Positions 1 to 64,000 of a stretch of DNA of 64,000 nt are shown one piece after another. The stretch comes from Candidatus Heimdallarchaeota archaeon (GTDB taxonomy: Archaea; Asgardarchaeota; Heimdallarchaeia; Heimdallarchaeales; Heimdallarchaeaceae). The notes beneath the pieces were generated by a model. The model was not told where the DNA came from. It saw only the letters and a program-made list of their open reading frames with translations, and ran no database searches. The position numbers were made by a program, and so were the translations under genes. The stretch spans positions 1-64,000 of the forward strand of contig JAAFKJ010000043.1 in assembly GCA_021399395.1 (NCBI GenBank), given 5' to 3'. Within the stretch, counting starts at the first letter, position 1. Each line of letters opens with the position of its first letter.

Positions 1-785
1 AGCTCCTTTAGTTCCTCTCTATACCTGTTGCCATTGTAGTGCCGTTTGGAAAGAATTTCTTGTACTCTATCCATTTGAACGTTCATAATTGCTCCTGTCA
101 TATCAGTAGATCTATAGTTGAATCCAATGTTATAGTGAGCATAACCTCCAGCTGGACTTCTGCCATGGTTTTTGAGACTTTTGATTTTATCAATTAAACT
201 CTCGTCACTTGTTATTAGTGCACCTCCCTCTCCTCCAACTAAATTTTTGGTGCCATAGAATGAAAAGCAACCGACTTGGCCAAAGTTTCCAACATGAACA
301 TTGTCAATAGAAGCACCATGCCCTTGGGCACAGTCTTCTATGACAATCAGATTGTGGTCATCTGCAATGTCCATAATAGCTTTCATGTCACAAGGGTTTC
401 CAAAGATATGTACTGGCATTATAGCTTTTGTTTTTTTTGTGATTTTTTCCTCTATTTTTTCTGGATCTATATTAAATGTCTCTTTATCAATATCTGAAAA
501 GATAGGTATTGCTCCAGAAAACAATATAGCATTTGATGATGCAACAAATGTGTATGGGGTTGTTATCACTTCGTCTTTTGGACCAACGTCTAAAGCTACC
601 ATTGCAAGATGTAATGCACTTGTGCCATTTACAGCAACTGTTGAAAATTTTGCTCCGGTGAAATTAGAAAATTTTTCTTCAAACATCTTGATGTTCTTAC
701 CTTCAATAAGAAATTTGCTCTTTACAACATCTTTAACCGCTTCAAGCTCCCGTTCCTTGATATCTACATCCACTACTGGTATCAT
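1..785 (-). CDS. DegT/DnrJ/EryC1/StrS family PLP-dependent sugar aminotransferase (3' end runs off the window)
   Basis: Manual translation from ATG at 785: MIPVVDVDIKERELEAVKDVVKS...NGTSALHLAMVALDVGPKDEVITTPYTFVASSNAILFSGAIPIFSDID...EDCAQGHGA...FSFYGTKNLVGGEGGALIT. It is missing from the ORF track because there is no stop inside the window. Confidence 0.92.
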   Translation of the reverse strand, partial: MIPVVDVDIKERELEAVKDVVKSKFLIEGKNIKMFEEKFSNFTGAKFSTVAVNGTSALHLAMVALDVGPKDEVITTPYTFVASSNAILFSGAIPIFSDIDKETFNIDPEKIEEKITKKTKAIMPVHIFGNPCDMKAIMDIADDHNLIVIEDCAQGHGASIDNVHVGNFGQVGCFSFYGTKNLVGGEGGALITSDESLIDKIKSLKNHGRSPAGGYAHYNIGFNYRSTDMTGAIMNVQMDRVQEILSKRHYNGNRYREELKE

Positions 786-870
786 TTTGGTTCCCACAAT
801 TTAAATTTACTACTTTTGAGTAAATTACAGTTAATTTGAATCTTTATTAAAGTTTTGGTTGCTCTATCTA

Positions 871-1731
871 TTATTCAAAAACTGTTCTGGTATGATAGAT
901 CAACCCCTTAATAGAAAGAGGAAAGTGTATTTTCTTAAAGGAAACCTTCGAATCTTCAAGATTAACTATTGCATAATTTCTATTGACAAGAGCACCTGGA
1001 TTAATTGCTAAAGTAGAGTTTAACTTCTCAAAATTCTGAGATTCATGAATATGACCAGTAAAGACAAAATCGTATGGGATTCTTGATATATGATCTTTTA
1101 TCGTATTGCTTCCTCCATGAGTTGATTTATTTGGTATATAATCGAGTTTGGTGTTATGTGGAGGTTCATGAAATATACCGATAATTGAATCCTCTTCTTT
1201 ATGCTGAAGTGCATTGAATTGTTTTTCTAAACTTGTTAAATCTACTTCTATTTCTTCAATTTCTTTTTCACCAGGAGTTTGTAATGGTGTTCGATAATCA
1301 GCGGGGGAACAAAAACCATACCCAATTACTATTAGATTTTTGTAGGTCTCAATAGAATTCCCAAGATAGAACAAGTTAGATCTTTCTTCTGCAATCTTTT
1401 CGAAGTATTCTCTGACTCTTCCAGTTTCGCTGTTACCATGGGTAAAGAAAACTGGCTTATCCAATTTTTCAAGTATTTTGAGAATTTTTTTCGCATTTCT
1501 TATTTGGAATGTAGCAAAACTGTCTAAATAATCAGAATAGACCAATTCTGTGTATCTCTCTCTTGAAACTTTTCCGCTTTTTAAAACAGATTTAAAGACT
1601 AAGGGATAGGAAATGGTTCCAGTAATATCTCCTGTAATAAAAATCGCTTCACATTGCTTTAGTTTTTTTCGGATTCTTTTTAGATTGTTTATACAACCAT
1701 GTAAATCCCCCAATATTGCATATTTCAACAA
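871..1731 (-). CDS. Calcineurin-like metallophosphoesterase
   Basis: Motifs GDLHG, ITGD, HGNSE, HEPP, GHIHE; overlaps the hutH stop. Confidence 0.88.
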   Translation of the reverse strand: MLKYAILGDLHGCINNLKRIRKKLKQCEAIFITGDITGTISYPLVFKSVLKSGKVSRERYTELVYSDYLDSFATFQIRNAKKILKILEKLDKPVFFTHGNSETGRVREYFEKIAEERSNLFYLGNSIETYKNLIVIGYGFCSPADYRTPLQTPGEKEIEEIEVDLTSLEKQFNALQHKEEDSIIGIFHEPPHNTKLDYIPNKSTHGGSNTIKDHISRIPYDFVFTGHIHESQNFEKLNSTLAINPGALVNRNYAIVNLEDSKVSFKKIHFPLSIKGLIYHTRTVFE

Positions 1732-3266
1732 AAATCACCAAACAACTTACCTGTTTCCTTTTCAACTATCTGAATTAGTTTTCTATTGCTTATTTGTTCT
1801 CCAATCCAATTAACTTCTGTATCAAAAAACCTGTCTTCTTCAAGAGGTGGAATTGTTTTCCTGATGAAGGAGTAAAGTTTGTTCAACCCCTTTGATATAG
1901 TTCTAGTTTCATTGAATTTTAATGCTTGACATGCTGTGTAAATTTCAACTGCTATCATTTTCGAGACATTATTTACTATTTTGTAAGCTTTCTTACTTGC
2001 AGTTAACCCCATAGAAACATGATCTTCTTGATTTGCGGATACAGAAGTATTATCAATTGAAGCTGGGGAAGCCAGTACTTTATTTTCTGCTGAAATAGCT
2101 GTGTCTGCATATTGTAATATCATTAAACCAGAGTTCAAACCTGGTTGTTCAGATAGAAACGGTGGAAGATCTGAAATAGAAGAATCTAGTAATAAATTGA
2201 CTCTTCTCTCTGAGATATTACCTATTTCTGTCATTGCTATTCCAAGATAATCCATTGAAAGACCAATTGGTTCTCCATGAAAATTACCTCCAGAAGCAAC
2301 GATAGAATTTTCCAAATCTATGAGTGGATTATCAGTTGTTGAGTTAATTTCTATCTCTACTAAATTTTTACAGTGAATAATTGCATCTAAAACTGCTCCA
2401 TGAACTTGAGGAGAGCATCTAATAGAATAAGGATCTTGAATTCTTTTTGGTTGTTCGCTAATCAAATCACTTCCTTCTAGAATTGTAAGCAAAGATTTGG
2501 CAAATTCCTTTTGACCAATATGAGGTCGCAAATTCATTATGAAAGATGAAAATGCTTGAACATTACCATCAAAAGCTTCCAAGGTTAATCCAACAGAGAT
2601 GACTGAATTTTTCAAGACATTTAATCCATCAAAAACTGTATGGGCCGCATACGATGTAAGTACATGAGTTCCATTAATTAGAGATAATCCTTCCTTTGCA
2701 CTCAATTCAAGTGGAGATAGTCCAAACCGCTCCAGTATTTTAGAGCCTTTGTATATCTTATTCTCACATTTTGCTTCTCCTTCTCCTATGAGTATTCTTG
2801 CAATGTAAGCTAGAGGCGATAAGTCTCCACTAGCTCCTAATGAGCCAATACTTGGCACTAGCGGTATGACTCTGTTATTGATGAGGGTTTCCAGCATTTC
2901 AACTACTTTTAGACGAATTCCACTTCCTCCTCTACAAAATGAGTTTAATTCTATGGTCATTGCTCCTAATACGACTTCATCTGGAATATAAGAACCAAAA
3001 CCTATACTATGTGATTTGATTAGGTTTTTTTGGAGTAATTCTCTTTCTGCAGGAGAAATAATTGCATCGGCAAGCTTTCCAAAACCTGTTGAAACTCCAT
3101 AGATTACTTCATTATTAGCAAGTTTTTCTTCAATTATCTCCCTTGCTTTATTAATCCGATCTCTTCCGTCTTTACTTATCTTGATTTTCTTACCAAATCG
3201 TGTAATCTCAAGCAAATCATTAATTGTTAAGGAATCACCATCTAGAATAACAACTTCATGGTTCAT
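1725..3266 (-). CDS. hutH: Histidine ammonia-lyase
   Basis: YGVSTGFG, MIO-forming GSLGASGDL, HAL-type KSH, QDPYSIRC, GGNFHGEP, SANQEDHVSMG. Confidence 0.92.
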   Translation of the reverse strand: MNHEVVILDGDSLTINDLLEITRFGKKIKISKDGRDRINKAREIIEEKLANNEVIYGVSTGFGKLADAIISPAERELLQKNLIKSHSIGFGSYIPDEVVLGAMTIELNSFCRGGSGIRLKVVEMLETLINNRVIPLVPSIGSLGASGDLSPLAYIARILIGEGEAKCENKIYKGSKILERFGLSPLELSAKEGLSLINGTHVLTSYAAHTVFDGLNVLKNSVISVGLTLEAFDGNVQAFSSFIMNLRPHIGQKEFAKSLLTILEGSDLISEQPKRIQDPYSIRCSPQVHGAVLDAIIHCKNLVEIEINSTTDNPLIDLENSIVASGGNFHGEPIGLSMDYLGIAMTEIGNISERRVNLLLDSSISDLPPFLSEQPGLNSGLMILQYADTAISAENKVLASPASIDNTSVSANQEDHVSMGLTASKKAYKIVNNVSKMIAVEIYTACQALKFNETRTISKGLNKLYSFIRKTIPPLEEDRFFDTEVNWIGEQISNRKLIQIVEKETGKLFGDFC

Positions 3267-3413
3267 ATATATCTAACATCTGTTGAATGTAAAATATTTA
3301 TCCATTATGCTTTCTACAAAATTAATCAAATTGTTTCAATAAACAAATACGTTGGACAAATATTTTAAACAGAGTGTTGAAAGACTCATAAAAACTAGTT
3401 ATGTGAATATAAT

Positions 3414-4937
3414 ATGACATACGTTATCACAGGTAAAGGATTAACTATTGAAGATGTTGTAAGAGTTGCGCGACATAATGAAAAAGTGGAAATTCATCCA
3501 GATGCAATGAACAGAATGGTAAAATGTAGAGAGATGCTGGAGGAGAAAATTGAAGCAAAAGAAATTATGTATGGAATTACTACTGGAATAGGTGAATTTT
3601 CTGAAGTTGTTTTAAAAGGTGAAGAAGTTCTGCTGTTTCAGAAATATTTGATATATAATCATGCAGCGGGAATAGGAGAGGCAGCTCCATTGGAGCATAT
3701 TCGTGCAGCTATGTTAGGTAGAATAAATGTATTGGCAAATGGTCATTCAGGTAATAGACCTATTATAGCTGAAACATATGTTGAAATGTTAAATAAAGGA
3801 GTAACTCCTGAAGTTTGTGAAAAAGGGTCTGTTGGTGCTTCTGGTGATTTAGCACCTATGTCTCAAATTGCTCTTTTACTTATGGGCGAAGGTAGAGCTT
3901 TTTACAAAGGTGAATTGCTACCAGGAAAGGAAGCGCTGGATAGAGCAGGTATTGAAGTACCTGGTTTGCAAGCAAGAGATGGTTTAGCAGCAATTAATGG
4001 GTCCAACCTTCTTACTGCAATGAGTGCTATTTTCCTATATGATGCTGAACGTTTTATGAAACAAGCTGAAATTGCATGTGCTATGTCAATCGAAGCATTG
4101 ATGGGTAATATGAAACCTTATACTCCTAAACTTCATGAGGTTCGAGGGTTTCCAGGAGCTATCAGGTGTGCAAAATCTCTCTCTAAACTTTTCAAAGGCG
4201 GAGACCTCTTTGAAGCAAAACTAAAAGTTAAGGTTCAAGATGCATACTCTATGCGTTCTGCACCACAAGTATTGGGTGCTGCACATGATGCTATAATTTG
4301 GGCGAGATCTCAAGTTGAAATTGAGTTGAATGGAGTAGGTGATAATCCTGTTTTCTTTGCAGAAGAGAAGCTCACCCTAACTGGCGCTAACTTTCAAGGT
4401 TCTCCCGTATGCTTACCAATGGATATGATTGGTGCTGCCATTACCATGGTATGTGTAATGTCTGAACGAAGAATGAACAGGTTAAATCATCCAGCTTTGA
4501 GTATAGGATTACCACCTTTCCTATCAAAACATGCAGGACTAATGTCTGGTTTGATGTTAAGTCAATATACTGCATGTATGCAAATAGTAGAAATGAGAAT
4601 TTTATCTGCGCCTGCTAGCATACAGTCTATCCCAGCAGCAGCAGATCAAGAGGATTTTGTATCAATGGGGATGAACACTGCACTTAAGAATTTCCAAATT
4701 ATGGATAATGCATATGGGGTTCTTGGTATTGAGTTAATGGCCGCTGCTCAAGCTTTAGACTTTAGAGAATTTAATTTCGGTGACGGTGTAACTAAAGCCA
4801 AAGAAGTAATCCGAAAACATGTTGAATTCTTGGATATAGATAGACCATTATTTGATGATCATAATGCAATGAAAGCATTAGTCAAATCTTGTGAGATTCT
4901 GGAAGAAGTTGAAAAAGAGATAGGCAGTCTAAACTAG
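3414..4937 (+). CDS. Second MIO-dependent aromatic amino acid ammonia-lyase (HAL/PAL/TAL family), substrate uncertain
   Basis: YGITTGIG, GSVGASGDLAP, QDAYSMRS, GANFQGSP, ADQEDFVSMG. Confidence 0.88.
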   Translation: MTYVITGKGLTIEDVVRVARHNEKVEIHPDAMNRMVKCREMLEEKIEAKEIMYGITTGIGEFSEVVLKGEEVLLFQKYLIYNHAAGIGEAAPLEHIRAAMLGRINVLANGHSGNRPIIAETYVEMLNKGVTPEVCEKGSVGASGDLAPMSQIALLLMGEGRAFYKGELLPGKEALDRAGIEVPGLQARDGLAAINGSNLLTAMSAIFLYDAERFMKQAEIACAMSIEALMGNMKPYTPKLHEVRGFPGAIRCAKSLSKLFKGGDLFEAKLKVKVQDAYSMRSAPQVLGAAHDAIIWARSQVEIELNGVGDNPVFFAEEKLTLTGANFQGSPVCLPMDMIGAAITMVCVMSERRMNRLNHPALSIGLPPFLSKHAGLMSGLMLSQYTACMQIVEMRILSAPASIQSIPAAADQEDFVSMGMNTALKNFQIMDNAYGVLGIELMAAAQALDFREFNFGDGVTKAKEVIRKHVEFLDIDRPLFDDHNAMKALVKSCEILEEVEKEIGSLN

Positions 4938-5052
4938 AACTATTAAGTTTCTACTAACTCAAAATGGAATGGAAAAATTTTTCCTCATTCCTTTTTCTAT
5001 TTTTACAAACATAACTTTAAAAATAAGGCAATAGCCTAAAAACTTGAGAATA

Positions 5053-6315
5053 ATGCAAAATAGAGCGAAAGAAGGCATTATCATTTCAAATGCTTCTGAA
5101 TTATTTCTAGGTCCAGTAACACAGTATGAACCAGTATATTCTAATGAAATTGCAGATGCTATTGTAATCAAAAATGGTTTAGTTGAAGCAATAGGAGAAA
5201 CCTCGACCATTTTGTCTAACTACTCAAAATTTGACTACGATGTAATAGACTGTGAAAAAAAACAGACTATTTGTCCAGGATTTGTTGATTCACATACACA
5301 TCTTGTATTTGCAGGTGATAGATCACATGAACTAAGAATGAAATTGCAAGGTAAATCCTATCTAGATATAGCTCAAAGTGGTGGAGGGATAATGTTTTCT
5401 GTAAACAAGACTCGTGAAGCATCGAGATCGGAACTCGAAACATTAGCTCTGCAAAGATTAGATGAAATGCTTTTACATGGTACAACTACCATTGAGGCAA
5501 AATCTGGTTACGGTTTAGATGCAGAGAGTGAAATCAAGATATTAGAGGTGATTCAATACGTTAATGAAAAACACCCTATAGATATTATTCCTACATTTCT
5601 CGGGTGTCATATTACTCCTAAAGATTTCTTAGGTAATCAATGGGAATATGTTGAAAGTATGATACAACTCCTTCCACAAATTAAATCTAGAAATCTAGCT
5701 GAGTTTGTAGACATTTGGACTGATAAAGGGGCTTTTTCAGTAGAAGAATCAACATTATTCTTGGAGCAGTCTAATGAATTGGGTTTTAAGAGCAGAGTAC
5801 ATGCCGATGAAATGGAAAATGTTGGAGCTGCTATTATGGCTGCTAATCTTGGAGCCGTATCAGCTGATCACCTTCTGTTATCAGAGGCCGTATCAGCTGA
5901 TGCAATGGCAGAAGCGAATGTTGTAGCTAATCTTCTTCCAGCAACCCCCTTCGTATTAATGTCAAAGAAATACGCGAACTTTAGAATGTTCAAAGATGCT
6001 GGGGTGACAGTTGCTTTATCCTCTGATTTCAATCCCAATTGCTATGTTTTAGACATGCAGACTGTAATGGCTTTAGGTTGTTTTATGATGAAGATGCTTC
6101 CCGAAGAAGCAATGACAGCATCAACATATGGTGGTGCAATGTCTCTTAATAGGGAAAATGAGATTGGATCGATTGATTTAGGAAAATCAGCTGATATTCA
6201 GATTTTAGATATACCCACTGTAGATTCTATTCCTTATAGATTAGGAGTTAACCATGTAAATACAGTAATTAAAAAGGGTAAAGTATTGGTTCAAGATGGT
6301 AAAAAAATAGTTTAA
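5053..6315 (+). CDS. hutI: Imidazolonepropionase
   Basis: PGFVDSHTHLVFAG, GTTTIEAKSGYGL, HADE, SADHL, SDFNP. The ATG at 5053 is preferred over the TTG at 5044. Confidence 0.93.
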   Translation: MQNRAKEGIIISNASELFLGPVTQYEPVYSNEIADAIVIKNGLVEAIGETSTILSNYSKFDYDVIDCEKKQTICPGFVDSHTHLVFAGDRSHELRMKLQGKSYLDIAQSGGGIMFSVNKTREASRSELETLALQRLDEMLLHGTTTIEAKSGYGLDAESEIKILEVIQYVNEKHPIDIIPTFLGCHITPKDFLGNQWEYVESMIQLLPQIKSRNLAEFVDIWTDKGAFSVEESTLFLEQSNELGFKSRVHADEMENVGAAIMAANLGAVSADHLLLSEAVSADAMAEANVVANLLPATPFVLMSKKYANFRMFKDAGVTVALSSDFNPNCYVLDMQTVMALGCFMMKMLPEEAMTASTYGGAMSLNRENEIGSIDLGKSADIQILDIPTVDSIPYRLGVNHVNTVIKKGKVLVQDGKKIV

Positions 6316-6337
6316 TTTTGCTATCCTCGATATTTTT

Positions 6338-7669
6338 TCAGATAAACAGAGATACGCTGAGCAATATCGAAAAAGCTAGACATGTAAGTATAGTCATGGC
6401 TGATGCTGGAATCATTGCTAGGTAATTGTCATAATTTTTTATCGCATTTATGGTTGCTATAATTGGTAATGGTAGAGAAACAAGAACTATCAAACTCAAA
6501 AGTGGTAATATCTGCAAGATTACAAAAAGGATTAACAAAATATAAGTGAGTGCCATGAACGATACATAAACTATGACACTTCTCTTTTTACCTAAAATCA
6601 CAACCCAATTTTTCTTTCCTTTTGCTTTATCTGCCTCATAGTCTGGAAACTGATTGATGAATAGTATCAATGAAATTAACAACCCAACCAAAATAGATGC
6701 ATACATTGGTTTCCAACTAAATTTTTCATTTTGTACATAGTATGAACCAAATACGATTGCTGGGCCAAAACTTAGAAAAATTGCTATTTCTCCCAAACCA
6801 TAGTATACTAGTTTGAAAGGGATTCCAACATAGAATATTCCTAGAAAAACCCCACCAATACCGATATACAAGATGATATTATCTGCAACTGTGAAATTAA
6901 GATAGAATCCAATAGCTATGCATAAGCTCAAACTGATGATGGCAGCTATGAGTGTCCGACTTGGAGAAAGTAATTTGTTTTGAATCATTCTTGAGCCTCC
7001 AGAAAAAGGTGTCTGTTGAATATTACTCTCATCTAAACCTGATTTGTGATCAAAGAAATCATTGCTTATATCAGCGCTTATATGAAAAAATGTTATCCCC
7101 AGAAATGCTAATACAAAATTCAACCAAGAACTCATTGTTCCTGTCTCGGAAAATGCAACTGCTGTTCCTACAATTACCCCCATAACACTAACAGATACAA
7201 AAGGCAACCGAGCAGCTCTGATCCAGAATTTAAGTGAAGAAGTTATTTTATTGAGAACCTTATTCAGTCTAGATGGATTGTTTTCTGGAAAACATTGACT
7301 AAAATTCCATTCTTGAACATTCATCTCTAACATAGAAATCTCAATAAATACTAAACCATGAATGCCTTGAGGAGTTACTGAATCTTTTTCTGCAAGATCT
7401 TTGAAAGCTATCTCCTTCAAATGATGATTCTTCAGAATCTTTGCTAATCCCTTGATGATTAGTCTTTTCTCCTGATCTTCAACCTCAATTACAACATTGG
7501 GGTTGTACTTTATGTGTTCGACATGAACGCTATTTGCGCGTCCAACAACATATATCCTATCATTGTCAATAATGAAGGAAACCAGAACTTCGTTCAAATT
7601 TCTATAACTTCTTGTTAAAAGCTGTAACTTATTTTGATTACATAGAAATTTTATTGCTTGTTCTAGCAT
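6338..7669 (-). CDS. menA: MenA/UbiA-family prenyltransferase with an N-terminal PNPOx-like (split-barrel) domain
   Basis: The C-terminal ~300 aa has WIRAARLPF, NDFFDHKSGLD, FSGGSR, GLGE, NQFPDYEADKAKGKK and several TM helices. The N-terminal ~125 aa has HIKYNPNVVIEV...LIIKGLAKIL. Confidence 0.8.
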   Translation of the reverse strand: MLEQAIKFLCNQNKLQLLTRSYRNLNEVLVSFIIDNDRIYVVGRANSVHVEHIKYNPNVVIEVEDQEKRLIIKGLAKILKNHHLKEIAFKDLAEKDSVTPQGIHGLVFIEISMLEMNVQEWNFSQCFPENNPSRLNKVLNKITSSLKFWIRAARLPFVSVSVMGVIVGTAVAFSETGTMSSWLNFVLAFLGITFFHISADISNDFFDHKSGLDESNIQQTPFSGGSRMIQNKLLSPSRTLIAAIISLSLCIAIGFYLNFTVADNIILYIGIGGVFLGIFYVGIPFKLVYYGLGEIAIFLSFGPAIVFGSYYVQNEKFSWKPMYASILVGLLISLILFINQFPDYEADKAKGKKNWVVILGKKRSVIVYVSFMALTYILLILFVILQILPLLSLIVLVSLPLPIIATINAIKNYDNYLAMIPASAMTILTCLAFSILLSVSLFI

Positions 7670-7751
7670 TATAGTGAAAGCAAGAATCTTACATTTAAAA
7701 GTTATTAGAATAAAGTAAAAATAAGAAAAATAAAAAGAAAAAGAGAGGTAC

Positions 7752-9413
7752 TTACATCATGCCTGGCATTCCACCCATTCCACCCATTCCACCAGGAGGC
7801 ATTCCGCCAGGTGGCATAGCTGGACTGTCTGATTTTGCAACGATTACATCATCAATTCGCATAATCATTATGGCAGATTCGCTTGCAGATTTGATTGCTT
7901 GAGATACAACTCTATGTGGTTCGATAATTCCTGCTTTGAACATATCTTGAATTTTACCATCCTTGAATAAGTTCAAGCCTTGAGCAACATTTGCTTCAGC
8001 ATGAGCAGAACGAAGTTCGTTTAGAATGTCGAGTGGGTCGATACCAGCATTTTCTGCCAATGTTGTTGGAATTGATAACATTGCATCAGCAAAAGCTTTG
8101 ACCGCTAATTGTCTCTTATCTTTGAACTCATCAGCAAACTCATCAAGTCTTAGGGACAATTCTGTGTAGATTGCTCCTCCACCTGGTAAGTATGTTTTAT
8201 CTTCAACAACATTTCTGACTACACAGAGTGCATCATGAACAGCTCTTTCTGCTTCATCAGTTACGTATTTTGTTGCTCCATAGAGAATAATTGAAACAGA
8301 TTTAGGATTCTTACATTCACGAATAAAGACGTGGTCGTCATCACCAAGTTTGACTTCTTCAACCATACCAGAATAACCAAGATCATCTTCTTTAGCATCT
8401 TTGAGGTTAGTAACGATTTTTCCTCCAGTGGCACGAGCAATTTTTTCTATATCACTCTTCTTTACTCTTCTGACTGCTAGAATATTGTTCTTTGCCATAA
8501 AGTATTGAGCCATATCATCTATGCCTTTTTGAGCAATAACAACATTTGCTCCAGTGGCAACTATTTGATCAACCATATCTCTGAGTATTTGTTCTTCATT
8601 ATCTAAGAAAGATTTCATTTCTAACGGATCATTAATTCTGATTTCTCTGTCCCATTCTCCCTTTTGAACTTCAACATTGTAATTGAGTAATAGAATTTTT
8701 GCATCTTTAACTCTCTTTGGCATAGCTGTATGAACAACTTCTTTGTCTACAATAACGCCTTCAACAAGTTCAGATTGAACAAGATTTTTACCAATCTTTT
8801 GAAGAATTTTTATATTGTCGAGATCAACCTTAAAAGTTCCATCTTCTTCATCTGCAACACTCTTCACACTATCAACAGCTATTTTCCCAATAAGTTCTTT
8901 AGCCCCATGAACAGCTTTACTGTTCAAGGCAGTTCCTGCAATTTGAAGAAGTAATTTTTCGTCTTCAATTGGGTTCAGTTTTTTAGCATATTTATCAAGA
9001 AGCTCTTGAGCTTTTAGAGAAGCAGCTTTGAAACCTTCAACAATGAGGGAAGCATGAATTTTCTTTTCGAGAAGTTCTCCTCCAAGTTTGAGAAGTTCGC
9101 CAGCAACAACAACAGAACTGGTGGTTCCATCGCCGGTTTCTTGATCTTGCGTTTTAGCTATAGAGACAATCATTTTTGCAGCTGGGTGTTGAACATCAAT
9201 TTCATCAAGCAAAGTAGCACCGTCGTTAGAGATCAAAATGTCTCCAAGACTGTCTACCATCATTTTATCCATACCTTTTGGGCCCAGAGTGCTTTTTATT
9301 GTGTCAGCTACAATAGTTGCTGCCATGATATTATTCTTTTGAGCATCTCTTCCCTTGGTTCTTTCAGTTCCTTCTTTGAGGATGATGACTGGTACTTGTC
9401 CTTGACCTATCAT
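7752..9413 (-). CDS. ths: Thermosome (group II chaperonin) subunit
   Basis: STLGPKGMDKM, NDGAT, GDGTTS, GGGA, ENAG and a GGM-rich tail. Confidence 0.97.
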   Translation of the reverse strand: MIGQGQVPVIILKEGTERTKGRDAQKNNIMAATIVADTIKSTLGPKGMDKMMVDSLGDILISNDGATLLDEIDVQHPAAKMIVSIAKTQDQETGDGTTSSVVVAGELLKLGGELLEKKIHASLIVEGFKAASLKAQELLDKYAKKLNPIEDEKLLLQIAGTALNSKAVHGAKELIGKIAVDSVKSVADEEDGTFKVDLDNIKILQKIGKNLVQSELVEGVIVDKEVVHTAMPKRVKDAKILLLNYNVEVQKGEWDREIRINDPLEMKSFLDNEEQILRDMVDQIVATGANVVIAQKGIDDMAQYFMAKNNILAVRRVKKSDIEKIARATGGKIVTNLKDAKEDDLGYSGMVEEVKLGDDDHVFIRECKNPKSVSIILYGATKYVTDEAERAVHDALCVVRNVVEDKTYLPGGGAIYTELSLRLDEFADEFKDKRQLAVKAFADAMLSIPTTLAENAGIDPLDILNELRSAHAEANVAQGLNLFKDGKIQDMFKAGIIEPHRVVSQAIKSASESAIMIMRIDDVIVAKSDSPAMPPGGMPPGGMGGMGGMPGMM

Positions 9414-9570
9414 TTTTTTGCACCTTTTTAGTATTTTAATGTGTTTTGAGTTAACTCTTTACACATATTTCACGTTCCATGTCTAATCACTGATATATAA
9501 TTCTTACGATTAATTGAAAATGCTGCAATGCTGTAAAAAATGATAATATTACTGGAGCTTTTATACTAAA

Positions 9571-9771
9571 AACTATGTTGGGAAAAGGATAAAACGCGGA
9601 TTATTTCGATCAGCTAATGGTCATTTAATCAATGCTGATGTCAATGCTGCTTACAATATCTTAGTCAAAAGCGATCCGAAAGCTATGCCTCCTCGCATAG
9701 CGGACGGGGTAGGAGGATACGTGATGTATCCACTCAGAGTGAGTATAGAACATCTACATGTTTCTATATGA
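9571..9771 (+). pseudogene. tnpB: C-terminal remnant of an IS200/IS605 TnpB
   Basis: The frame reads NYVGKRIKRGLFRSANGHLINADVNAAYNILVKSDPKAMPPRIADGVGGYVMYPLRVSIEHLHVSI*, with the RuvC-III NADVNAAYNI motif. There is an in-frame stop at 9544 and no start codon ahead of the motif. Confidence 0.88.
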
Positions 9772-9831
9772 TTATCTCTAAGAAAGATGTCTGTCCATTC
9801 TTGTTTTAAACAAGAGAAAGTAACTCATCAT
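9668..9831 (+). ncRNA. Putative omegaRNA / IS200-IS605 right end (copy 1)
   Basis: Hairpins GCTATGC/GCATAGC (9682-9701) and GGATAC-GTGAT-GTATCC (9715-9731), a CTAAGAA-loop hairpin, and a terminal CATCAT (9826-9831) complementary to the GTGAT loop. It overlaps the tnpB 3' end. Confidence 0.65.
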
Positions 9832-9839
9832 AATTCTTA

Positions 9840-10508
9840 CTATCTTGAAACCTTTTTTCTATCTTTTCTTTTTCTATGCAATAAAATTACCCATAAAGTG
9901 ACTGTGGTTGTTATCAAAGTAAGTGGAAAAATTATACTCAATTCAGGAATTGTGAAAACTCCAAAATCTGGATAGAAAATATCAAGATCTCCAGAACTAA
10001 TTTCAATTTTAGTATATAGTACTTCTGCAGGATCAACCCACCCAAGAGATGATGCTGTATTGATGGGTCTCCACAGTGTATAGTTCCCATCTGGAAGTCG
10101 AGTCAAATCTGATTGGTTAATATAAAATTCGAATTTCTCATATTCCCTCGTAATCCCAGGTCTATAATCATAATACATTCCTGTAGCATGACACATTATA
10201 TCTTGTTCTAGCTCAAAGGATTGATTGACAAATGTTGCATTAATTAGTACTTTTGGCCAGCAATCTGATAAATCGATTCCTGTATAATTTTCAGTCTCTC
10301 TATTTAGAACTTCAACTCCAACATTAATATTAAATAGAGTCTTATTCGGACCAATATCTCCTGAAAATAAAACAAGAGAAATTTCAATAATTCCAGATAC
10401 TCTTGAAGCGATTACTGGTATTTCACCATTTACTCTTAACAATCCTTGTAGAAGCAATAATAGAAGCAAAAACACACAGAAAATTTTTCTCTTTTTGATT
10501 TTACTCAT
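9840..10508 (-). CDS. Secreted/membrane-anchored hypothetical protein with a C-terminal sorting-like signal
   Basis: N-terminal signal peptide, several NxS/T sequons, and C-terminal IPEL + TM helix + RKRKDRKK. Confidence 0.75.
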   Translation of the reverse strand: MSKIKKRKIFCVFLLLLLLLQGLLRVNGEIPVIASRVSGIIEISLVLFSGDIGPNKTLFNINVGVEVLNRETENYTGIDLSDCWPKVLINATFVNQSFELEQDIMCHATGMYYDYRPGITREYEKFEFYINQSDLTRLPDGNYTLWRPINTASSLGWVDPAEVLYTKIEISSGDLDIFYPDFGVFTIPELSIIFPLTLITTTVTLWVILLHRKRKDRKKVSR

Positions 10509-10683
10509 GGGTATTCCTCTTCTTGTAGCAGAATCTCCAAAATTAACAATAATCTCTTCTGTATTAAATGTTTTTAGGCAAGCCTTTAGCTATCATCTAT
10601 CTTTTTTCTCTTTATTTCATCCGGAATTTAAGAAAATCTTTTTATCATTCAACTTTAAATATCTAATACTGGGGTTATTCCGT

Positions 10684-12255
10684 ATGGATGAAGAAGATAC
10701 CTTTCAAGAAACAGAAAGAATGAGATTATTATTCTTCACTAGCCCTGATTGTTTTGCATGTCCAGAGGTAGAGAGAGTAATAGAGAACATCGCAGGTACT
10801 TCTATGAAGGGAATTCTTCATGTTAGTACTATAGATATCTCTGAAAATCAAGAGATTGCAGCTCAATATGGAATTCTGAGTGTTCCTGTCGTGATGATGA
10901 ATGATGAGCGGATAGCTGAAGGAATGATTACTGAAGATGTTATCCGTGAGAAACTTTGGTCTCAAATTCTACCAAACATCATAGAGCGAGAGCGAGATAC
11001 TAGACGCACTGAAAGCATGATGATTCTTACAAAGAATACCATTAGTAGTATCATCTCTCAAGAATTAGTTCGTAAGAATTTAGGTGATTATGTCCACATT
11101 AGCGTCTATCAGCAAGTGATGATGTCGCTCTTACAATTAGATCCATTAATTCCACAGCTTCTTTATCAAAATGGTAGAGAATTAGGTATTTTCGGTGCAG
11201 CTCCTTACTATCTTACTGTTCTTAACCCCAAAGTAGGTGCAGTTAAACCTGAAGAAAGATTTCAAGAGACTCTTATTGCTCTTGCTCAACTTTATAGTCA
11301 CAATAATACTATTCCTCTCTATTATGCTACTCAATGTGATGTTGCACAAATGGAAGGGTATACTGCTACTCTTCGAATTTATGAATTAGCTAATAGTGCA
11401 GGAGCCATTAATATCGGGGAAACTCTGTGTCATTTTACAGCTGGTGAAATCGCTGGAACCGTTGAAGCAATGATTGGTTCTGCTACAAGTGTAAAAGAGA
11501 CCAAATGTAAGGGACTTGGAGACCCATTTTGTGAATTTGAAATAGAGGTATACTTAGGTAAAGAGCCAGGAAAAGCACCTTATCTTGTTCATGAAACTAA
11601 AATGGAAGATAGGAAAGTACAATTCCTTGGAGACTTTCCAGCAGAAGATCACAGAAGACAATTGTTTTACGAATTTATACATGAGACAACCTTGCATGGT
11701 TATAATTCTCTGAAAATGACCGAAGCTCTTAGACCAAACGATGTAGATTATGTTCATATCAGCGCCCTTCAACAACAGATTATCTCTTTAAAGTTTAAAG
11801 ATAAATTCTGCGGTGCTCTCTTGTATTCCGCTGGAAGAGAGTTGGGTGTGATTGGTCCAGGGAAAGCTTTGATTTATGATTTATTAGCAAAAGAGCAGGC
11901 AGAATTACCGATAGAGTCTCTAAAACAAGCTACTAAAATTATGATGGAATATTTCACTCATCCAACTAATTATTTGCCAAGAGCTCATTCCTTTGTTGAG
12001 ATATCAGAAGGAGAAGAAGAGGACGAAATGTATCTCCGTATCTATGAATGTGCTTATGCATCTGGAGCTAACTTCTCAGAGACAGATATGAATGAAACCC
12101 TATGTGATTTCCAATCTGGATACATAGCAGGAAGATTAGCTCTAATCCTAAAAGATCCTCCTATCGTGACTGAAATAAAATGCCATGGAACAGGGCATAA
12201 TTACTGCGAATTCAGAATAGAAAAAGGATACTCCTTCGAAGAAGAAGGACACTAA
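10684..12255 (+). CDS. Thioredoxin-domain protein fused to two V4R domains
   Basis: FTSPDCFACP...YGILSVP (Trx fold), followed by two V4R repeats: ETLCHFTAGEIAG..ETKCKGLGDPFCEF and ETLCDFQSGYIAG..EIKCHGTGHNYCEF. The likely start is ATG 10684, preceded by a TTTAAATA box. Confidence 0.85.
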   Translation: MDEEDTFQETERMRLLFFTSPDCFACPEVERVIENIAGTSMKGILHVSTIDISENQEIAAQYGILSVPVVMMNDERIAEGMITEDVIREKLWSQILPNIIERERDTRRTESMMILTKNTISSIISQELVRKNLGDYVHISVYQQVMMSLLQLDPLIPQLLYQNGRELGIFGAAPYYLTVLNPKVGAVKPEERFQETLIALAQLYSHNNTIPLYYATQCDVAQMEGYTATLRIYELANSAGAINIGETLCHFTAGEIAGTVEAMIGSATSVKETKCKGLGDPFCEFEIEVYLGKEPGKAPYLVHETKMEDRKVQFLGDFPAEDHRRQLFYEFIHETTLHGYNSLKMTEALRPNDVDYVHISALQQQIISLKFKDKFCGALLYSAGRELGVIGPGKALIYDLLAKEQAELPIESLKQATKIMMEYFTHPTNYLPRAHSFVEISEGEEEDEMYLRIYECAYASGANFSETDMNETLCDFQSGYIAGRLALILKDPPIVTEIKCHGTGHNYCEFRIEKGYSFEEEGH

Positions 12256-12286
12256 GGAGCTTCTCTAGTTCAATAGGATAATCTTT

Positions 12287-12557
12287 GTGATGTGTTTTCA
12301 TCATGTTGACTTCTTAGCCAATCATCGTTGAGTTAATTTTGTAGTCGTTGTATGTTTCATTCCTTGTGGGTCTACACATACTCTACATGGGTACATCACG
12401 TACCCTCCTACCCCGTTCACCACACTTGAGCATGGTTTTCGGATCGCTTGTTCTCATTCTTGATGAGTATGGTGGAAGGAGATCCATTTTTCTTGTAGCT
12501 TGACTACAATCCGCAATGGGAGGTGGTCGCATAGGCTACATGAGTGTTAAATCACTC
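12287..12557 (-). mobile_element. Non-autonomous TnpB-derived element / orphan omegaRNA (copy 2)
   Basis: The minus strand of 12371-12449 is homologous to 9669-9750 (AAGCGATCCGAAA...ACGGGGTAGGAGG(A/G)TACGTGATGTA(T/C)CCA). It ends in ACATCAC (12293-12287). A TATA-like CTTATATA lies at 12587-12580. Confidence 0.68.
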
Positions 12558-12745
12558 TTTCTTAATAAAGACATTTAACTATATAAGCCCCTATAATATT
12601 AGCTTTAGTTATCTTTTAAACTGACTATAGACCCATTTAGCTTAACGAAACTGCATGAATTTCTAACAAGACTGCATGACAAATATCTTTATAACTTATT
12701 TTTTTTGTAGATTTCAAGAACAGTTTTATTCACAGGAAGATTATA

Positions 12746-13231
12746 ATGAGTTCAAAAATAAGGATACTGGATAAACAGTCAATGTGGCCTAGTGTAGTCG
12801 CAGTTTTTGCTATTTCTTTCTTAGCTCAAATACCACATTTCTATTATTTACATGACATCGTCGAATTTAATACTTGGGAGTATCTTCCATTATTGATAGC
12901 ATTTCCTATTTTTGGAACTTTTGTTCTAACAGCTGTTTCACTTTTAATCTCTGAAGCTCTAATGAATAGGGTAAGAGATGTTAGGGAAAGGAAGTTATTC
13001 AGATATCTCTTGAGAGGAGCACTTTATACTGTTTTACTGTATTTTGTAATTCAAATATTAATAGTGTTCTTTGGGTTTGAAGCCATAGAGGCATTTAGAG
13101 AGCTCATGCCTCCAGGTTTAGTTGATAGTGTTGCTTTCAAAGAAATTTTTGGAATGTCTTTAATGTTAATTGTTGGTATCTTCATTAATCCACCAATCCA
13201 AATAACAAGAAGACGAACTAAAAAGAAGTAA
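12746..13231 (+). CDS. Hypothetical membrane protein (about 4 TM)
   Basis: Four hydrophobic segments and a basic tail. Confidence 0.7.
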   Translation: MSSKIRILDKQSMWPSVVAVFAISFLAQIPHFYYLHDIVEFNTWEYLPLLIAFPIFGTFVLTAVSLLISEALMNRVRDVRERKLFRYLLRGALYTVLLYFVIQILIVFFGFEAIEAFRELMPPGLVDSVAFKEIFGMSLMLIVGIFINPPIQITRRRTKKK

Positions 13232-13300
13232 TTTTGACTACTTTTGATTTGCTTTTTAATTTCTTTTTAGGTTTTTATACTCTTTTTTTGTTTTCTTATC

Positions 13301-13386
13301 GAAGCTAGCTTGCCACTCTGTTGCGTGGTTAAAGCATTTGTCTCTACCCCAAAGTTTCGTTTCACCATCTTCGGAGGGCTAGCTTC
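13301..13386. ncRNA. Candidate structured RNA or small inverted-repeat element
   Basis: Perfect 9-bp closing stem GAAGCTAGC/GCTAGCTTC with two internal hairpins; a GC-richer island in a T-rich convergent intergenic region. Confidence 0.45.
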
Positions 13387-13470
13387 TTTCTCCCTCTTAA
13401 AATTGACAAAATTAGTAGATAGTTATTGTTGTTAAATTTAAAGAAAAAAGAAGAAAAATAAAAAGAGAAT

Positions 13471-15003
13471 TTAAGGTACGTATTCACCTTTTTCTCGTTT
13501 GTCTTTCAAAATCTTGTAAGATACAACTAAGTTTCTAATTGACCATCCAGAATCGATTCTTCCAACTGATGTCCATGTTGGTGCATGATGAGCATAGTCT
13601 GGATCAGCTTTTGCTTTTTCCATCTCTTCTGCAACAGTATCAACATATTGGTCAATTCTGTCTTTGTTTTCATTCTCAGTTGGTTCAACCATCCAAGCTT
13701 CATGTGCGATAAGAGGGAAGTAAACTGTTGGTGCATGCAATCCTCGGCTGATGATCATTTTAGCAATATCCATCCCTGAAACATCATAGTTTCTTAAGAA
13801 AGGAGTTGCTTCAAGAACACCTTCGTGTTTTCTTGGAATATCTTTACCACCTGCAATTCTGAAACCATCAAGTTTTTCTAGTTTTCTAACTGCATAATTT
13901 GCTGTTAAAACTGCTTGTTCAGCTGTGTTTACAAGTCCTTTAAATCCTAATGCAGCAATGTAAGCATATGCTCTAAGAGCTACAGCAATATTACCATGGT
14001 ACCCATGTAGTTTTCCAATAGATTTGGGTCTGTCGTAGTTGAAGAAGTAGTAATCTTTGTCCTTATCATAATCGATTGTCGGGACAGGCAGGTAAGGTTC
14101 TAATAAATCGTTACAACAAACTGCAGCAGATCCTGGTCCTCCACCACCATGTGGGGTTCCAAAAGTTTTATGCAAGTTAAAGTGTAAAACATCATAACCC
14201 ATATCTCCTGGTCTTACTTTTCCTACGATAGCATTAAAGTTTGCACCATCATAATAAAGTAATCCGCCAGCTTCTTTAACGATTTTAGACATTTCAATAA
14301 TGTCATCTTCGAAGATACCCAAAGTGTTGGGATTAGTTAGCATCAAACCTGCAGTTTTGTCTGAAACAGCAGCTTTGAGGGCATCCATATCTACTCTTCC
14401 ATCTTCTCTGGACTTTATCTCAATTAGTTTCATTCCATTCATTACTGTACTAGCTGGATTTGTTCCATGGCTTGAATCTGGAGCTATAATTTCGTCTCTT
14501 TGTGTATCTCCATTATCTTCATGATATGCTTTGATTAACGCTAAACCACAGTATTCTCCACTAGCACCTGCAGGAGTTTGTAGAGTTGTATACTTAAGAC
14601 CTGCTAAATTAGCGAGGGCAACTTGGAGTTCATATATAATCTCTAGAATACCTTGAGCTGTTTCAACAGGTTGGTTTGGATGCATATACATCAGTTTTTC
14701 AGAACGTGCAAGAGTTTCATTGATTTTAGGATTGTATTTCATAGTACAGGATCCTAAGGGATAGGTATTGACATCAATACAATAGTTCATGTGCGATAAG
14801 CGAACGTAGTGGCGCATAACTTCTCCTTCGTGAAGTTCGGGTAATTCAGGAGGAGTTGTTCGTATCATATTTTCTGGTATCTTGATTTTGTCTCTTGAAA
14901 AATCACATCTTGGTGGGATATGAGCTTTTCTGCCTTTCTTACCTAATTCAAAGATAAGTGGTTCATCATATTTTGCTTGTCTGTACATTTCTATTTCCTC
15001 CAT
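13471..15003 (-). CDS. gcvPB: Glycine dehydrogenase (decarboxylating) subunit 2
   Basis: YPLGSCTMKYNP, SHGTNPAS, HFNLHKTFGTPHGGGGPG, MVEPTE. Confidence 0.96.
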   Translation of the reverse strand: MEEIEMYRQAKYDEPLIFELGKKGRKAHIPPRCDFSRDKIKIPENMIRTTPPELPELHEGEVMRHYVRLSHMNYCIDVNTYPLGSCTMKYNPKINETLARSEKLMYMHPNQPVETAQGILEIIYELQVALANLAGLKYTTLQTPAGASGEYCGLALIKAYHEDNGDTQRDEIIAPDSSHGTNPASTVMNGMKLIEIKSREDGRVDMDALKAAVSDKTAGLMLTNPNTLGIFEDDIIEMSKIVKEAGGLLYYDGANFNAIVGKVRPGDMGYDVLHFNLHKTFGTPHGGGGPGSAAVCCNDLLEPYLPVPTIDYDKDKDYYFFNYDRPKSIGKLHGYHGNIAVALRAYAYIAALGFKGLVNTAEQAVLTANYAVRKLEKLDGFRIAGGKDIPRKHEGVLEATPFLRNYDVSGMDIAKMIISRGLHAPTVYFPLIAHEAWMVEPTENENKDRIDQYVDTVAEEMEKAKADPDYAHHAPTWTSVGRIDSGWSIRNLVVSYKILKDKREKGEYVP

Positions 15004-16376
15004 TCTCCAATTGCTTTAACATAGTCGTTCAGATCTTCTTCACACAAGAGATATGATGTTGTTACTAAGTAATCGTAGTTTTCACCATCAAATGAGTGGG
15101 GAATTCCTGGAAAGATTTTTCTTTCAAGCATGAAATCTGTAAATTCCTTCTTTTTGTCCTTTGGAATCTTCAAGTCAAGTAAAAGGGTATTGAAAAACTC
15201 ACTACTAAATACTCTTTTCACACCAATCTTTTCTAATTCGTCTGCTATGAAATGTGCACTTAGATACATGGTTTCTGCAGTGTCTTTATATCCTTCTGGA
15301 CCAAGAAGAGATAAATGAATTGCACAACTTAATGAAACCAAAGCTTCGTTTGTACAAATGTTACTTGTTGCTCTCTCTCTTTTGATATGTTGTTCTCTTG
15401 TTTCAAGAGTATTTGCATAAGCTCTTTCACCTTCATTAGATGTAGTAGTGATTCCCACTATACGACCAGGCATTTGTCTGGTTTCTCTCTTATCAAATTT
15501 CATTGCCAAAACTCCTAATAGAGGACCCCCGTAATTTAGTGGACCTCCACCGATTGTTTGAGCTTCACCAATGCATATGTCTGCTCCATATTCTGCTGGT
15601 GGTTTAATAAGCGCTAATGAATTCATATCAGCACCAACGGTAACTTTGATACCGAGTTCCTTAGCTTTAGCGATAATTTCATCTAATTCATCTTCAATAA
15701 CACCAAAGAAATTTGGATTCTCTATGTAAATACCAGCAATGGTATCATCCAACATTTCCTTAGCTTTAGCAATATCCATCTTACCTGTTGCTGAATCATA
15801 AGGGATTGCAGCTAATTCTAGATTGGCACCAACCACATAATTCTTCAAAACAGCTTCTCTGTTTGGTGCAGTTGCAGCTGTATAGATGAATTTGTTTCTT
15901 TTGGTGATTCTTGCTGACATTAATGCAGCTTCACCTACGGCAGTAGCCCAATCATATAAAGAACAGTTAGCAACATTCATACCTGTTATTTCGCATATCA
16001 TACTTTGATACTCAAATAAACTCTGAAGAGTTCCTTGAGATATTTCTGGTTGGTAGGGGGTATAAGCACTATAGAATTCTGTTCTTCTGAGTAGTTCATC
16101 TTGGATAGCTGGTATATAGATATCCAATACTCCTCCACCGATGAAAGATCTAACCTCTCTTGTAGTGATATTCTTGCTTAATTTAGCTTTCACAGCTTCA
16201 ATAAGTTCGTATTCACTTTTATAGAATGGAAGATCTAACTCACCTTTAAAGCGAATTTCGTCAGGTATATCAGAAAATAATTCCTCGATATCTTTGATAC
16301 CGAGATATTCCATCATCTCATTGAGATCCTGTTGACTATTTGCAAGGTAGGGATGTCCTTTAAAATCTTCTTTCAT
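14991..16376 (-). CDS. gcvPA: Glycine dehydrogenase (decarboxylating) subunit 1
   Basis: YTPYQPEISQGTLQ, YGGP, MPGRIVG, TREQHIKRERATSNICTNEAL. Confidence 0.96.
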   Translation of the reverse strand: MKEDFKGHPYLANSQQDLNEMMEYLGIKDIEELFSDIPDEIRFKGELDLPFYKSEYELIEAVKAKLSKNITTREVRSFIGGGVLDIYIPAIQDELLRRTEFYSAYTPYQPEISQGTLQSLFEYQSMICEITGMNVANCSLYDWATAVGEAALMSARITKRNKFIYTAATAPNREAVLKNYVVGANLELAAIPYDSATGKMDIAKAKEMLDDTIAGIYIENPNFFGVIEDELDEIIAKAKELGIKVTVGADMNSLALIKPPAEYGADICIGEAQTIGGGPLNYGGPLLGVLAMKFDKRETRQMPGRIVGITTTSNEGERAYANTLETREQHIKRERATSNICTNEALVSLSCAIHLSLLGPEGYKDTAETMYLSAHFIADELEKIGVKRVFSSEFFNTLLLDLKIPKDKKKEFTDFMLERKIFPGIPHSFDGENYDYLVTTSYLLCEEDLNDYVKAIGEWRK

Positions 16377-16434
16377 TTTTGTACCTCTTTATTATTCATA
16401 AAAATAGAGGGGATAAAATCGCCTCTTAAAAAAA

Positions 16435-16863
16435 CTAATGGGTTCCTTCTTCTATTTCTTTTTCGACCTGTTTTGCGTACTCTTCAGCACTAATCAAGAC
16501 ATCTGTACCGGCTGTTGGTTTGACTTTAAGCAACCAACCTTTGCCATAACAGTCTTCTGTGATATCTGATGCATCATCCTCTAAATCAGAATGAACTTCA
16601 ACAACTTCACAATCGAAAGGAGCATAGAAATCTGAAACTGTTTTCAAAGCTTCAATGATACCCATTGAATCGCCTGTTGAAAAAGTATCACCAATTCCAG
16701 GAAGCTCTACGTAAGCTAATTCGCCAAGCTCTACAGCTGCATAATTTGTTACACCGTATAACCAGACACCGTTTTCTTCAAGTACCCATTCATGTGTTAT
16801 AGTATACTTGTAAGGTTCTTTTACAAATTTGTATTTATCTTTAAGAACAATTTCGTCTACCAT
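16435..16863 (-). CDS. gcvH: Glycine cleavage system H protein
   Basis: HEWV, GVTNYA..ELGELAYVELP, lipoyl-lysine motif EALKTVSD, YGKGWLLK. Confidence 0.94.
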   Translation of the reverse strand: MVDEIVLKDKYKFVKEPYKYTITHEWVLEENGVWLYGVTNYAAVELGELAYVELPGIGDTFSTGDSMGIIEALKTVSDFYAPFDCEVVEVHSDLEDDASDITEDCYGKGWLLKVKPTAGTDVLISAEEYAKQVEKEIEEGTH

Positions 16864-16978
16864 TTTGAATCCTCTTCTTTTGTAGAATTGGTTTAACGGA
16901 AGAAGTTCACTTTATAAATATTATTAATAAGATACGAATCAGTCAATATGCTTTCTTAGGTTTGTTTCATCATTTTTT

Positions 16979-17407
16979 CTAAAGGTCTACAATAACATGA
17001 CAATACCATTCATCCTCTCGTTTTTCGAGAACAAATTTGTGCATTGTAATGGCTTTTACATCAGTTAAAATCTCATTTTTTGAATAATCAATTTCAGTTC
17101 CATGAGCTACACAATTAAGAGACATTTCGTTTTCCTCTTCAATTTTAATCTCAAAATCTTTGAATAAGATAGATTCTACATCTTTAAGATATACCAACTC
17201 TCCAAGAAAGTCAAATAATAATAAGTTCAGATTCTCTGATTTCAGCTTGAATTCCCATTTTTTATCTGCAACCAACTCTTTAGTATCCACCATAGCTAGC
17301 ATCATAGCTATCCCTGCTCCTCTAAATAACCCGGAGATAGAATCTGAGAATACTTCAAATGCAAAATCTGATTTTACTTCTTCTGTAAGTATGTTGTATC
17401 TGAACAT
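16979..17407 (-). CDS. Archease
   Basis: LLFDFLGELVYLKD, VKAITMH and C-terminal DL; divergent from rtcB. Confidence 0.88.
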   Translation of the reverse strand: MFRYNILTEEVKSDFAFEVFSDSISGLFRGAGIAMMLAMVDTKELVADKKWEFKLKSENLNLLLFDFLGELVYLKDVESILFKDFEIKIEEENEMSLNCVAHGTEIDYSKNEILTDVKAITMHKFVLEKREDEWYCHVIVDL

Positions 17408-17507
17408 TGAAATCAAATAAAAATACTGTGACTAAATTAAAAATTATCCTTTTTTCGTTTTTTTATGATAAATCACGAGATTTATTAAAACTAATATCTT
17501 CATTTAA

Positions 17508-18992
17508 ATGAGAAAAATGTCAAATGATAACATACCTATGAAACAGATAGATCAAACAACTTGGGAAATTCCTGTAACATATAAGAAAGGAATGAGAGTA
17601 CCAGCTCGATTGATTGTTACTCCTGCTTTAAAGAAAGGTATTGAACACAGGGTAATAGATCAAATTACTAATGTAGCAACCCTTCCTGGAATTCAAAAAT
17701 ATGCTATTGCTTTACCAGATGCACATGCTGGGTATGGGTTTCCAATAGGTGGAGTAGCGGCAATGGATATGGAAGAAGGTGTAATTAGTCCTGGTGGAGT
17801 GGGTTTCGATATTAACTGTGGAGTGCGTATGCTCACAACAACCCTTGAGGAAAGAGATGTTCGCCCAAAAATAAAAGAACTTATTGAAAAATTATTCCGC
17901 AAAGTTCCAGCAGGTGTTGGAGTACAACTCAAACATGATCCTAAATTGGCAAACTTATCTCGTTCTGAATTTGATTCAGTTTTAGAAAATGGTGCTCAAT
18001 GGTGCCAAGAGAATGGCTATGCACGTGAAGCCGATGTACGTAGGATAGAAAGCCAAGGAAAGATGCCAAAAGCTAACGCAGCCAAAGTGAGTGATAAGGC
18101 AAAAAGTAGAGGACTAAGACAACTGGGAACGCTTGGTTCTGGAAATCACTATCTGGAAATTCAAGTTATAAAACCAGGGGATATATTCGATCCTGAAAAG
18201 GGAGCTAAATTTGGTTTGACTAAACCATATCAGGTAACAGCCATGATACACTGTGGTTCAAGAGGATTTGGACATCAAGTTGCAACTGACTATCTCAGAA
18301 CTTGCTTAACTGCCATGAATAAATATAACATCCCTATACAAGATCAAGAATTAGCTAGTGTACCTATCAATTCTCAAGAGGGTGAAGACTACTTCGCTGC
18401 CATGAGCTGTGCTTCAAACATGGCTTATGCAAATAGGCAAGTTATAACTTATAATGTGAGACAAGTCTTTACAGAAGTATTCCAACAAGATGAAGATGAT
18501 TTAGGACTTGACCTAATATATGATGTTGCTCACAATATCGCAAAAATTGAAGATCACGTGGTAGATGGCAAAAAGAAGAAATTGATGGTTCATCGAAAAG
18601 GAGCTACTAGGGGTTTTCCACCAAATCATCCTGAAATTCCAGAGGAGTATAAAGCACTGGGTCAACCTGTTCTTTTGGGAGGATCCATGGAAACTGGATC
18701 TTATCTGCTTACTGGAACTCAAAGAGCAATGGAAGTAAGTTTCGGTTCTACTGCACATGGAGCTGGTAGAACAATGAGTAGAAGCAAAGCTAAGAGACAA
18801 ATTAGAGGTGATTTCCTTCAACAAAAAATGAGGGAAAAAGGTATCTATGTTAAAGGAGCATCAATGCCAGGTTTGGCTGAAGAAGCAGGTTTTGCTTACA
18901 AAGATATTGATGAAGTAGTAAATGCTTTGAAAATTTCAGGAATTAGTCATCCTATCGCAAGAGTAAAACCTCTTGGAAATGTAAAAGGATAA
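17508..18992 (+). CDS. rtcB: RtcB RNA ligase (tRNA splicing)
   Basis: PDAHAGYGFPIGG, DINCG, GTLGSGNHY, HCGSRG, HN, HRKGAT, HGAGR, YKD. Confidence 0.97.
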   Translation: MRKMSNDNIPMKQIDQTTWEIPVTYKKGMRVPARLIVTPALKKGIEHRVIDQITNVATLPGIQKYAIALPDAHAGYGFPIGGVAAMDMEEGVISPGGVGFDINCGVRMLTTTLEERDVRPKIKELIEKLFRKVPAGVGVQLKHDPKLANLSRSEFDSVLENGAQWCQENGYAREADVRRIESQGKMPKANAAKVSDKAKSRGLRQLGTLGSGNHYLEIQVIKPGDIFDPEKGAKFGLTKPYQVTAMIHCGSRGFGHQVATDYLRTCLTAMNKYNIPIQDQELASVPINSQEGEDYFAAMSCASNMAYANRQVITYNVRQVFTEVFQQDEDDLGLDLIYDVAHNIAKIEDHVVDGKKKKLMVHRKGATRGFPPNHPEIPEEYKALGQPVLLGGSMETGSYLLTGTQRAMEVSFGSTAHGAGRTMSRSKAKRQIRGDFLQQKMREKGIYVKGASMPGLAEEAGFAYKDIDEVVNALKISGISHPIARVKPLGNVKG

Positions 18993-19004
18993 ACAATCCT
19001 TTTT

Positions 19005-20036
19005 CTACTTTTGTCTCAAATCAACAATTTCAGTTTCAAGAACTTTTTCTTTGGTCCATTCAATTATTTCTTCCAAGGATGGTTCAAGACTTTCCATTTC
19101 TGCTCCAGATGCGCCTTTATGACCTCCACCATCCATCTTTTTTGCTAAGAGATCAACTCGATACTTCTCGACAGTTTGAGGTTTTAGAGATCTGCTCAAT
19201 CTGAGACTTATTTTTACTTCATCTGGATAAACTGTAATATATGCAACTCCTGTAGCACCTTTTTTCATAACTTCACTTGCAATAAAGGCAGTATTGTAGT
19301 GTAATGGAGAGTCAATAATTATGATGAAATCCTTAATATCTATTTCTTCAGCTCGGTCAAAAGCATCCTTTCTTGACTGTCGAACAGCTTTTACACGTTC
19401 TAATATTTCCTCTTTCCAAAGACCCTTTAAACCGTTGATGGAAAGAATTTCAATGAGCTGATCATGTTCTTCTATAGTATAAGTCGATTTACAGACATCT
19501 TGTAAGAACCAGATTTTGTCATCCCAATCATTTTCTTCAAAATTCTCTTTGAGAGCTAAGGGAGCTGGAGTTTTATAACTTGCAGTATCAGTTATTTCAG
19601 TAATATCTGCGAGTTCTTTCATGTAGTTCGATACCTTATCGGAAAAATAAAGTGCTATAAGAGCTGCTGCACTTGGTGCTTTGGGATCAAAAACATGTTC
19701 AGTTGCGTTGATTTTCTTCCCTACATTAGAAATATGGTGGTCGAAGAAATAATCAATTTCTTTAGAGTTAAAGGGACTTAAATCAACAATTGCGAACCAA
19801 TCTGTTAAAGTAAAACTCTCCATAACTTCTTTATCTTTCAACATAGGATAATCAATAGGTATAAATTGTAGATTCAAAGAAGGAAAAACATGTTTTAGAA
19901 GTGCTGCAGATACAACACCATCAGGACAGTTGAAATGATATCCAACCTTTTTAGTGGTTGTTTTTGCACGCTCTAGAACCTTTGAACGATAATGCTCTTT
20001 TTGATCTATTAGATCTTTCATTGACTTTGTTGTCAT
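19005..20036 (-). CDS. DHH/DHHA1 family phosphoesterase (NrnA-like)
   Basis: H...PDG, IVDL, FDHH, SLR, GGGHKGASG. Confidence 0.8.
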   Translation of the reverse strand: MTTKSMKDLIDQKEHYRSKVLERAKTTTKKVGYHFNCPDGVVSAALLKHVFPSLNLQFIPIDYPMLKDKEVMESFTLTDWFAIVDLSPFNSKEIDYFFDHHISNVGKKINATEHVFDPKAPSAAALIALYFSDKVSNYMKELADITEITDTASYKTPAPLALKENFEENDWDDKIWFLQDVCKSTYTIEEHDQLIEILSINGLKGLWKEEILERVKAVRQSRKDAFDRAEEIDIKDFIIIIDSPLHYNTAFIASEVMKKGATGVAYITVYPDEVKISLRLSRSLKPQTVEKYRVDLLAKKMDGGGHKGASGAEMESLEPSLEEIIEWTKEKVLETEIVDLRQK

Positions 20037-20044
20037 AATGGTTA

Positions 20045-20824
20045 CTATCCAATATTTGTGTAGTTTCTCAAATTATCATAGAGAATTTTGGAAATTTCAT
20101 CTAAATCATAAGGTGTAATTTCTATAATTTTATTCATTACTTTAGGGATAATTCCAGGTGATCCTATAACTCTCTCATTATTTATTGTATATTTAACGTT
20201 TCCATCCGATTCAGTTAATATTCGATTTATTGAAACTTCCTTGAGGACTTCAATATGGGGGGAACCTGTTAGAATTGAAGGATTAATTGTAAAGAAATAA
20301 TCTCTTTCTATGAATTTTTTCAATGTTTGAGTCGGACCTGAGTACCAGTGTATTAACACGTTAGAGGATTTAATTCTATAAGTTGAAAGTATACTCGCTA
20401 CATCTTCTTCTGCTCCCTTAAGGTGAATATTTACTGGAAGATTGTTTTTTTCTGCAATTTGCAAAAAAAAGCGAAAATATTGTTCTTGGTATGGATAACG
20501 TTCTTCATTTTTGATAAAGTGATAATCTAATCCTATTTCACCAACAACTACTTGTTTACTCTCCGAAAAGAGATGAAAGAAACTTTCTTTTATCTCATCC
20601 GTTATCGGTTTTTTTGCACTCCAGGGGTGTACACCAATACCCGGGATAATTTTTTCATATTCTTTGCTTAAATCCAAGATTTTTTTTGATTCTGAATATT
20701 TTGTTGAAACTCCAATTACATAATCCAATCCCATATCAATCCATTTTCTCATTGAGGATTCTAACTCAAAGTCTTTCTGAAAGCTTTTGCTAGCAATATG
20801 GCAATGTGCATCATGAAATCTCAT
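20045..20824 (-). CDS. tatD: TatD family nuclease
   Basis: DAHCH, GVHPW, GEIGLD, HWYSG, TESD. Confidence 0.92.
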   Translation of the reverse strand: MRFHDAHCHIASKSFQKDFELESSMRKWIDMGLDYVIGVSTKYSESKKILDLSKEYEKIIPGIGVHPWSAKKPITDEIKESFFHLFSESKQVVVGEIGLDYHFIKNEERYPYQEQYFRFFLQIAEKNNLPVNIHLKGAEEDVASILSTYRIKSSNVLIHWYSGPTQTLKKFIERDYFFTINPSILTGSPHIEVLKEVSINRILTESDGNVKYTINNERVIGSPGIIPKVMNKIIEITPYDLDEISKILYDNLRNYTNIG

Positions 20825-20875
20825 TATTTGAACTTCAATCACATCTTTTATATCTTTTCACTTTTCTGTACTAAT

Positions 20876-21052
20876 ATGGATAGTGAATTATTACCTCTAG
20901 AACAGAGAGTGAAAAAACTCGAACAAGAGGTTGAAACGTTGCGCAGATTGCTAGAATCTCATGTAAGAGATCATGGTGTTCCACCACCAGTTCATCCAGA
21001 TCGTCCATTTCAACCAAAACATCCTGATGTTGGACCTCCTAAGAAATATTAA
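20876..21052 (+). CDS. Small coiled-coil / proline-rich protein (58 aa)
   Basis: ATG 20876 lies about 25 nt after TTTTATAT; heptad LEQRVKKLEQEVETL followed by PPPVHPDRP. Confidence 0.6.
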   Translation: MDSELLPLEQRVKKLEQEVETLRRLLESHVRDHGVPPPVHPDRPFQPKHPDVGPPKKY

Positions 21053-21070
21053 CTCCATAAAAAATATACA

Positions 21071-21913
21071 GTGAAAAACATGCCAAGGAAAGACGACTAT
21101 GATACTATGGTATATAAGATGATTAAGGGCAGTGATGTAATAATCGAAGTAGTTGATGCTAGATTTCCTAGTTTATCACGAACCAAAAAATATGAAAATA
21201 TGGTTCTGAGAAACTCCTCTAAAACACTTCTGATTGCCATGAACAAAGTTGATCTTGTACCAAATCATATAGTATCAAAATGGAAAAAGATTCTTGAAAA
21301 AGAGAAAATTACAATTATTCCTACATCTGCACGAGAACGATTGAGCACAGCTGTACTTAGAAATAAGATTTTATCTTCTGTTAATAAGGAATTTTTTTAC
21401 ATTACTTCTTGTTTTATAGGATTACCAAATACAGGTAAGAGCTCTCTTATCAATATTCTCAAAGGAAGATCAAGTGCTCCTGTTGCTCCAATTCCTGGAT
21501 ATACAAAAGCATTGCAAGTACTACGAATCACAACAAGGTTAAGAATTTTTGATACTCCTGGAGTTATTCCCTTTAAAATGTCAATGGCCGATCAAATATT
21601 ACTGGGTATAGCACGACCAGAGAGACTTTCTGATCCTGTAAAAGCAGCATGGTCTCTCATACATAGAATAAATGAAATTGATCCTGATACGATTTCAAAA
21701 ACTTATGAGATAGAATATGAATCTCCTCCTGAATTTCTGGAAAAATTTGCTGAAAAAAGACACAAGATAAGGAAAGGTGGAGAACTAGATTTAGAAACTG
21801 CTGCAAGAGTTTTTCTAACAGAACACAATAATAAAGCTAAAATCCCTATTTGGGAAGATCCTGATCAATATTTGATTGAAAAACGTGAAAAAGAACGTTC
21901 TAGTAAGAAATAA
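21071..21913 (+). CDS. Circularly permuted ribosome-biogenesis GTPase (RbgA/YlqF/Nog2-like)
   Basis: DAR, NKVD, SA, GLPNTGKSS, T, DTPG in G4-G5-G1-G2-G3 order. Confidence 0.93.
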   Translation: MKNMPRKDDYDTMVYKMIKGSDVIIEVVDARFPSLSRTKKYENMVLRNSSKTLLIAMNKVDLVPNHIVSKWKKILEKEKITIIPTSARERLSTAVLRNKILSSVNKEFFYITSCFIGLPNTGKSSLINILKGRSSAPVAPIPGYTKALQVLRITTRLRIFDTPGVIPFKMSMADQILLGIARPERLSDPVKAAWSLIHRINEIDPDTISKTYEIEYESPPEFLEKFAEKRHKIRKGGELDLETAARVFLTEHNNKAKIPIWEDPDQYLIEKREKERSSKK

Positions 21914-22060
21914 GCACCTAAAGTGGTTTTTTTCTTCTTAATATTACAGTTACTGAAATAATTATTATGTCACTATCGTTAATAGTTTTAAAAATCCATA
22001 AACACTTATAATAAATGCTCAAAACGTAAAAGAAAAATAAAAAAAGAAGGGGAGAAACTT

Positions 22061-23221
22061 TTATTCTCGTTTCCAACCAAACTTAGTAGTATCATAAAAT
22101 GGCATTTTTACTACTTTTGCTTTAACTTGGTTTTTACGGATTTGGACTAATACTTCAGTTTCTGGTTCAGAATATTCGATATCAACAAAACCCATACCAA
22201 CACCAATATTGCCAATTACGGGGGAGCGAACACCATTTACCATGTAACCTATTTTCTCTCCAGCTGTATTGAGGATCTCATAATCTGCTCTAGGAATTCC
22301 TTTATCAAGTAACTTAATTCCAACATGCTTGATCTTTACACCTTCATTCTTAGCTTTTAATAATGCTTCTTTGCCAAAGTAGAATGGTTCTTTGTCATGT
22401 TTGCAGAAGATTTTGAAATCATATCCAGTTTCTACTGGAGTAACTTCTTCGTGAATATCCTCACCATAAAGTGGTAATCCAGCTTCTATTCTTAATGCAT
22501 CACGAGCACCAAGACCACAAAGTGCTATACCTACTTCTTTGCCAGCTTCAAGAATAGCATTCCATACCTTAATACCTTTTTCAGGATTTGCTAAATCAGA
22601 ATCAAAAACGACTACCTCAAAACCCATCTCGCCTGTATAGCCGGTACCGGTGAATAGACACTTACATCCTTCAATTTCAGTTTCAACCATTTTCCATCTA
22701 CCAGTATCAGTAACACCTAAATTCTCTAATATTACATTTGTATTTGGTCCTTGAACTGCAAACATGGTTGTCTCTAATGTCCAATCCTTAAACTCAAGAG
22801 GTTCTCCTGTAAGTTCTTCAAAGATTTTAACAAATTGACCTATCCAAGCTAAAACTTTTACAGTTTGGCTTCCAGCGTTACATACATTGAAGTAATCTGT
22901 TTCACTCTTTTTACCAATAATTGTGTCGTCTCGGTAACCACCATTCTCATTGAGATAATAGGTGTAACCACACTTCATATCATTCATGGCTGCAATATCT
23001 CGTGGTGTGAGTAATTCCAATAATTTTGTTGCATGCTTTCCTTTCAGAGAATAACGACCCATATCTGTTACTTCTACAATTGAAACATTTTCTCTTGTAG
23101 CCATGATTTCTTCATCAATACCAGTGTAGGAAACTGGAAGATAATAGCCAGCAAAATCGGTCATTCTAGCGCCAGCATCTTCATGAACTTTCCACATAGG
23201 AGTTTTAACTAATTTACCCAT
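22061..23221 (-). CDS. gcvT: Glycine cleavage system aminomethyltransferase T
   Basis: DFAGYYLPVSY, AVQGP, TGYTGEMGFE, GLGARDALRIEAGLPLYG. Confidence 0.95.
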   Translation of the reverse strand: MGKLVKTPMWKVHEDAGARMTDFAGYYLPVSYTGIDEEIMATRENVSIVEVTDMGRYSLKGKHATKLLELLTPRDIAAMNDMKCGYTYYLNENGGYRDDTIIGKKSETDYFNVCNAGSQTVKVLAWIGQFVKIFEELTGEPLEFKDWTLETTMFAVQGPNTNVILENLGVTDTGRWKMVETEIEGCKCLFTGTGYTGEMGFEVVVFDSDLANPEKGIKVWNAILEAGKEVGIALCGLGARDALRIEAGLPLYGEDIHEEVTPVETGYDFKIFCKHDKEPFYFGKEALLKAKNEGVKIKHVGIKLLDKGIPRADYEILNTAGEKIGYMVNGVRSPVIGNIGVGMGFVDIEYSEPETEVLVQIRKNQVKAKVVKMPFYDTTKFGWKRE

Positions 23222-23317
23222 AATAATATCGCCTTTTAGCGTTTAATATCGGTTTTTCTTTATAGATAAAAATGTTATCCATTGTAGATAAATAAAAAAG
23301 TTGAAGGGAAGCTCGTT

Positions 23318-24688
23318 CTAATATTCTAAATGATATTTCTTAGCTTTACCCTTATGACTATCGATGAAAATCTTATCTCCTTCTGGACCATCTGGACCAT
23401 CAATGAATTCTACGGGTTGTCCTGGCGATGCAAAAGCTGGTTCTTTAGGAGCTATAAATCTATATCCCTTATCATGTTTGAAGATTTGTAAAAACTCTGT
23501 TGGGTCATCATCTCTAGGACCAGTAACAACAAGTTTTGGTCCAATCTGACTGAATAAAGATGTCCCCCAATCTGATTTGTAAATGCCTAATAAATCTTTG
23601 AAATCCTGTTGAGTTTCCTCTGGTTTAAGTTTATACTTCTCTTTGTCCTTTTCAATCTTAGCAAGAATTTTAATTATTCCAGTTGCTAGAACTAGCGCTG
23701 GCCCATTTACAGCATTTGTTAGTACAACCACTATTACCTTTTTATCCTGAATAAGCCCAGATCTAGTAATAAACCCAGGGTACCCTCCACCATGACCAAC
23801 GATTTTTATTCCAGGAAGCTCGGTGATACCAAAACCTAATCCCCAATTAATTTTCTCTGATTTAAACTGAATACGTTGCATTTCACGTTTGATGTAGTCT
23901 GGGAAGAGTGTATTATTACCAAATATGTGCGCTTTATAAAATTTGATTAAATCTTCTACAGTACTACTTAATCCTGTTGCTGAATGCATAACTTTAGCAG
24001 GGACATGCTCGAACTTTTCTCTATCTTGATTTGGATACTTAATTTTGTAACCTGTTGCATGTCTTGAAAGATTAGTCTCATCAACATCAATGATTGTGTT
24101 TTGCATATCGAGAGGATTAAGAATCTCATTTTGAATAAAATCAGGATAGCTTTGACCTGATACTGTTTCGATGATTTGTCCCAAGAGAGTAAAACCATAA
24201 TTCGAGTACTTGAATACCTCACTTGTCTCGAAGAAACTAATCCCTTGCTCCACTTGAGCTTTTATTTCATCAATGGATGGAAATTCATGATTATACCAAT
24301 GTGCAGTGGTGCCATCACGTGTCATTCCACTTGAGTGAGTAAGTAAATGTCTTATACGGATTTGTTTGATAGTTTCCTCTTTTTCTGAAGTGAACCAAGG
24401 TAGAAATTTGGATACTTTATCATCTAAAGAGAGTTTTTCTTCATGATAGAGTTTCATGATTGCAGTCGCAGTAAAAAGTTTAGAATGTGATGCTATACGA
24501 AATAGATGTTGATTTGTTAGTTTAACTTTGTTTTCTAAATTTGCATAACCATATTCTTTCTTGAAGATTATTTCATCTTCAACAAAAATTCCAACAGTGA
24601 TACCAGGTATTTCTTTGATATATGTTTGGAAATCAAGCCAATTATCAATAAGATGGAGACACTGCTTTGCAATACCTTTCTTTAACAT
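23318..24688 (-). CDS. Serine hydrolase, beta-lactamase class C-like
   Basis: SxxK (ASHSK), LLTHSSG, YSN, HGGG. Confidence 0.9.
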   Translation of the reverse strand: MLKKGIAKQCLHLIDNWLDFQTYIKEIPGITVGIFVEDEIIFKKEYGYANLENKVKLTNQHLFRIASHSKLFTATAIMKLYHEEKLSLDDKVSKFLPWFTSEKEETIKQIRIRHLLTHSSGMTRDGTTAHWYNHEFPSIDEIKAQVEQGISFFETSEVFKYSNYGFTLLGQIIETVSGQSYPDFIQNEILNPLDMQNTIIDVDETNLSRHATGYKIKYPNQDREKFEHVPAKVMHSATGLSSTVEDLIKFYKAHIFGNNTLFPDYIKREMQRIQFKSEKINWGLGFGITELPGIKIVGHGGGYPGFITRSGLIQDKKVIVVVLTNAVNGPALVLATGIIKILAKIEKDKEKYKLKPEETQQDFKDLLGIYKSDWGTSLFSQIGPKLVVTGPRDDDPTEFLQIFKHDKGYRFIAPKEPAFASPGQPVEFIDGPDGPEGDKIFIDSHKGKAKKYHLEY

Positions 24689-24736
24689 AAAGCGAAAAAG
24701 CAATGGGCATTAAAAACAATTTCTATCCCACTGAAC

Positions 24737-25690
24737 TTAAAAAATCCCATCTCTCTTATTTATTGAAAGAAGTGAGATGAATTCATAAATTATGTTAGAG
24801 GCTAGTAACGAAGTAATCTCTGATGGATCAAATGAAGGTAATACTTCAACTAAATCAAAACCCACGAAATTTAATCCTTCTAAGCCTCTTACAAGCTTCA
24901 ACGTTTCTGTGCTGTTAAATCCTCCTACCTCAGGTGTCCCCGTACCAGGTGCATATGCAGGGTCAACAAAGTCAATATCAAAACTTACAAAGACCTTAGT
25001 TCCTTCTACACGCTCTTTTATTGCATTAATAGTTTCTTCTAATCCCATCCCCTTAATATCAGAAGTTGTTAACACTTCTAATCCTAATTTTCGAGGTATT
25101 TCTAAATGTTCTGAGCTATATACGGAACCTCTTAAACCAACTTGAATAGAACTATCTACTAGAAGTAATTTTTCTTCTATAGCTCTACTGAAAGGTGTTC
25201 CATGATTGTATGGCATTCCAAAATATTCATCGATAGTATCGCTATGAGAATCAAAGTGAATTAATGAAACAGGGCCATGTTTCTTTGCAATTGCTCTTAA
25301 TTCGGGGAGAGAAATTGCATGGTCACCACCTAGGAGAATGGGAATGATTCCATTATCTACTATAGGAAAAAGAGATTCTTCAATTCGTTTATACCCTTCT
25401 TCGATATATCCTGGAACAACTGGTAAATCACCATAATCAATACCAGAAAGATACTCAAATGGACTTATTTTTAGAATTGGGTTGTGATGTCTTAATAGAG
25501 CAGAAGTTCTTCTTATTGCGGATGGTCCTTCCCTTTGTCCAGTTCTAAAGGAAGCTCCGGCATCAGAAGGAACTCCAATTATCGCAAAGTCGACATTTTC
25601 AAGTTTTTGTGTGTGAGGTAGACGCATGAATGTTCGTATACCTGAAAATCTTGGAGATTTGATTGGATCTACTGGTTTGTACTTAGTCAT
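24737..25690 (-). CDS. speB: Agmatinase / ureohydrolase family enzyme
   Basis: GGDHAI, DSHSD, HGTPF, SFDIDFVDPAYAPGTGTPEVGG. Confidence 0.88.
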   Translation of the reverse strand: MTKYKPVDPIKSPRFSGIRTFMRLPHTQKLENVDFAIIGVPSDAGASFRTGQREGPSAIRRTSALLRHHNPILKISPFEYLSGIDYGDLPVVPGYIEEGYKRIEESLFPIVDNGIIPILLGGDHAISLPELRAIAKKHGPVSLIHFDSHSDTIDEYFGMPYNHGTPFSRAIEEKLLLVDSSIQVGLRGSVYSSEHLEIPRKLGLEVLTTSDIKGMGLEETINAIKERVEGTKVFVSFDIDFVDPAYAPGTGTPEVGGFNSTETLKLVRGLEGLNFVGFDLVEVLPSFDPSEITSLLASNIIYEFISLLSINKRDGIF

Positions 25691-25755
25691 ATTGGTCTCA
25701 CTTCTTTCTCTAATTTCCAATATCAGTAATTGAATATAGAAGTACTTCCAAATTA

Positions 25756-27495
25756 ATGTTTTCCAGAATTATAAACGTTCAAACTCCAATAAAACTTAAT
25801 AGATTGATTGATATTATTAATAACTTGATAAACTTGAACCCCCTCAAAAAACAAATATTAGCCCTTCCAGTTTTGCTGATTTTTGCCTTTTCTACTCTTC
25901 ATTTACAAGTAATAACTAATATTTCTGCAATTTCGGATACTGAATCTTCAGAAAACCCTACTATTTCCTCTTTTTCGGAAACACAAAGTGCTTGGATAGT
26001 TATGGCTGGAGATGTAAAATATCACAATGATACTGAAGCTATGAAATATGGTTGTAATAAGACATATGAGATTCTGAGATCTTTTGGTCTTCCAGCGGAG
26101 AAAATTTTCTATATGGGACCAGAAGTAGATGCATTAACTCAACCTTATGTTAATACTTCTTCAACAAAAATCAATATGCAATGGGCAATTGAGGAATGGG
26201 CACCTCAGCATGTCAATTCAACACAAAGTCTAGGGTTATATCTCCTTTCTCATGGTGATATCAATGCACTTGGGGTTATGGTCGATGATGCTTTGAGGGA
26301 TTATCATCTAAATTCATACTTGAATAATTTTGAAGCAACTACAGGATGTAAAAGAATTATAGTTGTAATTGAAGGATGCCATTCAGGATCATTTATTGAC
26401 ACCTTAAGTAAGGATAATAGAATAATTGTAACATCAACTAGCACATACCAAGGAGCAGCTTTCAATACTGAAAGAAACTGGGGTGCTTTTTCAGAAGCAT
26501 TCTGGTCATCCATTGCTTCATGTAGATCAATAGGAGTGTCATTTGATGATGGCGTAGATCACATTAGAGCTCTTGGGAAAAATCAATCACCTAAACTTGA
26601 TGATAATCATGATGGATATGGAACCACTCCTTATCCGAATGACTATTTACCTACGGGTGGAGAAGGGTTTGATGCCTTAGACACGTGGATTCACGCTAAG
26701 CCAAGAATATGCCTTCCTAAAATCGAAATAATGAGAGTACCTCTTCATATATACGAGGTTTACGATCCTTTTACTTGCTCTGCAATTATTGAAGTTGAAA
26801 TTGAAAGTTCAACAGATATAAGTAAAGTCTATGCCAGATTTGTACCTATAGGCTGGGAGCCATATGATCCACTCGATGGTTTTATGTATCCAATAAATGA
26901 TGATGAAATCCAAATGGTTGAACTGGAAAATCCTTTGATAGACAATGTCTATATGGGAGATGTAACATTTGATGGACTAAATTTGGGTGATTCATTCAAG
27001 ATTAATATATTAGCATATGATTCTTATGGGTATGTTGCTGATATCGTATCAACCTACCTTTCTTTCAATGCACTAGGAGCAGCTCCTACTGATATAGTTC
27101 CCCCATCAGTATTTATTATTAGACCAGATTCTGATGAAGTAGTCGAAGCTAGTATTGATGTGACAGTAAAGGGTGATGATAATCAAAGATTAGAAAATAT
27201 CGATCTCTATTTGGATGGAACTTTGATTGAGAGTATCTCAATGCCTGATTACTATCCATATCCTGAGTTGAGCTATATTTGTGATACTACTGAATATGAA
27301 GATGGTATTCATAATTTCACTGCTGTTGCAATTGATCATCAAGGATTAACAAACCAAACTTCAGTATTAATTACTTTCAGAAATACAGAACCTCAAACAA
27401 CACAAGGTTACTCCATTCTTATTGGGAGTGGGGCTATAATGCTATTTGCAATAGTAGTAAAAGTTAACAAAAGAAAGAAAAGGAAATATGAATGA
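25756..27495 (+). CDS. Surface-anchored clan CD (C13 legumain/caspase-fold) cysteine peptidase with an Ig-like domain
   Basis: His-Gly (SHGD) and Cys (EGCHSGSF) dyad, Big-like YLDG...DGIHNFTAVAID, N-terminal hydrophobic segment, C-terminal TM + KRKKRK. The true start is uncertain. Confidence 0.8.
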   Translation: MFSRIINVQTPIKLNRLIDIINNLINLNPLKKQILALPVLLIFAFSTLHLQVITNISAISDTESSENPTISSFSETQSAWIVMAGDVKYHNDTEAMKYGCNKTYEILRSFGLPAEKIFYMGPEVDALTQPYVNTSSTKINMQWAIEEWAPQHVNSTQSLGLYLLSHGDINALGVMVDDALRDYHLNSYLNNFEATTGCKRIIVVIEGCHSGSFIDTLSKDNRIIVTSTSTYQGAAFNTERNWGAFSEAFWSSIASCRSIGVSFDDGVDHIRALGKNQSPKLDDNHDGYGTTPYPNDYLPTGGEGFDALDTWIHAKPRICLPKIEIMRVPLHIYEVYDPFTCSAIIEVEIESSTDISKVYARFVPIGWEPYDPLDGFMYPINDDEIQMVELENPLIDNVYMGDVTFDGLNLGDSFKINILAYDSYGYVADIVSTYLSFNALGAAPTDIVPPSVFIIRPDSDEVVEASIDVTVKGDDNQRLENIDLYLDGTLIESISMPDYYPYPELSYICDTTEYEDGIHNFTAVAIDHQGLTNQTSVLITFRNTEPQTTQGYSILIGSGAIMLFAIVVKVNKRKKRKYE

Positions 27496-27517
27496 GCTAA
27501 ATACTCATCTCTTCTTA

Positions 27518-28873
27518 TTATTTTCTTCGGAGCATTTTTCTTGAGATCATCTCTAAAGCTTGTGTGACTGGATATATTGTCTCATTTACTGCTGGAGCAT
27601 AACATAAATCAGATTGCAATAATTCTAGAAATGTCATTTCGTTTTGCATTCCTAATGAAATTATATTTAGATTGTCAGTTATGGAATCTGGACCAACTGC
27701 TTGAGCTCCTAGTATCTTTCCAGTATTCTTATCTGCAAGTATTTTGAAGAATAATTCTTCAGCATCTGGCATATAAGTGGGTTTATTGTGTGTTTTAATT
27801 TTAGCCATAACAACCTCGAATCCTGCATCTTCTGCTGCTTTCTTGATTAGTCCTACAGAACCTACTCGAAGATCCATAAATGGTACTATGAAATTGTTCA
27901 TTGTACCTGGGAACTTCAAAGTTCCAGGTTTTGCAATTGTCATAGCTGCTACTCTTGCCATTCTTACACAGCAAGTTGCTATAGCTGAGTTAATAGGTTG
28001 TTTTGAAACTAAATGTATTGTTTCGGCACAATCACCTACTGCAAGTATATTGGGGTCTGAGGTTTTCAATTCATCATCAGTTACAATTGCACCTGATTCA
28101 CCAATTTCTAATCCTGCTTCTTGTGCTAAGGTTACTTCAGGTCTAATACCTGTAGCTGCAACAACAAAATCACATTCAAAATCTCCTTGATCAGTTGTAA
28201 CTTTTGTTGCCATACCATTATCATCTAGAACAATTTCATTTATCCCAACACCAATAACAAATTTTAACTTGGGGAGTTTCGCTTCAAGTTGTTTAACTGT
28301 TTCATCAGCATAATCTGGATCTATTAGTAGACGCATAAGTCTTGATCTTGCAAGAACAACAGTTTCAATACCTCTGTGAGCGAGTTCTGTAGCAACTTCG
28401 AGTCCTATCGCAGAAGCACCTAAAACAACAGCTTTTGAGGCTTTTGCTGCAGCTTCTCGTATTTTTGCTGAATCTTCAATCCATTTCAAAGCATGAACAT
28501 TTTTTCCATCGGCTCCAGGAATCGGAGGATATTTAGCTTTAGAACCAATACAAACAACAAGGTAATCATATTCAACTTCGAAAACCTCATCATTTTCAAG
28601 ATTTTTAACGCTGACTTTCTTGTTTTGACGATCAATTTTGAGAGCTTCATGACGACGTAAAAAGTTTATTTTCATCATTTTATAATTCAAAGTTTCAATT
28701 AGAAGACTCTCATCTTCCCATAATCCGCCTATTGCATATGGCATAGCACAAGGATGATATGCATCATGATTTTTTTTATCAATTATTGTGATTTCTGCGT
28801 TTCTATCCCATGCACGGAGGGTGGAAGCTGATGTCCAACCAGAGGACCCATGTCCAATATATACAACCTTCAT
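27518..28873 (-). CDS. NADH oxidase / CoA-disulfide reductase family flavoprotein
   Basis: IGHGSSG, YHPCAMPY (redox Cys), LGASAIGLE, AVGDC, YAPA. Confidence 0.88.
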   Translation of the reverse strand: MKVVYIGHGSSGWTSASTLRAWDRNAEITIIDKKNHDAYHPCAMPYAIGGLWEDESLLIETLNYKMMKINFLRRHEALKIDRQNKKVSVKNLENDEVFEVEYDYLVVCIGSKAKYPPIPGADGKNVHALKWIEDSAKIREAAAKASKAVVLGASAIGLEVATELAHRGIETVVLARSRLMRLLIDPDYADETVKQLEAKLPKLKFVIGVGINEIVLDDNGMATKVTTDQGDFECDFVVAATGIRPEVTLAQEAGLEIGESGAIVTDDELKTSDPNILAVGDCAETIHLVSKQPINSAIATCCVRMARVAAMTIAKPGTLKFPGTMNNFIVPFMDLRVGSVGLIKKAAEDAGFEVVMAKIKTHNKPTYMPDAEELFFKILADKNTGKILGAQAVGPDSITDNLNIISLGMQNEMTFLELLQSDLCYAPAVNETIYPVTQALEMISRKMLRRK

Positions 28874-29057
28874 AGTCGAAAACTTGAATATGTGTTTATT
28901 AAAGTTACTAATCGTTCATTACATTTTTTTGAAAGAGAACCCATTTCCTTTTTGCTTATGATGTGTTAGAATTTCCTCGGGTAATCGATACCTCCAGAGG
29001 GTAAAATTTTTGACTTCGTGATTCAATTCCTAAATATACTTGTTAAAAGGCGATTAT

Positions 29058-30947
29058 ATGAACTATCGAAATAGAATGGAAGAAATAATGAGTGGAAAAC
29101 ACCGTTTGTCTGAGGAGGATAGATTGAAAATGGATTATAAACCTGATCAAATTCCTCCTCTTCCTAAAGGTGAAGAAGCTCTAAGACCTTCAACAAAAGC
29201 TGGATGGGAAACAGAAGCAGTCATCCGAGCAATGATTTCTAATCTACATAATGGCAGAGATTGGGAAAAACTGTACATTTATGGTGGGTCAGGCAAGGTG
29301 GCAAGAGATTGGAAAGCATTTTTTGAAACAGTAGATTTATTAAAAACACTTGAACCAAACGAAACTTTGTTTCTTCAATCAGGAGTTCCATATGGTAAAA
29401 TGCAAACAACCAAATGGGCACCAAGATGTGTTATTACAAATAGTGTAATTGTTCCTCATTGGACACCACATTTTGAAGAATTTGTTGCATCAGGTCTCTC
29501 AGTTTATGGACAGATGACAGCTGGTTCATTCATCTTCATCGGATTACAAGGTATTATTCAAGGCACATATGAAACCATAGTAGCAGCGATTAAAGCAGCT
29601 GAGAAGAAGACTGCCTACAATGGACTAGATGATTTTGAGAAAAATCTTATTGTCAGTGCAGGGTTAGGTTTAATGAGTGGAGCCCAACCTCTAGCCATCA
29701 AAATGTGTGGGAAAGTAGGAATAATCGCAGAAGTCAATCCACATCTGATTGATAGAATGTATAATACTGGAAGAGATCAAGGTGCTCCTTATTTAGACTA
29801 TAAGACAGAATCAATTGAAGAAGCTATCCTTATAGCTAAAGATGCTGTTGAAAAAGGAGATGCTGTTTCAATAGGTGTTCTATGTAACGCAGTAGATTTA
29901 CTACATCATTTGGTTGAAAAGAGTATTACCCCCCTTGTCTTAACAGATCAAACTTCAGCACACGATTTGTTGAATGGTTATTATCCGATGGGGATTGGTT
30001 ACGATGAAGCTGATATATTGAGGGCGGAAAGTCCTGAAGAATATCTAGAAAGGTCTAAGAAAACTGTAGTTAAACATGTTAGTCTGATGGTTGAACTAAG
30101 CAAGAGAGGTGCAGAAACTTTTGATTATGGAAATAATATTAGGCAACAAGCTTATGAAATGGGTATTGACGATGCTTTTGATTATTCAGGTTTTGTTTTA
30201 GAATATGTTCGTCCTCTCTTCTGTGAAGGTAAAGGTCCTTTCCGTTGGATGGCTCTTAGTAATGATCCAGAGGACATCAGAAAAACTGACGAATATGCAA
30301 AGAAATTATTCTTTGATGATGAACAACTTGTGAACTGGTTAGAATTAGCAGACAAATATATTCCATTTGAAGGAGGTTTACCTGCAAGAGTATTTTGGGC
30401 TGGATTTGTGGGAAGGGCAGCTTTTGGAATGCTAATGAACAAACTTGTTTCGGAAGGGATTTTGAAAGCCCCAGTAGTAATAGGTCGAGATCATTTAGAT
30501 GGAGGAAGTGTCGCGTCTCCTAATAGAGAAACAGAAGGGATGAAGGATGGAAGTGATGCAATTGGTGATTATCCTGTAATCAATCTAATGGGGAATGCTC
30601 TTAGTGGTGCAACCTGGGTTTCATACCATGGTGGAGGAGGTGTAGGAGTAGGATATTCTCTTCATGCTGGTCAAGTAATTGTTGCTGATGGTACGCGCTT
30701 ATCTCAAGAACGACTTTTCCGTGTTCTTACTTGGGATCCTATGAGTGCAATATTACGTCATGCAACTGCAGGATACGCCAAAGCCATTGATGTGGGAAAT
30801 GAACATAAATTAGTTATGCCTGGACGTAACAACATCAAAGACTTTGATTATGAAGAACTTTACAATCGCATAATTAAACTGGTCAAAGAAAGAACAGGTG
30901 TAGACTTGTTTTCTCCATTACAAGACCTTGAAATTTCTCTTAAGTAA
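29058..30947 (+). CDS. hutU: Urocanate hydratase
   Basis: YGGSGK, YGQMTAGS..IGLQGIIQGTYET, DQTSAHD, FDYGNNIR, GRDHLD, HGGGGVGVG. The start is uncertain (29040/29058/29088). Confidence 0.96.
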   Translation: MNYRNRMEEIMSGKHRLSEEDRLKMDYKPDQIPPLPKGEEALRPSTKAGWETEAVIRAMISNLHNGRDWEKLYIYGGSGKVARDWKAFFETVDLLKTLEPNETLFLQSGVPYGKMQTTKWAPRCVITNSVIVPHWTPHFEEFVASGLSVYGQMTAGSFIFIGLQGIIQGTYETIVAAIKAAEKKTAYNGLDDFEKNLIVSAGLGLMSGAQPLAIKMCGKVGIIAEVNPHLIDRMYNTGRDQGAPYLDYKTESIEEAILIAKDAVEKGDAVSIGVLCNAVDLLHHLVEKSITPLVLTDQTSAHDLLNGYYPMGIGYDEADILRAESPEEYLERSKKTVVKHVSLMVELSKRGAETFDYGNNIRQQAYEMGIDDAFDYSGFVLEYVRPLFCEGKGPFRWMALSNDPEDIRKTDEYAKKLFFDDEQLVNWLELADKYIPFEGGLPARVFWAGFVGRAAFGMLMNKLVSEGILKAPVVIGRDHLDGGSVASPNRETEGMKDGSDAIGDYPVINLMGNALSGATWVSYHGGGGVGVGYSLHAGQVIVADGTRLSQERLFRVLTWDPMSAILRHATAGYAKAIDVGNEHKLVMPGRNNIKDFDYEELYNRIIKLVKERTGVDLFSPLQDLEISLK

Positions 30948-31040
30948 TTTTCTCGCATTTTTTATTTCTTTTTCTTCAATCCTATAGTAAATCTTTAAAT
31001 TGTAAGTTTATCTTAGGAATATGTCAATTTAGTGATTTAG

Positions 31041-31736
31041 ATGAATGATGAAATTACTAAGGTTCTAGAATTATGTGCATCTCAAGGAAGAACCGTACTT
31101 TCCTACGAGGAATCTAGAAATGTATTGTCTTTTGCTGGTTTTCCATTAAACAAGATGGCATTTGCGAAAAATCTGGAAGAATGCTTAAACAAAGCTCACG
31201 AAATAGGTTACCCCATTGTTCTGAAGGTTGTTTCTGAAGATGTGTTACATAAATCTGATTCAGGTGGTGTCAAGATCAATATTGGTTCAGATGAAGAATT
31301 GAAGAAAGCACACGAAGAAATGGTTGAGAGTGTCAAGAATTTCTATCCCTCAGCTAAAATTACTGGGTTTAGTATTGAAGAAATGGTAGAAGGTGTAGAA
31401 TTACTTATCGGAACCAATACAGATGAGCAATTTGGAAAAATGATTGCATTCGGTATTGGTGGGATTTTTGTTGAAGTTTACAAAGATGTATCATTCCGTC
31501 TGATTCCTGTAAACGAAGATGATATTTTAGAAATGATTGCTGAGATAAAAGGTAAAAAGATGTTAGATGGTTACCGAGGGCAACCTAAAGTTGATCAATC
31601 TGAATTAATTTCATTTGTTTTAGGTATTTCTAATCTTATCGAAACTTATCCTCAAATAAAGGAAATGGATCTAAATCCGGTTGTAGCAACTTTAGAGGGA
31701 CTAAAGGCCATTGATGCGAGAATAATTCTTGAATAA
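31041..31736 (+). CDS. ADP-forming acyl-CoA synthetase beta (ATP-grasp) subunit
   Basis: GYPIVLK, HKSDSGGV, FGIGGIFVE, EMDLNP, DARI. Confidence 0.92.
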   Translation: MNDEITKVLELCASQGRTVLSYEESRNVLSFAGFPLNKMAFAKNLEECLNKAHEIGYPIVLKVVSEDVLHKSDSGGVKINIGSDEELKKAHEEMVESVKNFYPSAKITGFSIEEMVEGVELLIGTNTDEQFGKMIAFGIGGIFVEVYKDVSFRLIPVNEDDILEMIAEIKGKKMLDGYRGQPKVDQSELISFVLGISNLIETYPQIKEMDLNPVVATLEGLKAIDARIILE

Positions 31737-31804
31737 TTATACTTTTTCTTAATACAAAATGAAATACTTATTAATATCATAAAATTATGAAACATGGTGA
31801 TATA

Positions 31805-32077
31805 ATGTCTAAAGTTAAAGCAAGTCATATTCTTGTCAAAAAAAGATCACAAGCAGTAGCTATTCTTGAAGAATTACACGGTGGAGCTAATTTTGCAGAA
31901 TTAGCTAAGAAACATTCAACATGCCCCTCAGCGAAGAAAGGTGGAGATTTAGGTTTCTTTACAAGAGGTCAAATGGTAAAGGCATTCGAAAAAACTGCTT
32001 TCTCATTAGGTAAAGGAGAAATTTCAGGTTTAGTTAAGACTGAATTTGGCTATCATATTATTAAAAGAACCAGTTAG
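31805..32077 (+). CDS. ppiC: Parvulin-type peptidyl-prolyl isomerase
   Basis: [33 protein letters not shown]. Confidence 0.94.
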
Positions 32078-32127
32078 GTTTTCTCTTTTTTTATTTCTGT
32101 AAGAGAGAAATATTTATATTTGATTGA

Positions 32128-32150
32128 GTGTGTGTGAATTCAGCACACAC
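32128..32150. promoter_or_regulatory. Imperfect palindrome between the TATA box and start codon of PDO (candidate operator)
   Basis: GTGTGTG-TGAATTCA-G-CACACAC downstream of TTTATAT (~32113). Confidence 0.45.
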
Positions 32151-32164
32151 GATAGTGATGAATT

Positions 32165-32824
32165 ATGTCAGTAGATGTCGATGATAATATCAAAAGACAG
32201 GTAAAAGAGATTTTCAAACATATGGAAAATGAAGTATCTGTTAAGTTATTTGTAGATAAAGATAAATGTTTGACATGCGCTCAAACAAAAGAAATTCTAG
32301 AATTGTTGGTAGAACTAGCACCAGAGAATAAGCTTGTTCTTACAATTTTCAACAAAGAAGATAATCCTCCAGAGATCGATAAGTATGGAGTGAAACGATT
32401 TCCTACAATTTTACTACATGGGGATGAAGAATACAAAGTTGTTTTCACTGGTATTCCAAGTGGTTATGAATTCGGTTCTCTTGTTGAAGATATCTTGGAT
32501 ATATCAGCTAGAAAAGTTACCTTGAAACCTGAAAATCTTGAAAAAATTAAGAAAATTGATAAACCAATGCACATTCAAGTATTTGTTACTCCAACCTGTC
32601 CTTATTGTCCAGCTGCAGTCCGAATGGCTCACAAACTGGCTATGGCAAATCCTAACATTACAGGAGAAGCCGTTGAAGCAACAGAATTTCCACTCCTTTC
32701 GCAGAAATATTATGTAATGGGAGTTCCAAAAACAGTTATTAATGAGGGAAAAGTTTCATTTGAAGGAGCTTATCCTGAAGATGGTTTTGTAGAAAAAGTA
32801 CTTGAAGCTTATAAAGAAGCATAG
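32165..32824 (+). CDS. Protein disulfide oxidoreductase (PDO, two thioredoxin folds)
   Basis: CLTC and CPYC motifs; GIPSGYEFGSL, GVPK. Confidence 0.93.
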   Translation: MSVDVDDNIKRQVKEIFKHMENEVSVKLFVDKDKCLTCAQTKEILELLVELAPENKLVLTIFNKEDNPPEIDKYGVKRFPTILLHGDEEYKVVFTGIPSGYEFGSLVEDILDISARKVTLKPENLEKIKKIDKPMHIQVFVTPTCPYCPAAVRMAHKLAMANPNITGEAVEATEFPLLSQKYYVMGVPKTVINEGKVSFEGAYPEDGFVEKVLEAYKEA

Positions 32825-32843
32825 TTGCTCCTATAAGTATTTC

Positions 32844-33908
32844 TTATTTTTCTTCACTCAGATCCTCTTTTATGATTTCACTAGGGTCTTGTAGTTCTTC
32901 CTCTTTCTCCTCATCAATTTGATCTTCAGGGGAGACTTCAGGTTCTATTTCTGCTTTTTCTTCACTTATTGAATCTTCTTTAACTTCTTCTATAGTTTCT
33001 TCAACAATTTCTTCTTCTACAGTTTCTTCCTCTTCTTCAATCTCTTCGTCTGGGTCCAATTCAAACTCTTTCTTTTCGTTATACAACTTCTTTATATTTT
33101 GCTTTACTAAGTCAACAGCTGTTTTCTTTTGCATCTCTACTTCCTTTAATTTGAGTTTAACATCTTCTTCTGTCAGGATTTTCTTTGTTTCTTTATCATC
33201 TTCAAGGGATATTGATTCAATATAATCTTTCATCATGGTTAATCTCATATTTAGGGCTTTGAATGATTTATAATCTTCAACCTCATTGATTTGTTTAGGT
33301 AAACCTTGAAGTTCTAAGAGATATTGTTGTATTTGAAATGCAAAATTATCAAGTTCATCCATGGTTTGAAACACTTTTTTCTCAAGTTCTTTCTCTTCAA
33401 TATCTGCTTTTGATAATCTAGCACTCTTAGTTTCTTTATCTGTAAATAGAAGGACGTGAACTTTACCGTAACCATAGAGGAGGATTGGCATAACAAAAAT
33501 CATGATGAAAACTGGAATAAAACAGATAAGAGGAATGGCGATGATAGGTCGTAATCCTTGGAAACTATTAAATAAACTCTCTAATGTTGCTTGAAAATTA
33601 TCTATAGTCTCATGAAGTATAACAATGATCATGCTGTAGAACAAGACAACTGGAATTGAAATTCCAAGTGATTTCAATAGTGATTTCAGCATATTAAATG
33701 TTGTATCTAGAGAAACCTCATCCTTATAGTGATATACACACTCTGTTACAGTTATCAAAGCCACAAGAAACGCGAGTGGTACTTCAAATATTGCTAATAT
33801 TAGAACATCAGTTGAAAATATTGGTATGAGTAGTAAACTGAAAATTGTTGCAATTATAAACGAAAAAACACTTTGATTAAGATTTCTAGACATACTTGCG
33901 TGAGGCAT
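32844..33908 (-). CDS. Hypothetical membrane protein with a coiled coil and acidic tail
   Basis: Four N-terminal TM segments and an E-rich C-terminus. Confidence 0.7.
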   Translation of the reverse strand: MPHASMSRNLNQSVFSFIIATIFSLLLIPIFSTDVLILAIFEVPLAFLVALITVTECVYHYKDEVSLDTTFNMLKSLLKSLGISIPVVLFYSMIIVILHETIDNFQATLESLFNSFQGLRPIIAIPLICFIPVFIMIFVMPILLYGYGKVHVLLFTDKETKSARLSKADIEEKELEKKVFQTMDELDNFAFQIQQYLLELQGLPKQINEVEDYKSFKALNMRLTMMKDYIESISLEDDKETKKILTEEDVKLKLKEVEMQKKTAVDLVKQNIKKLYNEKKEFELDPDEEIEEEEETVEEEIVEETIEEVKEDSISEEKAEIEPEVSPEDQIDEEKEEELQDPSEIIKEDLSEEK

Positions 33909-34029
33909 AGTTATTACTTGGTTGGGATTCTAAAAAAAGGTTTTCCATGAAGGAAACCAGAGTTGCATAATATAGGTTCCAATTCGTTTAGTCGCAATAT
34001 TTATGAAGAAATAACCAATATTAATATTA

Positions 34030-35340
34030 ATGAGAAATAAAAATTTAACGTTCATCTTTGTGTTATTTCTTACATTAACAGTGTTGACTAGTAACAATAC
34101 CTCTTATTCTTTAGATGGTTCTAATATACCTGTAAACACTGAATTACCAACACTTGATGTTCAATATAACGCAACATCTCCTACAGACTTTTTCAATGAA
34201 ACTACCTATCCAAGATATGCACTAGCTGCACGACCAATAGGTGAGATAAAGTATCCAAACAAAGTCAATCCATCTATTGTAACATATGGAAATGAAATAA
34301 AACTCATGGTTTCAGGATCGTCTTCAGCAGTAAATTGGAATTTCACCTTGATAGATGCTAATATTTCATGCTCTCTTGATGTGGTTAGTTCTGAATATAA
34401 AGAAGATATGTGGTATTTTGATACTATACCCGAAATTCAAAGAGAAGGTCTTTACGATTTACAGCTTAATTTTAGTGAAGGAAATGATTATCAGACACAT
34501 GCAATACAAGTTCTTGAGGAACAACATTATCCATTCACTTTCGCGCATGTATCAGATACACACTTTCCAGCTTACTATGAAGAATTCAATACTTCTGATG
34601 TCAATTTGCAGGAAATTGAAAAAATAAAGGCATTAGATCCTGATTTTATCATTGTTACTGGTGATTTGATACACGGAGCAACACAATATTTTCTTAATCC
34701 AGAAACAGGGGAACCGATGAGTGCCGAAATGCAATATAAACTTGCAATCTGGGCTTTAGATCTTTTTGATAAACCAGTTTTTTACATCTATGGAAATCAT
34801 GAATTTATAACTTCAACATTTCTTCCTGATGACCCTGGTACGCAATACTACAAATATTTCGGTGACATTGTTTATCAGAATTTTACATATCTGGATTGGT
34901 CTTTTGTTGGTTATGGTGCTGAATGGGATGGATTATCTCAGAAAGATTATGATATAGTAGCCCAGATTCTTACTCAAAATTCTGACGATGCAACAGTACT
35001 ATACTACCATTATGATTTTGCAGATCATGCATATAGTTTGCTGAAGAAATTTCCTATAGAAGTAGCATTGTATGGTCACCTTCACCACGAAGATTTGTAT
35101 ATGAAGAAGGATACACTTTATCACCAGCAAGCTCCATTGTTTGATCAGGAATTTACTATAATATCAATATTAAATGAAACAAGTCTGAGCATCGATTCCC
35201 AGACATATAATTTCGAATTATTACCTTATGTGCCTCCAACACCAGTTGAAACAACACCAACGGACGAATCTATTTCATTTGGTCCTTTAATAATGATATT
35301 TGGATTAATGGTTTATTACTTTACAAGAAGAAAGAAGTAA
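34030..35340 (+). CDS. Secreted, membrane-anchored metallophosphoesterase
   Basis: Signal peptide; SDTH, TGD, GNHE, GHLH; PT linker + TM + RRKK. Confidence 0.85.
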   Translation: MRNKNLTFIFVLFLTLTVLTSNNTSYSLDGSNIPVNTELPTLDVQYNATSPTDFFNETTYPRYALAARPIGEIKYPNKVNPSIVTYGNEIKLMVSGSSSAVNWNFTLIDANISCSLDVVSSEYKEDMWYFDTIPEIQREGLYDLQLNFSEGNDYQTHAIQVLEEQHYPFTFAHVSDTHFPAYYEEFNTSDVNLQEIEKIKALDPDFIIVTGDLIHGATQYFLNPETGEPMSAEMQYKLAIWALDLFDKPVFYIYGNHEFITSTFLPDDPGTQYYKYFGDIVYQNFTYLDWSFVGYGAEWDGLSQKDYDIVAQILTQNSDDATVLYYHYDFADHAYSLLKKFPIEVALYGHLHHEDLYMKKDTLYHQQAPLFDQEFTIISILNETSLSIDSQTYNFELLPYVPPTPVETTPTDESISFGPLIMIFGLMVYYFTRRKK

Positions 35341-35426
35341 TTTCCTTTTTCCTTTTTCTTTTATCATCAAACATATTTATAATCTACATCGTATAAGTGT
35401 CTGTTGTTCATAGAAGAGGCATTAAA

Positions 35427-36716
35427 ATGCTAGAGATTGACAGATACAAAACATCATTGAATGAAGTTTTTTCAGAAGAAAGAAAATTCGAGTTACAGCT
35501 TCTTGTAGAAAAAGAACTAGCAGAAGCAAATTTTCAGTTAGGGAAAATTCCAAAGGAGGCAAATGATGTTATTCAAGAGCGATGTACTACTAAATTCGTG
35601 AAATTAGAACGTGTTAAGGAGATTGAAAAGGAAGTACACCATGATGTAATGAGTTTAGTTTTTGCAATTGCAGAACAATGCGGAGATTATGGGGAATATA
35701 TTCATCTTGGAGCTACTTCATACGATATTCAAGATACAGTTAGAGGTTTACAATTAAAAGAATCAAAACAACAAATTCTCGAAGCGTTACAACAAACAAT
35801 TGAATTTTCAAAAGAATTAACCTCAAAATACAAAGATTTAGCATGTATTGGTAGGACTCATGGGATTCATGCCATTCCAACTACCTACGGTATGAAATTT
35901 GGTAATTTTCTCAATGAACTATTGCTTGCTAAAGAAACACTTGAACAAGTTAAGGTAGATTTTGGTAAAATCTCTGGAGCTGTTGGTACATACGCTTCAT
36001 ATGGAACTCAAGAAATAGAGAATATAGTTCTGAACAAACTTAAGCTTAGCAATCAACCAGTAACAACTCAAGTGATTACAAGGGTTGTTCATGCAAAATA
36101 CATTCAAGCTCTGTCCTTGATAGCATCTGTATTAGAGCACTTTGCTAAAGAGATTAGAAACCTTCATAGAACAGAAATTGATGAAGTGAGGGAATCTTTT
36201 GATGAAAAGCAAGTTGGTTCTTCTACAATGGCACAAAAAAGAAATCCTGAAAAAAGTGAGAGAATATGTGGATTAGCTCGAGTAATTAGAAGTTATATAC
36301 AGCCTTCATTAGAAAATATCAGCTTAGAACACGAGAGAGATTTGTCAAATTCAAGCACTGAACGAGTTATCCTCTCTCAAACATCAATTCTTACACACTA
36401 TATAATCCTTCAAATGAACAAAATTCTTACTTCACTTCATTTAAACAAGGAGAAGATACGATCCAATCTCTATCTCCGGGAAGGTGCACAATGTGCTGAA
36501 AATCTAATGATAAAACTAACTGATAAGATCGGCAGACAAAAAGCACATGATTTACTTAAGAATCTAGCAAATGAAGACAACTTCACAGAAGCAGTTAAAC
36601 AAAATGATATTATCTCCAGTCATTTTAATGATGAAGAAATAGAACGAATACTTGATCCTATGAATTATCTGGGTTTATCAAAAGAAATAGTACAAAAATT
36701 ACTTGATTCTCTTTGA
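35427..36716 (+). CDS. purB: Adenylosuccinate lyase
   Basis: HHDV, HLGATS, GRTHGIHA, SGAVG, GSSTMAQKRNP, HERDLSNS. Confidence 0.94.
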   Translation: MLEIDRYKTSLNEVFSEERKFELQLLVEKELAEANFQLGKIPKEANDVIQERCTTKFVKLERVKEIEKEVHHDVMSLVFAIAEQCGDYGEYIHLGATSYDIQDTVRGLQLKESKQQILEALQQTIEFSKELTSKYKDLACIGRTHGIHAIPTTYGMKFGNFLNELLLAKETLEQVKVDFGKISGAVGTYASYGTQEIENIVLNKLKLSNQPVTTQVITRVVHAKYIQALSLIASVLEHFAKEIRNLHRTEIDEVRESFDEKQVGSSTMAQKRNPEKSERICGLARVIRSYIQPSLENISLEHERDLSNSSTERVILSQTSILTHYIILQMNKILTSLHLNKEKIRSNLYLREGAQCAENLMIKLTDKIGRQKAHDLLKNLANEDNFTEAVKQNDIISSHFNDEEIERILDPMNYLGLSKEIVQKLLDSL

Positions 36717-36733
36717 AAACCTTCTTCTTCTTC

Positions 36734-39262
36734 TTAATCTTCATCTAAATCTTGAAGTTGCTGTAGAATATTCTTCTCCCCTGCAAGAATTTCTTCCACA
36801 AAAAGATTTTTACTGATTTTTCTCAAAATCTCTAGAAGAACAGTTTCAGGAGAATCATAGGTCTTAGGTGCCCCTAGAATGCTTCTAATCGTTGTTGCTT
36901 TATTCCCCTCCCACTCACTAATGTTGTATTGAATCGTCAAAAGGAAACTTCCAAATTCCTCAATACCTGTACTTGCAAAATATTCAGATGCCTGCACAAC
37001 TATTTCATTATAATCTTTTTCTCCTTTTACAATAAATTGCCAGAGTAAATCAATTAAAAACAATACTCCTCTCAAATAGTAATGTCTAGCTTCAATTACA
37101 AGACCACTGATTAAACCGATGTAGTTGTCAACCTCTTGTGCTACAAATGGATCTCGGAGATTGTCCTTATTTATCTCAATTACAAGAAGTATCAGATTAA
37201 ATAAAATACCCGAAGATATCAGTTTATCAGTTTCCAGTGTTTTTTGAATTGTTGTAGCTAAACTTGTATAAGCCTCAACATATTCTTCATTGTACATTTT
37301 CTTTAAAGCTTCAAGATATACAATCCAATTATCTAACTCACTTATCTCACTTTGTGATTCTTTGAGCTGAGAAAGAACTTCTTCAAAGAGTTCATCATTC
37401 TTTTCAACTATATATAACAAACCCTTTTCCACATACATTTTGTTTAACATTAGTTTAAGATTATTATCAATTAAGTATCTTTCAACATATTTGTAATTCT
37501 CTTTGGAATCCTCAAATTTATTCAAATATAGATTGACTTTGGCTTTGTTCATGTTGATTATAACATTTTCAACGTAATCTTCTTCTTCGCTTAGTAATCC
37601 AAGTACTTTGTTATATCTTGCAAGACTTTCTTTGAAATCACCTTTAATAGCAAGAATATCAGCTATTTTTCTTAAACATCGTATTCTTTTATTTTTATCA
37701 AACACATCTGAGTAGTGACTGTAAGAAGATCTTAGTTTTACTAAAGCTTCATCAAATTTACCTTGCTGAATATCGAAGGAAGCTTGAAGTTCTTTAATTT
37801 CGGCAATTTTCATGCTATCTGATATACGTAAAAAGAAATTCTTTGCTTTTTCAAGATGACCCTCAGCTTTCCTTATATCGCTAAGTTTTGTATAAGCTTC
37901 CGCGATAACAATATCACAGTTTGCTATACTATCTTCATCACCTACCTCGTAATACAGGATTTGACATGCTAAAAGTGTGAATATTTGTTTTCTGATATCT
38001 TCACTTCGATCAATAGCAATCTGAGCTCGAATTCTTAAGGCATCTGTTTTTCCTTTTTGATATTGGATTTCTTCAGAAAGTGTTTCAATTTGATTAGTTC
38101 TTTTAATGGCTGAAACAAAATTCCCTTGTCGATAGTCTCCTACTGCTATTTGCACCAAAGCCTTAGCAAATTGCCTTTTATTGGCTATATTTACGACCTG
38201 ACCGTATGCTTTGTCATATATTTCTTGAGCTTCTTCCTTATTATTTGTAGTTGCATAGCTATCTGCTATGGCCAGCAATGTCATGAAAGTGTTGTTGTAA
38301 TCATGATATTGTTTAAAGAGAGAATGTGCCTTATCCAGGCTGTTTCGTGCTAATTTGTGGTTTCCTAATTTGACCAAAATTTGACCTCTGATATAATGCC
38401 CTTTGGCTGCATAATATTGAGATATTCCTTGGAGTTTATCCACTGTTTGTGCTGCTAGGATGTTTCCATTTTTCAGCTCACCTTTCAAAAAGTGCACATG
38501 TGCTAGTCCAACATCAGATGCACCAATTAGAGGAATATTAGATAGATTTTCTGCTAACTGTTTTGCTTGAGTAAATATTTTTTCAGAAGCTATATAGTCT
38601 GTTGAGTCTAGTTGTTGATCTCCCAATATCTGTAATGCAATTAATTGCCAATACTGGTCTTTTGCTACTTTCCTTTTTTCAGCAAATTCCTCTATTTTCT
38701 TTATTCCAGCGATATTGCTTGCTGACTGAAGATCTACGAGACCTTCAATGAAATCCTTTAATTCAATTAATTGTTGAGGAATTCTTCTTATATTTCTTGA
38801 ATCAAAAATGCCTTCCAATTGATTTTTGTATCTGTCAATATTTTCTGTGTCACCAATTAGTTGCTTAAGATATGTTATCCAGAAAATTGCTTCTATAAGA
38901 GGGATATTATCGGATGTTTCATTTTCGATTACCTGCTGAAGCAAGGTTATGGCTTCATCTACTTCACCTATCTCAAAAAGAGCAACACTACCCCAGACCT
39001 TAGTACCAACAATGGTGTCGGTTATGGATTTTATAGCAAGATCATATTGACCTGTTATTACACCTATTTTACTAGCTAAATATCTTAGTTCTTCATCAGT
39101 TTCATAGACTGGATCATCAATAATGTTCCATAAAATTCTCCCTATTTGCTTTGAGGATTCAGCTGAAAATCTTCCTTCAAGCGTTTGAACAATAAAATCA
39201 GTTAATTCAGGACTTATACGATTTCTGTGAGCAACAATCTCGGGGGGTATAGAATCAGCCAT
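36734..39262 (-). CDS. Large TPR / alpha-solenoid protein
   Basis: Repeated ~40-aa helical units with TPR-like A/G/Y patterns (e.g. GDFKESLARYNKVL). Confidence 0.75.
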   Translation of the reverse strand: MADSIPPEIVAHRNRISPELTDFIVQTLEGRFSAESSKQIGRILWNIIDDPVYETDEELRYLASKIGVITGQYDLAIKSITDTIVGTKVWGSVALFEIGEVDEAITLLQQVIENETSDNIPLIEAIFWITYLKQLIGDTENIDRYKNQLEGIFDSRNIRRIPQQLIELKDFIEGLVDLQSASNIAGIKKIEEFAEKRKVAKDQYWQLIALQILGDQQLDSTDYIASEKIFTQAKQLAENLSNIPLIGASDVGLAHVHFLKGELKNGNILAAQTVDKLQGISQYYAAKGHYIRGQILVKLGNHKLARNSLDKAHSLFKQYHDYNNTFMTLLAIADSYATTNNKEEAQEIYDKAYGQVVNIANKRQFAKALVQIAVGDYRQGNFVSAIKRTNQIETLSEEIQYQKGKTDALRIRAQIAIDRSEDIRKQIFTLLACQILYYEVGDEDSIANCDIVIAEAYTKLSDIRKAEGHLEKAKNFFLRISDSMKIAEIKELQASFDIQQGKFDEALVKLRSSYSHYSDVFDKNKRIRCLRKIADILAIKGDFKESLARYNKVLGLLSEEEDYVENVIINMNKAKVNLYLNKFEDSKENYKYVERYLIDNNLKLMLNKMYVEKGLLYIVEKNDELFEEVLSQLKESQSEISELDNWIVYLEALKKMYNEEYVEAYTSLATTIQKTLETDKLISSGILFNLILLVIEINKDNLRDPFVAQEVDNYIGLISGLVIEARHYYLRGVLFLIDLLWQFIVKGEKDYNEIVVQASEYFASTGIEEFGSFLLTIQYNISEWEGNKATTIRSILGAPKTYDSPETVLLEILRKISKNLFVEEILAGEKNILQQLQDLDED

Positions 39263-39333
39263 TAGTTAATCCTTCTATAAGCAATGATTATAAAATAAGG
39301 AGAGTTAACAATAAAAAAACTTTATGTAACTGA

Positions 39334-39582
39334 TTAATCCATCTTTAGTGCTTCAAGATTAACATTTACTACCTGTTCAATTCCAGGAATTCTTTCCTTT
39401 AGAATTCGTTCAACATATCCAGTTAATGTTAATTGACTATATGGACATCCTCTGCATGCGCCTTGTAATTCTACTCTCACAATTCCAGTGTCCTCGTTTA
39501 CATCAACAAGTTCTATGTCCCCTCCATCTTGTTGAAGAGCAACACGAATTTCATTAAGTGTATCTTGAACTTTATCCTTCAT
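39334..39582 (-). CDS. NifU/NfuA C-terminal domain protein
   Basis: LQQDGGDIELV, LQGACRGCP. Confidence 0.92.
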   Translation of the reverse strand: MKDKVQDTLNEIRVALQQDGGDIELVDVNEDTGIVRVELQGACRGCPYSQLTLTGYVERILKERIPGIEQVVNVNLEALKMD

Positions 39583-39704
39583 AATTATCACAAATTTATT
39601 TGATTGTGAAAGCGTAGAGAGATTCATTTAAAGATGTTTCTCTCATACAAATTTTCAGAATTTGAATAGCTCATTCTCTTAAATTCAGAATAAACCTTGC
39701 TGCT

Positions 39705-40256
39705 CTAAAATATACCCTTGTCAAGTTTCATATACATACTACTCGTAAATGGAATGAGAGCCATAAATAATGCCCTCTTGAAAACTTCCTTTCTCATAAC
39801 ACGATTCCCAGTAAAAATTGCTGTACTTCCTCCTTTTTGTTTCACATTTTCCTCGTTTGTTATTCTATCCATAATTTCCCCCAGCTCAATTTCTTTATTT
39901 TCTTTAAGTTCCTTGTAAATAGCTCTAGGGAGTGGCATTCTACCGCCACCGGCAATTGATTTTTCTCTTTTTCGATTTGCAATGCAAACATACCAAGTAA
40001 GAAAGGAACCAAAATGATCCTCTTCCATTCCCCCCTCCATGCTAACATAATAATCAGCTTTTTCAAGATTTTGAGCAACTTCTATACGTTTCACAGCTGA
40101 ATTAAGGGTTTCATCAGAGGACATTGGTTGCTTCATAACACCAAGTTTTTGAGAAAGATCTATTGTTTTAACTTCAACATTCTTAAAATGGGATTTAAAC
40201 GCTTCTTCGGCAGCTGAAATCTTTACTGGGTTTTTTGAACAGACAATTATTTTCAT
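39705..40256 (-). CDS. yjjX: Inosine/xanthosine triphosphatase (YjjX family)
   Basis: SKNPVK, QPM, EGG, ELGEIMD, KQKGG, FT..R..R. Confidence 0.88.
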   Translation of the reverse strand: MKIIVCSKNPVKISAAEEAFKSHFKNVEVKTIDLSQKLGVMKQPMSSDETLNSAVKRIEVAQNLEKADYYVSMEGGMEEDHFGSFLTWYVCIANRKREKSIAGGGRMPLPRAIYKELKENKEIELGEIMDRITNEENVKQKGGSTAIFTGNRVMRKEVFKRALFMALIPFTSSMYMKLDKGIF

Positions 40257-40324
40257 TATTTTCAGTCTCTAAATAATGATATCTTTTTTAAGCATGATGT
40301 ACAATCATATTTTAGGTGTTTAGG

Positions 40325-41152
40325 ATGAATGAGTGCCACTATTGTAGAAACCCGGTACAATCTCATTGGAACTTTTGTCGAAAATGTGGAGCAAGGCAGG
40401 TTCATAGAGAAGAACCAGAACTGGTTATAAAATCAGAAGAAGTCATCGAAATAGCTAAAGAAGATCCAGAATCCCCAACAGGTATGATATATGAACCTCT
40501 TGAAGTAGAAGAGATCAAAGTTGAGGAAAAAGAAGAAAAGAAAGATCTCACTGATGATGAGCTTGTTGAAAGAATTGCTGAAGTTATTATTAAGCGAGAG
40601 CAGTTTAATACACTCCTGAAAAAGAAAGCAGAACTTGATGATGAAATAAATAAACTTCTAGATCGAGTAAAAAACAAATTAATTCCTAGAGATGAAGCTT
40701 TACCAAAAATCAAGAAATTAAAAGAAGAAGTTGAATATATTACTTCCCAAGAAGATGAGTTTGAGGACTTTTCAGCTATTTTGCCAATCGAGGAGATTAT
40801 AGAGGATAGAGAAAATGAACGTCAAAAACTCAAAAAACTATCCGGTTTAAAGGGAGACAAAGCTGTTAGTAGAGCTACGTTGGAAGAAATGGAAACTAAG
40901 TTTAAGAAAAACATCGATAATCTCAAAACAAAATTGAATATTGAGTTAGCAAAGATGCGAAAAACCTTTGATGCATTAGAAAGGAAAATGAAATCTCTTC
41001 AGAGAGATTTAGAAGTTCTGTATGTTAACTCACAAACTGGAGAGATTACAGCTAAAAAATACGAGCAACATAAACAAGAGAAATCTAAAGAAATAGATAA
41101 AATGAAGAAAGTTAGTAAAACTGTTGCAAGTATTTTAGCAGAAGCAAGGTAA
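40325..41152 (+). CDS. Zinc-ribbon + coiled-coil protein, CdvA-like coiled-coil
   Basis: CHYC...FCRKCG, a long coiled coil, and GEITAKKY. Confidence 0.65.
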   Translation: MNECHYCRNPVQSHWNFCRKCGARQVHREEPELVIKSEEVIEIAKEDPESPTGMIYEPLEVEEIKVEEKEEKKDLTDDELVERIAEVIIKREQFNTLLKKKAELDDEINKLLDRVKNKLIPRDEALPKIKKLKEEVEYITSQEDEFEDFSAILPIEEIIEDRENERQKLKKLSGLKGDKAVSRATLEEMETKFKKNIDNLKTKLNIELAKMRKTFDALERKMKSLQRDLEVLYVNSQTGEITAKKYEQHKQEKSKEIDKMKKVSKTVASILAEAR

Positions 41153-42151
41153 GTGGGTGTAAAAATGATATCAGATCCAATTCATACAATTAATGATAAA
41201 TTAACTATTATAGATGGACCTTCTGGTGATGGAGGAGAACGTAATAGAGGATATTTACTTGGTAAAGACTCTTTTACTATCATAAATACTGGAAGGAAGG
41301 GAAGTATAGAGAATACATTTCTTGAGGCTATTCATAATAAGGGAAAGGACACAAAGGATGTAAAATATATTTTCATAACTCATCCTTATCCAGATGTAAT
41401 AGGTGGAGTTTATCGTTTAAAGAAAATATTTCCAAAAGCTCAAGTAGCTATCCATGAAAAATGCGAAGAAATAATGAAAGATCCGAATGCAATTAGAGAC
41501 GATAATTTTAAATTTACTCGAAAAGAAAAATTGTATTTTGCTATAAAGAAGGATCCTTTTGACGATTTGGAGAAATTCAAACCAGATATATATTTCAAAG
41601 ATGGAGATAAGTTCGAATTGGATAACACAAAACTGATGGTGATAAACTTTGACAGTGTATGTAAAGGTCATAGTATGTTCTTCGCAACAAAAGAAAGAGC
41701 TATGTTCACAGGCGATGCCCTTAATCTCTATCCTGCATTACCCAGCAGTTATCTGATTGATTTTTCAGGATCATACAAGGACTGGTTAAAGAATCTTTCA
41801 TTTCTTGAAAAAGCACAGAACATATCAATGATATGTCCAGCTCATGATGGATATCAAGAAGATAGACATGTCATTCCATACATCTCTGATGTAAAAGAAG
41901 CTTTCAACCAATTCGAAAATCAACTCGAAATGGCAATGACTGAGCAGAAGTATTTGACTATGAATGAACTGATTGAAAGAGTTCACAATTCCCAAGGAAT
42001 TGTCTGGTATCATCCATATTCTATTCTTGCGCCAAAAGCAAACATGACTGCACATCTAGCAAAATTGGTGGATGAACAAAAAGTCCAAAGAAACGAAAAA
42101 ACAGATCCAGTTACTTATACTTACATCGCTCCAAAAGATGAATTTTTCTAA
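41153..42151 (+). CDS. Metallo-beta-lactamase-fold protein with degenerate metal motifs
   Basis: INTG, THPYPDVIGG, KGH, FTGD, PAH and a C-terminal winged-helix-like tail. Confidence 0.8.
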   Translation: MGVKMISDPIHTINDKLTIIDGPSGDGGERNRGYLLGKDSFTIINTGRKGSIENTFLEAIHNKGKDTKDVKYIFITHPYPDVIGGVYRLKKIFPKAQVAIHEKCEEIMKDPNAIRDDNFKFTRKEKLYFAIKKDPFDDLEKFKPDIYFKDGDKFELDNTKLMVINFDSVCKGHSMFFATKERAMFTGDALNLYPALPSSYLIDFSGSYKDWLKNLSFLEKAQNISMICPAHDGYQEDRHVIPYISDVKEAFNQFENQLEMAMTEQKYLTMNELIERVHNSQGIVWYHPYSILAPKANMTAHLAKLVDEQKVQRNEKTDPVTYTYIAPKDEFF

Positions 42152-42161
42152 GCGTCTTTGC

Positions 42162-43346
42162 TTAGAATTCTTTTATTATTTCTTTCAAAACTGAGAATGG
42201 ATTTTCTATGTTTTTTACAGAAACTTGTGCGAATGCTTTGCTTCCTCCTCCTTTTGCATCAGTTTTAGAACCAAAAGCACTTACAACTTCATTTGCCGGT
42301 AAAGACTCGATAGTTGAGAGGAGATATAAAATATCGTTACTCCCCAATAAACCAAGAAAAGCGTTGTTCTCAAGCTCCTTAGCAGATGATTGTATGATTT
42401 GTCTATCTAATTGTTCTAATTCAAGAAGAGTTACTTGCTTACCATTAATTTCCTCACTCCAGATTTTAGTATTTTCAAAAATCATTTTTAATAGTTTAAC
42501 ATTTCCTTGAATTAGGGTTTCAGCGTTTTTTAGTTTGTTTGAAATCAATTCAATAAGTTTCTTATCTTTCTTTTCGGTAATTTCTTCTAAATTGATCATC
42601 AACTCTCGCTGTTGATTAGCGAAGTCGAATGCAAGTTCATCGACAAAATATTTGATAAGATTTCCTTTGACAGTATCCAATACAATCCCTTTAATCTCTG
42701 AAAGATTTTTGACATGAATACCACCACAACCTACTAGATCATACCCTTCTTCAGAGCCGAGTTGAATTAAACGGATGGTTTTTTCATCAGAAGTCTTTCC
42801 TCTTATTTTTGATTTATATTCACTAGAATAAGTTTCTTGATTAACTATGATGGATACAACTTCATCTCCTTGATGTAACATTCGGTTTACTTCTCTGAAA
42901 GCATCAACAATCTCAGAAAGTTTAAGCCTTTTATCAACTTCAATCTCTACTCTCCCAATTTCAAAATTAGCTTTAGTTGTTTGGCACCTGTATCTCTTTA
43001 TTAAAACATGAGTGAGTAGATGTTGAGAAGAGTGTGCCCTCATAAAACTATATCTCCTTTCCCAGTCAAGTTTAAGCAGAACTTCTTCACCAATTTTAAG
43101 AGGAATTTTTTTATCCATCTTAATCTTATGCCAGTATCCATCATCTTCTTTGAAAACTTCACTAACAGGAAACTCAGTTGTTTGATATATTATGTATCCT
43201 CTATCATGTAACTGTCCTCCCCCTCCTGGATAGAAAATTGTTTGATCAAACTGTAGCTTAGAATCTCTAATATTTGTTATTTTAGCTTTAATCTCTTTTT
43301 GATAGGGTGAATCCCAATATATGGGGTTAGAAGTTTCCTGATTCAT
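42162..43346 (-). CDS. alaX: Alanyl-tRNA editing protein AlaX with a C-terminal DHHA1 domain
   Basis: TIFYPGGGGQLHDRG, HSSQH, CGGIH, KGGGSKAFAQ. Confidence 0.9.
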   Translation of the reverse strand: MNQETSNPIYWDSPYQKEIKAKITNIRDSKLQFDQTIFYPGGGGQLHDRGYIIYQTTEFPVSEVFKEDDGYWHKIKMDKKIPLKIGEEVLLKLDWERRYSFMRAHSSQHLLTHVLIKRYRCQTTKANFEIGRVEIEVDKRLKLSEIVDAFREVNRMLHQGDEVVSIIVNQETYSSEYKSKIRGKTSDEKTIRLIQLGSEEGYDLVGCGGIHVKNLSEIKGIVLDTVKGNLIKYFVDELAFDFANQQRELMINLEEITEKKDKKLIELISNKLKNAETLIQGNVKLLKMIFENTKIWSEEINGKQVTLLELEQLDRQIIQSSAKELENNAFLGLLGSNDILYLLSTIESLPANEVVSAFGSKTDAKGGGSKAFAQVSVKNIENPFSVLKEIIKEF

Positions 43347-43416
43347 TGATGGGAATACTTTGTTTTAATAAAAAAAGTTGTGATAGAATAGAGGAAATAA
43401 GAAATAAAGGTAGGAA

Positions 43417-44061
43417 TTATTGCTTCTTCAGTTTCCCACCACAGCTTGTACAAAATTCATCAGCTGCATTATTGGTAGCTCCACAGTTAGTGCAGAAAAC
43501 CTCCCCAGCTTGTTTTACTGGTTTCTCTACAGGTTGGTAAGTAGCTTGAGCTGGTTGAACAGGTTGGTAAGTAGCTTGAGCTGGTTGAACAGGTTGGTAA
43601 GGAGCTGATACATCTGTCTGTTCTCCTGCTTTATCTTTCCATACAGCTTCACCTATGGCTGATCCAATAGCTGCTGTTCCAACAAAAATAAGTGATGCTA
43701 CTATCATTACAACTATGAAAATTATCCCAATAACAACAAGCAATATGGCCCCTACTCCTCCTATTAAAGCACCGAAAATGTCATCAGCTAGGTCTTGAGC
43801 AAAAGTTTCTCCTGCAGCGAACATTATAACTCCAACTACTATTCCGAAAAGAGCCATTAACCCAGAAATAGCGCCTGCAATTTTAACTCCATCACTCTTA
43901 TATGCCAAGAATCCTAAAACTAATCCACCTAGTATGACTCCTCCTGTTGTAAAACCTAGAGTGCCATAGTTTCCTGTATTTAGGAAAATTGCCATAGGAA
44001 TCATTATTCCGAGTCCTGCTACAGTTCCTAATAAATCGAATAATAATCTATTACGTGCCAT
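43417..44061 (-). CDS. Membrane protein with a repeat linker and C-terminal zinc ribbon
   Basis: Four Gly-rich TM segments, (YQPVQPAQAT)n, FCTNCG...FCTSCG. Confidence 0.8.
   Translation of the reverse strand: MARNRLLFDLLGTVAGLGIMIPMAIFLNTGNYGTLGFTTGGVILGGLVLGFLAYKSDGVKIAGAISGLMALFGIVVGVIMFAAGETFAQDLADDIFGALIGGVGAILLVVIGIIFIVVMIVASLIFVGTAAIGSAIGEAVWKDKAGEQTDVSAPYQPVQPAQATYQPVQPAQATYQPVEKPVKQAGEVFCTNCGATNNAADEFCTSCGGKLKKQ
43529..43601 (+). repeat. 30-bp tandem repeat (about 2.4 copies), in frame
   Basis: AGGTTGGTAAGTAGCTTGAGCTGGTTGAAC at 43531 and 43561, with a partial copy at 43591. Confidence 0.95.
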
Positions 44062-44183
44062 GAATTATTACTATGCTTTTAACTATATATTTGTTTAGAA
44101 ACCAGAAAATCCTCATTTTCTCTATTTAAAAAGTATTATTCCAAAAATTTTTAACAAAACACAAAGAGTGATTGTTGAGAGCT

Positions 44184-45605
44184 ATGACAGCACGACTAGA
44201 AAAATATTTCAACGCTAAATCATTCTGCGTTGTAGGGGCATCGACAACACCAAATAAACCTGGAAATGTCGTAGCATACAATTTTGTTAATTATTTTCCG
44301 GGAAAAACATACTTGGTTAATCCAAGAGGTGGAGAATTATTCGATAAGAAACTCTACAAATCAGTTCTGGAAATTGATGATCAGATTGATGCGGCTTGTA
44401 TAATTGTTCCTGCTAAATATGCACCACTAACATTAGAACAATGTGGTCAGAAAGGTATAAAAAATGTGATAATTACTACTGGTGGTTTTAGTGAAGCAGG
44501 TGAAGAAGGTTTAGCATTACAAAAACAAATGCTTGACATTATGGACAAATATCAAATAAACGTTATCGGTCCAAACTGTTTAGGATTATATTCTCCTGCA
44601 CTAGGTTATGACACAATGTTTTTGCCAGCGAGCAAATTAAAGAGACCAAAGAATGGGCCTGTATCGATATTTACACAAAGTGGAGCTTTTGGTGCTGCTT
44701 TTATTGATCAATTATCTAGATTGGGCTCTGGAAAATGGGTATCCAAGTTTGTATCCTATGGAAATGCCAGTGATATAAATGAAACAGATGCTCTGGAATA
44801 TGTTGGTGGTGATCCTGATACTAAGATGGTTCTCATCTATCTTGAGGATTTCAAAGATGGACGAAGATTTATGGAAAAAGCGAGAGAGATTTCTTTAACG
44901 AAACCTATTATGGGGATTAAAGCAAATAGAACCGAAACAGGCGCAAAGGCAGGGGCCTCTCATACAGCTGCTCTATCCTCAGATGATGCAATTGTTGATG
45001 ATCTATTGAGTGATGCGGGTGTCATAAGAGTAATAACATGGGATCAACTAGAAGATTGTGTTCTGGTATTTGGTACACAACCTCTTCCTCTAGGTGATCG
45101 AGTAGCAATAGTAACTGATGGTGGAGGAGCAGGAGTAATGGCCTCTGATATGGTTTCTGATTGTAATCTGAAATTAGCAGAATTTTCTGTAGATGTCCAA
45201 ACTAAATTGGATGAGATTTTCCCATCATTTTATTCTACAGGAAACCCCATTGATATTACAGGAAGTGCGACAGCTGAAGATTATAGGATAGCCTTAGAAG
45301 CAGCTTATAACGATCCAAATGTTGATTCAGTTGTTAATATTTGTGTCCCCGTAATCCCTGACTTAGATATTAATGAATATATAGCTATTACAAAGGAAAT
45401 TGCGAAGAGAAAGGAAAAGCCATTCGTTACTTCTCTTGTAGGTGGTGAAGAAGCAGATTTCGCAACTGCTGAATTACTAAAAGAAGATATTCCTGTTTTT
45501 ACTAGTCCTGGAAGAGCTGTTAAGGCTTTAGGAATGTTAACTGATTATACGAAATATTTGAAGAAAAGAGGAGTGGATCCTCGTTCAATTTTGGCGGAGG
45601 AGTAG
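44184..45605 (+). CDS. ADP-forming acetate/acyl-CoA ligase alpha subunit
   Basis: VVGAS, VNP, IGPNCLG, QSGA, SYGN, ASHTAAL, DGGGAGV, NPID. Confidence 0.94.
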   Translation: MTARLEKYFNAKSFCVVGASTTPNKPGNVVAYNFVNYFPGKTYLVNPRGGELFDKKLYKSVLEIDDQIDAACIIVPAKYAPLTLEQCGQKGIKNVIITTGGFSEAGEEGLALQKQMLDIMDKYQINVIGPNCLGLYSPALGYDTMFLPASKLKRPKNGPVSIFTQSGAFGAAFIDQLSRLGSGKWVSKFVSYGNASDINETDALEYVGGDPDTKMVLIYLEDFKDGRRFMEKAREISLTKPIMGIKANRTETGAKAGASHTAALSSDDAIVDDLLSDAGVIRVITWDQLEDCVLVFGTQPLPLGDRVAIVTDGGGAGVMASDMVSDCNLKLAEFSVDVQTKLDEIFPSFYSTGNPIDITGSATAEDYRIALEAAYNDPNVDSVVNICVPVIPDLDINEYIAITKEIAKRKEKPFVTSLVGGEEADFATAELLKEDIPVFTSPGRAVKALGMLTDYTKYLKKRGVDPRSILAEE

Positions 45606-45607
45606 AA

Positions 45608-46294
45608 ATGAGCGATATTAACCATATTATACAAAAAGTAAAAATAGAAAATCGTGATGCACTTCTAGAACATGAGGCTAAAGAAGTTCTGAAAGCAATT
45701 GGAATTCATATTCCCCCTTCTATACTTGCTAATAATGAACAAGAAGCAGTTGATGCAGCAGATTCTTTTGGCTATCCAGTTGTGATGAAATTAATGTCTC
45801 CAGACGTTCTTCATAAAACAGATGCTAAAGCTGTTATAATTGATCTGAATTCCTCTGAAGCTGTTAGACATACTTTTCAAGATTTCATGAATCGATTTCA
45901 AGGGGTGAATGTTGCAGGAGTACTTGTCGAAAAAATGGTCGAGAAGGGTATTGAACTAATTATTGGAACTAATACTGATGATGATTTTGGACCTGTGATA
46001 CTTTTTGGTGTTGGAGGTGTTTTAGTTGAGGCTATCAAAGATGTTGTATTCATGATGTGTCCAACAACAAAGGAACAAGCCACCGATGCTATAAATGAAA
46101 TAAAGGCCAAAGTTATTTTAGAAGGATTTAGAGGACTCCCAGCAGTAAACAAAGATGAATTAGCAGATTTAATTGTTAAAATATCCTCACTTGCTTGGGA
46201 ATATAGAGAAGATATACTTGAAATGGATATCAATCCAATAATAGCTAACAGCTCAGGACTTCATCCTGTTGATGCAAGAATCATTTTGAAATAA
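45608..46294 (+). CDS. ADP-forming acetate/acyl-CoA ligase beta subunit
   Basis: GYPVVMK, HKTD, FGVGGVLVE, EMDINP, DARI. Confidence 0.93.
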   Translation: MSDINHIIQKVKIENRDALLEHEAKEVLKAIGIHIPPSILANNEQEAVDAADSFGYPVVMKLMSPDVLHKTDAKAVIIDLNSSEAVRHTFQDFMNRFQGVNVAGVLVEKMVEKGIELIIGTNTDDDFGPVILFGVGGVLVEAIKDVVFMMCPTTKEQATDAINEIKAKVILEGFRGLPAVNKDELADLIVKISSLAWEYREDILEMDINPIIANSSGLHPVDARIILK

Positions 46295-46343
46295 CTACTT
46301 CTTTCTTTTCTTTTTCTTACTTAAAATAGAAAAGAATATTGTA

Positions 46344-48545
46344 CTAGATCTCTTCCCAGTCTTCTTCGAGTTCTATTATTTCTTCTTCCTCTTCTCTTGA
46401 AGCGAATTTCATATCAAGTTCTGATAGTGTTTTCTTGAGAGTTTCTAGTACTTTAGAATCATCTTCATAATGTTGTGAATCAATAACTCGTTTGTAAATA
46501 TCTTCAGGAAGATTTTCAAAATACCTAATGCTGTATGCAATAGAATTTCTGACTTTAGGATTTCGATCATTTTCTAATATATTGATTAATCTCTCAAGTG
46601 TCTCTTGGTTATTCAAATATAGAAGACACATTGCAGCTGTTGCTCTTTCTATTGGAAACTTACTATCCAACATTGAGATAAGACTCAAATTAGTTTGAAC
46701 AGATTCATTTCTTTTAGTAAGTACCAAAGCCAACCAAATACGAATGAATTCTGGAGATTGATCAAAACTTTCTTCAATTTTTGACATATCCAAATCTCTT
46801 CTTAGAATCAACTCTTTTATCGCAGTTTCTGTATTGTCTCCAGCCAAAGATAGAACTAAAGATCCGAGATTATCCCTTCTGAGATTGGGTAATATAATCA
46901 TCGGTACATAGAAAACTGCTATTAATGGATAATATCCAACAGTATTATAAACAAGATAGTTGATCGCTACGAAGAAGTAGATTACTCCCCCTATTAATCC
47001 AATAACTTTCAGAGGATATTGATATTTGAATCTACCTCGGGGGATGGGGTTTTTGACAAAGAAGAAAGCTATAGCAAAGGCTATCGCCCCAATAGAAATA
47101 GGTAATGCAGTGTAAAGGAAGATCGCAGTTCCAACCAATGTCTGACTCGTAATAGCTGTTGCTAGATACATGATAATGAAATAAATAACCACAGGTATTC
47201 CTGTAGAGAGTGCTAAAATTGTGATTCTTCTCCTACGTAATTTCTTTTCCAAAAGTGAGGATTGTTTTCTTAATGTTGGTACTACTGGATCTGTCATTTG
47301 AAGAGTAGCTTGTGTCATGCTTTTCATTAAACCAGTATAACTTTGCGCACCATATCTTTTGGTTATAAGTGAATTAACTAACCCTACTAATACAATGAAT
47401 ATTATCAACGAAAATAATATTCCAAGAAATTGGAAAATAAACTGCAAAACTATCTCAATTATCATTATTACAATAAAAAATAACAGAAGTGCTACACCTT
47501 GCTTCCTGAGAGTTTTCCAGGTTGTTTTAGCGAAACTAACTGTATCTCTATAGAAAATGATAGGATAGAGCCCCATTCCAAAAAGTCCAGCAAGCTGGAG
47601 GTTTTTCATAACATCGATTAAGGTTGATGAAAGGTAAGAATCCTTGGGAAACCCCCATTTCAAGATTATAAGGAACTCAAAAATATTGGATGTTTCGTAA
47701 CCAAATCCAAACCCTAGAAATAGAATGAGAATTGTTAACTCTATTCTTCTACTTAGGTGATATACCAAGATCGTTACTAAAGACACGATCAAATAATAGA
47801 ATAGATCCGTAAAAAATGGTATAAGCAAAGAGTAAGATTTTTCTTGGAAAGCAGGAATTAGATATTGTGGCATTGAAAATTGCGATAATAGATAGAACAT
47901 CAATAGTATTGTAGCAGCAGCAACTGCAACACCATCCATTGTGTTTACTTTTTTATTTATGGAATACATAATTCCTGCATATAATAGTGCGAAAACTGCC
48001 GTTGCAAGAATTATTGATCCAAGTAGAAATATGTATTCATTTGTTGCTTTCCAATCTATTTCTACTACAGGAGTTGATGGATCAACTGGTTGATCAGGAT
48101 CTGTTCGACTTATAATTCCCGCAATTTTGTTTGCTGCAGGTTGAAGATGAGAATTATAGAGATATGATAGACCAAGAATAAAAGACAAACCGAAGAATGC
48201 TATTTTTAATATATTAAGCTTCTTTCCAGCAATCTTTTTAGGGGAATTGATTCGTATTCCCAATTTTATAAAATAATAGACACACAATCCCACAACTGCA
48301 ATCATCGTGCCAACATAAATCAGAATATATGACCCCGGATTAATGGTCTCACTTTGACCAAATAAATCGTTGAAAACTTTTAGATTCATGGTAAAACCTA
48401 ATAGAATAGCTAAAAGAATACCTAATAACTGTCCACCAAATTGAACTGTCCAATCCATGAAAATGAGGTCTCGTGCAAGAATGACACTAAAACGTTCAAA
48501 CTTCTCTTCTTCGGTTTTCTCTGTTTTAGTTTCCTTTTCTGACAT
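46344..48545 (-). CDS. Polytopic membrane protein with C-terminal HEAT-like repeats
   Basis: About 14 hydrophobic segments; ERATAAMCL, NDRNPKVRNSIAYSI, DDSKVLETLKKTL. Confidence 0.75.
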   Translation of the reverse strand: MSEKETKTEKTEEEKFERFSVILARDLIFMDWTVQFGGQLLGILLAILLGFTMNLKVFNDLFGQSETINPGSYILIYVGTMIAVVGLCVYYFIKLGIRINSPKKIAGKKLNILKIAFFGLSFILGLSYLYNSHLQPAANKIAGIISRTDPDQPVDPSTPVVEIDWKATNEYIFLLGSIILATAVFALLYAGIMYSINKKVNTMDGVAVAAATILLMFYLLSQFSMPQYLIPAFQEKSYSLLIPFFTDLFYYLIVSLVTILVYHLSRRIELTILILFLGFGFGYETSNIFEFLIILKWGFPKDSYLSSTLIDVMKNLQLAGLFGMGLYPIIFYRDTVSFAKTTWKTLRKQGVALLLFFIVIMIIEIVLQFIFQFLGILFSLIIFIVLVGLVNSLITKRYGAQSYTGLMKSMTQATLQMTDPVVPTLRKQSSLLEKKLRRRRITILALSTGIPVVIYFIIMYLATAITSQTLVGTAIFLYTALPISIGAIAFAIAFFFVKNPIPRGRFKYQYPLKVIGLIGGVIYFFVAINYLVYNTVGYYPLIAVFYVPMIILPNLRRDNLGSLVLSLAGDNTETAIKELILRRDLDMSKIEESFDQSPEFIRIWLALVLTKRNESVQTNLSLISMLDSKFPIERATAAMCLLYLNNQETLERLINILENDRNPKVRNSIAYSIRYFENLPEDIYKRVIDSQHYEDDSKVLETLKKTLSELDMKFASREEEEEIIELEEDWEEI

Positions 48546-48547
48546 AT

Positions 48548-50416
48548 CTAAACCTCAATATCGCTAAGGATGACATCAAATCTCCTCTTTCTACTCTTAA
48601 CATATTTCCTAATTCGTTTTGATACTATATAGAAGATTACTAGAACAATACCAACGGCTATTGCTATTCCTGTATAAATTACATTCCAATTTCTACTTAC
48701 AATGATGAAAATTTGATAGGTATTATCAAATTCATAAAGTTCATAGATCTGACTTCCTGCATCAACAGTAATTGAGACATTCCAAACTCGTAACCCGAAT
48801 CCTTGAAATTCATCGTATTGAAGATCAAATGTTTCATCAACATCTAAACTCTCAATTTGTCTAGTCAACTTGATAGTATCATTCAAAGCTAATGATACCC
48901 AGAATGGAGCTGAAAGAATTGTCCCATTGTTCTGAATCGTAAAGTCTATTTGTAGCCTTCTAAATTCCGTAGCATTTTCGGGACTTACAATAACATCTTT
49001 AACGTTTAGGTTTGGAAAACGATACCAAGAATAAATATCAGTCGAGTTTTCATCATATTCCGAAAAATAGGAAAATATATTCATGGGATAAAGAATATTT
49101 GCTGAACTGTTCCAATTTTCATTTTCTGGAGCAGATGTTATAGTATTGCTAAAGGCCTGACCCATTGCTATTATTCCTAAAGAATCATTAGAATAATACG
49201 TTAGAATACTACCCTCACCTCTAGTTATCATACTTGCTAAGTCATAGATTAATGTCCCATTATCCCCAACATACATGGGAACGATATCAGTCCCATCTTG
49301 CAAAACAATGACACCTAATCTTTGGTTAGAGTATGATATTGCCGTATAGAAAAATTCAGCATATTTCATATTGATTGGTGCAATGTACTGGATTCCTGAT
49401 TTATGCGCTGTACCATTAATTGTATAATTGTAAAGTATTGATAAAGAGAAATTGGAATTGATAAAAGAAATATTATAAAAAGACTCACCCGGAGTTATAA
49501 GGTCATTTGTAAGAGTAGCAGTGCCATTATTGGGCAAAGTAATAAAACCAGTATCATCTAGATCAGTCTGATAAATAGCATTTCCTCCTTCTCCTAGTGT
49601 TGAGAGAGTTATCTCTGCATCTCCTTGAAGAAGAGGTATCAAATCAGTATCAGGCGGTGGATAGATATAATATTGGGTTCCCCAGAGAAAATGGGGAATA
49701 GCAGTAAAAGCAAAAGAGCCTTCTTGAAGAGAAAGTGAATAGAAAACTACTCCTATTGGACCAGAACCTCTGATAATTGATCCTTCCATTACATCGACAT
49801 CTATTGTTTGTCCAACAAAGTCTATGTCTTCAGTTTGGTCAGTTTCACCCGGAGTAATAATTGTTACCTCTGAATTGTTAAACCCAGCAACAATTTTAGC
49901 CTTCATATTATCATGCGGACTTTGATATTCATCACCCCACATAGACATAACTAAGGGAGAATAGGAAAAAGTATCATCTGAATCATCGGTTTCAGATTGA
50001 TGATAAACATTAATCTGTAATGGTACAAATGTCTGTATTAAAGATCCGTTTTCCATATTTAATTCAGTTGCAGAATTTAGGATGAGTGTTTGATTTGCGT
50101 TAATATAAACTGTTGATTCGTATTCTACAGATTCAAAACCAAAGATTATTGGAACTTCATCATAGAAGGATGTGATTTTTACAATAGTAGGACCGAAAGG
50201 ACCGGATCTAAAGAGTAATGGTAATCTATAATTGAGATACAATCCTCCTGCAGAACTCCCACCTCCCGTGTCCTCTCCTCCACCGGGGGGAGGAATCTCT
50301 CCTGAACTGGGACTACCTGCGTAAGTATAACTAACTGAATATGAAGTTGTAATAGATAAAGGACTTACTACTAACATAAAGAAAATAAATACTGCTGAAA
50401 TAACTTGTTTCTTCAT
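48548..50416 (-). CDS. Surface glycoprotein, IgGFc-binding-like region + CARDB domain + TM anchor
   Basis: Signal peptide; PxxxWGxxY repeats (PLVMSMWGDEY, PHFLWGTQYY); CARDB PNL..IQNNG..VDAGSQIYELYEFDN; TM + basic tail. Confidence 0.7.
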   Translation of the reverse strand: MKKQVISAVFIFFMLVVSPLSITTSYSVSYTYAGSPSSGEIPPPGGGEDTGGGSSAGGLYLNYRLPLLFRSGPFGPTIVKITSFYDEVPIIFGFESVEYESTVYINANQTLILNSATELNMENGSLIQTFVPLQINVYHQSETDDSDDTFSYSPLVMSMWGDEYQSPHDNMKAKIVAGFNNSEVTIITPGETDQTEDIDFVGQTIDVDVMEGSIIRGSGPIGVVFYSLSLQEGSFAFTAIPHFLWGTQYYIYPPPDTDLIPLLQGDAEITLSTLGEGGNAIYQTDLDDTGFITLPNNGTATLTNDLITPGESFYNISFINSNFSLSILYNYTINGTAHKSGIQYIAPINMKYAEFFYTAISYSNQRLGVIVLQDGTDIVPMYVGDNGTLIYDLASMITRGEGSILTYYSNDSLGIIAMGQAFSNTITSAPENENWNSSANILYPMNIFSYFSEYDENSTDIYSWYRFPNLNVKDVIVSPENATEFRRLQIDFTIQNNGTILSAPFWVSLALNDTIKLTRQIESLDVDETFDLQYDEFQGFGLRVWNVSITVDAGSQIYELYEFDNTYQIFIIVSRNWNVIYTGIAIAVGIVLVIFYIVSKRIRKYVKSRKRRFDVILSDIEV

Positions 50417-51354
50417 CTTACAAGACCTCTTCTTTTGGAACCAAAATATGTGAGTAATAGTTTCTCCATTAAAACTGTTGTAGGGGCATCAATTACATCA
50501 ATATTCAAACCAACTGCTTTTCTTTTGAATTCATTGATTTCCTTTATTTGTAATCCTAGCTCGTACATGAACATACCTCGCTCAAGTAGATTGCTGAAGT
50601 TAACTGCTAAAACTTCACCAGTCTCGGGGTCTTGAAATTTTACTTGTCTAGGATTTTTTGGAAATAGAAATTCTTCAGGATCATGTATGTGAATAAGTTT
50701 AACATCATGATGTTTTACGTTTGCAACTTTAAAACCATCCAATGCTTTCTCAAGATCACCATGAAGATCTGTAAGAATGATGATTATTGCTCTTCTTTTT
50801 TGTGCTAATGCTATATCTCGGATGCTTTCTCCAATGTCTGTATTTCCAAGTGGAGCAACCTTCAGCATCTCATTGAATATACTATAAAGGTGAGTTTTTC
50901 CTCCTCTTGGTGGTATATATTTGTGGATTTTATCTGAGAATGATACCCAACCAAAATTATCACGATTATTCATTACAGTATATGCTAAAGTAGCTATAGC
51001 TTCCACTGCCATTTTTATTCTAGGTGTTGGATCACCAAGCAACATTGAATAACTTGTGTCAAGCATCAGGATAACATTGGTGTTTCTTTCTTGTTCATAA
51101 TCTCTTACAATTAATTTATGTGGAACTCTTGAAGATGCATTCCAATCTATAAATCTAAGATCATCTCCCTCAGTATACTCTCGTAAATCAGCATATTCTG
51201 TTCCTGGTCCTCGAAAGATAGAACGTCTGTGACCTTGTAAAAAGCTTGTAGATCTCTCTTTTGCAAGAATCTCTAACTTCTTGAGTTTCTTAAGAGGAAT
51301 TTTTCCGCTTTCTCTCTTTTCTTTCACTGACTTAGGTCCTTCTGCTAGAGTCAT
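50413..51354 (-). CDS. DUF58 (vWA-like) protein
   Basis: GTEYADLREYTEGDDLRFIDWNASSR, LDTSYSM, ILTD. Confidence 0.93.
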   Translation of the reverse strand: MTLAEGPKSVKEKRESGKIPLKKLKKLEILAKERSTSFLQGHRRSIFRGPGTEYADLREYTEGDDLRFIDWNASSRVPHKLIVRDYEQERNTNVILMLDTSYSMLLGDPTPRIKMAVEAIATLAYTVMNNRDNFGWVSFSDKIHKYIPPRGGKTHLYSIFNEMLKVAPLGNTDIGESIRDIALAQKRRAIIIILTDLHGDLEKALDGFKVANVKHHDVKLIHIHDPEEFLFPKNPRQVKFQDPETGEVLAVNFSNLLERGMFMYELGLQIKEINEFKRKAVGLNIDVIDAPTTVLMEKLLLTYFGSKRRGLVR

Positions 51355-51358
51355 ACCC

Positions 51359-52951
51359 TTAACTTCCATTTACTAATTTATCATGAACATTCTCAATTGA
51401 TTTGAGTATTTTTTGACCTTCTTTCAAAATATATTTGTCATCCCAAAGTAAACTATCAACAACTTTGAAAACTTGCTTAGCTTCTTTGTGAATTTGTTTT
51501 TCATCCTTAATCATATCTAGAACAATATTGTTGATGTCTACTAATATTCCAATATTAATTTCTCCTTTAACAATAAGAGATAGTATCTTTTGATAGGTAT
51601 CGAGTATTTTGAGTGCTTCTTTACCTTTCTTTTTGATCTTACTGATATCAATTATAAGAGGTTCTTTTACCTTTACTTTATCTTTCAAATCCTCTTCTAG
51701 AATCTCTTCAAGTTCTTTTTCTACTCCTCTGGCTAAACGTAAACTTCTCTTCTTCATTGCTGCTAAATAAGCAAAAATTGGGAACAGGTTAAAATACCAA
51801 CTTGGCTCTAAAATTCCTTTTTCAACCATTAGTTTCTCAAAATATCTATTCAATGAGAGTCCTATTGAAACAAGTATTAGGAATAAATGACAGATAATCA
51901 TCCAAGAGTATGAGGTGTCATTTGCATTGAGGAAAATCATCACCGCAACACTCAGTAAAAACCAAATTGCCATTGCTATGAAGATGTAACTTTCTTTTTG
52001 CCAATAAAGCCAAACTCCAATGAGACTCGCTACTATTGTTACTAAATAGAATATAATTACTTGAACAATTGTAATTCTGGACCAGAAAGTAAAGTAAAAC
52101 ATGGTTAACATAAGAGTTGAAAACATTGTTGCTCCTATTGCAGCTTGTACTAACTGTCTAACATTGCTCTCAAATCTGATATCTGACCTGAATTGATGTC
52201 TATCTAAAGTACCTCTGAACTTCTCATAACTTTGATAAAGTACAGCAAACATCATACCTCCCATTATTGCTACATCAATAACAGAAATTAGGGTTGTGGT
52301 ACTTAGAAGGGATGCAGCATCTACTTCATAGACTCCAATGAACTTCGAGAAAATATCTTCATGAAAAATCATTGGGGCGAATATAATGATTAACACGGCA
52401 TACAGTAGCCACAAAAGATTGTTTGCGGAGCTTATAAGGTCTAATGCTATTGGAGGTTCAGAGACATTCCATTCAGCACCACTAAGGAATTTAGGCATTC
52501 TATCTTGAATATATCTTGAACGTATGACTCGTTCTAGAATTTCTGATCCTATAATTAGTCCTGCTATTATTGGTAAAGATATCCAAATACCCAAACCATT
52601 TGGATTTGGTCCAAGTATAAGCAAGAAGAGATTCACTCCTGTTGCATTTGCTATTGCAATACCTGCATTTGGGATTGTTGCTTGCAGAATAGAGAAAATT
52701 ATTATCAAGAGGAATGGAATTAGTTTTAGGAAGGAGTACCACAGTTTTTCTAATCTTATTCGAATACCTACACCTCTCGCAGTTTCTACAAGAGTTGCAT
52801 TTAATTCATATGGGTAGACTTTACGAGAACCTTTGACGATAGCTCTTGTTTGACTTTTGAACAATCGAGTTCTCATTCCAAAAGATCTCATGAGTACATC
52901 CATTTTCTTCAATGATCTTTCCAAAGGTGTTGTTGGTTCTTTTGAGCTCAT
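51359..52951 (-). CDS. Polytopic membrane protein (about 9 TM) with a soluble C-terminal domain
   Basis: Hydrophobic segments; likely start MSSKEP directly after the upstream stop. Confidence 0.72.
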   Translation of the reverse strand: MSSKEPTTPLERSLKKMDVLMRSFGMRTRLFKSQTRAIVKGSRKVYPYELNATLVETARGVGIRIRLEKLWYSFLKLIPFLLIIIFSILQATIPNAGIAIANATGVNLFLLILGPNPNGLGIWISLPIIAGLIIGSEILERVIRSRYIQDRMPKFLSGAEWNVSEPPIALDLISSANNLLWLLYAVLIIIFAPMIFHEDIFSKFIGVYEVDAASLLSTTTLISVIDVAIMGGMMFAVLYQSYEKFRGTLDRHQFRSDIRFESNVRQLVQAAIGATMFSTLMLTMFYFTFWSRITIVQVIIFYLVTIVASLIGVWLYWQKESYIFIAMAIWFLLSVAVMIFLNANDTSYSWMIICHLFLILVSIGLSLNRYFEKLMVEKGILEPSWYFNLFPIFAYLAAMKKRSLRLARGVEKELEEILEEDLKDKVKVKEPLIIDISKIKKKGKEALKILDTYQKILSLIVKGEINIGILVDINNIVLDMIKDEKQIHKEAKQVFKVVDSLLWDDKYILKEGQKILKSIENVHDKLVNGS

Positions 52952-52952
52952 T

Positions 52953-53702
52953 CTAGTTTTCCTCCTCTTTCTTCGCTTTTTTTTGCAATTTCTTAAGCCG
53001 TCTTTCCTCCCGTTTTTGAGGAGCGTTTGCAATAGCTTCCTTTGTTTTCTTATACGCTATTTTCGATAATTCAACAGTTTTTGGAATTCCTATAAATAAA
53101 GCAGGAGTAATCATTACTAGAAATATAAAAACAAAAATGATAATCCATCTAACGAATGTTTGTGGGTCTGGAAATCCTGGAAGATTGATTATAGGATTTG
53201 CATCTCCTCTTTCAACTTGGATATATGATTTGTCTCCAGGAAATTGTGCGATGAAGAGAGAATCTAAAGGATGAGATGAGCTTTTTGCTATGATCTCAAT
53301 GGAGATGTTGAATAGATTATAATCTGCTGGTGCAATTAATGTGGTGTTGATATTGTATGCTTGAATAGTTTCGTTTAACACAAAATCCTCTGCATGCAAA
53401 TATCTTGCTTCAGTTTCATTATCTGGGTAGACATAAGTAATATCAACATAAGTTATGGAAATATTGTAACCAGATTGAATATTAGCTGCTCCAAAAGTAA
53501 TACTAAAATTGACTCCAACATTTTCCTCCCAACTTAATGGAGCTCTTGAAACAACTGTGAAGTTTGAATTTTCATCAATTTCAAATCTATAGGTTGGGGA
53601 AGTATATACACTCTCTTGCCCTTTTACTTGATTAATGGGTAATATTGTTAGTGCTAAAATTGTGATTAATATAAGATTAAGTGTTAGTTTTTTTAACTTC
53701 AT
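52953..53702 (-). CDS. Secreted single-TM glycoprotein
   Basis: Signal peptide, many NxS/T sequons, TM helix and a basic tail. Confidence 0.72.
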   Translation of the reverse strand: MKLKKLTLNLILITILALTILPINQVKGQESVYTSPTYRFEIDENSNFTVVSRAPLSWEENVGVNFSITFGAANIQSGYNISITYVDITYVYPDNETEARYLHAEDFVLNETIQAYNINTTLIAPADYNLFNISIEIIAKSSSHPLDSLFIAQFPGDKSYIQVERGDANPIINLPGFPDPQTFVRWIIIFVFIFLVMITPALFIGIPKTVELSKIAYKKTKEAIANAPQKREERRLKKLQKKAKKEEEN

Positions 53703-55906
53703 TTTTGCTCTTTTCTCCATTTTTCAAATTTCTGAATTAAACTCATAACAGATTCCACATAATCTCTAGATTGAGGTTTGGTGTAGTAAACCTGTTCTTC
53801 ATTCAACATACTATTTGAAATTCCTCTTCCCACAGAAAGGATTTCTAATGTTTCTGAAATTAAGAAAGAAGGAATATATTTACGAATAGTTTTCTCTTGC
53901 AAATCCTCATTAACTGCAAGTAGGTTGACAGGTACAGCTCTACTTAGATAACCAAGCAGTTCCCAATACTCTCCTAGCATTGCTTTCCAAGGTTCTTTAG
54001 AAACATCTATCTCTCTTGATCTTTTGATAGCATCAATCTGAATTTCTTCAACTGAAACAAGCATTTCATATTTCTGTTCCTCCTCTTGAATCTTCTTAAT
54101 CATCCGTCTCCGAACGATGAAATAAGTTAGTAGAAATGCGAGTATAGGTGCAATCAAACCTAAAAGACTTAGAAAGATGAGGTTGTTCATCAGAGAATTT
54201 TTTTGCTCTTCTGTAAGCTCTGTTTCTACTCTGAAATGCTCAAATCTTGCAGATAGATCTTCTATTGCATCAATGACATCAATAAATGAATAAGTAATTT
54301 GTGCAGAAAATAAATCGTGATACGGGTCAATTTCTCTGTTTGGGTGAATGAATCTGATTTTTGTCCTTCCTTCAGGAGTTTTTTCTAGTTTTCCTTCACC
54401 ATCAAGAGTAAGATAATCCTCGGGTGAAGCACTATAAACGATAGAATCTTCAGGCATTATGACGGTGTAATCTATATTTGCCTTTGAATAGTTATAATCT
54501 AATGTGGTATCGTTTTGTAAATCTGGATTAATGAATAAAAGCCAGAAATAATCAAGATATACTAGAATGTTACTATTATTATAATATACGTAGGGTCTAA
54601 CAATTTCATAGTGAATATAACCTTGAACATTTCTGATAAGATATCGGTCACTAAACTGTTGATAGGAAACAGGTGTGCCGAACTCGTTGTATGCTGAGAA
54701 TTCAAGTACCTCGCTGGTATCAATCCAAATACTATAATTGTCGATAAGAAACCCTATGTCAAACTTTACGGTTTCAAATGCAATACCATCTGCATCCAAA
54801 TCAACTATAGTTTCGTAATCCATAACTTCATCCTGATTCAAGATAGGTTCTGCACCTTCCATAGTGACCATTTTATTGTTTGTAATTGTTTGATAATTCA
54901 CGTCATCCGTTGTTTGATCATTTATGTGCATGGTCTGTGATATCAATAGTAAGATGAAGAAAACATTGAATAGAGCAGATACCCGTTTTCTTGGATCTTG
55001 TTCTCCTTCTATGTCTCTCAACATTTTCTTAGGTAAGCTTCTTGCTTCATTTAAACGTGATTTGAATTTCCTTTTTGCCCTCAAATAACCATAAAGAGAT
55101 GCCATTATACTGACCACTACAGCTAAAAATGCAATTAATCTGAAATAAATTTGTAGTAAATCCAACAAACTTTCTATTTGTTCAAGTTCTTGTTCTTGGC
55201 TTTGGTTCTGATACATTTGTTCAGTAAACTGTAGATAAATCGGGTCATAATTGTAAGTTATCTCATATGTTAGCGGGTCATGAAATGGATCCATTGCTCT
55301 TTCTTCATAATCCCATGTTATACCAAATCTCTCTCCTTCCTTTACAATGACTGCTTTATCCGTAGGCGCAAAACTCACTAAACCTGCACCCTTTGGTAAT
55401 ATCTGTTTGTTATGGTAAGTCACAGGAGCATATCTTTCTTCTCCTTCTGGAGTAAGGTAACTGAATTGTGCCCAAAAGGTGTCAAATATAACAATAAAGT
55501 TTGTATCAATGAAATAATCAGGCTCACTATAAACCTCTATTTTATAGTACAATTCAATAGTCCTGGGGTAAATCCTAATCCTATCATCGTAAAGAGTGAA
55601 ATCTACACCTTCTGTTAGATTTCCAATACCATCCCAAAAAGCAATTAACTGCATAGCGGGAACATTTCCATAGATTGTGAGATAACCTCCTCCAGAGTTG
55701 AGGTCTACCCAACGAATATACCCGTTTGTTTCAGTAATATTGTTTTTGTCATAATATTGGTCTTTACTAATAATAACTGTAAAATCAGTCTCTTGAGCTT
55801 GAACATTGTTTGTTTTTGAATAGATTACAAAAGCACTACTACCCACTAAAGCAACGACTTCTAGACTAATGATTATGAGCAAGATTAACTTACGTTCGAT
55901 CTTCAT
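53699..55906 (-). CDS. Membrane protein with an internally duplicated extracellular domain
   Basis: Two repeats share DxFW...(L/M)P...AP/SP...DP(F/Y)HD...ITY, each followed by a coiled coil and a TM helix. Confidence 0.75.
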   Translation of the reverse strand: MKIERKLILLIIISLEVVALVGSSAFVIYSKTNNVQAQETDFTVIISKDQYYDKNNITETNGYIRWVDLNSGGGYLTIYGNVPAMQLIAFWDGIGNLTEGVDFTLYDDRIRIYPRTIELYYKIEVYSEPDYFIDTNFIVIFDTFWAQFSYLTPEGEERYAPVTYHNKQILPKGAGLVSFAPTDKAVIVKEGERFGITWDYEERAMDPFHDPLTYEITYNYDPIYLQFTEQMYQNQSQEQELEQIESLLDLLQIYFRLIAFLAVVVSIMASLYGYLRAKRKFKSRLNEARSLPKKMLRDIEGEQDPRKRVSALFNVFFILLLISQTMHINDQTTDDVNYQTITNNKMVTMEGAEPILNQDEVMDYETIVDLDADGIAFETVKFDIGFLIDNYSIWIDTSEVLEFSAYNEFGTPVSYQQFSDRYLIRNVQGYIHYEIVRPYVYYNNSNILVYLDYFWLLFINPDLQNDTTLDYNYSKANIDYTVIMPEDSIVYSASPEDYLTLDGEGKLEKTPEGRTKIRFIHPNREIDPYHDLFSAQITYSFIDVIDAIEDLSARFEHFRVETELTEEQKNSLMNNLIFLSLLGLIAPILAFLLTYFIVRRRMIKKIQEEEQKYEMLVSVEEIQIDAIKRSREIDVSKEPWKAMLGEYWELLGYLSRAVPVNLLAVNEDLQEKTIRKYIPSFLISETLEILSVGRGISNSMLNEEQVYYTKPQSRDYVESVMSLIQKFEKWRKEQK

Positions 55907-55918
55907 TCACTTCAATCT

Positions 55919-56944
55919 CTATGCTTGTACACTTGGAGCTGGAGTATGCTTTAATATTCTATCAATAATAATTTCAGAAGTTGTTCCATCAAATTCGTAT
56001 TCAGGTTTAATAAGCACTCTATGTCGTAATACGTTCTTAGCAACCTTTTGAATATCTAATGGATTAACGTACTTTCTACCATCCAAAGCAGCTGTAGCTT
56101 TGGCAGCAATGGTCATCCACAAACTAGCTCGGGGACTAGCACCCATGTAGACTTCTTCGCTCTCTCTAGTGAGATTAACGATCCTAACAATATATTTAGA
56201 AAGATCTTGAGAAATACTAACTTCCTTCCTGACAACTTTTTGTAATTCTAAAACTTCGTCTCCTGTCATTACTGGGACGATGTCTTCTAATTTATCATAG
56301 GAATCATATTCGCCTGTAAAACGGTTAACTATCTCAACTTCGTTTGCTTCTTCAGGGTAGGTAACTAGAAGTTTGAAGGCAAAACGATCGATTTGAGCTT
56401 CAGGTAAAGGATACGTACCTTCGGTTTCTATGGGGTTCTGCGTGGCAAATACGATGAATGGGGCTGGTAATTCATATGTTTTCTTTTCAACTGACACCTG
56501 TTTTTCCTGCATGCTCTCTAGCATTGCTGCTTGAGTTTTTGGAGGTGCTCTGTTAATTTCATCCGCTAGTAAAAGATTTGTAAACACTGGTCCTTGCTTG
56601 AAGTAAAAGTCTCCTGTTTCTGGTCTAAATGCCATGACTCCTGTTACATCAGAAGGCATGAGATCTGGTGTAAATTGAATCCTTTTGAAATCTGCAGAGA
56701 TTGCTCTTGCCAAGGCACGTGCCATGAGTGTTTTTGCAATACCTGGTACTCCTTCAAGTAGAACATGACCATCAGCTAGAACTGCAGCTATCATTGATTC
56801 TATTACTTCTTCTTGGCCTACTATTACTTTGCTGATGCTTTGTTTAATCTGCTTAACTTTTTTAGAAATATCTTTGATGCCAACTTTGGTAGATTGTGTT
56901 TTTTTCTTTGAAACTTTTTTCTCCTTAGAACTCATTATTGACAC
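55919..56944 (-). CDS. moxR: MoxR family AAA+ ATPase
   Basis: HVLLEGVPGIAKT, RIQFTPDLMPSD, LADEINRAPPKTQAA, ATQNPIE, LPEAQIDRF, SPRA. Confidence 0.96.
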   Translation of the reverse strand: MSIMSSKEKKVSKKKTQSTKVGIKDISKKVKQIKQSISKVIVGQEEVIESMIAAVLADGHVLLEGVPGIAKTLMARALARAISADFKRIQFTPDLMPSDVTGVMAFRPETGDFYFKQGPVFTNLLLADEINRAPPKTQAAMLESMQEKQVSVEKKTYELPAPFIVFATQNPIETEGTYPLPEAQIDRFAFKLLVTYPEEANEVEIVNRFTGEYDSYDKLEDIVPVMTGDEVLELQKVVRKEVSISQDLSKYIVRIVNLTRESEEVYMGASPRASLWMTIAAKATAALDGRKYVNPLDIQKVAKNVLRHRVLIKPEYEFDGTTSEIIIDRILKHTPAPSVQA

Positions 56945-57030
56945 TCCTTAAGTAGAAAAGTCTAATTCCCTTATAAACGTATTTTATTAAAAGAAATTAA
57001 AATTATCTGAAGAACAAAAAACTCTAGGAA

Positions 57031-57744
57031 TTATGTTTCTTCTTCTACAGCTTTCTGACTGGGTTCTGTAGCCACTTCTTCTTCCCACTCTTCATGAAAA
57101 TCCCACTGTGAAAGCGATATGCTAAAAGAAGAATCTTCTTTCCCTGGACACTCGATTCTTATAGTGAGATGATCCTTAGAAATTTCTTCTACTTCTGGGT
57201 GTAAACAATTCTCTTCTAAAATATCCATAAGAGCTGCGACATATGTGTTTGAGATTTGGTTAATACTTTCCTCTTGGATTTTAAGACCAACCTCTCCCAA
57301 TTTATAGCAAGTTTTACGTCCTTCGCTGAACTTTTCAACTAAATTTGCTTGAACCATTCTATCTGCATGATGTCTTACAGTGTCATGATGAATACCTATT
57401 TCTTTTGCAATTATTGTTTGATGAATACCTTCATTATTTACAATATAAGCAAAAATTTTCCTTGCAGTTAAATGTTTTAGAACCACAAATGCTTTTTCAA
57501 CATCTTCATCTCTTAATGTTCTTGAAAAATAGACTCTCTTTCCCCCAAATTTCGTAGTCTTGATTAAATTAGCTTCTTCAAGTTTCCTTAGATGCCAGTT
57601 TACAGTACCATGCGGTGCAGTTAAAGTACTTGATAATTCAAAAAAATATGCACCAGGGGTCTCACAAACAAGACGGTAAATCTCACGGCGTAATGGATGG
57701 AGAAGCAAAGTGAGACGTTTTTCCTTTACTCTCCTTTGAACCAA
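57031..57744 (-). CDS. Double winged-helix transcriptional regulator (ArsR-like)
   Basis: HPLRREIYRLV..PG...GTVNWHLRKLE, plus a second HTH TARKIF..GIHQ..TVRHH. Confidence 0.85.
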   Translation of the reverse strand: MVQRRVKEKRLTLLLHPLRREIYRLVCETPGAYFFELSSTLTAPHGTVNWHLRKLEEANLIKTTKFGGKRVYFSRTLRDEDVEKAFVVLKHLTARKIFAYIVNNEGIHQTIIAKEIGIHHDTVRHHADRMVQANLVEKFSEGRKTCYKLGEVGLKIQEESINQISNTYVAALMDILEENCLHPEVEEISKDHLTIRIECPGKEDSSFSISLSQWDFHEEWEEEVATEPSQKAVEEET

Positions 57745-57759
57745 AAAAGGTTCACTCCT

Positions 57760-58188
57760 TTAAACTGTTAAAGTATCAACTTCGACGCTTGATACTCCTT
57801 CGATTCGCTCAAGTTCATCCTTGATTTGATCAATACTAACTTCCTTAAGCTCATCAGAGTCAATATAACCTTCATACACACAAGCACTTTGTGTGAAACA
57901 CAAACCAGTACTGTACAGTGTTTTAATACCGAGTCTTATGAAAATAGAACCCATTTTACGAAGGAAATCAGGAGATAATTTTCCGATATTGATATTGATT
58001 TTAGCTACTTCATTAGTGCTTGTAGGAATAATTCTAATGATTCTAGTATTTGGTGCAAGAATCAACACTGCAAAAGTTTTACCATCTGGTTTGAGAGCTG
58101 ATAGGAATTCTTCTGGTAGTTCAATTGGCTTTTCGGCCTCTAATTTCACCATCTTTGCGATCGTAACTGATTGTTTTTCGCTGCTCAT
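57760..58188 (-). CDS. Hypothetical protein with an ACT-like C-terminal domain
   Basis: Beta-alpha-beta pattern, YSTGLC..CVYEGY, ELERIEGVSSVEV. Confidence 0.6.
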   Translation of the reverse strand: MSSEKQSVTIAKMVKLEAEKPIELPEEFLSALKPDGKTFAVLILAPNTRIIRIIPTSTNEVAKININIGKLSPDFLRKMGSIFIRLGIKTLYSTGLCFTQSACVYEGYIDSDELKEVSIDQIKDELERIEGVSSVEVDTLTV

Positions 58189-58227
58189 TTTCTTTTTTCT
58201 CCATCTGTAACTATTATTGATTACTTT

Positions 58228-58239
58228 ATGTAATTACAT
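58228..58239. promoter_or_regulatory. Perfect 12-bp palindrome next to the TATA box of the ACT-wHTH-moxR operon (candidate operator)
   Basis: ATGTAATTACAT immediately downstream (minus strand) of TTATATAAA at 58248-58240. Confidence 0.5.
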
Positions 58240-58426
58240 TTATATAACTATTTTGCCTTTCTTAAATACTTTACGCTACTGCGGGGAATATTTAGCTATT
58301 TTTCTTTGTTGAATTAAGCTATTATTTAACTAAAGATTTACTTTAGATTTGAGCTAGTTCGAGAATTATTGCAATAAGTTTTAATAACACTCGGGCACTC
58401 TTAACTTCATACTTGAGGAAGTAATA

Positions 58427-59986
58427 ATGGGCGAATTAACTGCGAATAAAATTGACGATGAAGAGGAAGATCTCTACAAGATTCCTCATCCTAAACGATC
58501 TCTAATCGGTATTTTTATTTCAACATTCTTTCTAAGAGTAGCTTTTGGTAGCACAACTGTTCTTATGCCTATTTACATCTTTCAACATCTGGAAGGTTTG
58601 GATGGATGGATAGGACATCTTAGTATAGTTATTGTAGAGATAACCTATGCAATCGCAGTAATTATAAGTTCTGGATATTTTGGTTTTAGATCTGATACTT
58701 CAAACTCAAAAAGATGGATACTGATTGGAACAGCTGCGGGAGGAATGATATTAGCTGGATATGGAATTTGTGCCTTAAACTGGGATGGATGGATTGGCAT
58801 CACTCCTTTGGTTAATGGTTTACTTATTTTTGGGATGAGTGTTTATCATTTCTTACATGGTCTTGCGGGTTCATGTAAAGTAAACGCATCTTATGGGTAC
58901 ATCTCAAGATTTTCCGTTTATGAAAACAGAGCTACTCGTATAGGATTTTATAATGCGTTTGTAACAGGTGGGAGAGCTGTTGGAGTAATACTTGCTGGTG
59001 TTTTGTATGATCGGATAGTAGGAGTTACAGAAACAAGTGAAACAAGTTGGCATCCAACGAATCCTAATCGTTTAATCTATCTTTATCTGATATTTGGTTT
59101 CGCAATCTTAATTTCGGCAGTCGTTGTATATTTCATGCTAGACAAAACTAAGTCTGTTGTAAAAGAAGAGAAATACAGTATAAAGAAAGAATTATTGACC
59201 TCTTGGAGATTAATTAAGGATAAAGGCAGAAGGGGAATTATTTTGCCACTTTTAGGAACAGCTTCAATTGTAGGTATTCTAAATAATTGGGGATTTCTTA
59301 TTCTTTCTTTAGAATCAACTCCTGGTGCTGCTAGCTGGACAACAGTTCTCTTCACAGTAGCTATGGGAGCACCTATGGCCTTGTGGGGTTGGTTAGCCGA
59401 TAAAATAGGCCGAAAGAAGACATTATGGATAGGTGTTGTAGGTTTACTCATTATGTCTGTGATGATTGGAATTGCTTTCTTTGGAAATTACTTGACAGGA
59501 GGAAATCCATGGTATGATCCCAATTCACAATTTGACTCTGGTGGTTTTATACAACCAGAAAATCTTTGGTTAACAATCATTCTCGTTATTTCTTTAATTA
59601 TGGGTTCAGCATATTTTCCTGCAATTAGTGGAAGATTAGGTGATAGTAGTTCAATTGGAGTTACTGAAGAATCTGTAGATGAGACACAAGAACTAGAAAG
59701 AACTGCAGAATTTCATGGTGCAACAATGAGTATTCAACAAACAATCCTCTCAATAAGCGAAATTATAGGTATCGTTGTAGGGGGAGTTGCGTTAATAATT
59801 GTTTATGCGATTTCAAAAACAGCAACAAACTTTGCATATAATATGATTGGGATGATTGTTCCAATACTTTTACTGCTCATCTTTACAACTATCGTATCCT
59901 TCTTGTGGCCAGCTGAAGATGATTTCATCAAAACTAGTAAAGTAAGAAGAAAAGATCAGAAAGAAAGTAGGAAATATAAGCTATAG
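58427..59986 (+). CDS. MFS transporter
   Basis: About 12 TM; motif A variants GFRSD and GWLADKIGRKK. Confidence 0.88.
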   Translation: MGELTANKIDDEEEDLYKIPHPKRSLIGIFISTFFLRVAFGSTTVLMPIYIFQHLEGLDGWIGHLSIVIVEITYAIAVIISSGYFGFRSDTSNSKRWILIGTAAGGMILAGYGICALNWDGWIGITPLVNGLLIFGMSVYHFLHGLAGSCKVNASYGYISRFSVYENRATRIGFYNAFVTGGRAVGVILAGVLYDRIVGVTETSETSWHPTNPNRLIYLYLIFGFAILISAVVVYFMLDKTKSVVKEEKYSIKKELLTSWRLIKDKGRRGIILPLLGTASIVGILNNWGFLILSLESTPGAASWTTVLFTVAMGAPMALWGWLADKIGRKKTLWIGVVGLLIMSVMIGIAFFGNYLTGGNPWYDPNSQFDSGGFIQPENLWLTIILVISLIMGSAYFPAISGRLGDSSSIGVTEESVDETQELERTAEFHGATMSIQQTILSISEIIGIVVGGVALIIVYAISKTATNFAYNMIGMIVPILLLLIFTTIVSFLWPAEDDFIKTSKVRRKDQKESRKYKL

Positions 59987-60092
59987 ATCAGAAATTTTCC
60001 TAATAAAATAAGAGCAAATTCAAGAGGACAAACCCCCATAAAAAATGCTCTTACCCACAGTTTTTTAACCTAGTATTTCTGGCAATCTTTCA

Positions 60093-60971
60093 ATGAAAGA
60101 CAATTGGCTGTTTCTAAATCAGATGTCATTTAATACTGATTTGATAGATTCCAACACAACTGTAATTGTGGGCTTTTCAGGTTACGGTTCAGTTGGTACA
60201 ACTGTCCTGAATCATATCATTGAGAGATTAGATGTAGAATCCATTGGTTTTTGGGGAACACTTAGCTGGTTCCACAAAGGGGTTCTAGAAACACCAATAA
60301 CAATCTATAGACTTGATGTAAAATCTAAAGATGATAAGGAAAACTTTGTATTGGTCACTTCTAGGTTGCCAATACCCGTGGTGGGGTATAATGCTCTACC
60401 AGATGCTTTCTGGAAATGGCTTTCACAAGAAATTCTCTCGTGGAAAGCTAAGCGTTATATCGTTATAGGTGGGTTGAGAGAGGATGTTCGAAATTCTTCT
60501 GATGATTTATGGACAACTTTGCTACCAACTAAAAGATATACCGAAATTTATGGAACTCAAAGAACCTTCAAAGATGATTTAACAATTAAAGGACCTATAA
60601 GCTTCCTCCTAACAGAAGGAACAGCATATAATCTTCCCGTACTTGGTGTTCTTTCTTATTGTAACACATACGATGTAGATTTAGATGCAGCTTCGATGGC
60701 TTTGAAAGACTTAGAAAAACAACTAGAGTTAGATTTAAACTCAAAAGAAATTGAGGAGTTTGATTTCTCATTTTTGGAAAATCAAGTTGAACTTTTCCAA
60801 GATGAAACTGATTTTGAGGAAGAATTTGACTCAGAGTATGAAGAAGAATTTGACGAAGAATTCAAAAGCTTTGATGCAGAAGAGGATAGAGAAAAGAAAT
60901 TCTCTGTTGATGAAAATTCTTCCTTTCACTTAGATCGAACACATAAAGATGATTTGAATAAATATAGATAA
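60093..60971 (+). CDS. PAC2 family proteasome assembly chaperone-like protein with an acidic tail
   Basis: IVGFSGYGSVG, IVIGGL, IKGPISFLL, DLDAA. Confidence 0.75.
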   Translation: MKDNWLFLNQMSFNTDLIDSNTTVIVGFSGYGSVGTTVLNHIIERLDVESIGFWGTLSWFHKGVLETPITIYRLDVKSKDDKENFVLVTSRLPIPVVGYNALPDAFWKWLSQEILSWKAKRYIVIGGLREDVRNSSDDLWTTLLPTKRYTEIYGTQRTFKDDLTIKGPISFLLTEGTAYNLPVLGVLSYCNTYDVDLDAASMALKDLEKQLELDLNSKEIEEFDFSFLENQVELFQDETDFEEEFDSEYEEEFDEEFKSFDAEEDREKKFSVDENSSFHLDRTHKDDLNKYR

Positions 60972-61886
60972 TTACGAGATTATATCCTTGTAATTCTTTA
61001 TTTCTTCTAAAGTTATTGCATTGACGGGGCAAACATTGATGCATATTCCACAAGCTTTACAATAAGTTTTGATGACTCTGACAGAATCTCCTTCTTTATG
61101 GATTGTTCCTTCTGGACAGTGAAAAAAGCATTGCAAACATTGAATACACTTATCCTGATCAATGTGTGCCTTTTCATTACTCCAAGCCCCAGTTATTCTA
61201 GAAACGGCGGCCCCAGGACCTATTATCTGTCCAGATTCTAGTTTCATTTTTGGAATAATGGTCCCAATTGGTAATTCATCAACAGTTGGTAACCATGTTC
61301 GAATTTTAGTGTTATTTCCTCCTCCCTGAGTTTTTCCAAAAACTGTTTCATCATATGCTATTCTTGCTGCTTCAACATTCATTTTTGCCATTCGATTACC
61401 CAAACGTGTTCCAAAAACAGACATGATCCCCTTCTCTAAATCCTCAAAAGTGATAAATTCTGAACTTCTAATCAGAGCTCCTAGCATAGCGCTATTTACA
61501 ACAGGTTGTACTAAAAATTCTTTTGCGATTTTCGTAGCATCAACAGTTGCTACTTGTGTTGGACTAGACAGTTTGATTTGTTCTGGTTTTTTTGGTGAGT
61601 TCAAAACTCCAATCCCTTCTGGCTTTAAACCTTGAACCACATCCACTAATTCAAGGAGAGAATCATCTAAAACAACAATTATGTCTGGTTCATAAATTTG
61701 TGTTCTCTTATAGATCTTCTTATCATCTATGCGTGCAAAAGCTAGAACCAATGCTCCTCTTCTCTCGGCTCCAAATGAAGGTATTGCAATTGCATGTTTT
61801 CCTGCATAAAAAACAGCTTTTGTTAGTGCTCTAGATGCTAAAACGGAACCTGTCCCACCTCTACCATGGAATCGGATTTCTAACAT
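60972..61886 (-). CDS. 2-oxoacid:ferredoxin oxidoreductase gamma-delta fusion
   Basis: IRFHGRGGTG, FGAERRGA, VDAT, NSAMLGA, then two CxxCxxCxxxCP motifs. Confidence 0.92.
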   Translation of the reverse strand: MLEIRFHGRGGTGSVLASRALTKAVFYAGKHAIAIPSFGAERRGALVLAFARIDDKKIYKRTQIYEPDIIVVLDDSLLELVDVVQGLKPEGIGVLNSPKKPEQIKLSSPTQVATVDATKIAKEFLVQPVVNSAMLGALIRSSEFITFEDLEKGIMSVFGTRLGNRMAKMNVEAARIAYDETVFGKTQGGGNNTKIRTWLPTVDELPIGTIIPKMKLESGQIIGPGAAVSRITGAWSNEKAHIDQDKCIQCLQCFFHCPEGTIHKEGDSVRVIKTYCKACGICINVCPVNAITLEEIKNYKDIIS

Positions 61887-61941
61887 CTAGTATCACTATA
61901 GTTCATGACCTCTGGTACATTATAAAAGTGTTGGAAGAACA

Positions 61942-62505
61942 TTACTCGGTCTTCTTAATTGACTCAATATCTGTCTCTGTTAACCATCTATTAAATTCAG
62001 TCGCTAAAGAAACTTCTTTATTTCTTCTCGGTTTCCTGAGTGTTCTTATTTTAGTTTCTAAGGTTAATTTTTCTTGAAATAAAGGTATAATTTTACTCAT
62101 ATCAATAGCATATAAATCGAAAAGAAATGCAATAGGTTTGAAATATACTTGTAAGAATTTTTCAAATTCATCGAAGTAAATCATGAGTTCTTTATGAGTC
62201 TCTCGTGAAACAACAAGATTGACAATGGTAACAGTTTTGCGCTTTAATCTAAAATCTTTAGCATCTAGATTCTTAAGATTCAAAGCAAAAGCGAAAAGAA
62301 AAAGATCATCATCGATTTTAGTAGAAGCTAAACCTTTGATATCTTGGTTTTGCATCATTCCCATCAAAGTAGGATATGTTGTAAGAACGATTTCGAGTTT
62401 CATATCCTCAATATCTGATGCAAAGATTTCAAAACCATTATCCGAAAAGTAAACAATAGCATATCCTTCGATTTTTTGTTTTTCAGTATCTAATAGAGTA
62501 GTCAA
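61942..62505 (-). CDS. Hypothetical protein, putative uDENN/longin-like fold
   Basis: YAIVYFSDNGFEI...FAFALNLKNLDAKDFRLKRKTVTIVNLV, then a helix. Confidence 0.5.
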   Translation of the reverse strand: MTTLLDTEKQKIEGYAIVYFSDNGFEIFASDIEDMKLEIVLTTYPTLMGMMQNQDIKGLASTKIDDDLFLFAFALNLKNLDAKDFRLKRKTVTIVNLVVSRETHKELMIYFDEFEKFLQVYFKPIAFLFDLYAIDMSKIIPLFQEKLTLETKIRTLRKPRRNKEVSLATEFNRWLTETDIESIKKTE

Positions 62506-62603
62506 TCTGCTTCAATGATTCTTCCTCAGTTTATTATAAAAACCCCAATTTGGTTTGTTCTTTTCGGCAAGTTAATTATAGGAGCGTGGCATAAATTAAA
62601 ACA

Positions 62604-63323
62604 ATGGAAAAAAAACTTCTCAAACGAATGGAGAATTTCAAGAATACTCCAGATCGCTTAAAATTCGAATTATTAAGAGAATTGTCCGAATTACCAGAAG
62701 AAGAACATATTACTAATTTTCTTCTCAATGTAGTTGAAAATGAGAAATATGATAGAATTCGAATAAATGCTATTCTTAATCTGAAAAAATATGAAAGTGA
62801 TTTGATAGTTGAAAAACTCAAAATAATCTTCTCATTTGAGCGTGATAAAAGTGTGAGACTTGTAATTGTTGAAACACTTGGAGAAAGAGACTCAGATGAA
62901 ATTGAAGACTTTTTCCAACAAGTTGCTATTAAAGATCTTAATGATATTGTACGTGCAACAGCTATTAGAAAACTCCATGAAAGGGAAAATATAGATCAAA
63001 CCGTAATGCACGACTTACTATTAGATGTTATTCAGAATGATTCTTCTGTTTTTCCAAAACAAATTGCTCTAAGTGCTCTTCCATGTTACGCAACCTCAAC
63101 CACTTATGACAAACTGAGAAATGTCTTCTTCAGAGAAGAAATGCTTCAAATGAAGAAACTTCTTTTTAAAACATTAGAAGAGATATCTACAAAATTTGAG
63201 TTGGATTTGGACGTAAAAGAACCAGGAGACCCTATATTTGAAGACACTAAGAAAGCAAGAAGAAAAAGAAGAAAAGAACGTAAGAAGAAAAAATTGGATA
63301 AAGACGATTATCTTTATTTTTAA
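62604..63323 (+). CDS. HEAT repeat protein with a basic C-terminal tail
   Basis: RIRINAILNL, SVRLVIVETLGE, IVRATAIRKL, PKQIALSAL. Confidence 0.8.
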   Translation: MEKKLLKRMENFKNTPDRLKFELLRELSELPEEEHITNFLLNVVENEKYDRIRINAILNLKKYESDLIVEKLKIIFSFERDKSVRLVIVETLGERDSDEIEDFFQQVAIKDLNDIVRATAIRKLHERENIDQTVMHDLLLDVIQNDSSVFPKQIALSALPCYATSTTYDKLRNVFFREEMLQMKKLLFKTLEEISTKFELDLDVKEPGDPIFEDTKKARRKRRKERKKKKLDKDDYLYF

Positions 63324-63339
63324 TTATGAATCTGGTTTC

Positions 63340-63430
63340 TGAGCTACACACGTTATGAAACTTGGTTAAACTTGCCAGAGGCTTTTTAACCGTCGTCTAA
63401 GGTTGTCCCCTCACGTGTGTTGAGGGGAAG
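63340..63430 (-). ncRNA. omegaRNA 3' part / transposon right end of the adjacent tnpB
   Basis: Hairpin CCCCTCA/TGAGGGG (63407-63427) whose loop is complementary to 63346-63353, forming a pseudoknot; a second hairpin GGTTAAA/TTTAACC (63364-63391). Confidence 0.65.
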
Positions 63431-63999
63431 AGATCGTAAGGAAGAGGAGTACCCTTGAGGGAAGCGATGTTTAAAGCAGCATTCTCGTGAGAGTTGACCT
63501 GTTGACCACATTTTTTACAAGGGGCAACATCATGATGACCTTTAGCACGAGCAATCGTCCCTCCACAACCATAATGTCTGGTGCTGGTATGATAGGGGGG
63601 AACAGCTTCTAACTCTACATCATAGCTTAACTCTAGGGAAGCTAACCAGACTGCTTTCTTGTAAATGTAAAGTTTATCAGGCATGTTATAGATGGCTTTA
63701 GCTAGCGCTCCTTTGGTACCGGTAGGGTCAGCGGTCAACTCCTCAATCTTCAGAGTCTGACACTGTTTCTTCACCATAACTGCAGCTAAGAAGTGAGGAA
63801 GACGACGAGTGATCTCACGGAGTAAACGGCTGCGACGCTGATAGACTCGGTTGAGCTCACCCTTGAGCTTACACGAACCTCGAATATCGTAAACCTTGCG
63901 TTTGTTAAAGAACCCCTTATCTAATTCCTTGAGGACTTTATCTGTCAACTTCTGGTAACGTTTAGCTAACTTTAGCAAATCTGGAGGAAGTGGAACTGG
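63397..63999 (-). CDS. tnpB: TnpB-like RNA-guided nuclease (5' part outside the window), atypical RuvC-III
   Basis: Bridge helix, RuvC-II KIEEL, VPPYHTSTRHYGCG...CKKCG Zn finger, NSHENAALNIA. The frame is open to the window edge and visibly richer in GC than the host genes. Confidence 0.85.
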   Translation of the reverse strand, partial: PVPLPPDLLKLAKRYQKLTDKVLKELDKGFFNKRKVYDIRGSCKLKGELNRVYQRRSRLLREITRRLPHFLAAVMVKKQCQTLKIEELTADPTGTKGALAKAIYNMPDKLYIYKKAVWLASLELSYDVELEAVPPYHTSTRHYGCGGTIARAKGHHDVAPCKKCGQQVNSHENAALNIASLKGTPLPYDLFPSTHVRGQP

Positions 64000-64000
64000 A

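Follow-up and report, generated by a model that had tools for sequence, protein, structure and literature searches.

Two loci in a Heimdallarchaeota genome are very likely omegaRNA-bearing derivatives of tnpB-only transposons

Can the guide RNA of a transposon nuclease outlast the nuclease gene beside it, and can it then be used in trans? Two loci in the window, a 64,000-nucleotide stretch of contig JAAFKJ010000043.1 from Candidatus Heimdallarchaeota archaeon, raise this question. The original prediction, made from the sequence alone, described them as orphan guide-RNA loci. Our analysis found an omegaRNA-like scaffold of one TnpB family at both, and indicates that they are transposon derivatives rather than free-standing RNA genes. 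We consider it very likely that both loci are omegaRNA-bearing transposon derivatives, and likely that their identity and anatomy are those of gene-less derivatives of tnpB-only, IS200/IS605-like elements. Their parents would be the tnpB-only, IS200/IS605-like insertion sequences that are abundant in Heimdallarchaeota.

The loci share a 163-nt module of one family, present at full length in copy A (9669-9831, plus strand) and copy B (12449-12287, minus strand). The homology claimed for them is borne out: blastn aligned the copies at 75% identity across 81 nt (E 6e-8), a pairwise alignment was concordant, and both copies spanned positions 1-155 of the 155 positions of covariance model R1, scoring 136.3 bits (A) and 124.9 bits (B), with the two copies themselves part of the training alignment. 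The stem, end and 20-nt flank motifs read earlier from the sequence are all in place. The CTAAGAA motif, thought to mark a hairpin kept by both copies, does occur in each, at positions that are not homologous: in copy A it lies mid-scaffold (9778-9784, CTCTAAGAAAG), in copy B it lies in the terminal hairpin loop (12317-12311), and in alignment A3 the copy B homologue of the copy A motif is GACTACAAAAT. Both loci are protein-less as predicted, copy A holding a 65-codon tnpB 3' remnant alone and copy B no tnpB-derived frame. A covariance-model scan of the 2.8-Mb genome, which had been proposed, returned 31 matches, and nhmmer matched the module 33 times. A search of Rfam 15 over 9000-13200 gave no match at E up to 1; Rfam may lack a scaffold of this lineage. 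Contigs from other runs span the junctions of both copies, and four other metagenome runs showed no empty-site variant of copy A or B. Among the runs listed for the locus, none is recorded as RNA.

The scaffold was delimited in each copy by covariance-model score, fold and pair counts. In copy A (plus strand) it comprises P0 (9676-9678/9705-9707), stem 1 (9682-9688/9695-9701), stem 2 (9715-9720/9726-9731, loop GTGAT 9721-9725) and the pseudoknot partner CATCAT at the 3' end (9826-9831). The equivalents in copy B (minus strand) are P0 (12442-12440/12415-12413), stem 1 (12436-12430/12425-12419), stem 2 (12405-12400/12394-12389, loop GTGAT 12399-12395) and CATCAC (12292-12287). Stem 1 reads GCTATGC/GCATAGC in copy A and ACCATGC/GTGTGGT in copy B; stem 2 reads GGATAC-GTGAT-GTATCC and GGGTAC-GTGAT-GTACCC, respectively. 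Folding each copy singly gave the same stems (z-scores -2.19 and -2.34).

Structural conservation was assessed on alignment A3, which holds 98 copies (20 from this genome and 78 from other Heimdallarchaeota MAGs). Across these sequences 89.7% of the cells were paired, against 30-48% when the partners were slid by 1-3 columns, and both sides had changed in 16 of the 34 pairs. None of 500 shuffles matched the observed pairing or covariation score, a significance that is overstated because the copies are related. The covariation first noticed between two copies thus extends to the 98 for both stems. Both-side changes numbered 47, 29 and 44 at stem-1 pairs 16-31, 17-30 and 19-28, and stem-2 pair 49-61 was AU in 70 sequences, GC in 24 and GU in 3. 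The predicted loop-to-3'-end pseudoknot, in which the GTGAT(G) loop pairs with the last six bases, CATCAT (columns 53-58 x 203-208), was 99.5% paired and is backed by two separate compensatory changes, pair 58-203 being GC in 85 sequences, UA in 8, GU in 2 and other in 2, and pair 57-204 UA in 95 and AU in 1. G-U pairs are abundant (pair 53-208 in 95 of 97 sequences, pair 14-33 in 74), which points to a sense RNA rather than double-stranded DNA. A covarying terminal hairpin (helices 6-8, 68-93% paired) is set back by 17-18 nt from the right end; in copy B it contains two non-standard pairs in the model alignment.

The covariation could predate the loss of tnpB, a concern that is answered in part by the 15 protein-less copies. 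In these alone, 95% of the cells are paired and 9 of the 21 pairs show compensatory changes; none of 500 shuffles did as well. In several mini-elements the stem-1 loop has lost 4 nt, a frame-breaking change, and the stem is retained. Compensatory changes among the mini-elements could have been imported by recombination with full-length copies.

The module belongs, as proposed, to one TnpB family bearing the G[KR]RIKRGLF motif, in which it is 3'-terminal and abuts the right end. The condition that would have counted against the prediction, a genome lacking an intact cognate TnpB, does not apply: in at least five intact tnpB genes (424-461 aa) the module spans the 3' end; two further tnpB genes are cut by contig ends. 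The tnpB stop of all five intact copies falls 107-155 nt after the start of the module. The scaffold overlaps the last ~35-50 codons and ends at the right end with CATCAT. These full-length parents are tnpB-only, occur in many copies per genome and have their left end ~130 nt upstream of the tnpB ATG. Public genomes contain 239 related stretches; among the best 80 of the 239, 78 are titled Heimdallarchaeota and 79 have the module at the tnpB 3' end. TnpB P0001 matches PF01385 (62 bits) and PF07282 (43.9 bits), and the segments AIDLG, PEDYTSK and NADVNAAYNI align weakly (E 1e-4) with RuvC motifs in an RNA-guided nuclease of solved structure. The cognate TnpBs appear to retain the RuvC D-E-D motifs. 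A CxxC...CxxC zinc finger between RuvC-II and RuvC-III is absent from the sequences of the five intact TnpBs, which read TSK[CS]SFLDNE...RGLF[RT]SA.G..IN[AS]DVNAA where the weakly aligned solved chain has CHVCG...CPSCG.

Copy A (9505-9831, plus strand, its start approximate to +/-15 nt) is a tnpB element truncated at its 5' end and deleted internally. The window up to ~9503 aligns with the region upstream of the thermosome gene in the congeners G017 and G001, and diverges beyond. A left-end remnant at 9546-9575 (plus strand; nhmmer left-end HMM, E 1.3e-4) matches HMM positions 98-127 alone and contains the TATA-like motif ATATTACTGGAGCTTTTATAC. In the left-end alignment this motif lies ~30 nt before the tnpB ATG of full-length copies, and it is a putative promoter. 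Translation of 9574-9771 (plus strand) gives the last 65 tnpB codons, YVGKRIKRGLFRSANGHLINADVNAAYNILVKSDPKAMPPRIADGVGGYVMYPLRVSIEHLHVSI, and the stop; the open frame has 74 aa in all, the upstream gene body is absent, and PF07282 matches partially at 9586-9660 (18.6 bits). Homology to other copies stops at 9831. With ~360 tnpB codons, the left-end terminus and TTAT lost, copy A is probably immobile. Independent internal deletions that keep the same 3' part are seen in copy A, at C174:92168 and in C197.

Copy B (12287-12690, minus strand, 404 bp) is a mini-element that is complete but has no gene, and precisely this interval is lacking where G017 and G001 are syntenic. It consists of a left end, a ~110-nt family-specific module, the scaffold (12287-12449) and a right end, and its ORFs are unconserved frames of 49-51 aa only. 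Left-end HMM positions 19-124 match at 12701-12573. The 5' module (12450-12572, minus strand; conserved ...GACCACCTCCCA..GGATTGTAGTCAAG...) is specific to the mini-element family: it was not found inside full-length tnpB elements, local alignment to four of them matching the left-end part alone. It is conserved in 13 copies, is predicted to form a long hairpin and is present in 8 of the 25 genus genomes; the 5' part of the mini-elements is ~71-77% identical between copies. The family is PATE/MITE-like and has 8 copies in this genome, with siblings of copy B at other loci (C136, C171, C23, C179, C54 and C174). A left-end palindrome (AGTCATATTAAAC...GTTTAAT.ATGACT) was spotted by eye in C15 only.

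Comparison with empty sites places a target- or TAM-like TTAT directly 5' of the left end of copy B (12691-12694, minus strand). The empty sites, from the same genus, read AAGTTAT/AAATATTATCC in G001 and AAGTTAA/AAAGATTATCC in G017. The insertion lies exactly 3' of TTAT, and a target duplication is absent. On our reading, copy B inserted after its lineage split from the two congeners. Among 21 full-length copies whose flanks were read by eye, the motif before the left end was TTAT in 17, CTAT in 2 and ATAT in 2.

The guides start where they had been predicted: homology among the copies breaks off after CATCAT, and the copy B empty site in two congeners confirms the position, TTAT or TTAA being followed there by guide-like sequence. 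The predicted guide of copy A (9832-9851, plus strand), placed by the homology break, runs into ORF 9840-10508 of the minus strand, covering its stop codon (9840-9842). That of copy B (12267-12286, minus strand), placed by the empty sites, lies just downstream of the stop of a thioredoxin-V4R gene, which ends at 12255. The right-end boundary of copy B is set to within a 6-nt AAAGAT ambiguity; that of copy A is supported, and its TAM context is gone. The search for guide targets, proposed more broadly, was run on the genome itself, where the only 20/20 match of each guide was its own locus.

IS200/IS605 transposases recognise subterminal hairpins. A Y1 transposase (PF01797) was found neither in this genome (82% complete) nor in the 25 genus genomes searched, zero counts that, coming from incomplete MAGs, are not proof of absence; 7 of the 47 genomes of the order have the domain.

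In the mechanism we propose, transcription from the left-end promoter would run through the scaffold and on into the flank, TnpB from intact copies would bind the scaffold in trans, and the loop-to-3'-end pseudoknot would set the start of the flank in place as a guide of ~16-20 nt. At copy B the complex would cut the TTAT-plus-guide joint left by excision of the element, and the cut joint would favor restoration of copy B by recombination, which is the retention model of bacterial IS605 elements. Against the retention model stands the excision step, for which no Y1 transposase was found in this genome or in the 25 of the genus. Real use of copy B in trans has, in our judgement, slightly less than even odds. 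Copy A is no longer excisable, so its guide would lack a natural target and its RNA could do no more than occupy TnpB; its use in trans is improbable. It is also unlikely, though somewhat less so, that the tnpB family has spawned guide-RNA-only selfish elements in this genus, equipped with a conserved 5' hairpin module of their own, under RNA-level selection since the loss of tnpB, inserting cleanly at TTAT even though a Y1 transposase was not found in the 25 genus genomes, and parasitising TnpB and some mobiliser in trans. The symmetric TTTGTCAT/ATGACAAA subterminal inverted repeats might indicate a mobilisation route other than that of textbook IS200/IS605 elements.

The two loci may instead be inert scars, whose structure was inherited from functional parents and is decaying, with no RNA of consequence and no use by TnpB. 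The truncation of copy A, which took its left-end terminus, TTAT and most of tnpB, fits this reading, as do the weakened terminal hairpin of copy B, guides that match their own flanks alone, the failure to find a Y1 transposase in the 25 genus genomes, and the right-end-only fragment C93, which shows that plain decay happens. Decay is harder to reconcile with mini-elements that are ~71-77% identical in their 5' part and yet keep 95% pairing with compensatory changes, and whose frame-breaking indels are confined to loops. Also against decay, the window copies score 124.9 and 136.3 bits, compared with 134-158 for tnpB-linked copies, and three independent internal deletions all kept the left-end promoter motif and the scaffold. 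We regard inert scars as a rather unlikely explanation, one that nevertheless deserves weight.

Two further explanations give the loci another role. The helices could act in single-stranded DNA as right-end recognition hairpins for a transposase, a mode of recognition described in the introduction of Meers et al., and the covarying hairpin 17-18 nt from the right end would suit such a role. Stem 1, stem 2 and the pseudoknot, however, lie 100-155 nt from the end, far past the reach of a transposase; positions dominated by G-U would, as DNA, form weak G-T pairs, with C-A on the opposite strand; the pseudoknot mirrors that of the omegaRNA in the cryo-EM account (PMC10097598); and a Y1 transposase was found neither in this genome nor in the genus. 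This makes a role in DNA very unlikely. Slighter still is the chance that the loci are domesticated, TldR-like guide RNAs regulating neighboring host genes. Exapted TnpB regulators are reported from bacteria (10.1101/2023.11.30.569447), and the copies do converge on two genes, encoding a 222-aa membrane or secreted protein and the thioredoxin-V4R protein, with guide A overlapping the stop of ORF 9840-10508 and guide B lying 12 nt beyond that of the V4R gene. The same two genes, however, are syntenic in congeners without either element, the RuvC D/E/D motifs persist in the cognate TnpBs, each guide is the element's own flank beside CATCAT rather than TTAT, an ordinary transposon layout, and the flanks differ at every other copy.

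The reading as omegaRNA-bearing transposon derivatives can be set against known systems. As in ISDra2 of Deinococcus radiodurans, the scaffold runs across the 3' end of tnpB as far as the right end, flanking DNA serves as the guide, and the left end is preceded by a short T-rich motif, TTAT here and TTGAT in ISDra2. Unlike ISDra2, the scaffold is 163 nt long with two extra covarying helices upstream of the pseudoknot hairpin, detectable sequence similarity is absent, TnpB is without the zinc-finger cysteines, and tnpA was not found in the genus. In the ISDra2 pseudoknot, as it is described in PMC10097598, bases -2 to -6 pair with -102 to -106; here -1 to -6 pair with -106 to -111, a similar distance from the guide.

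Copy B resembles a PATE, having a left and a right end, an omegaRNA scaffold, no protein gene and a need for TnpB in trans; copy A is a truncated remnant and not a PATE. The concept is not new, because PATE-borne omegaRNAs, and the idea of their use in trans, have been published for bacteria (Geobacillus stearothermophilus, Meers et al.). Unlike those PATEs, the present elements have an archaeal host (Heimdallarchaeota) and an extra conserved ~110-nt module absent from the parent elements, and their cognate transposase was not found. With their tnpB-only parents, many copies and amplified short derivatives, they also resemble archaeal tnpB-only 'IS1341-type' elements and MITEs, presumably including the named archaeal IS1341-group elements. 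The separation of the guide-RNA locus from the protein gene is shared with TldR and exapted TnpBs, unlike which the guide is still a transposon flank, the nuclease motifs are kept and a conserved host target is absent.

No archaea are closer to eukaryotes than the Heimdallarchaeota. Our analysis provides a delimited, covariation-supported 163-nt omegaRNA scaffold, with its pseudoknot and TTAT motif, for one of their abundant TnpB families. The clean insertion/empty-site polymorphism, despite a Y1 transposase undetected in the genus, is a mechanistic puzzle. Gene-less guide cassettes beside intact nucleases are a tangible example in which guides may be used in trans, and the same example bears on the separation of guide and nuclease genes, an assumed step from transposon nucleases to CRISPR-type systems.

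The two modules in the window share a 163-nt omegaRNA-like scaffold, located at 9669-9831 (+) in copy A (~9505-9831) and at 12449-12287 (-) in copy B (12690-12287). Their homology over 9669-9750 (+) and 12449-12371 (-), as claimed in the original prediction, amounts to 75% identity over 81 nt (E 6e-8), and the motifs, ends and flanks quoted there were all found where it had placed them. On the 5' side of copy A, the C-terminus of a TnpB, RuvC-III motif included, can be read in one frame (YVGKRIKRGLFRSANGHLINADVNAAYNILVKSDPKAMPPRI), and in the same frame the invariant ACGGGGTAGGAGGxTACGTGATGTAxCC encodes NGVGGYVMYP. Since the module codes for C-terminal residues of TnpB, intact elements have it inside the 3' part of their tnpB, where an omegaRNA scaffold is expected; because of this overlap, covariation in the module must be judged against coding constraint. 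In the window's own genome, a 301-nt query found 26 places at E < 1e-3 and an iterated nhmmer profile found 33 matches. The covariance model that had been proposed as a check was built (R1), and its scan of this genome returned 31 matches. Copies A and B score 136.3 and 124.9 bits, both over the full length and both as members of the training set; the tnpB-linked copies range from 134 to 158 bits, a range within which we count both. The R1 search found no third copy in the 64-kb window, and a permissive Rfam scan of 9000-13200 found no matching family.

The absence of an intact cognate TnpB, which the original prediction had allowed for, can be dismissed. Pfam models gave 24 TNB-domain and 17 OrfB_IS605 matches in the genome, and an intact tnpB (424-461 aa) is present in five copies (on contigs C170, C106, C131, C15 and C161), in each case with the stop codon 107-155 nt inside the module. 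Two more contigs (C63, C189) have full-length tnpB frames with the module cut at the contig end, and in another three (C24, C70, C109) the frame is still open where the contig stops. The protein from C106 (P0001) scores 62 bits with PF01385 and 43.9 bits with PF07282, and has relatives in 239 stretches of the genome collection. Among the best 80 of these 239, 78 are titled Candidatus Heimdallarchaeota, 1 Thorarchaeota and 1 Cloacimonadota; the module is found at the tnpB 3' end in 79 of the 80, the exception (L112) stopping within tnpB. The relatives on short contigs of the metagenome-assembled genomes titled Cloacimonadota and Thorarchaeota (L107 and L112) are 69-75% identical to the TnpB, and their placement could be due to mis-binning or transfer. 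In all five intact proteins, the CxxC...CxxC zinc-finger cysteines are absent between RuvC-II and RuvC-III (TSK[CS]SFLDNE...RGLF[RT]SA.G); the cysteine-free family nonetheless matches the TNB-domain model. A sequence search of solved structures with the TnpB gave a weak match to a designed nuclease only.

Stems 1 and 2 are predicted by RNAalifold already from 20 copies of the own genome, with 5 of 15 pairs compensated. We counted the full structure, consisting of P0, stem 1, stem 2, a short hairpin, a terminal hairpin and a pseudoknot, on an alignment of 98 sequences (20 own, 78 foreign) trimmed from AAGCGATCC to CATCAT. It leaves out 13 own nhmmer matches, which are contig-end fragments or belong to a diverged third group, and one foreign locus cut by a contig end (L081). 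Pairing is observed in 89.7% of 3156 cells, versus 30-48% after sliding the partners by 1-3 columns. Both-side changes occur in 16 of 34 pairs, a number reached by 3 of 500 shuffles, and in 239 cells versus 85 +/- 10 in the shuffles (0/500); these counts are not probabilities, as the sequences are related and the structure was partly derived from the same sequences. Stem 1 contributes the main share of covariation, with 47, 29 and 44 both-side changes at pairs 16-31, 17-30 and 19-28 and up to 6 pair types. Because stem 1 sits on variable codons (KA.P..R..), these changes are not explicable by synonymous drift. The compensatory A-T to G-C change predicted in stem 2 holds in the larger alignment, where pair 49-61 is AU in 70 sequences, GC in 24 and GU in 3. 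At several positions G-U is the main pair (95 of 97 sequences at 53-208, 74 at 14-33), and such abundance fits a sense-strand RNA rather than DNA.

In the pseudoknot, bases -1 to -6 pair with -106 to -111, and pairing reaches 99.5%. Eight diverged foreign copies have GTGATT in the loop and AATCAT at the end, so that pair 58-203 is U-A instead of G-C; in these copies base 58 clashes (C-U) with its stem-2 partner C52. A variant on C54 and C174 (C174b) combines loop GTGAA with end TTCAT, by which pair 57-204 becomes A-U; of its two rows, one was counted and the other is gapped. The geometry is similar to that reported for the ISDra2 omegaRNA, where bases -2 to -6 are described as pairing with -102 to -106 (PMC10097598). 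The middle of the scaffold varies between subfamilies and carries no assigned helix in our structure, and an unbiased all-against-all covariation scan gave too much noise for the 3' half to be defined from it. P0 and both stems were recovered when copies A and B were folded singly (z-scores -2.19 and -2.34). The scaffold shows the testable features of a TnpB omegaRNA.

In full-length copies the left end starts directly after TTAT; reading their flanks, we counted TTAT in 17 of 21, CTAT in 2 and ATAT in 2. About 100 nt into the left end and ~30 nt before the tnpB ATG is a conserved ATATTACGGGrGCTTTTATAGG, which looks like an archaeal TATA promoter. The original finding is real and could be resolved in detail. 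Near copy A, the window matches the region upstream of the thermosome gene in two other genomes of its genus (G017, G001) to ~9503 and diverges beyond. Only positions 98-127 of the left-end profile match, at 9546-9575, and tnpB homology begins at ~9570-9574. This partial left end and late tnpB start indicate that copy A has lost the left-end terminus, TTAT and ~360 codons. The TATA-like motif and the scaffold are retained together with 65 codons; end-dependent excision cannot act on this copy. Adjoining its right end is a 222-aa ORF whose last ~30 codons (9840-9937, -) are unalignable with G017 and whose stop codon is inside the predicted guide; the insertion of copy A may have reshaped the 3' end of this ORF. 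Other deletion derivatives in the genome include C174:92168, in which ~60 N-terminal tnpB codons are fused to the C-terminus, and C197:6150-6881 (-), in which 10 N-terminal codons are fused in frame to the last 108, giving a 119-aa mini-ORF with an intact left end upstream. C93 carries a fragment with the right end only.

Copy B has both ends. Left-end profile positions 19-124 match 12701-12573, TTAT included, with a 26-nt insertion; owing to this insertion, the left end (12690-12600, -) shows three tandem variants of a TGTCATG.AGTC motif. Positions 12287-12690 are exactly absent from G017 and G001, whose flanking genes are ~80% identical. The minus-strand sequence is AAGTTAT|AAATATTATCC in G001 and AAGTTAA|AAAGATTATCC in G017, and AAGTTAT, 404 bp, AAAGATTATCC in the window. 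Copy B is an insertion 3' of TTAT without target duplication, the exact cut being subject to a 6-nt AAAGAT ambiguity, and the comparison with these empty sites confirmed its predicted guide (12286-12267). Between the left end and the scaffold with its right end is a conserved ~110-nt module (12572-12450, -). The same architecture is found on C136, C171, C23, C179, C54 and at C174:82821 in the own genome, and in 7 of the 24 remaining genomes of the genus. The module was not detectable inside full-length tnpB genes, local alignments to four full-length elements matching the left-end part only, and a left-end-like match within it (12508-12475) is not significant (E 3). RNAalifold predicts a long hairpin, whose GACCAC...GTGGTC is changed to GATCAC...GTGATC in C23 with compensation, and siblings of the module are found at L142-L156; it is specific to the gene-less mini-element family. 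Both ends, this module, the scaffold and the empty sites in congeners identify copy B as a PATE/MITE-like mini-element, with the testable features of a gene-less IS200/IS605 derivative except an identified transposase. A more diverged third group is also gene-less (C164:35036-35216, C40:15273-15398 and C179:20494-20621; R1 55-57 bits). It has a GGATTGTAG motif in common with the mini-element module, and we identified no cognate tnpB for it.

The original prediction cautioned that the covariation could predate the loss of tnpB. An alignment of 15 gene-less sequences alone (the two window copies, the C174 derivative C174a and 12 mini-elements), leaving out three 54-nt matches, one contig-end copy and C197, speaks against this: 95% of 303 cells are paired versus 27-52% in slid controls, 9 of 21 pairs are compensated, and 0 of 500 shuffles reach any of five measures. 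In several mini-elements, the stem-1 loop is 4 nt shorter and the stem is intact, which argues that the fold stayed under selection after the reading frame was gone. The same picture could, however, arise by recombination with full-length copies.

Could the arrangement of the two copies have another origin? All four junctions are bridged by contigs from further metagenome runs (two studies), so the copies are not assembly chimeras. One low-depth contig has an opposite-strand joint, 9683/12425, most simply explained as an assembly cross-over between the inverted copies. In four other metagenome runs (X3-X6), no empty-site variant was found and no contig joins across either element in 9300-12900; contigs break at the repeat cores. 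The convergent pair could be viewed as a composite transposon, which we reject, as the two enclosed genes are syntenic in congeners without the elements. An IS607-like element at 63397-64000 (-) of the window, extending to ~66400 of the contig, has two other copies in the genome (C28:23300-26800 and C195:500-4000). In all three, a serine recombinase (196-213 aa) is followed by a 641-647-aa TnpB-like gene, with a common right end; this TnpB-like protein has a CxxC zinc finger, and HENAALNI in place of the ADVNAAYNI of the small family. As mobilisers of copy B these elements are no obvious match, and their right end (...AACGTGTGT) bears no relation to that of the CATCAT family. Y1 transposase (PF01797) was detected neither in the own genome nor across the genus (25 genomes searched), and was found in 7 of 47 genomes of the order; at three Y1 tnpA loci of related genera, no R1 module is present within 2-3 kb. 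The 25 genomes without detected Y1 are nonetheless rich in tnpB elements, and at copy B the occupied and the empty TTAT site differ cleanly.

The cycle known for IS605-type elements is the best-supported reading. With a guide derived from the flank, TnpB would cut at the TTAT-guide joint that excision leaves behind, and recombination after the cut would restore the element. For targets beyond the own flank, the guides matched at best 13-14 nt exactly, or 15-18 nt if 1-2 mismatches were allowed, which we judged to be chance. Transcription from the putative promoter, processing and cleavage would be expected of such a cycle, and gene-less copies may be loaded in trans; a look for RNA runs covering 9400-12800 found none. 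Gene-less omegaRNAs are already in print for bacteria: PATEs are reported to encode omegaRNAs often, which must be used in trans (Meers et al., 10.1101/2023.03.14.532601). Our literature search found no paper on the Heimdallarchaeial family; supplements of the cited preprints may list archaeal PATE-like omegaRNA loci. The ends of the family have a further feature. In C131, a subterminal inverted repeat of 10 bp without mismatch, TTTGTCATGT / ACATGACAAA, is set back 10 nt from both ends of the element, and its 8-bp core (TTTGTCAT/ATGACAAA) is present in both family consensuses. To our knowledge, subterminal inverted repeats of this kind are not part of IS200/IS605 descriptions. If the element were excised as a circle, the repeats would pair into a stem on which the junction is displayed.
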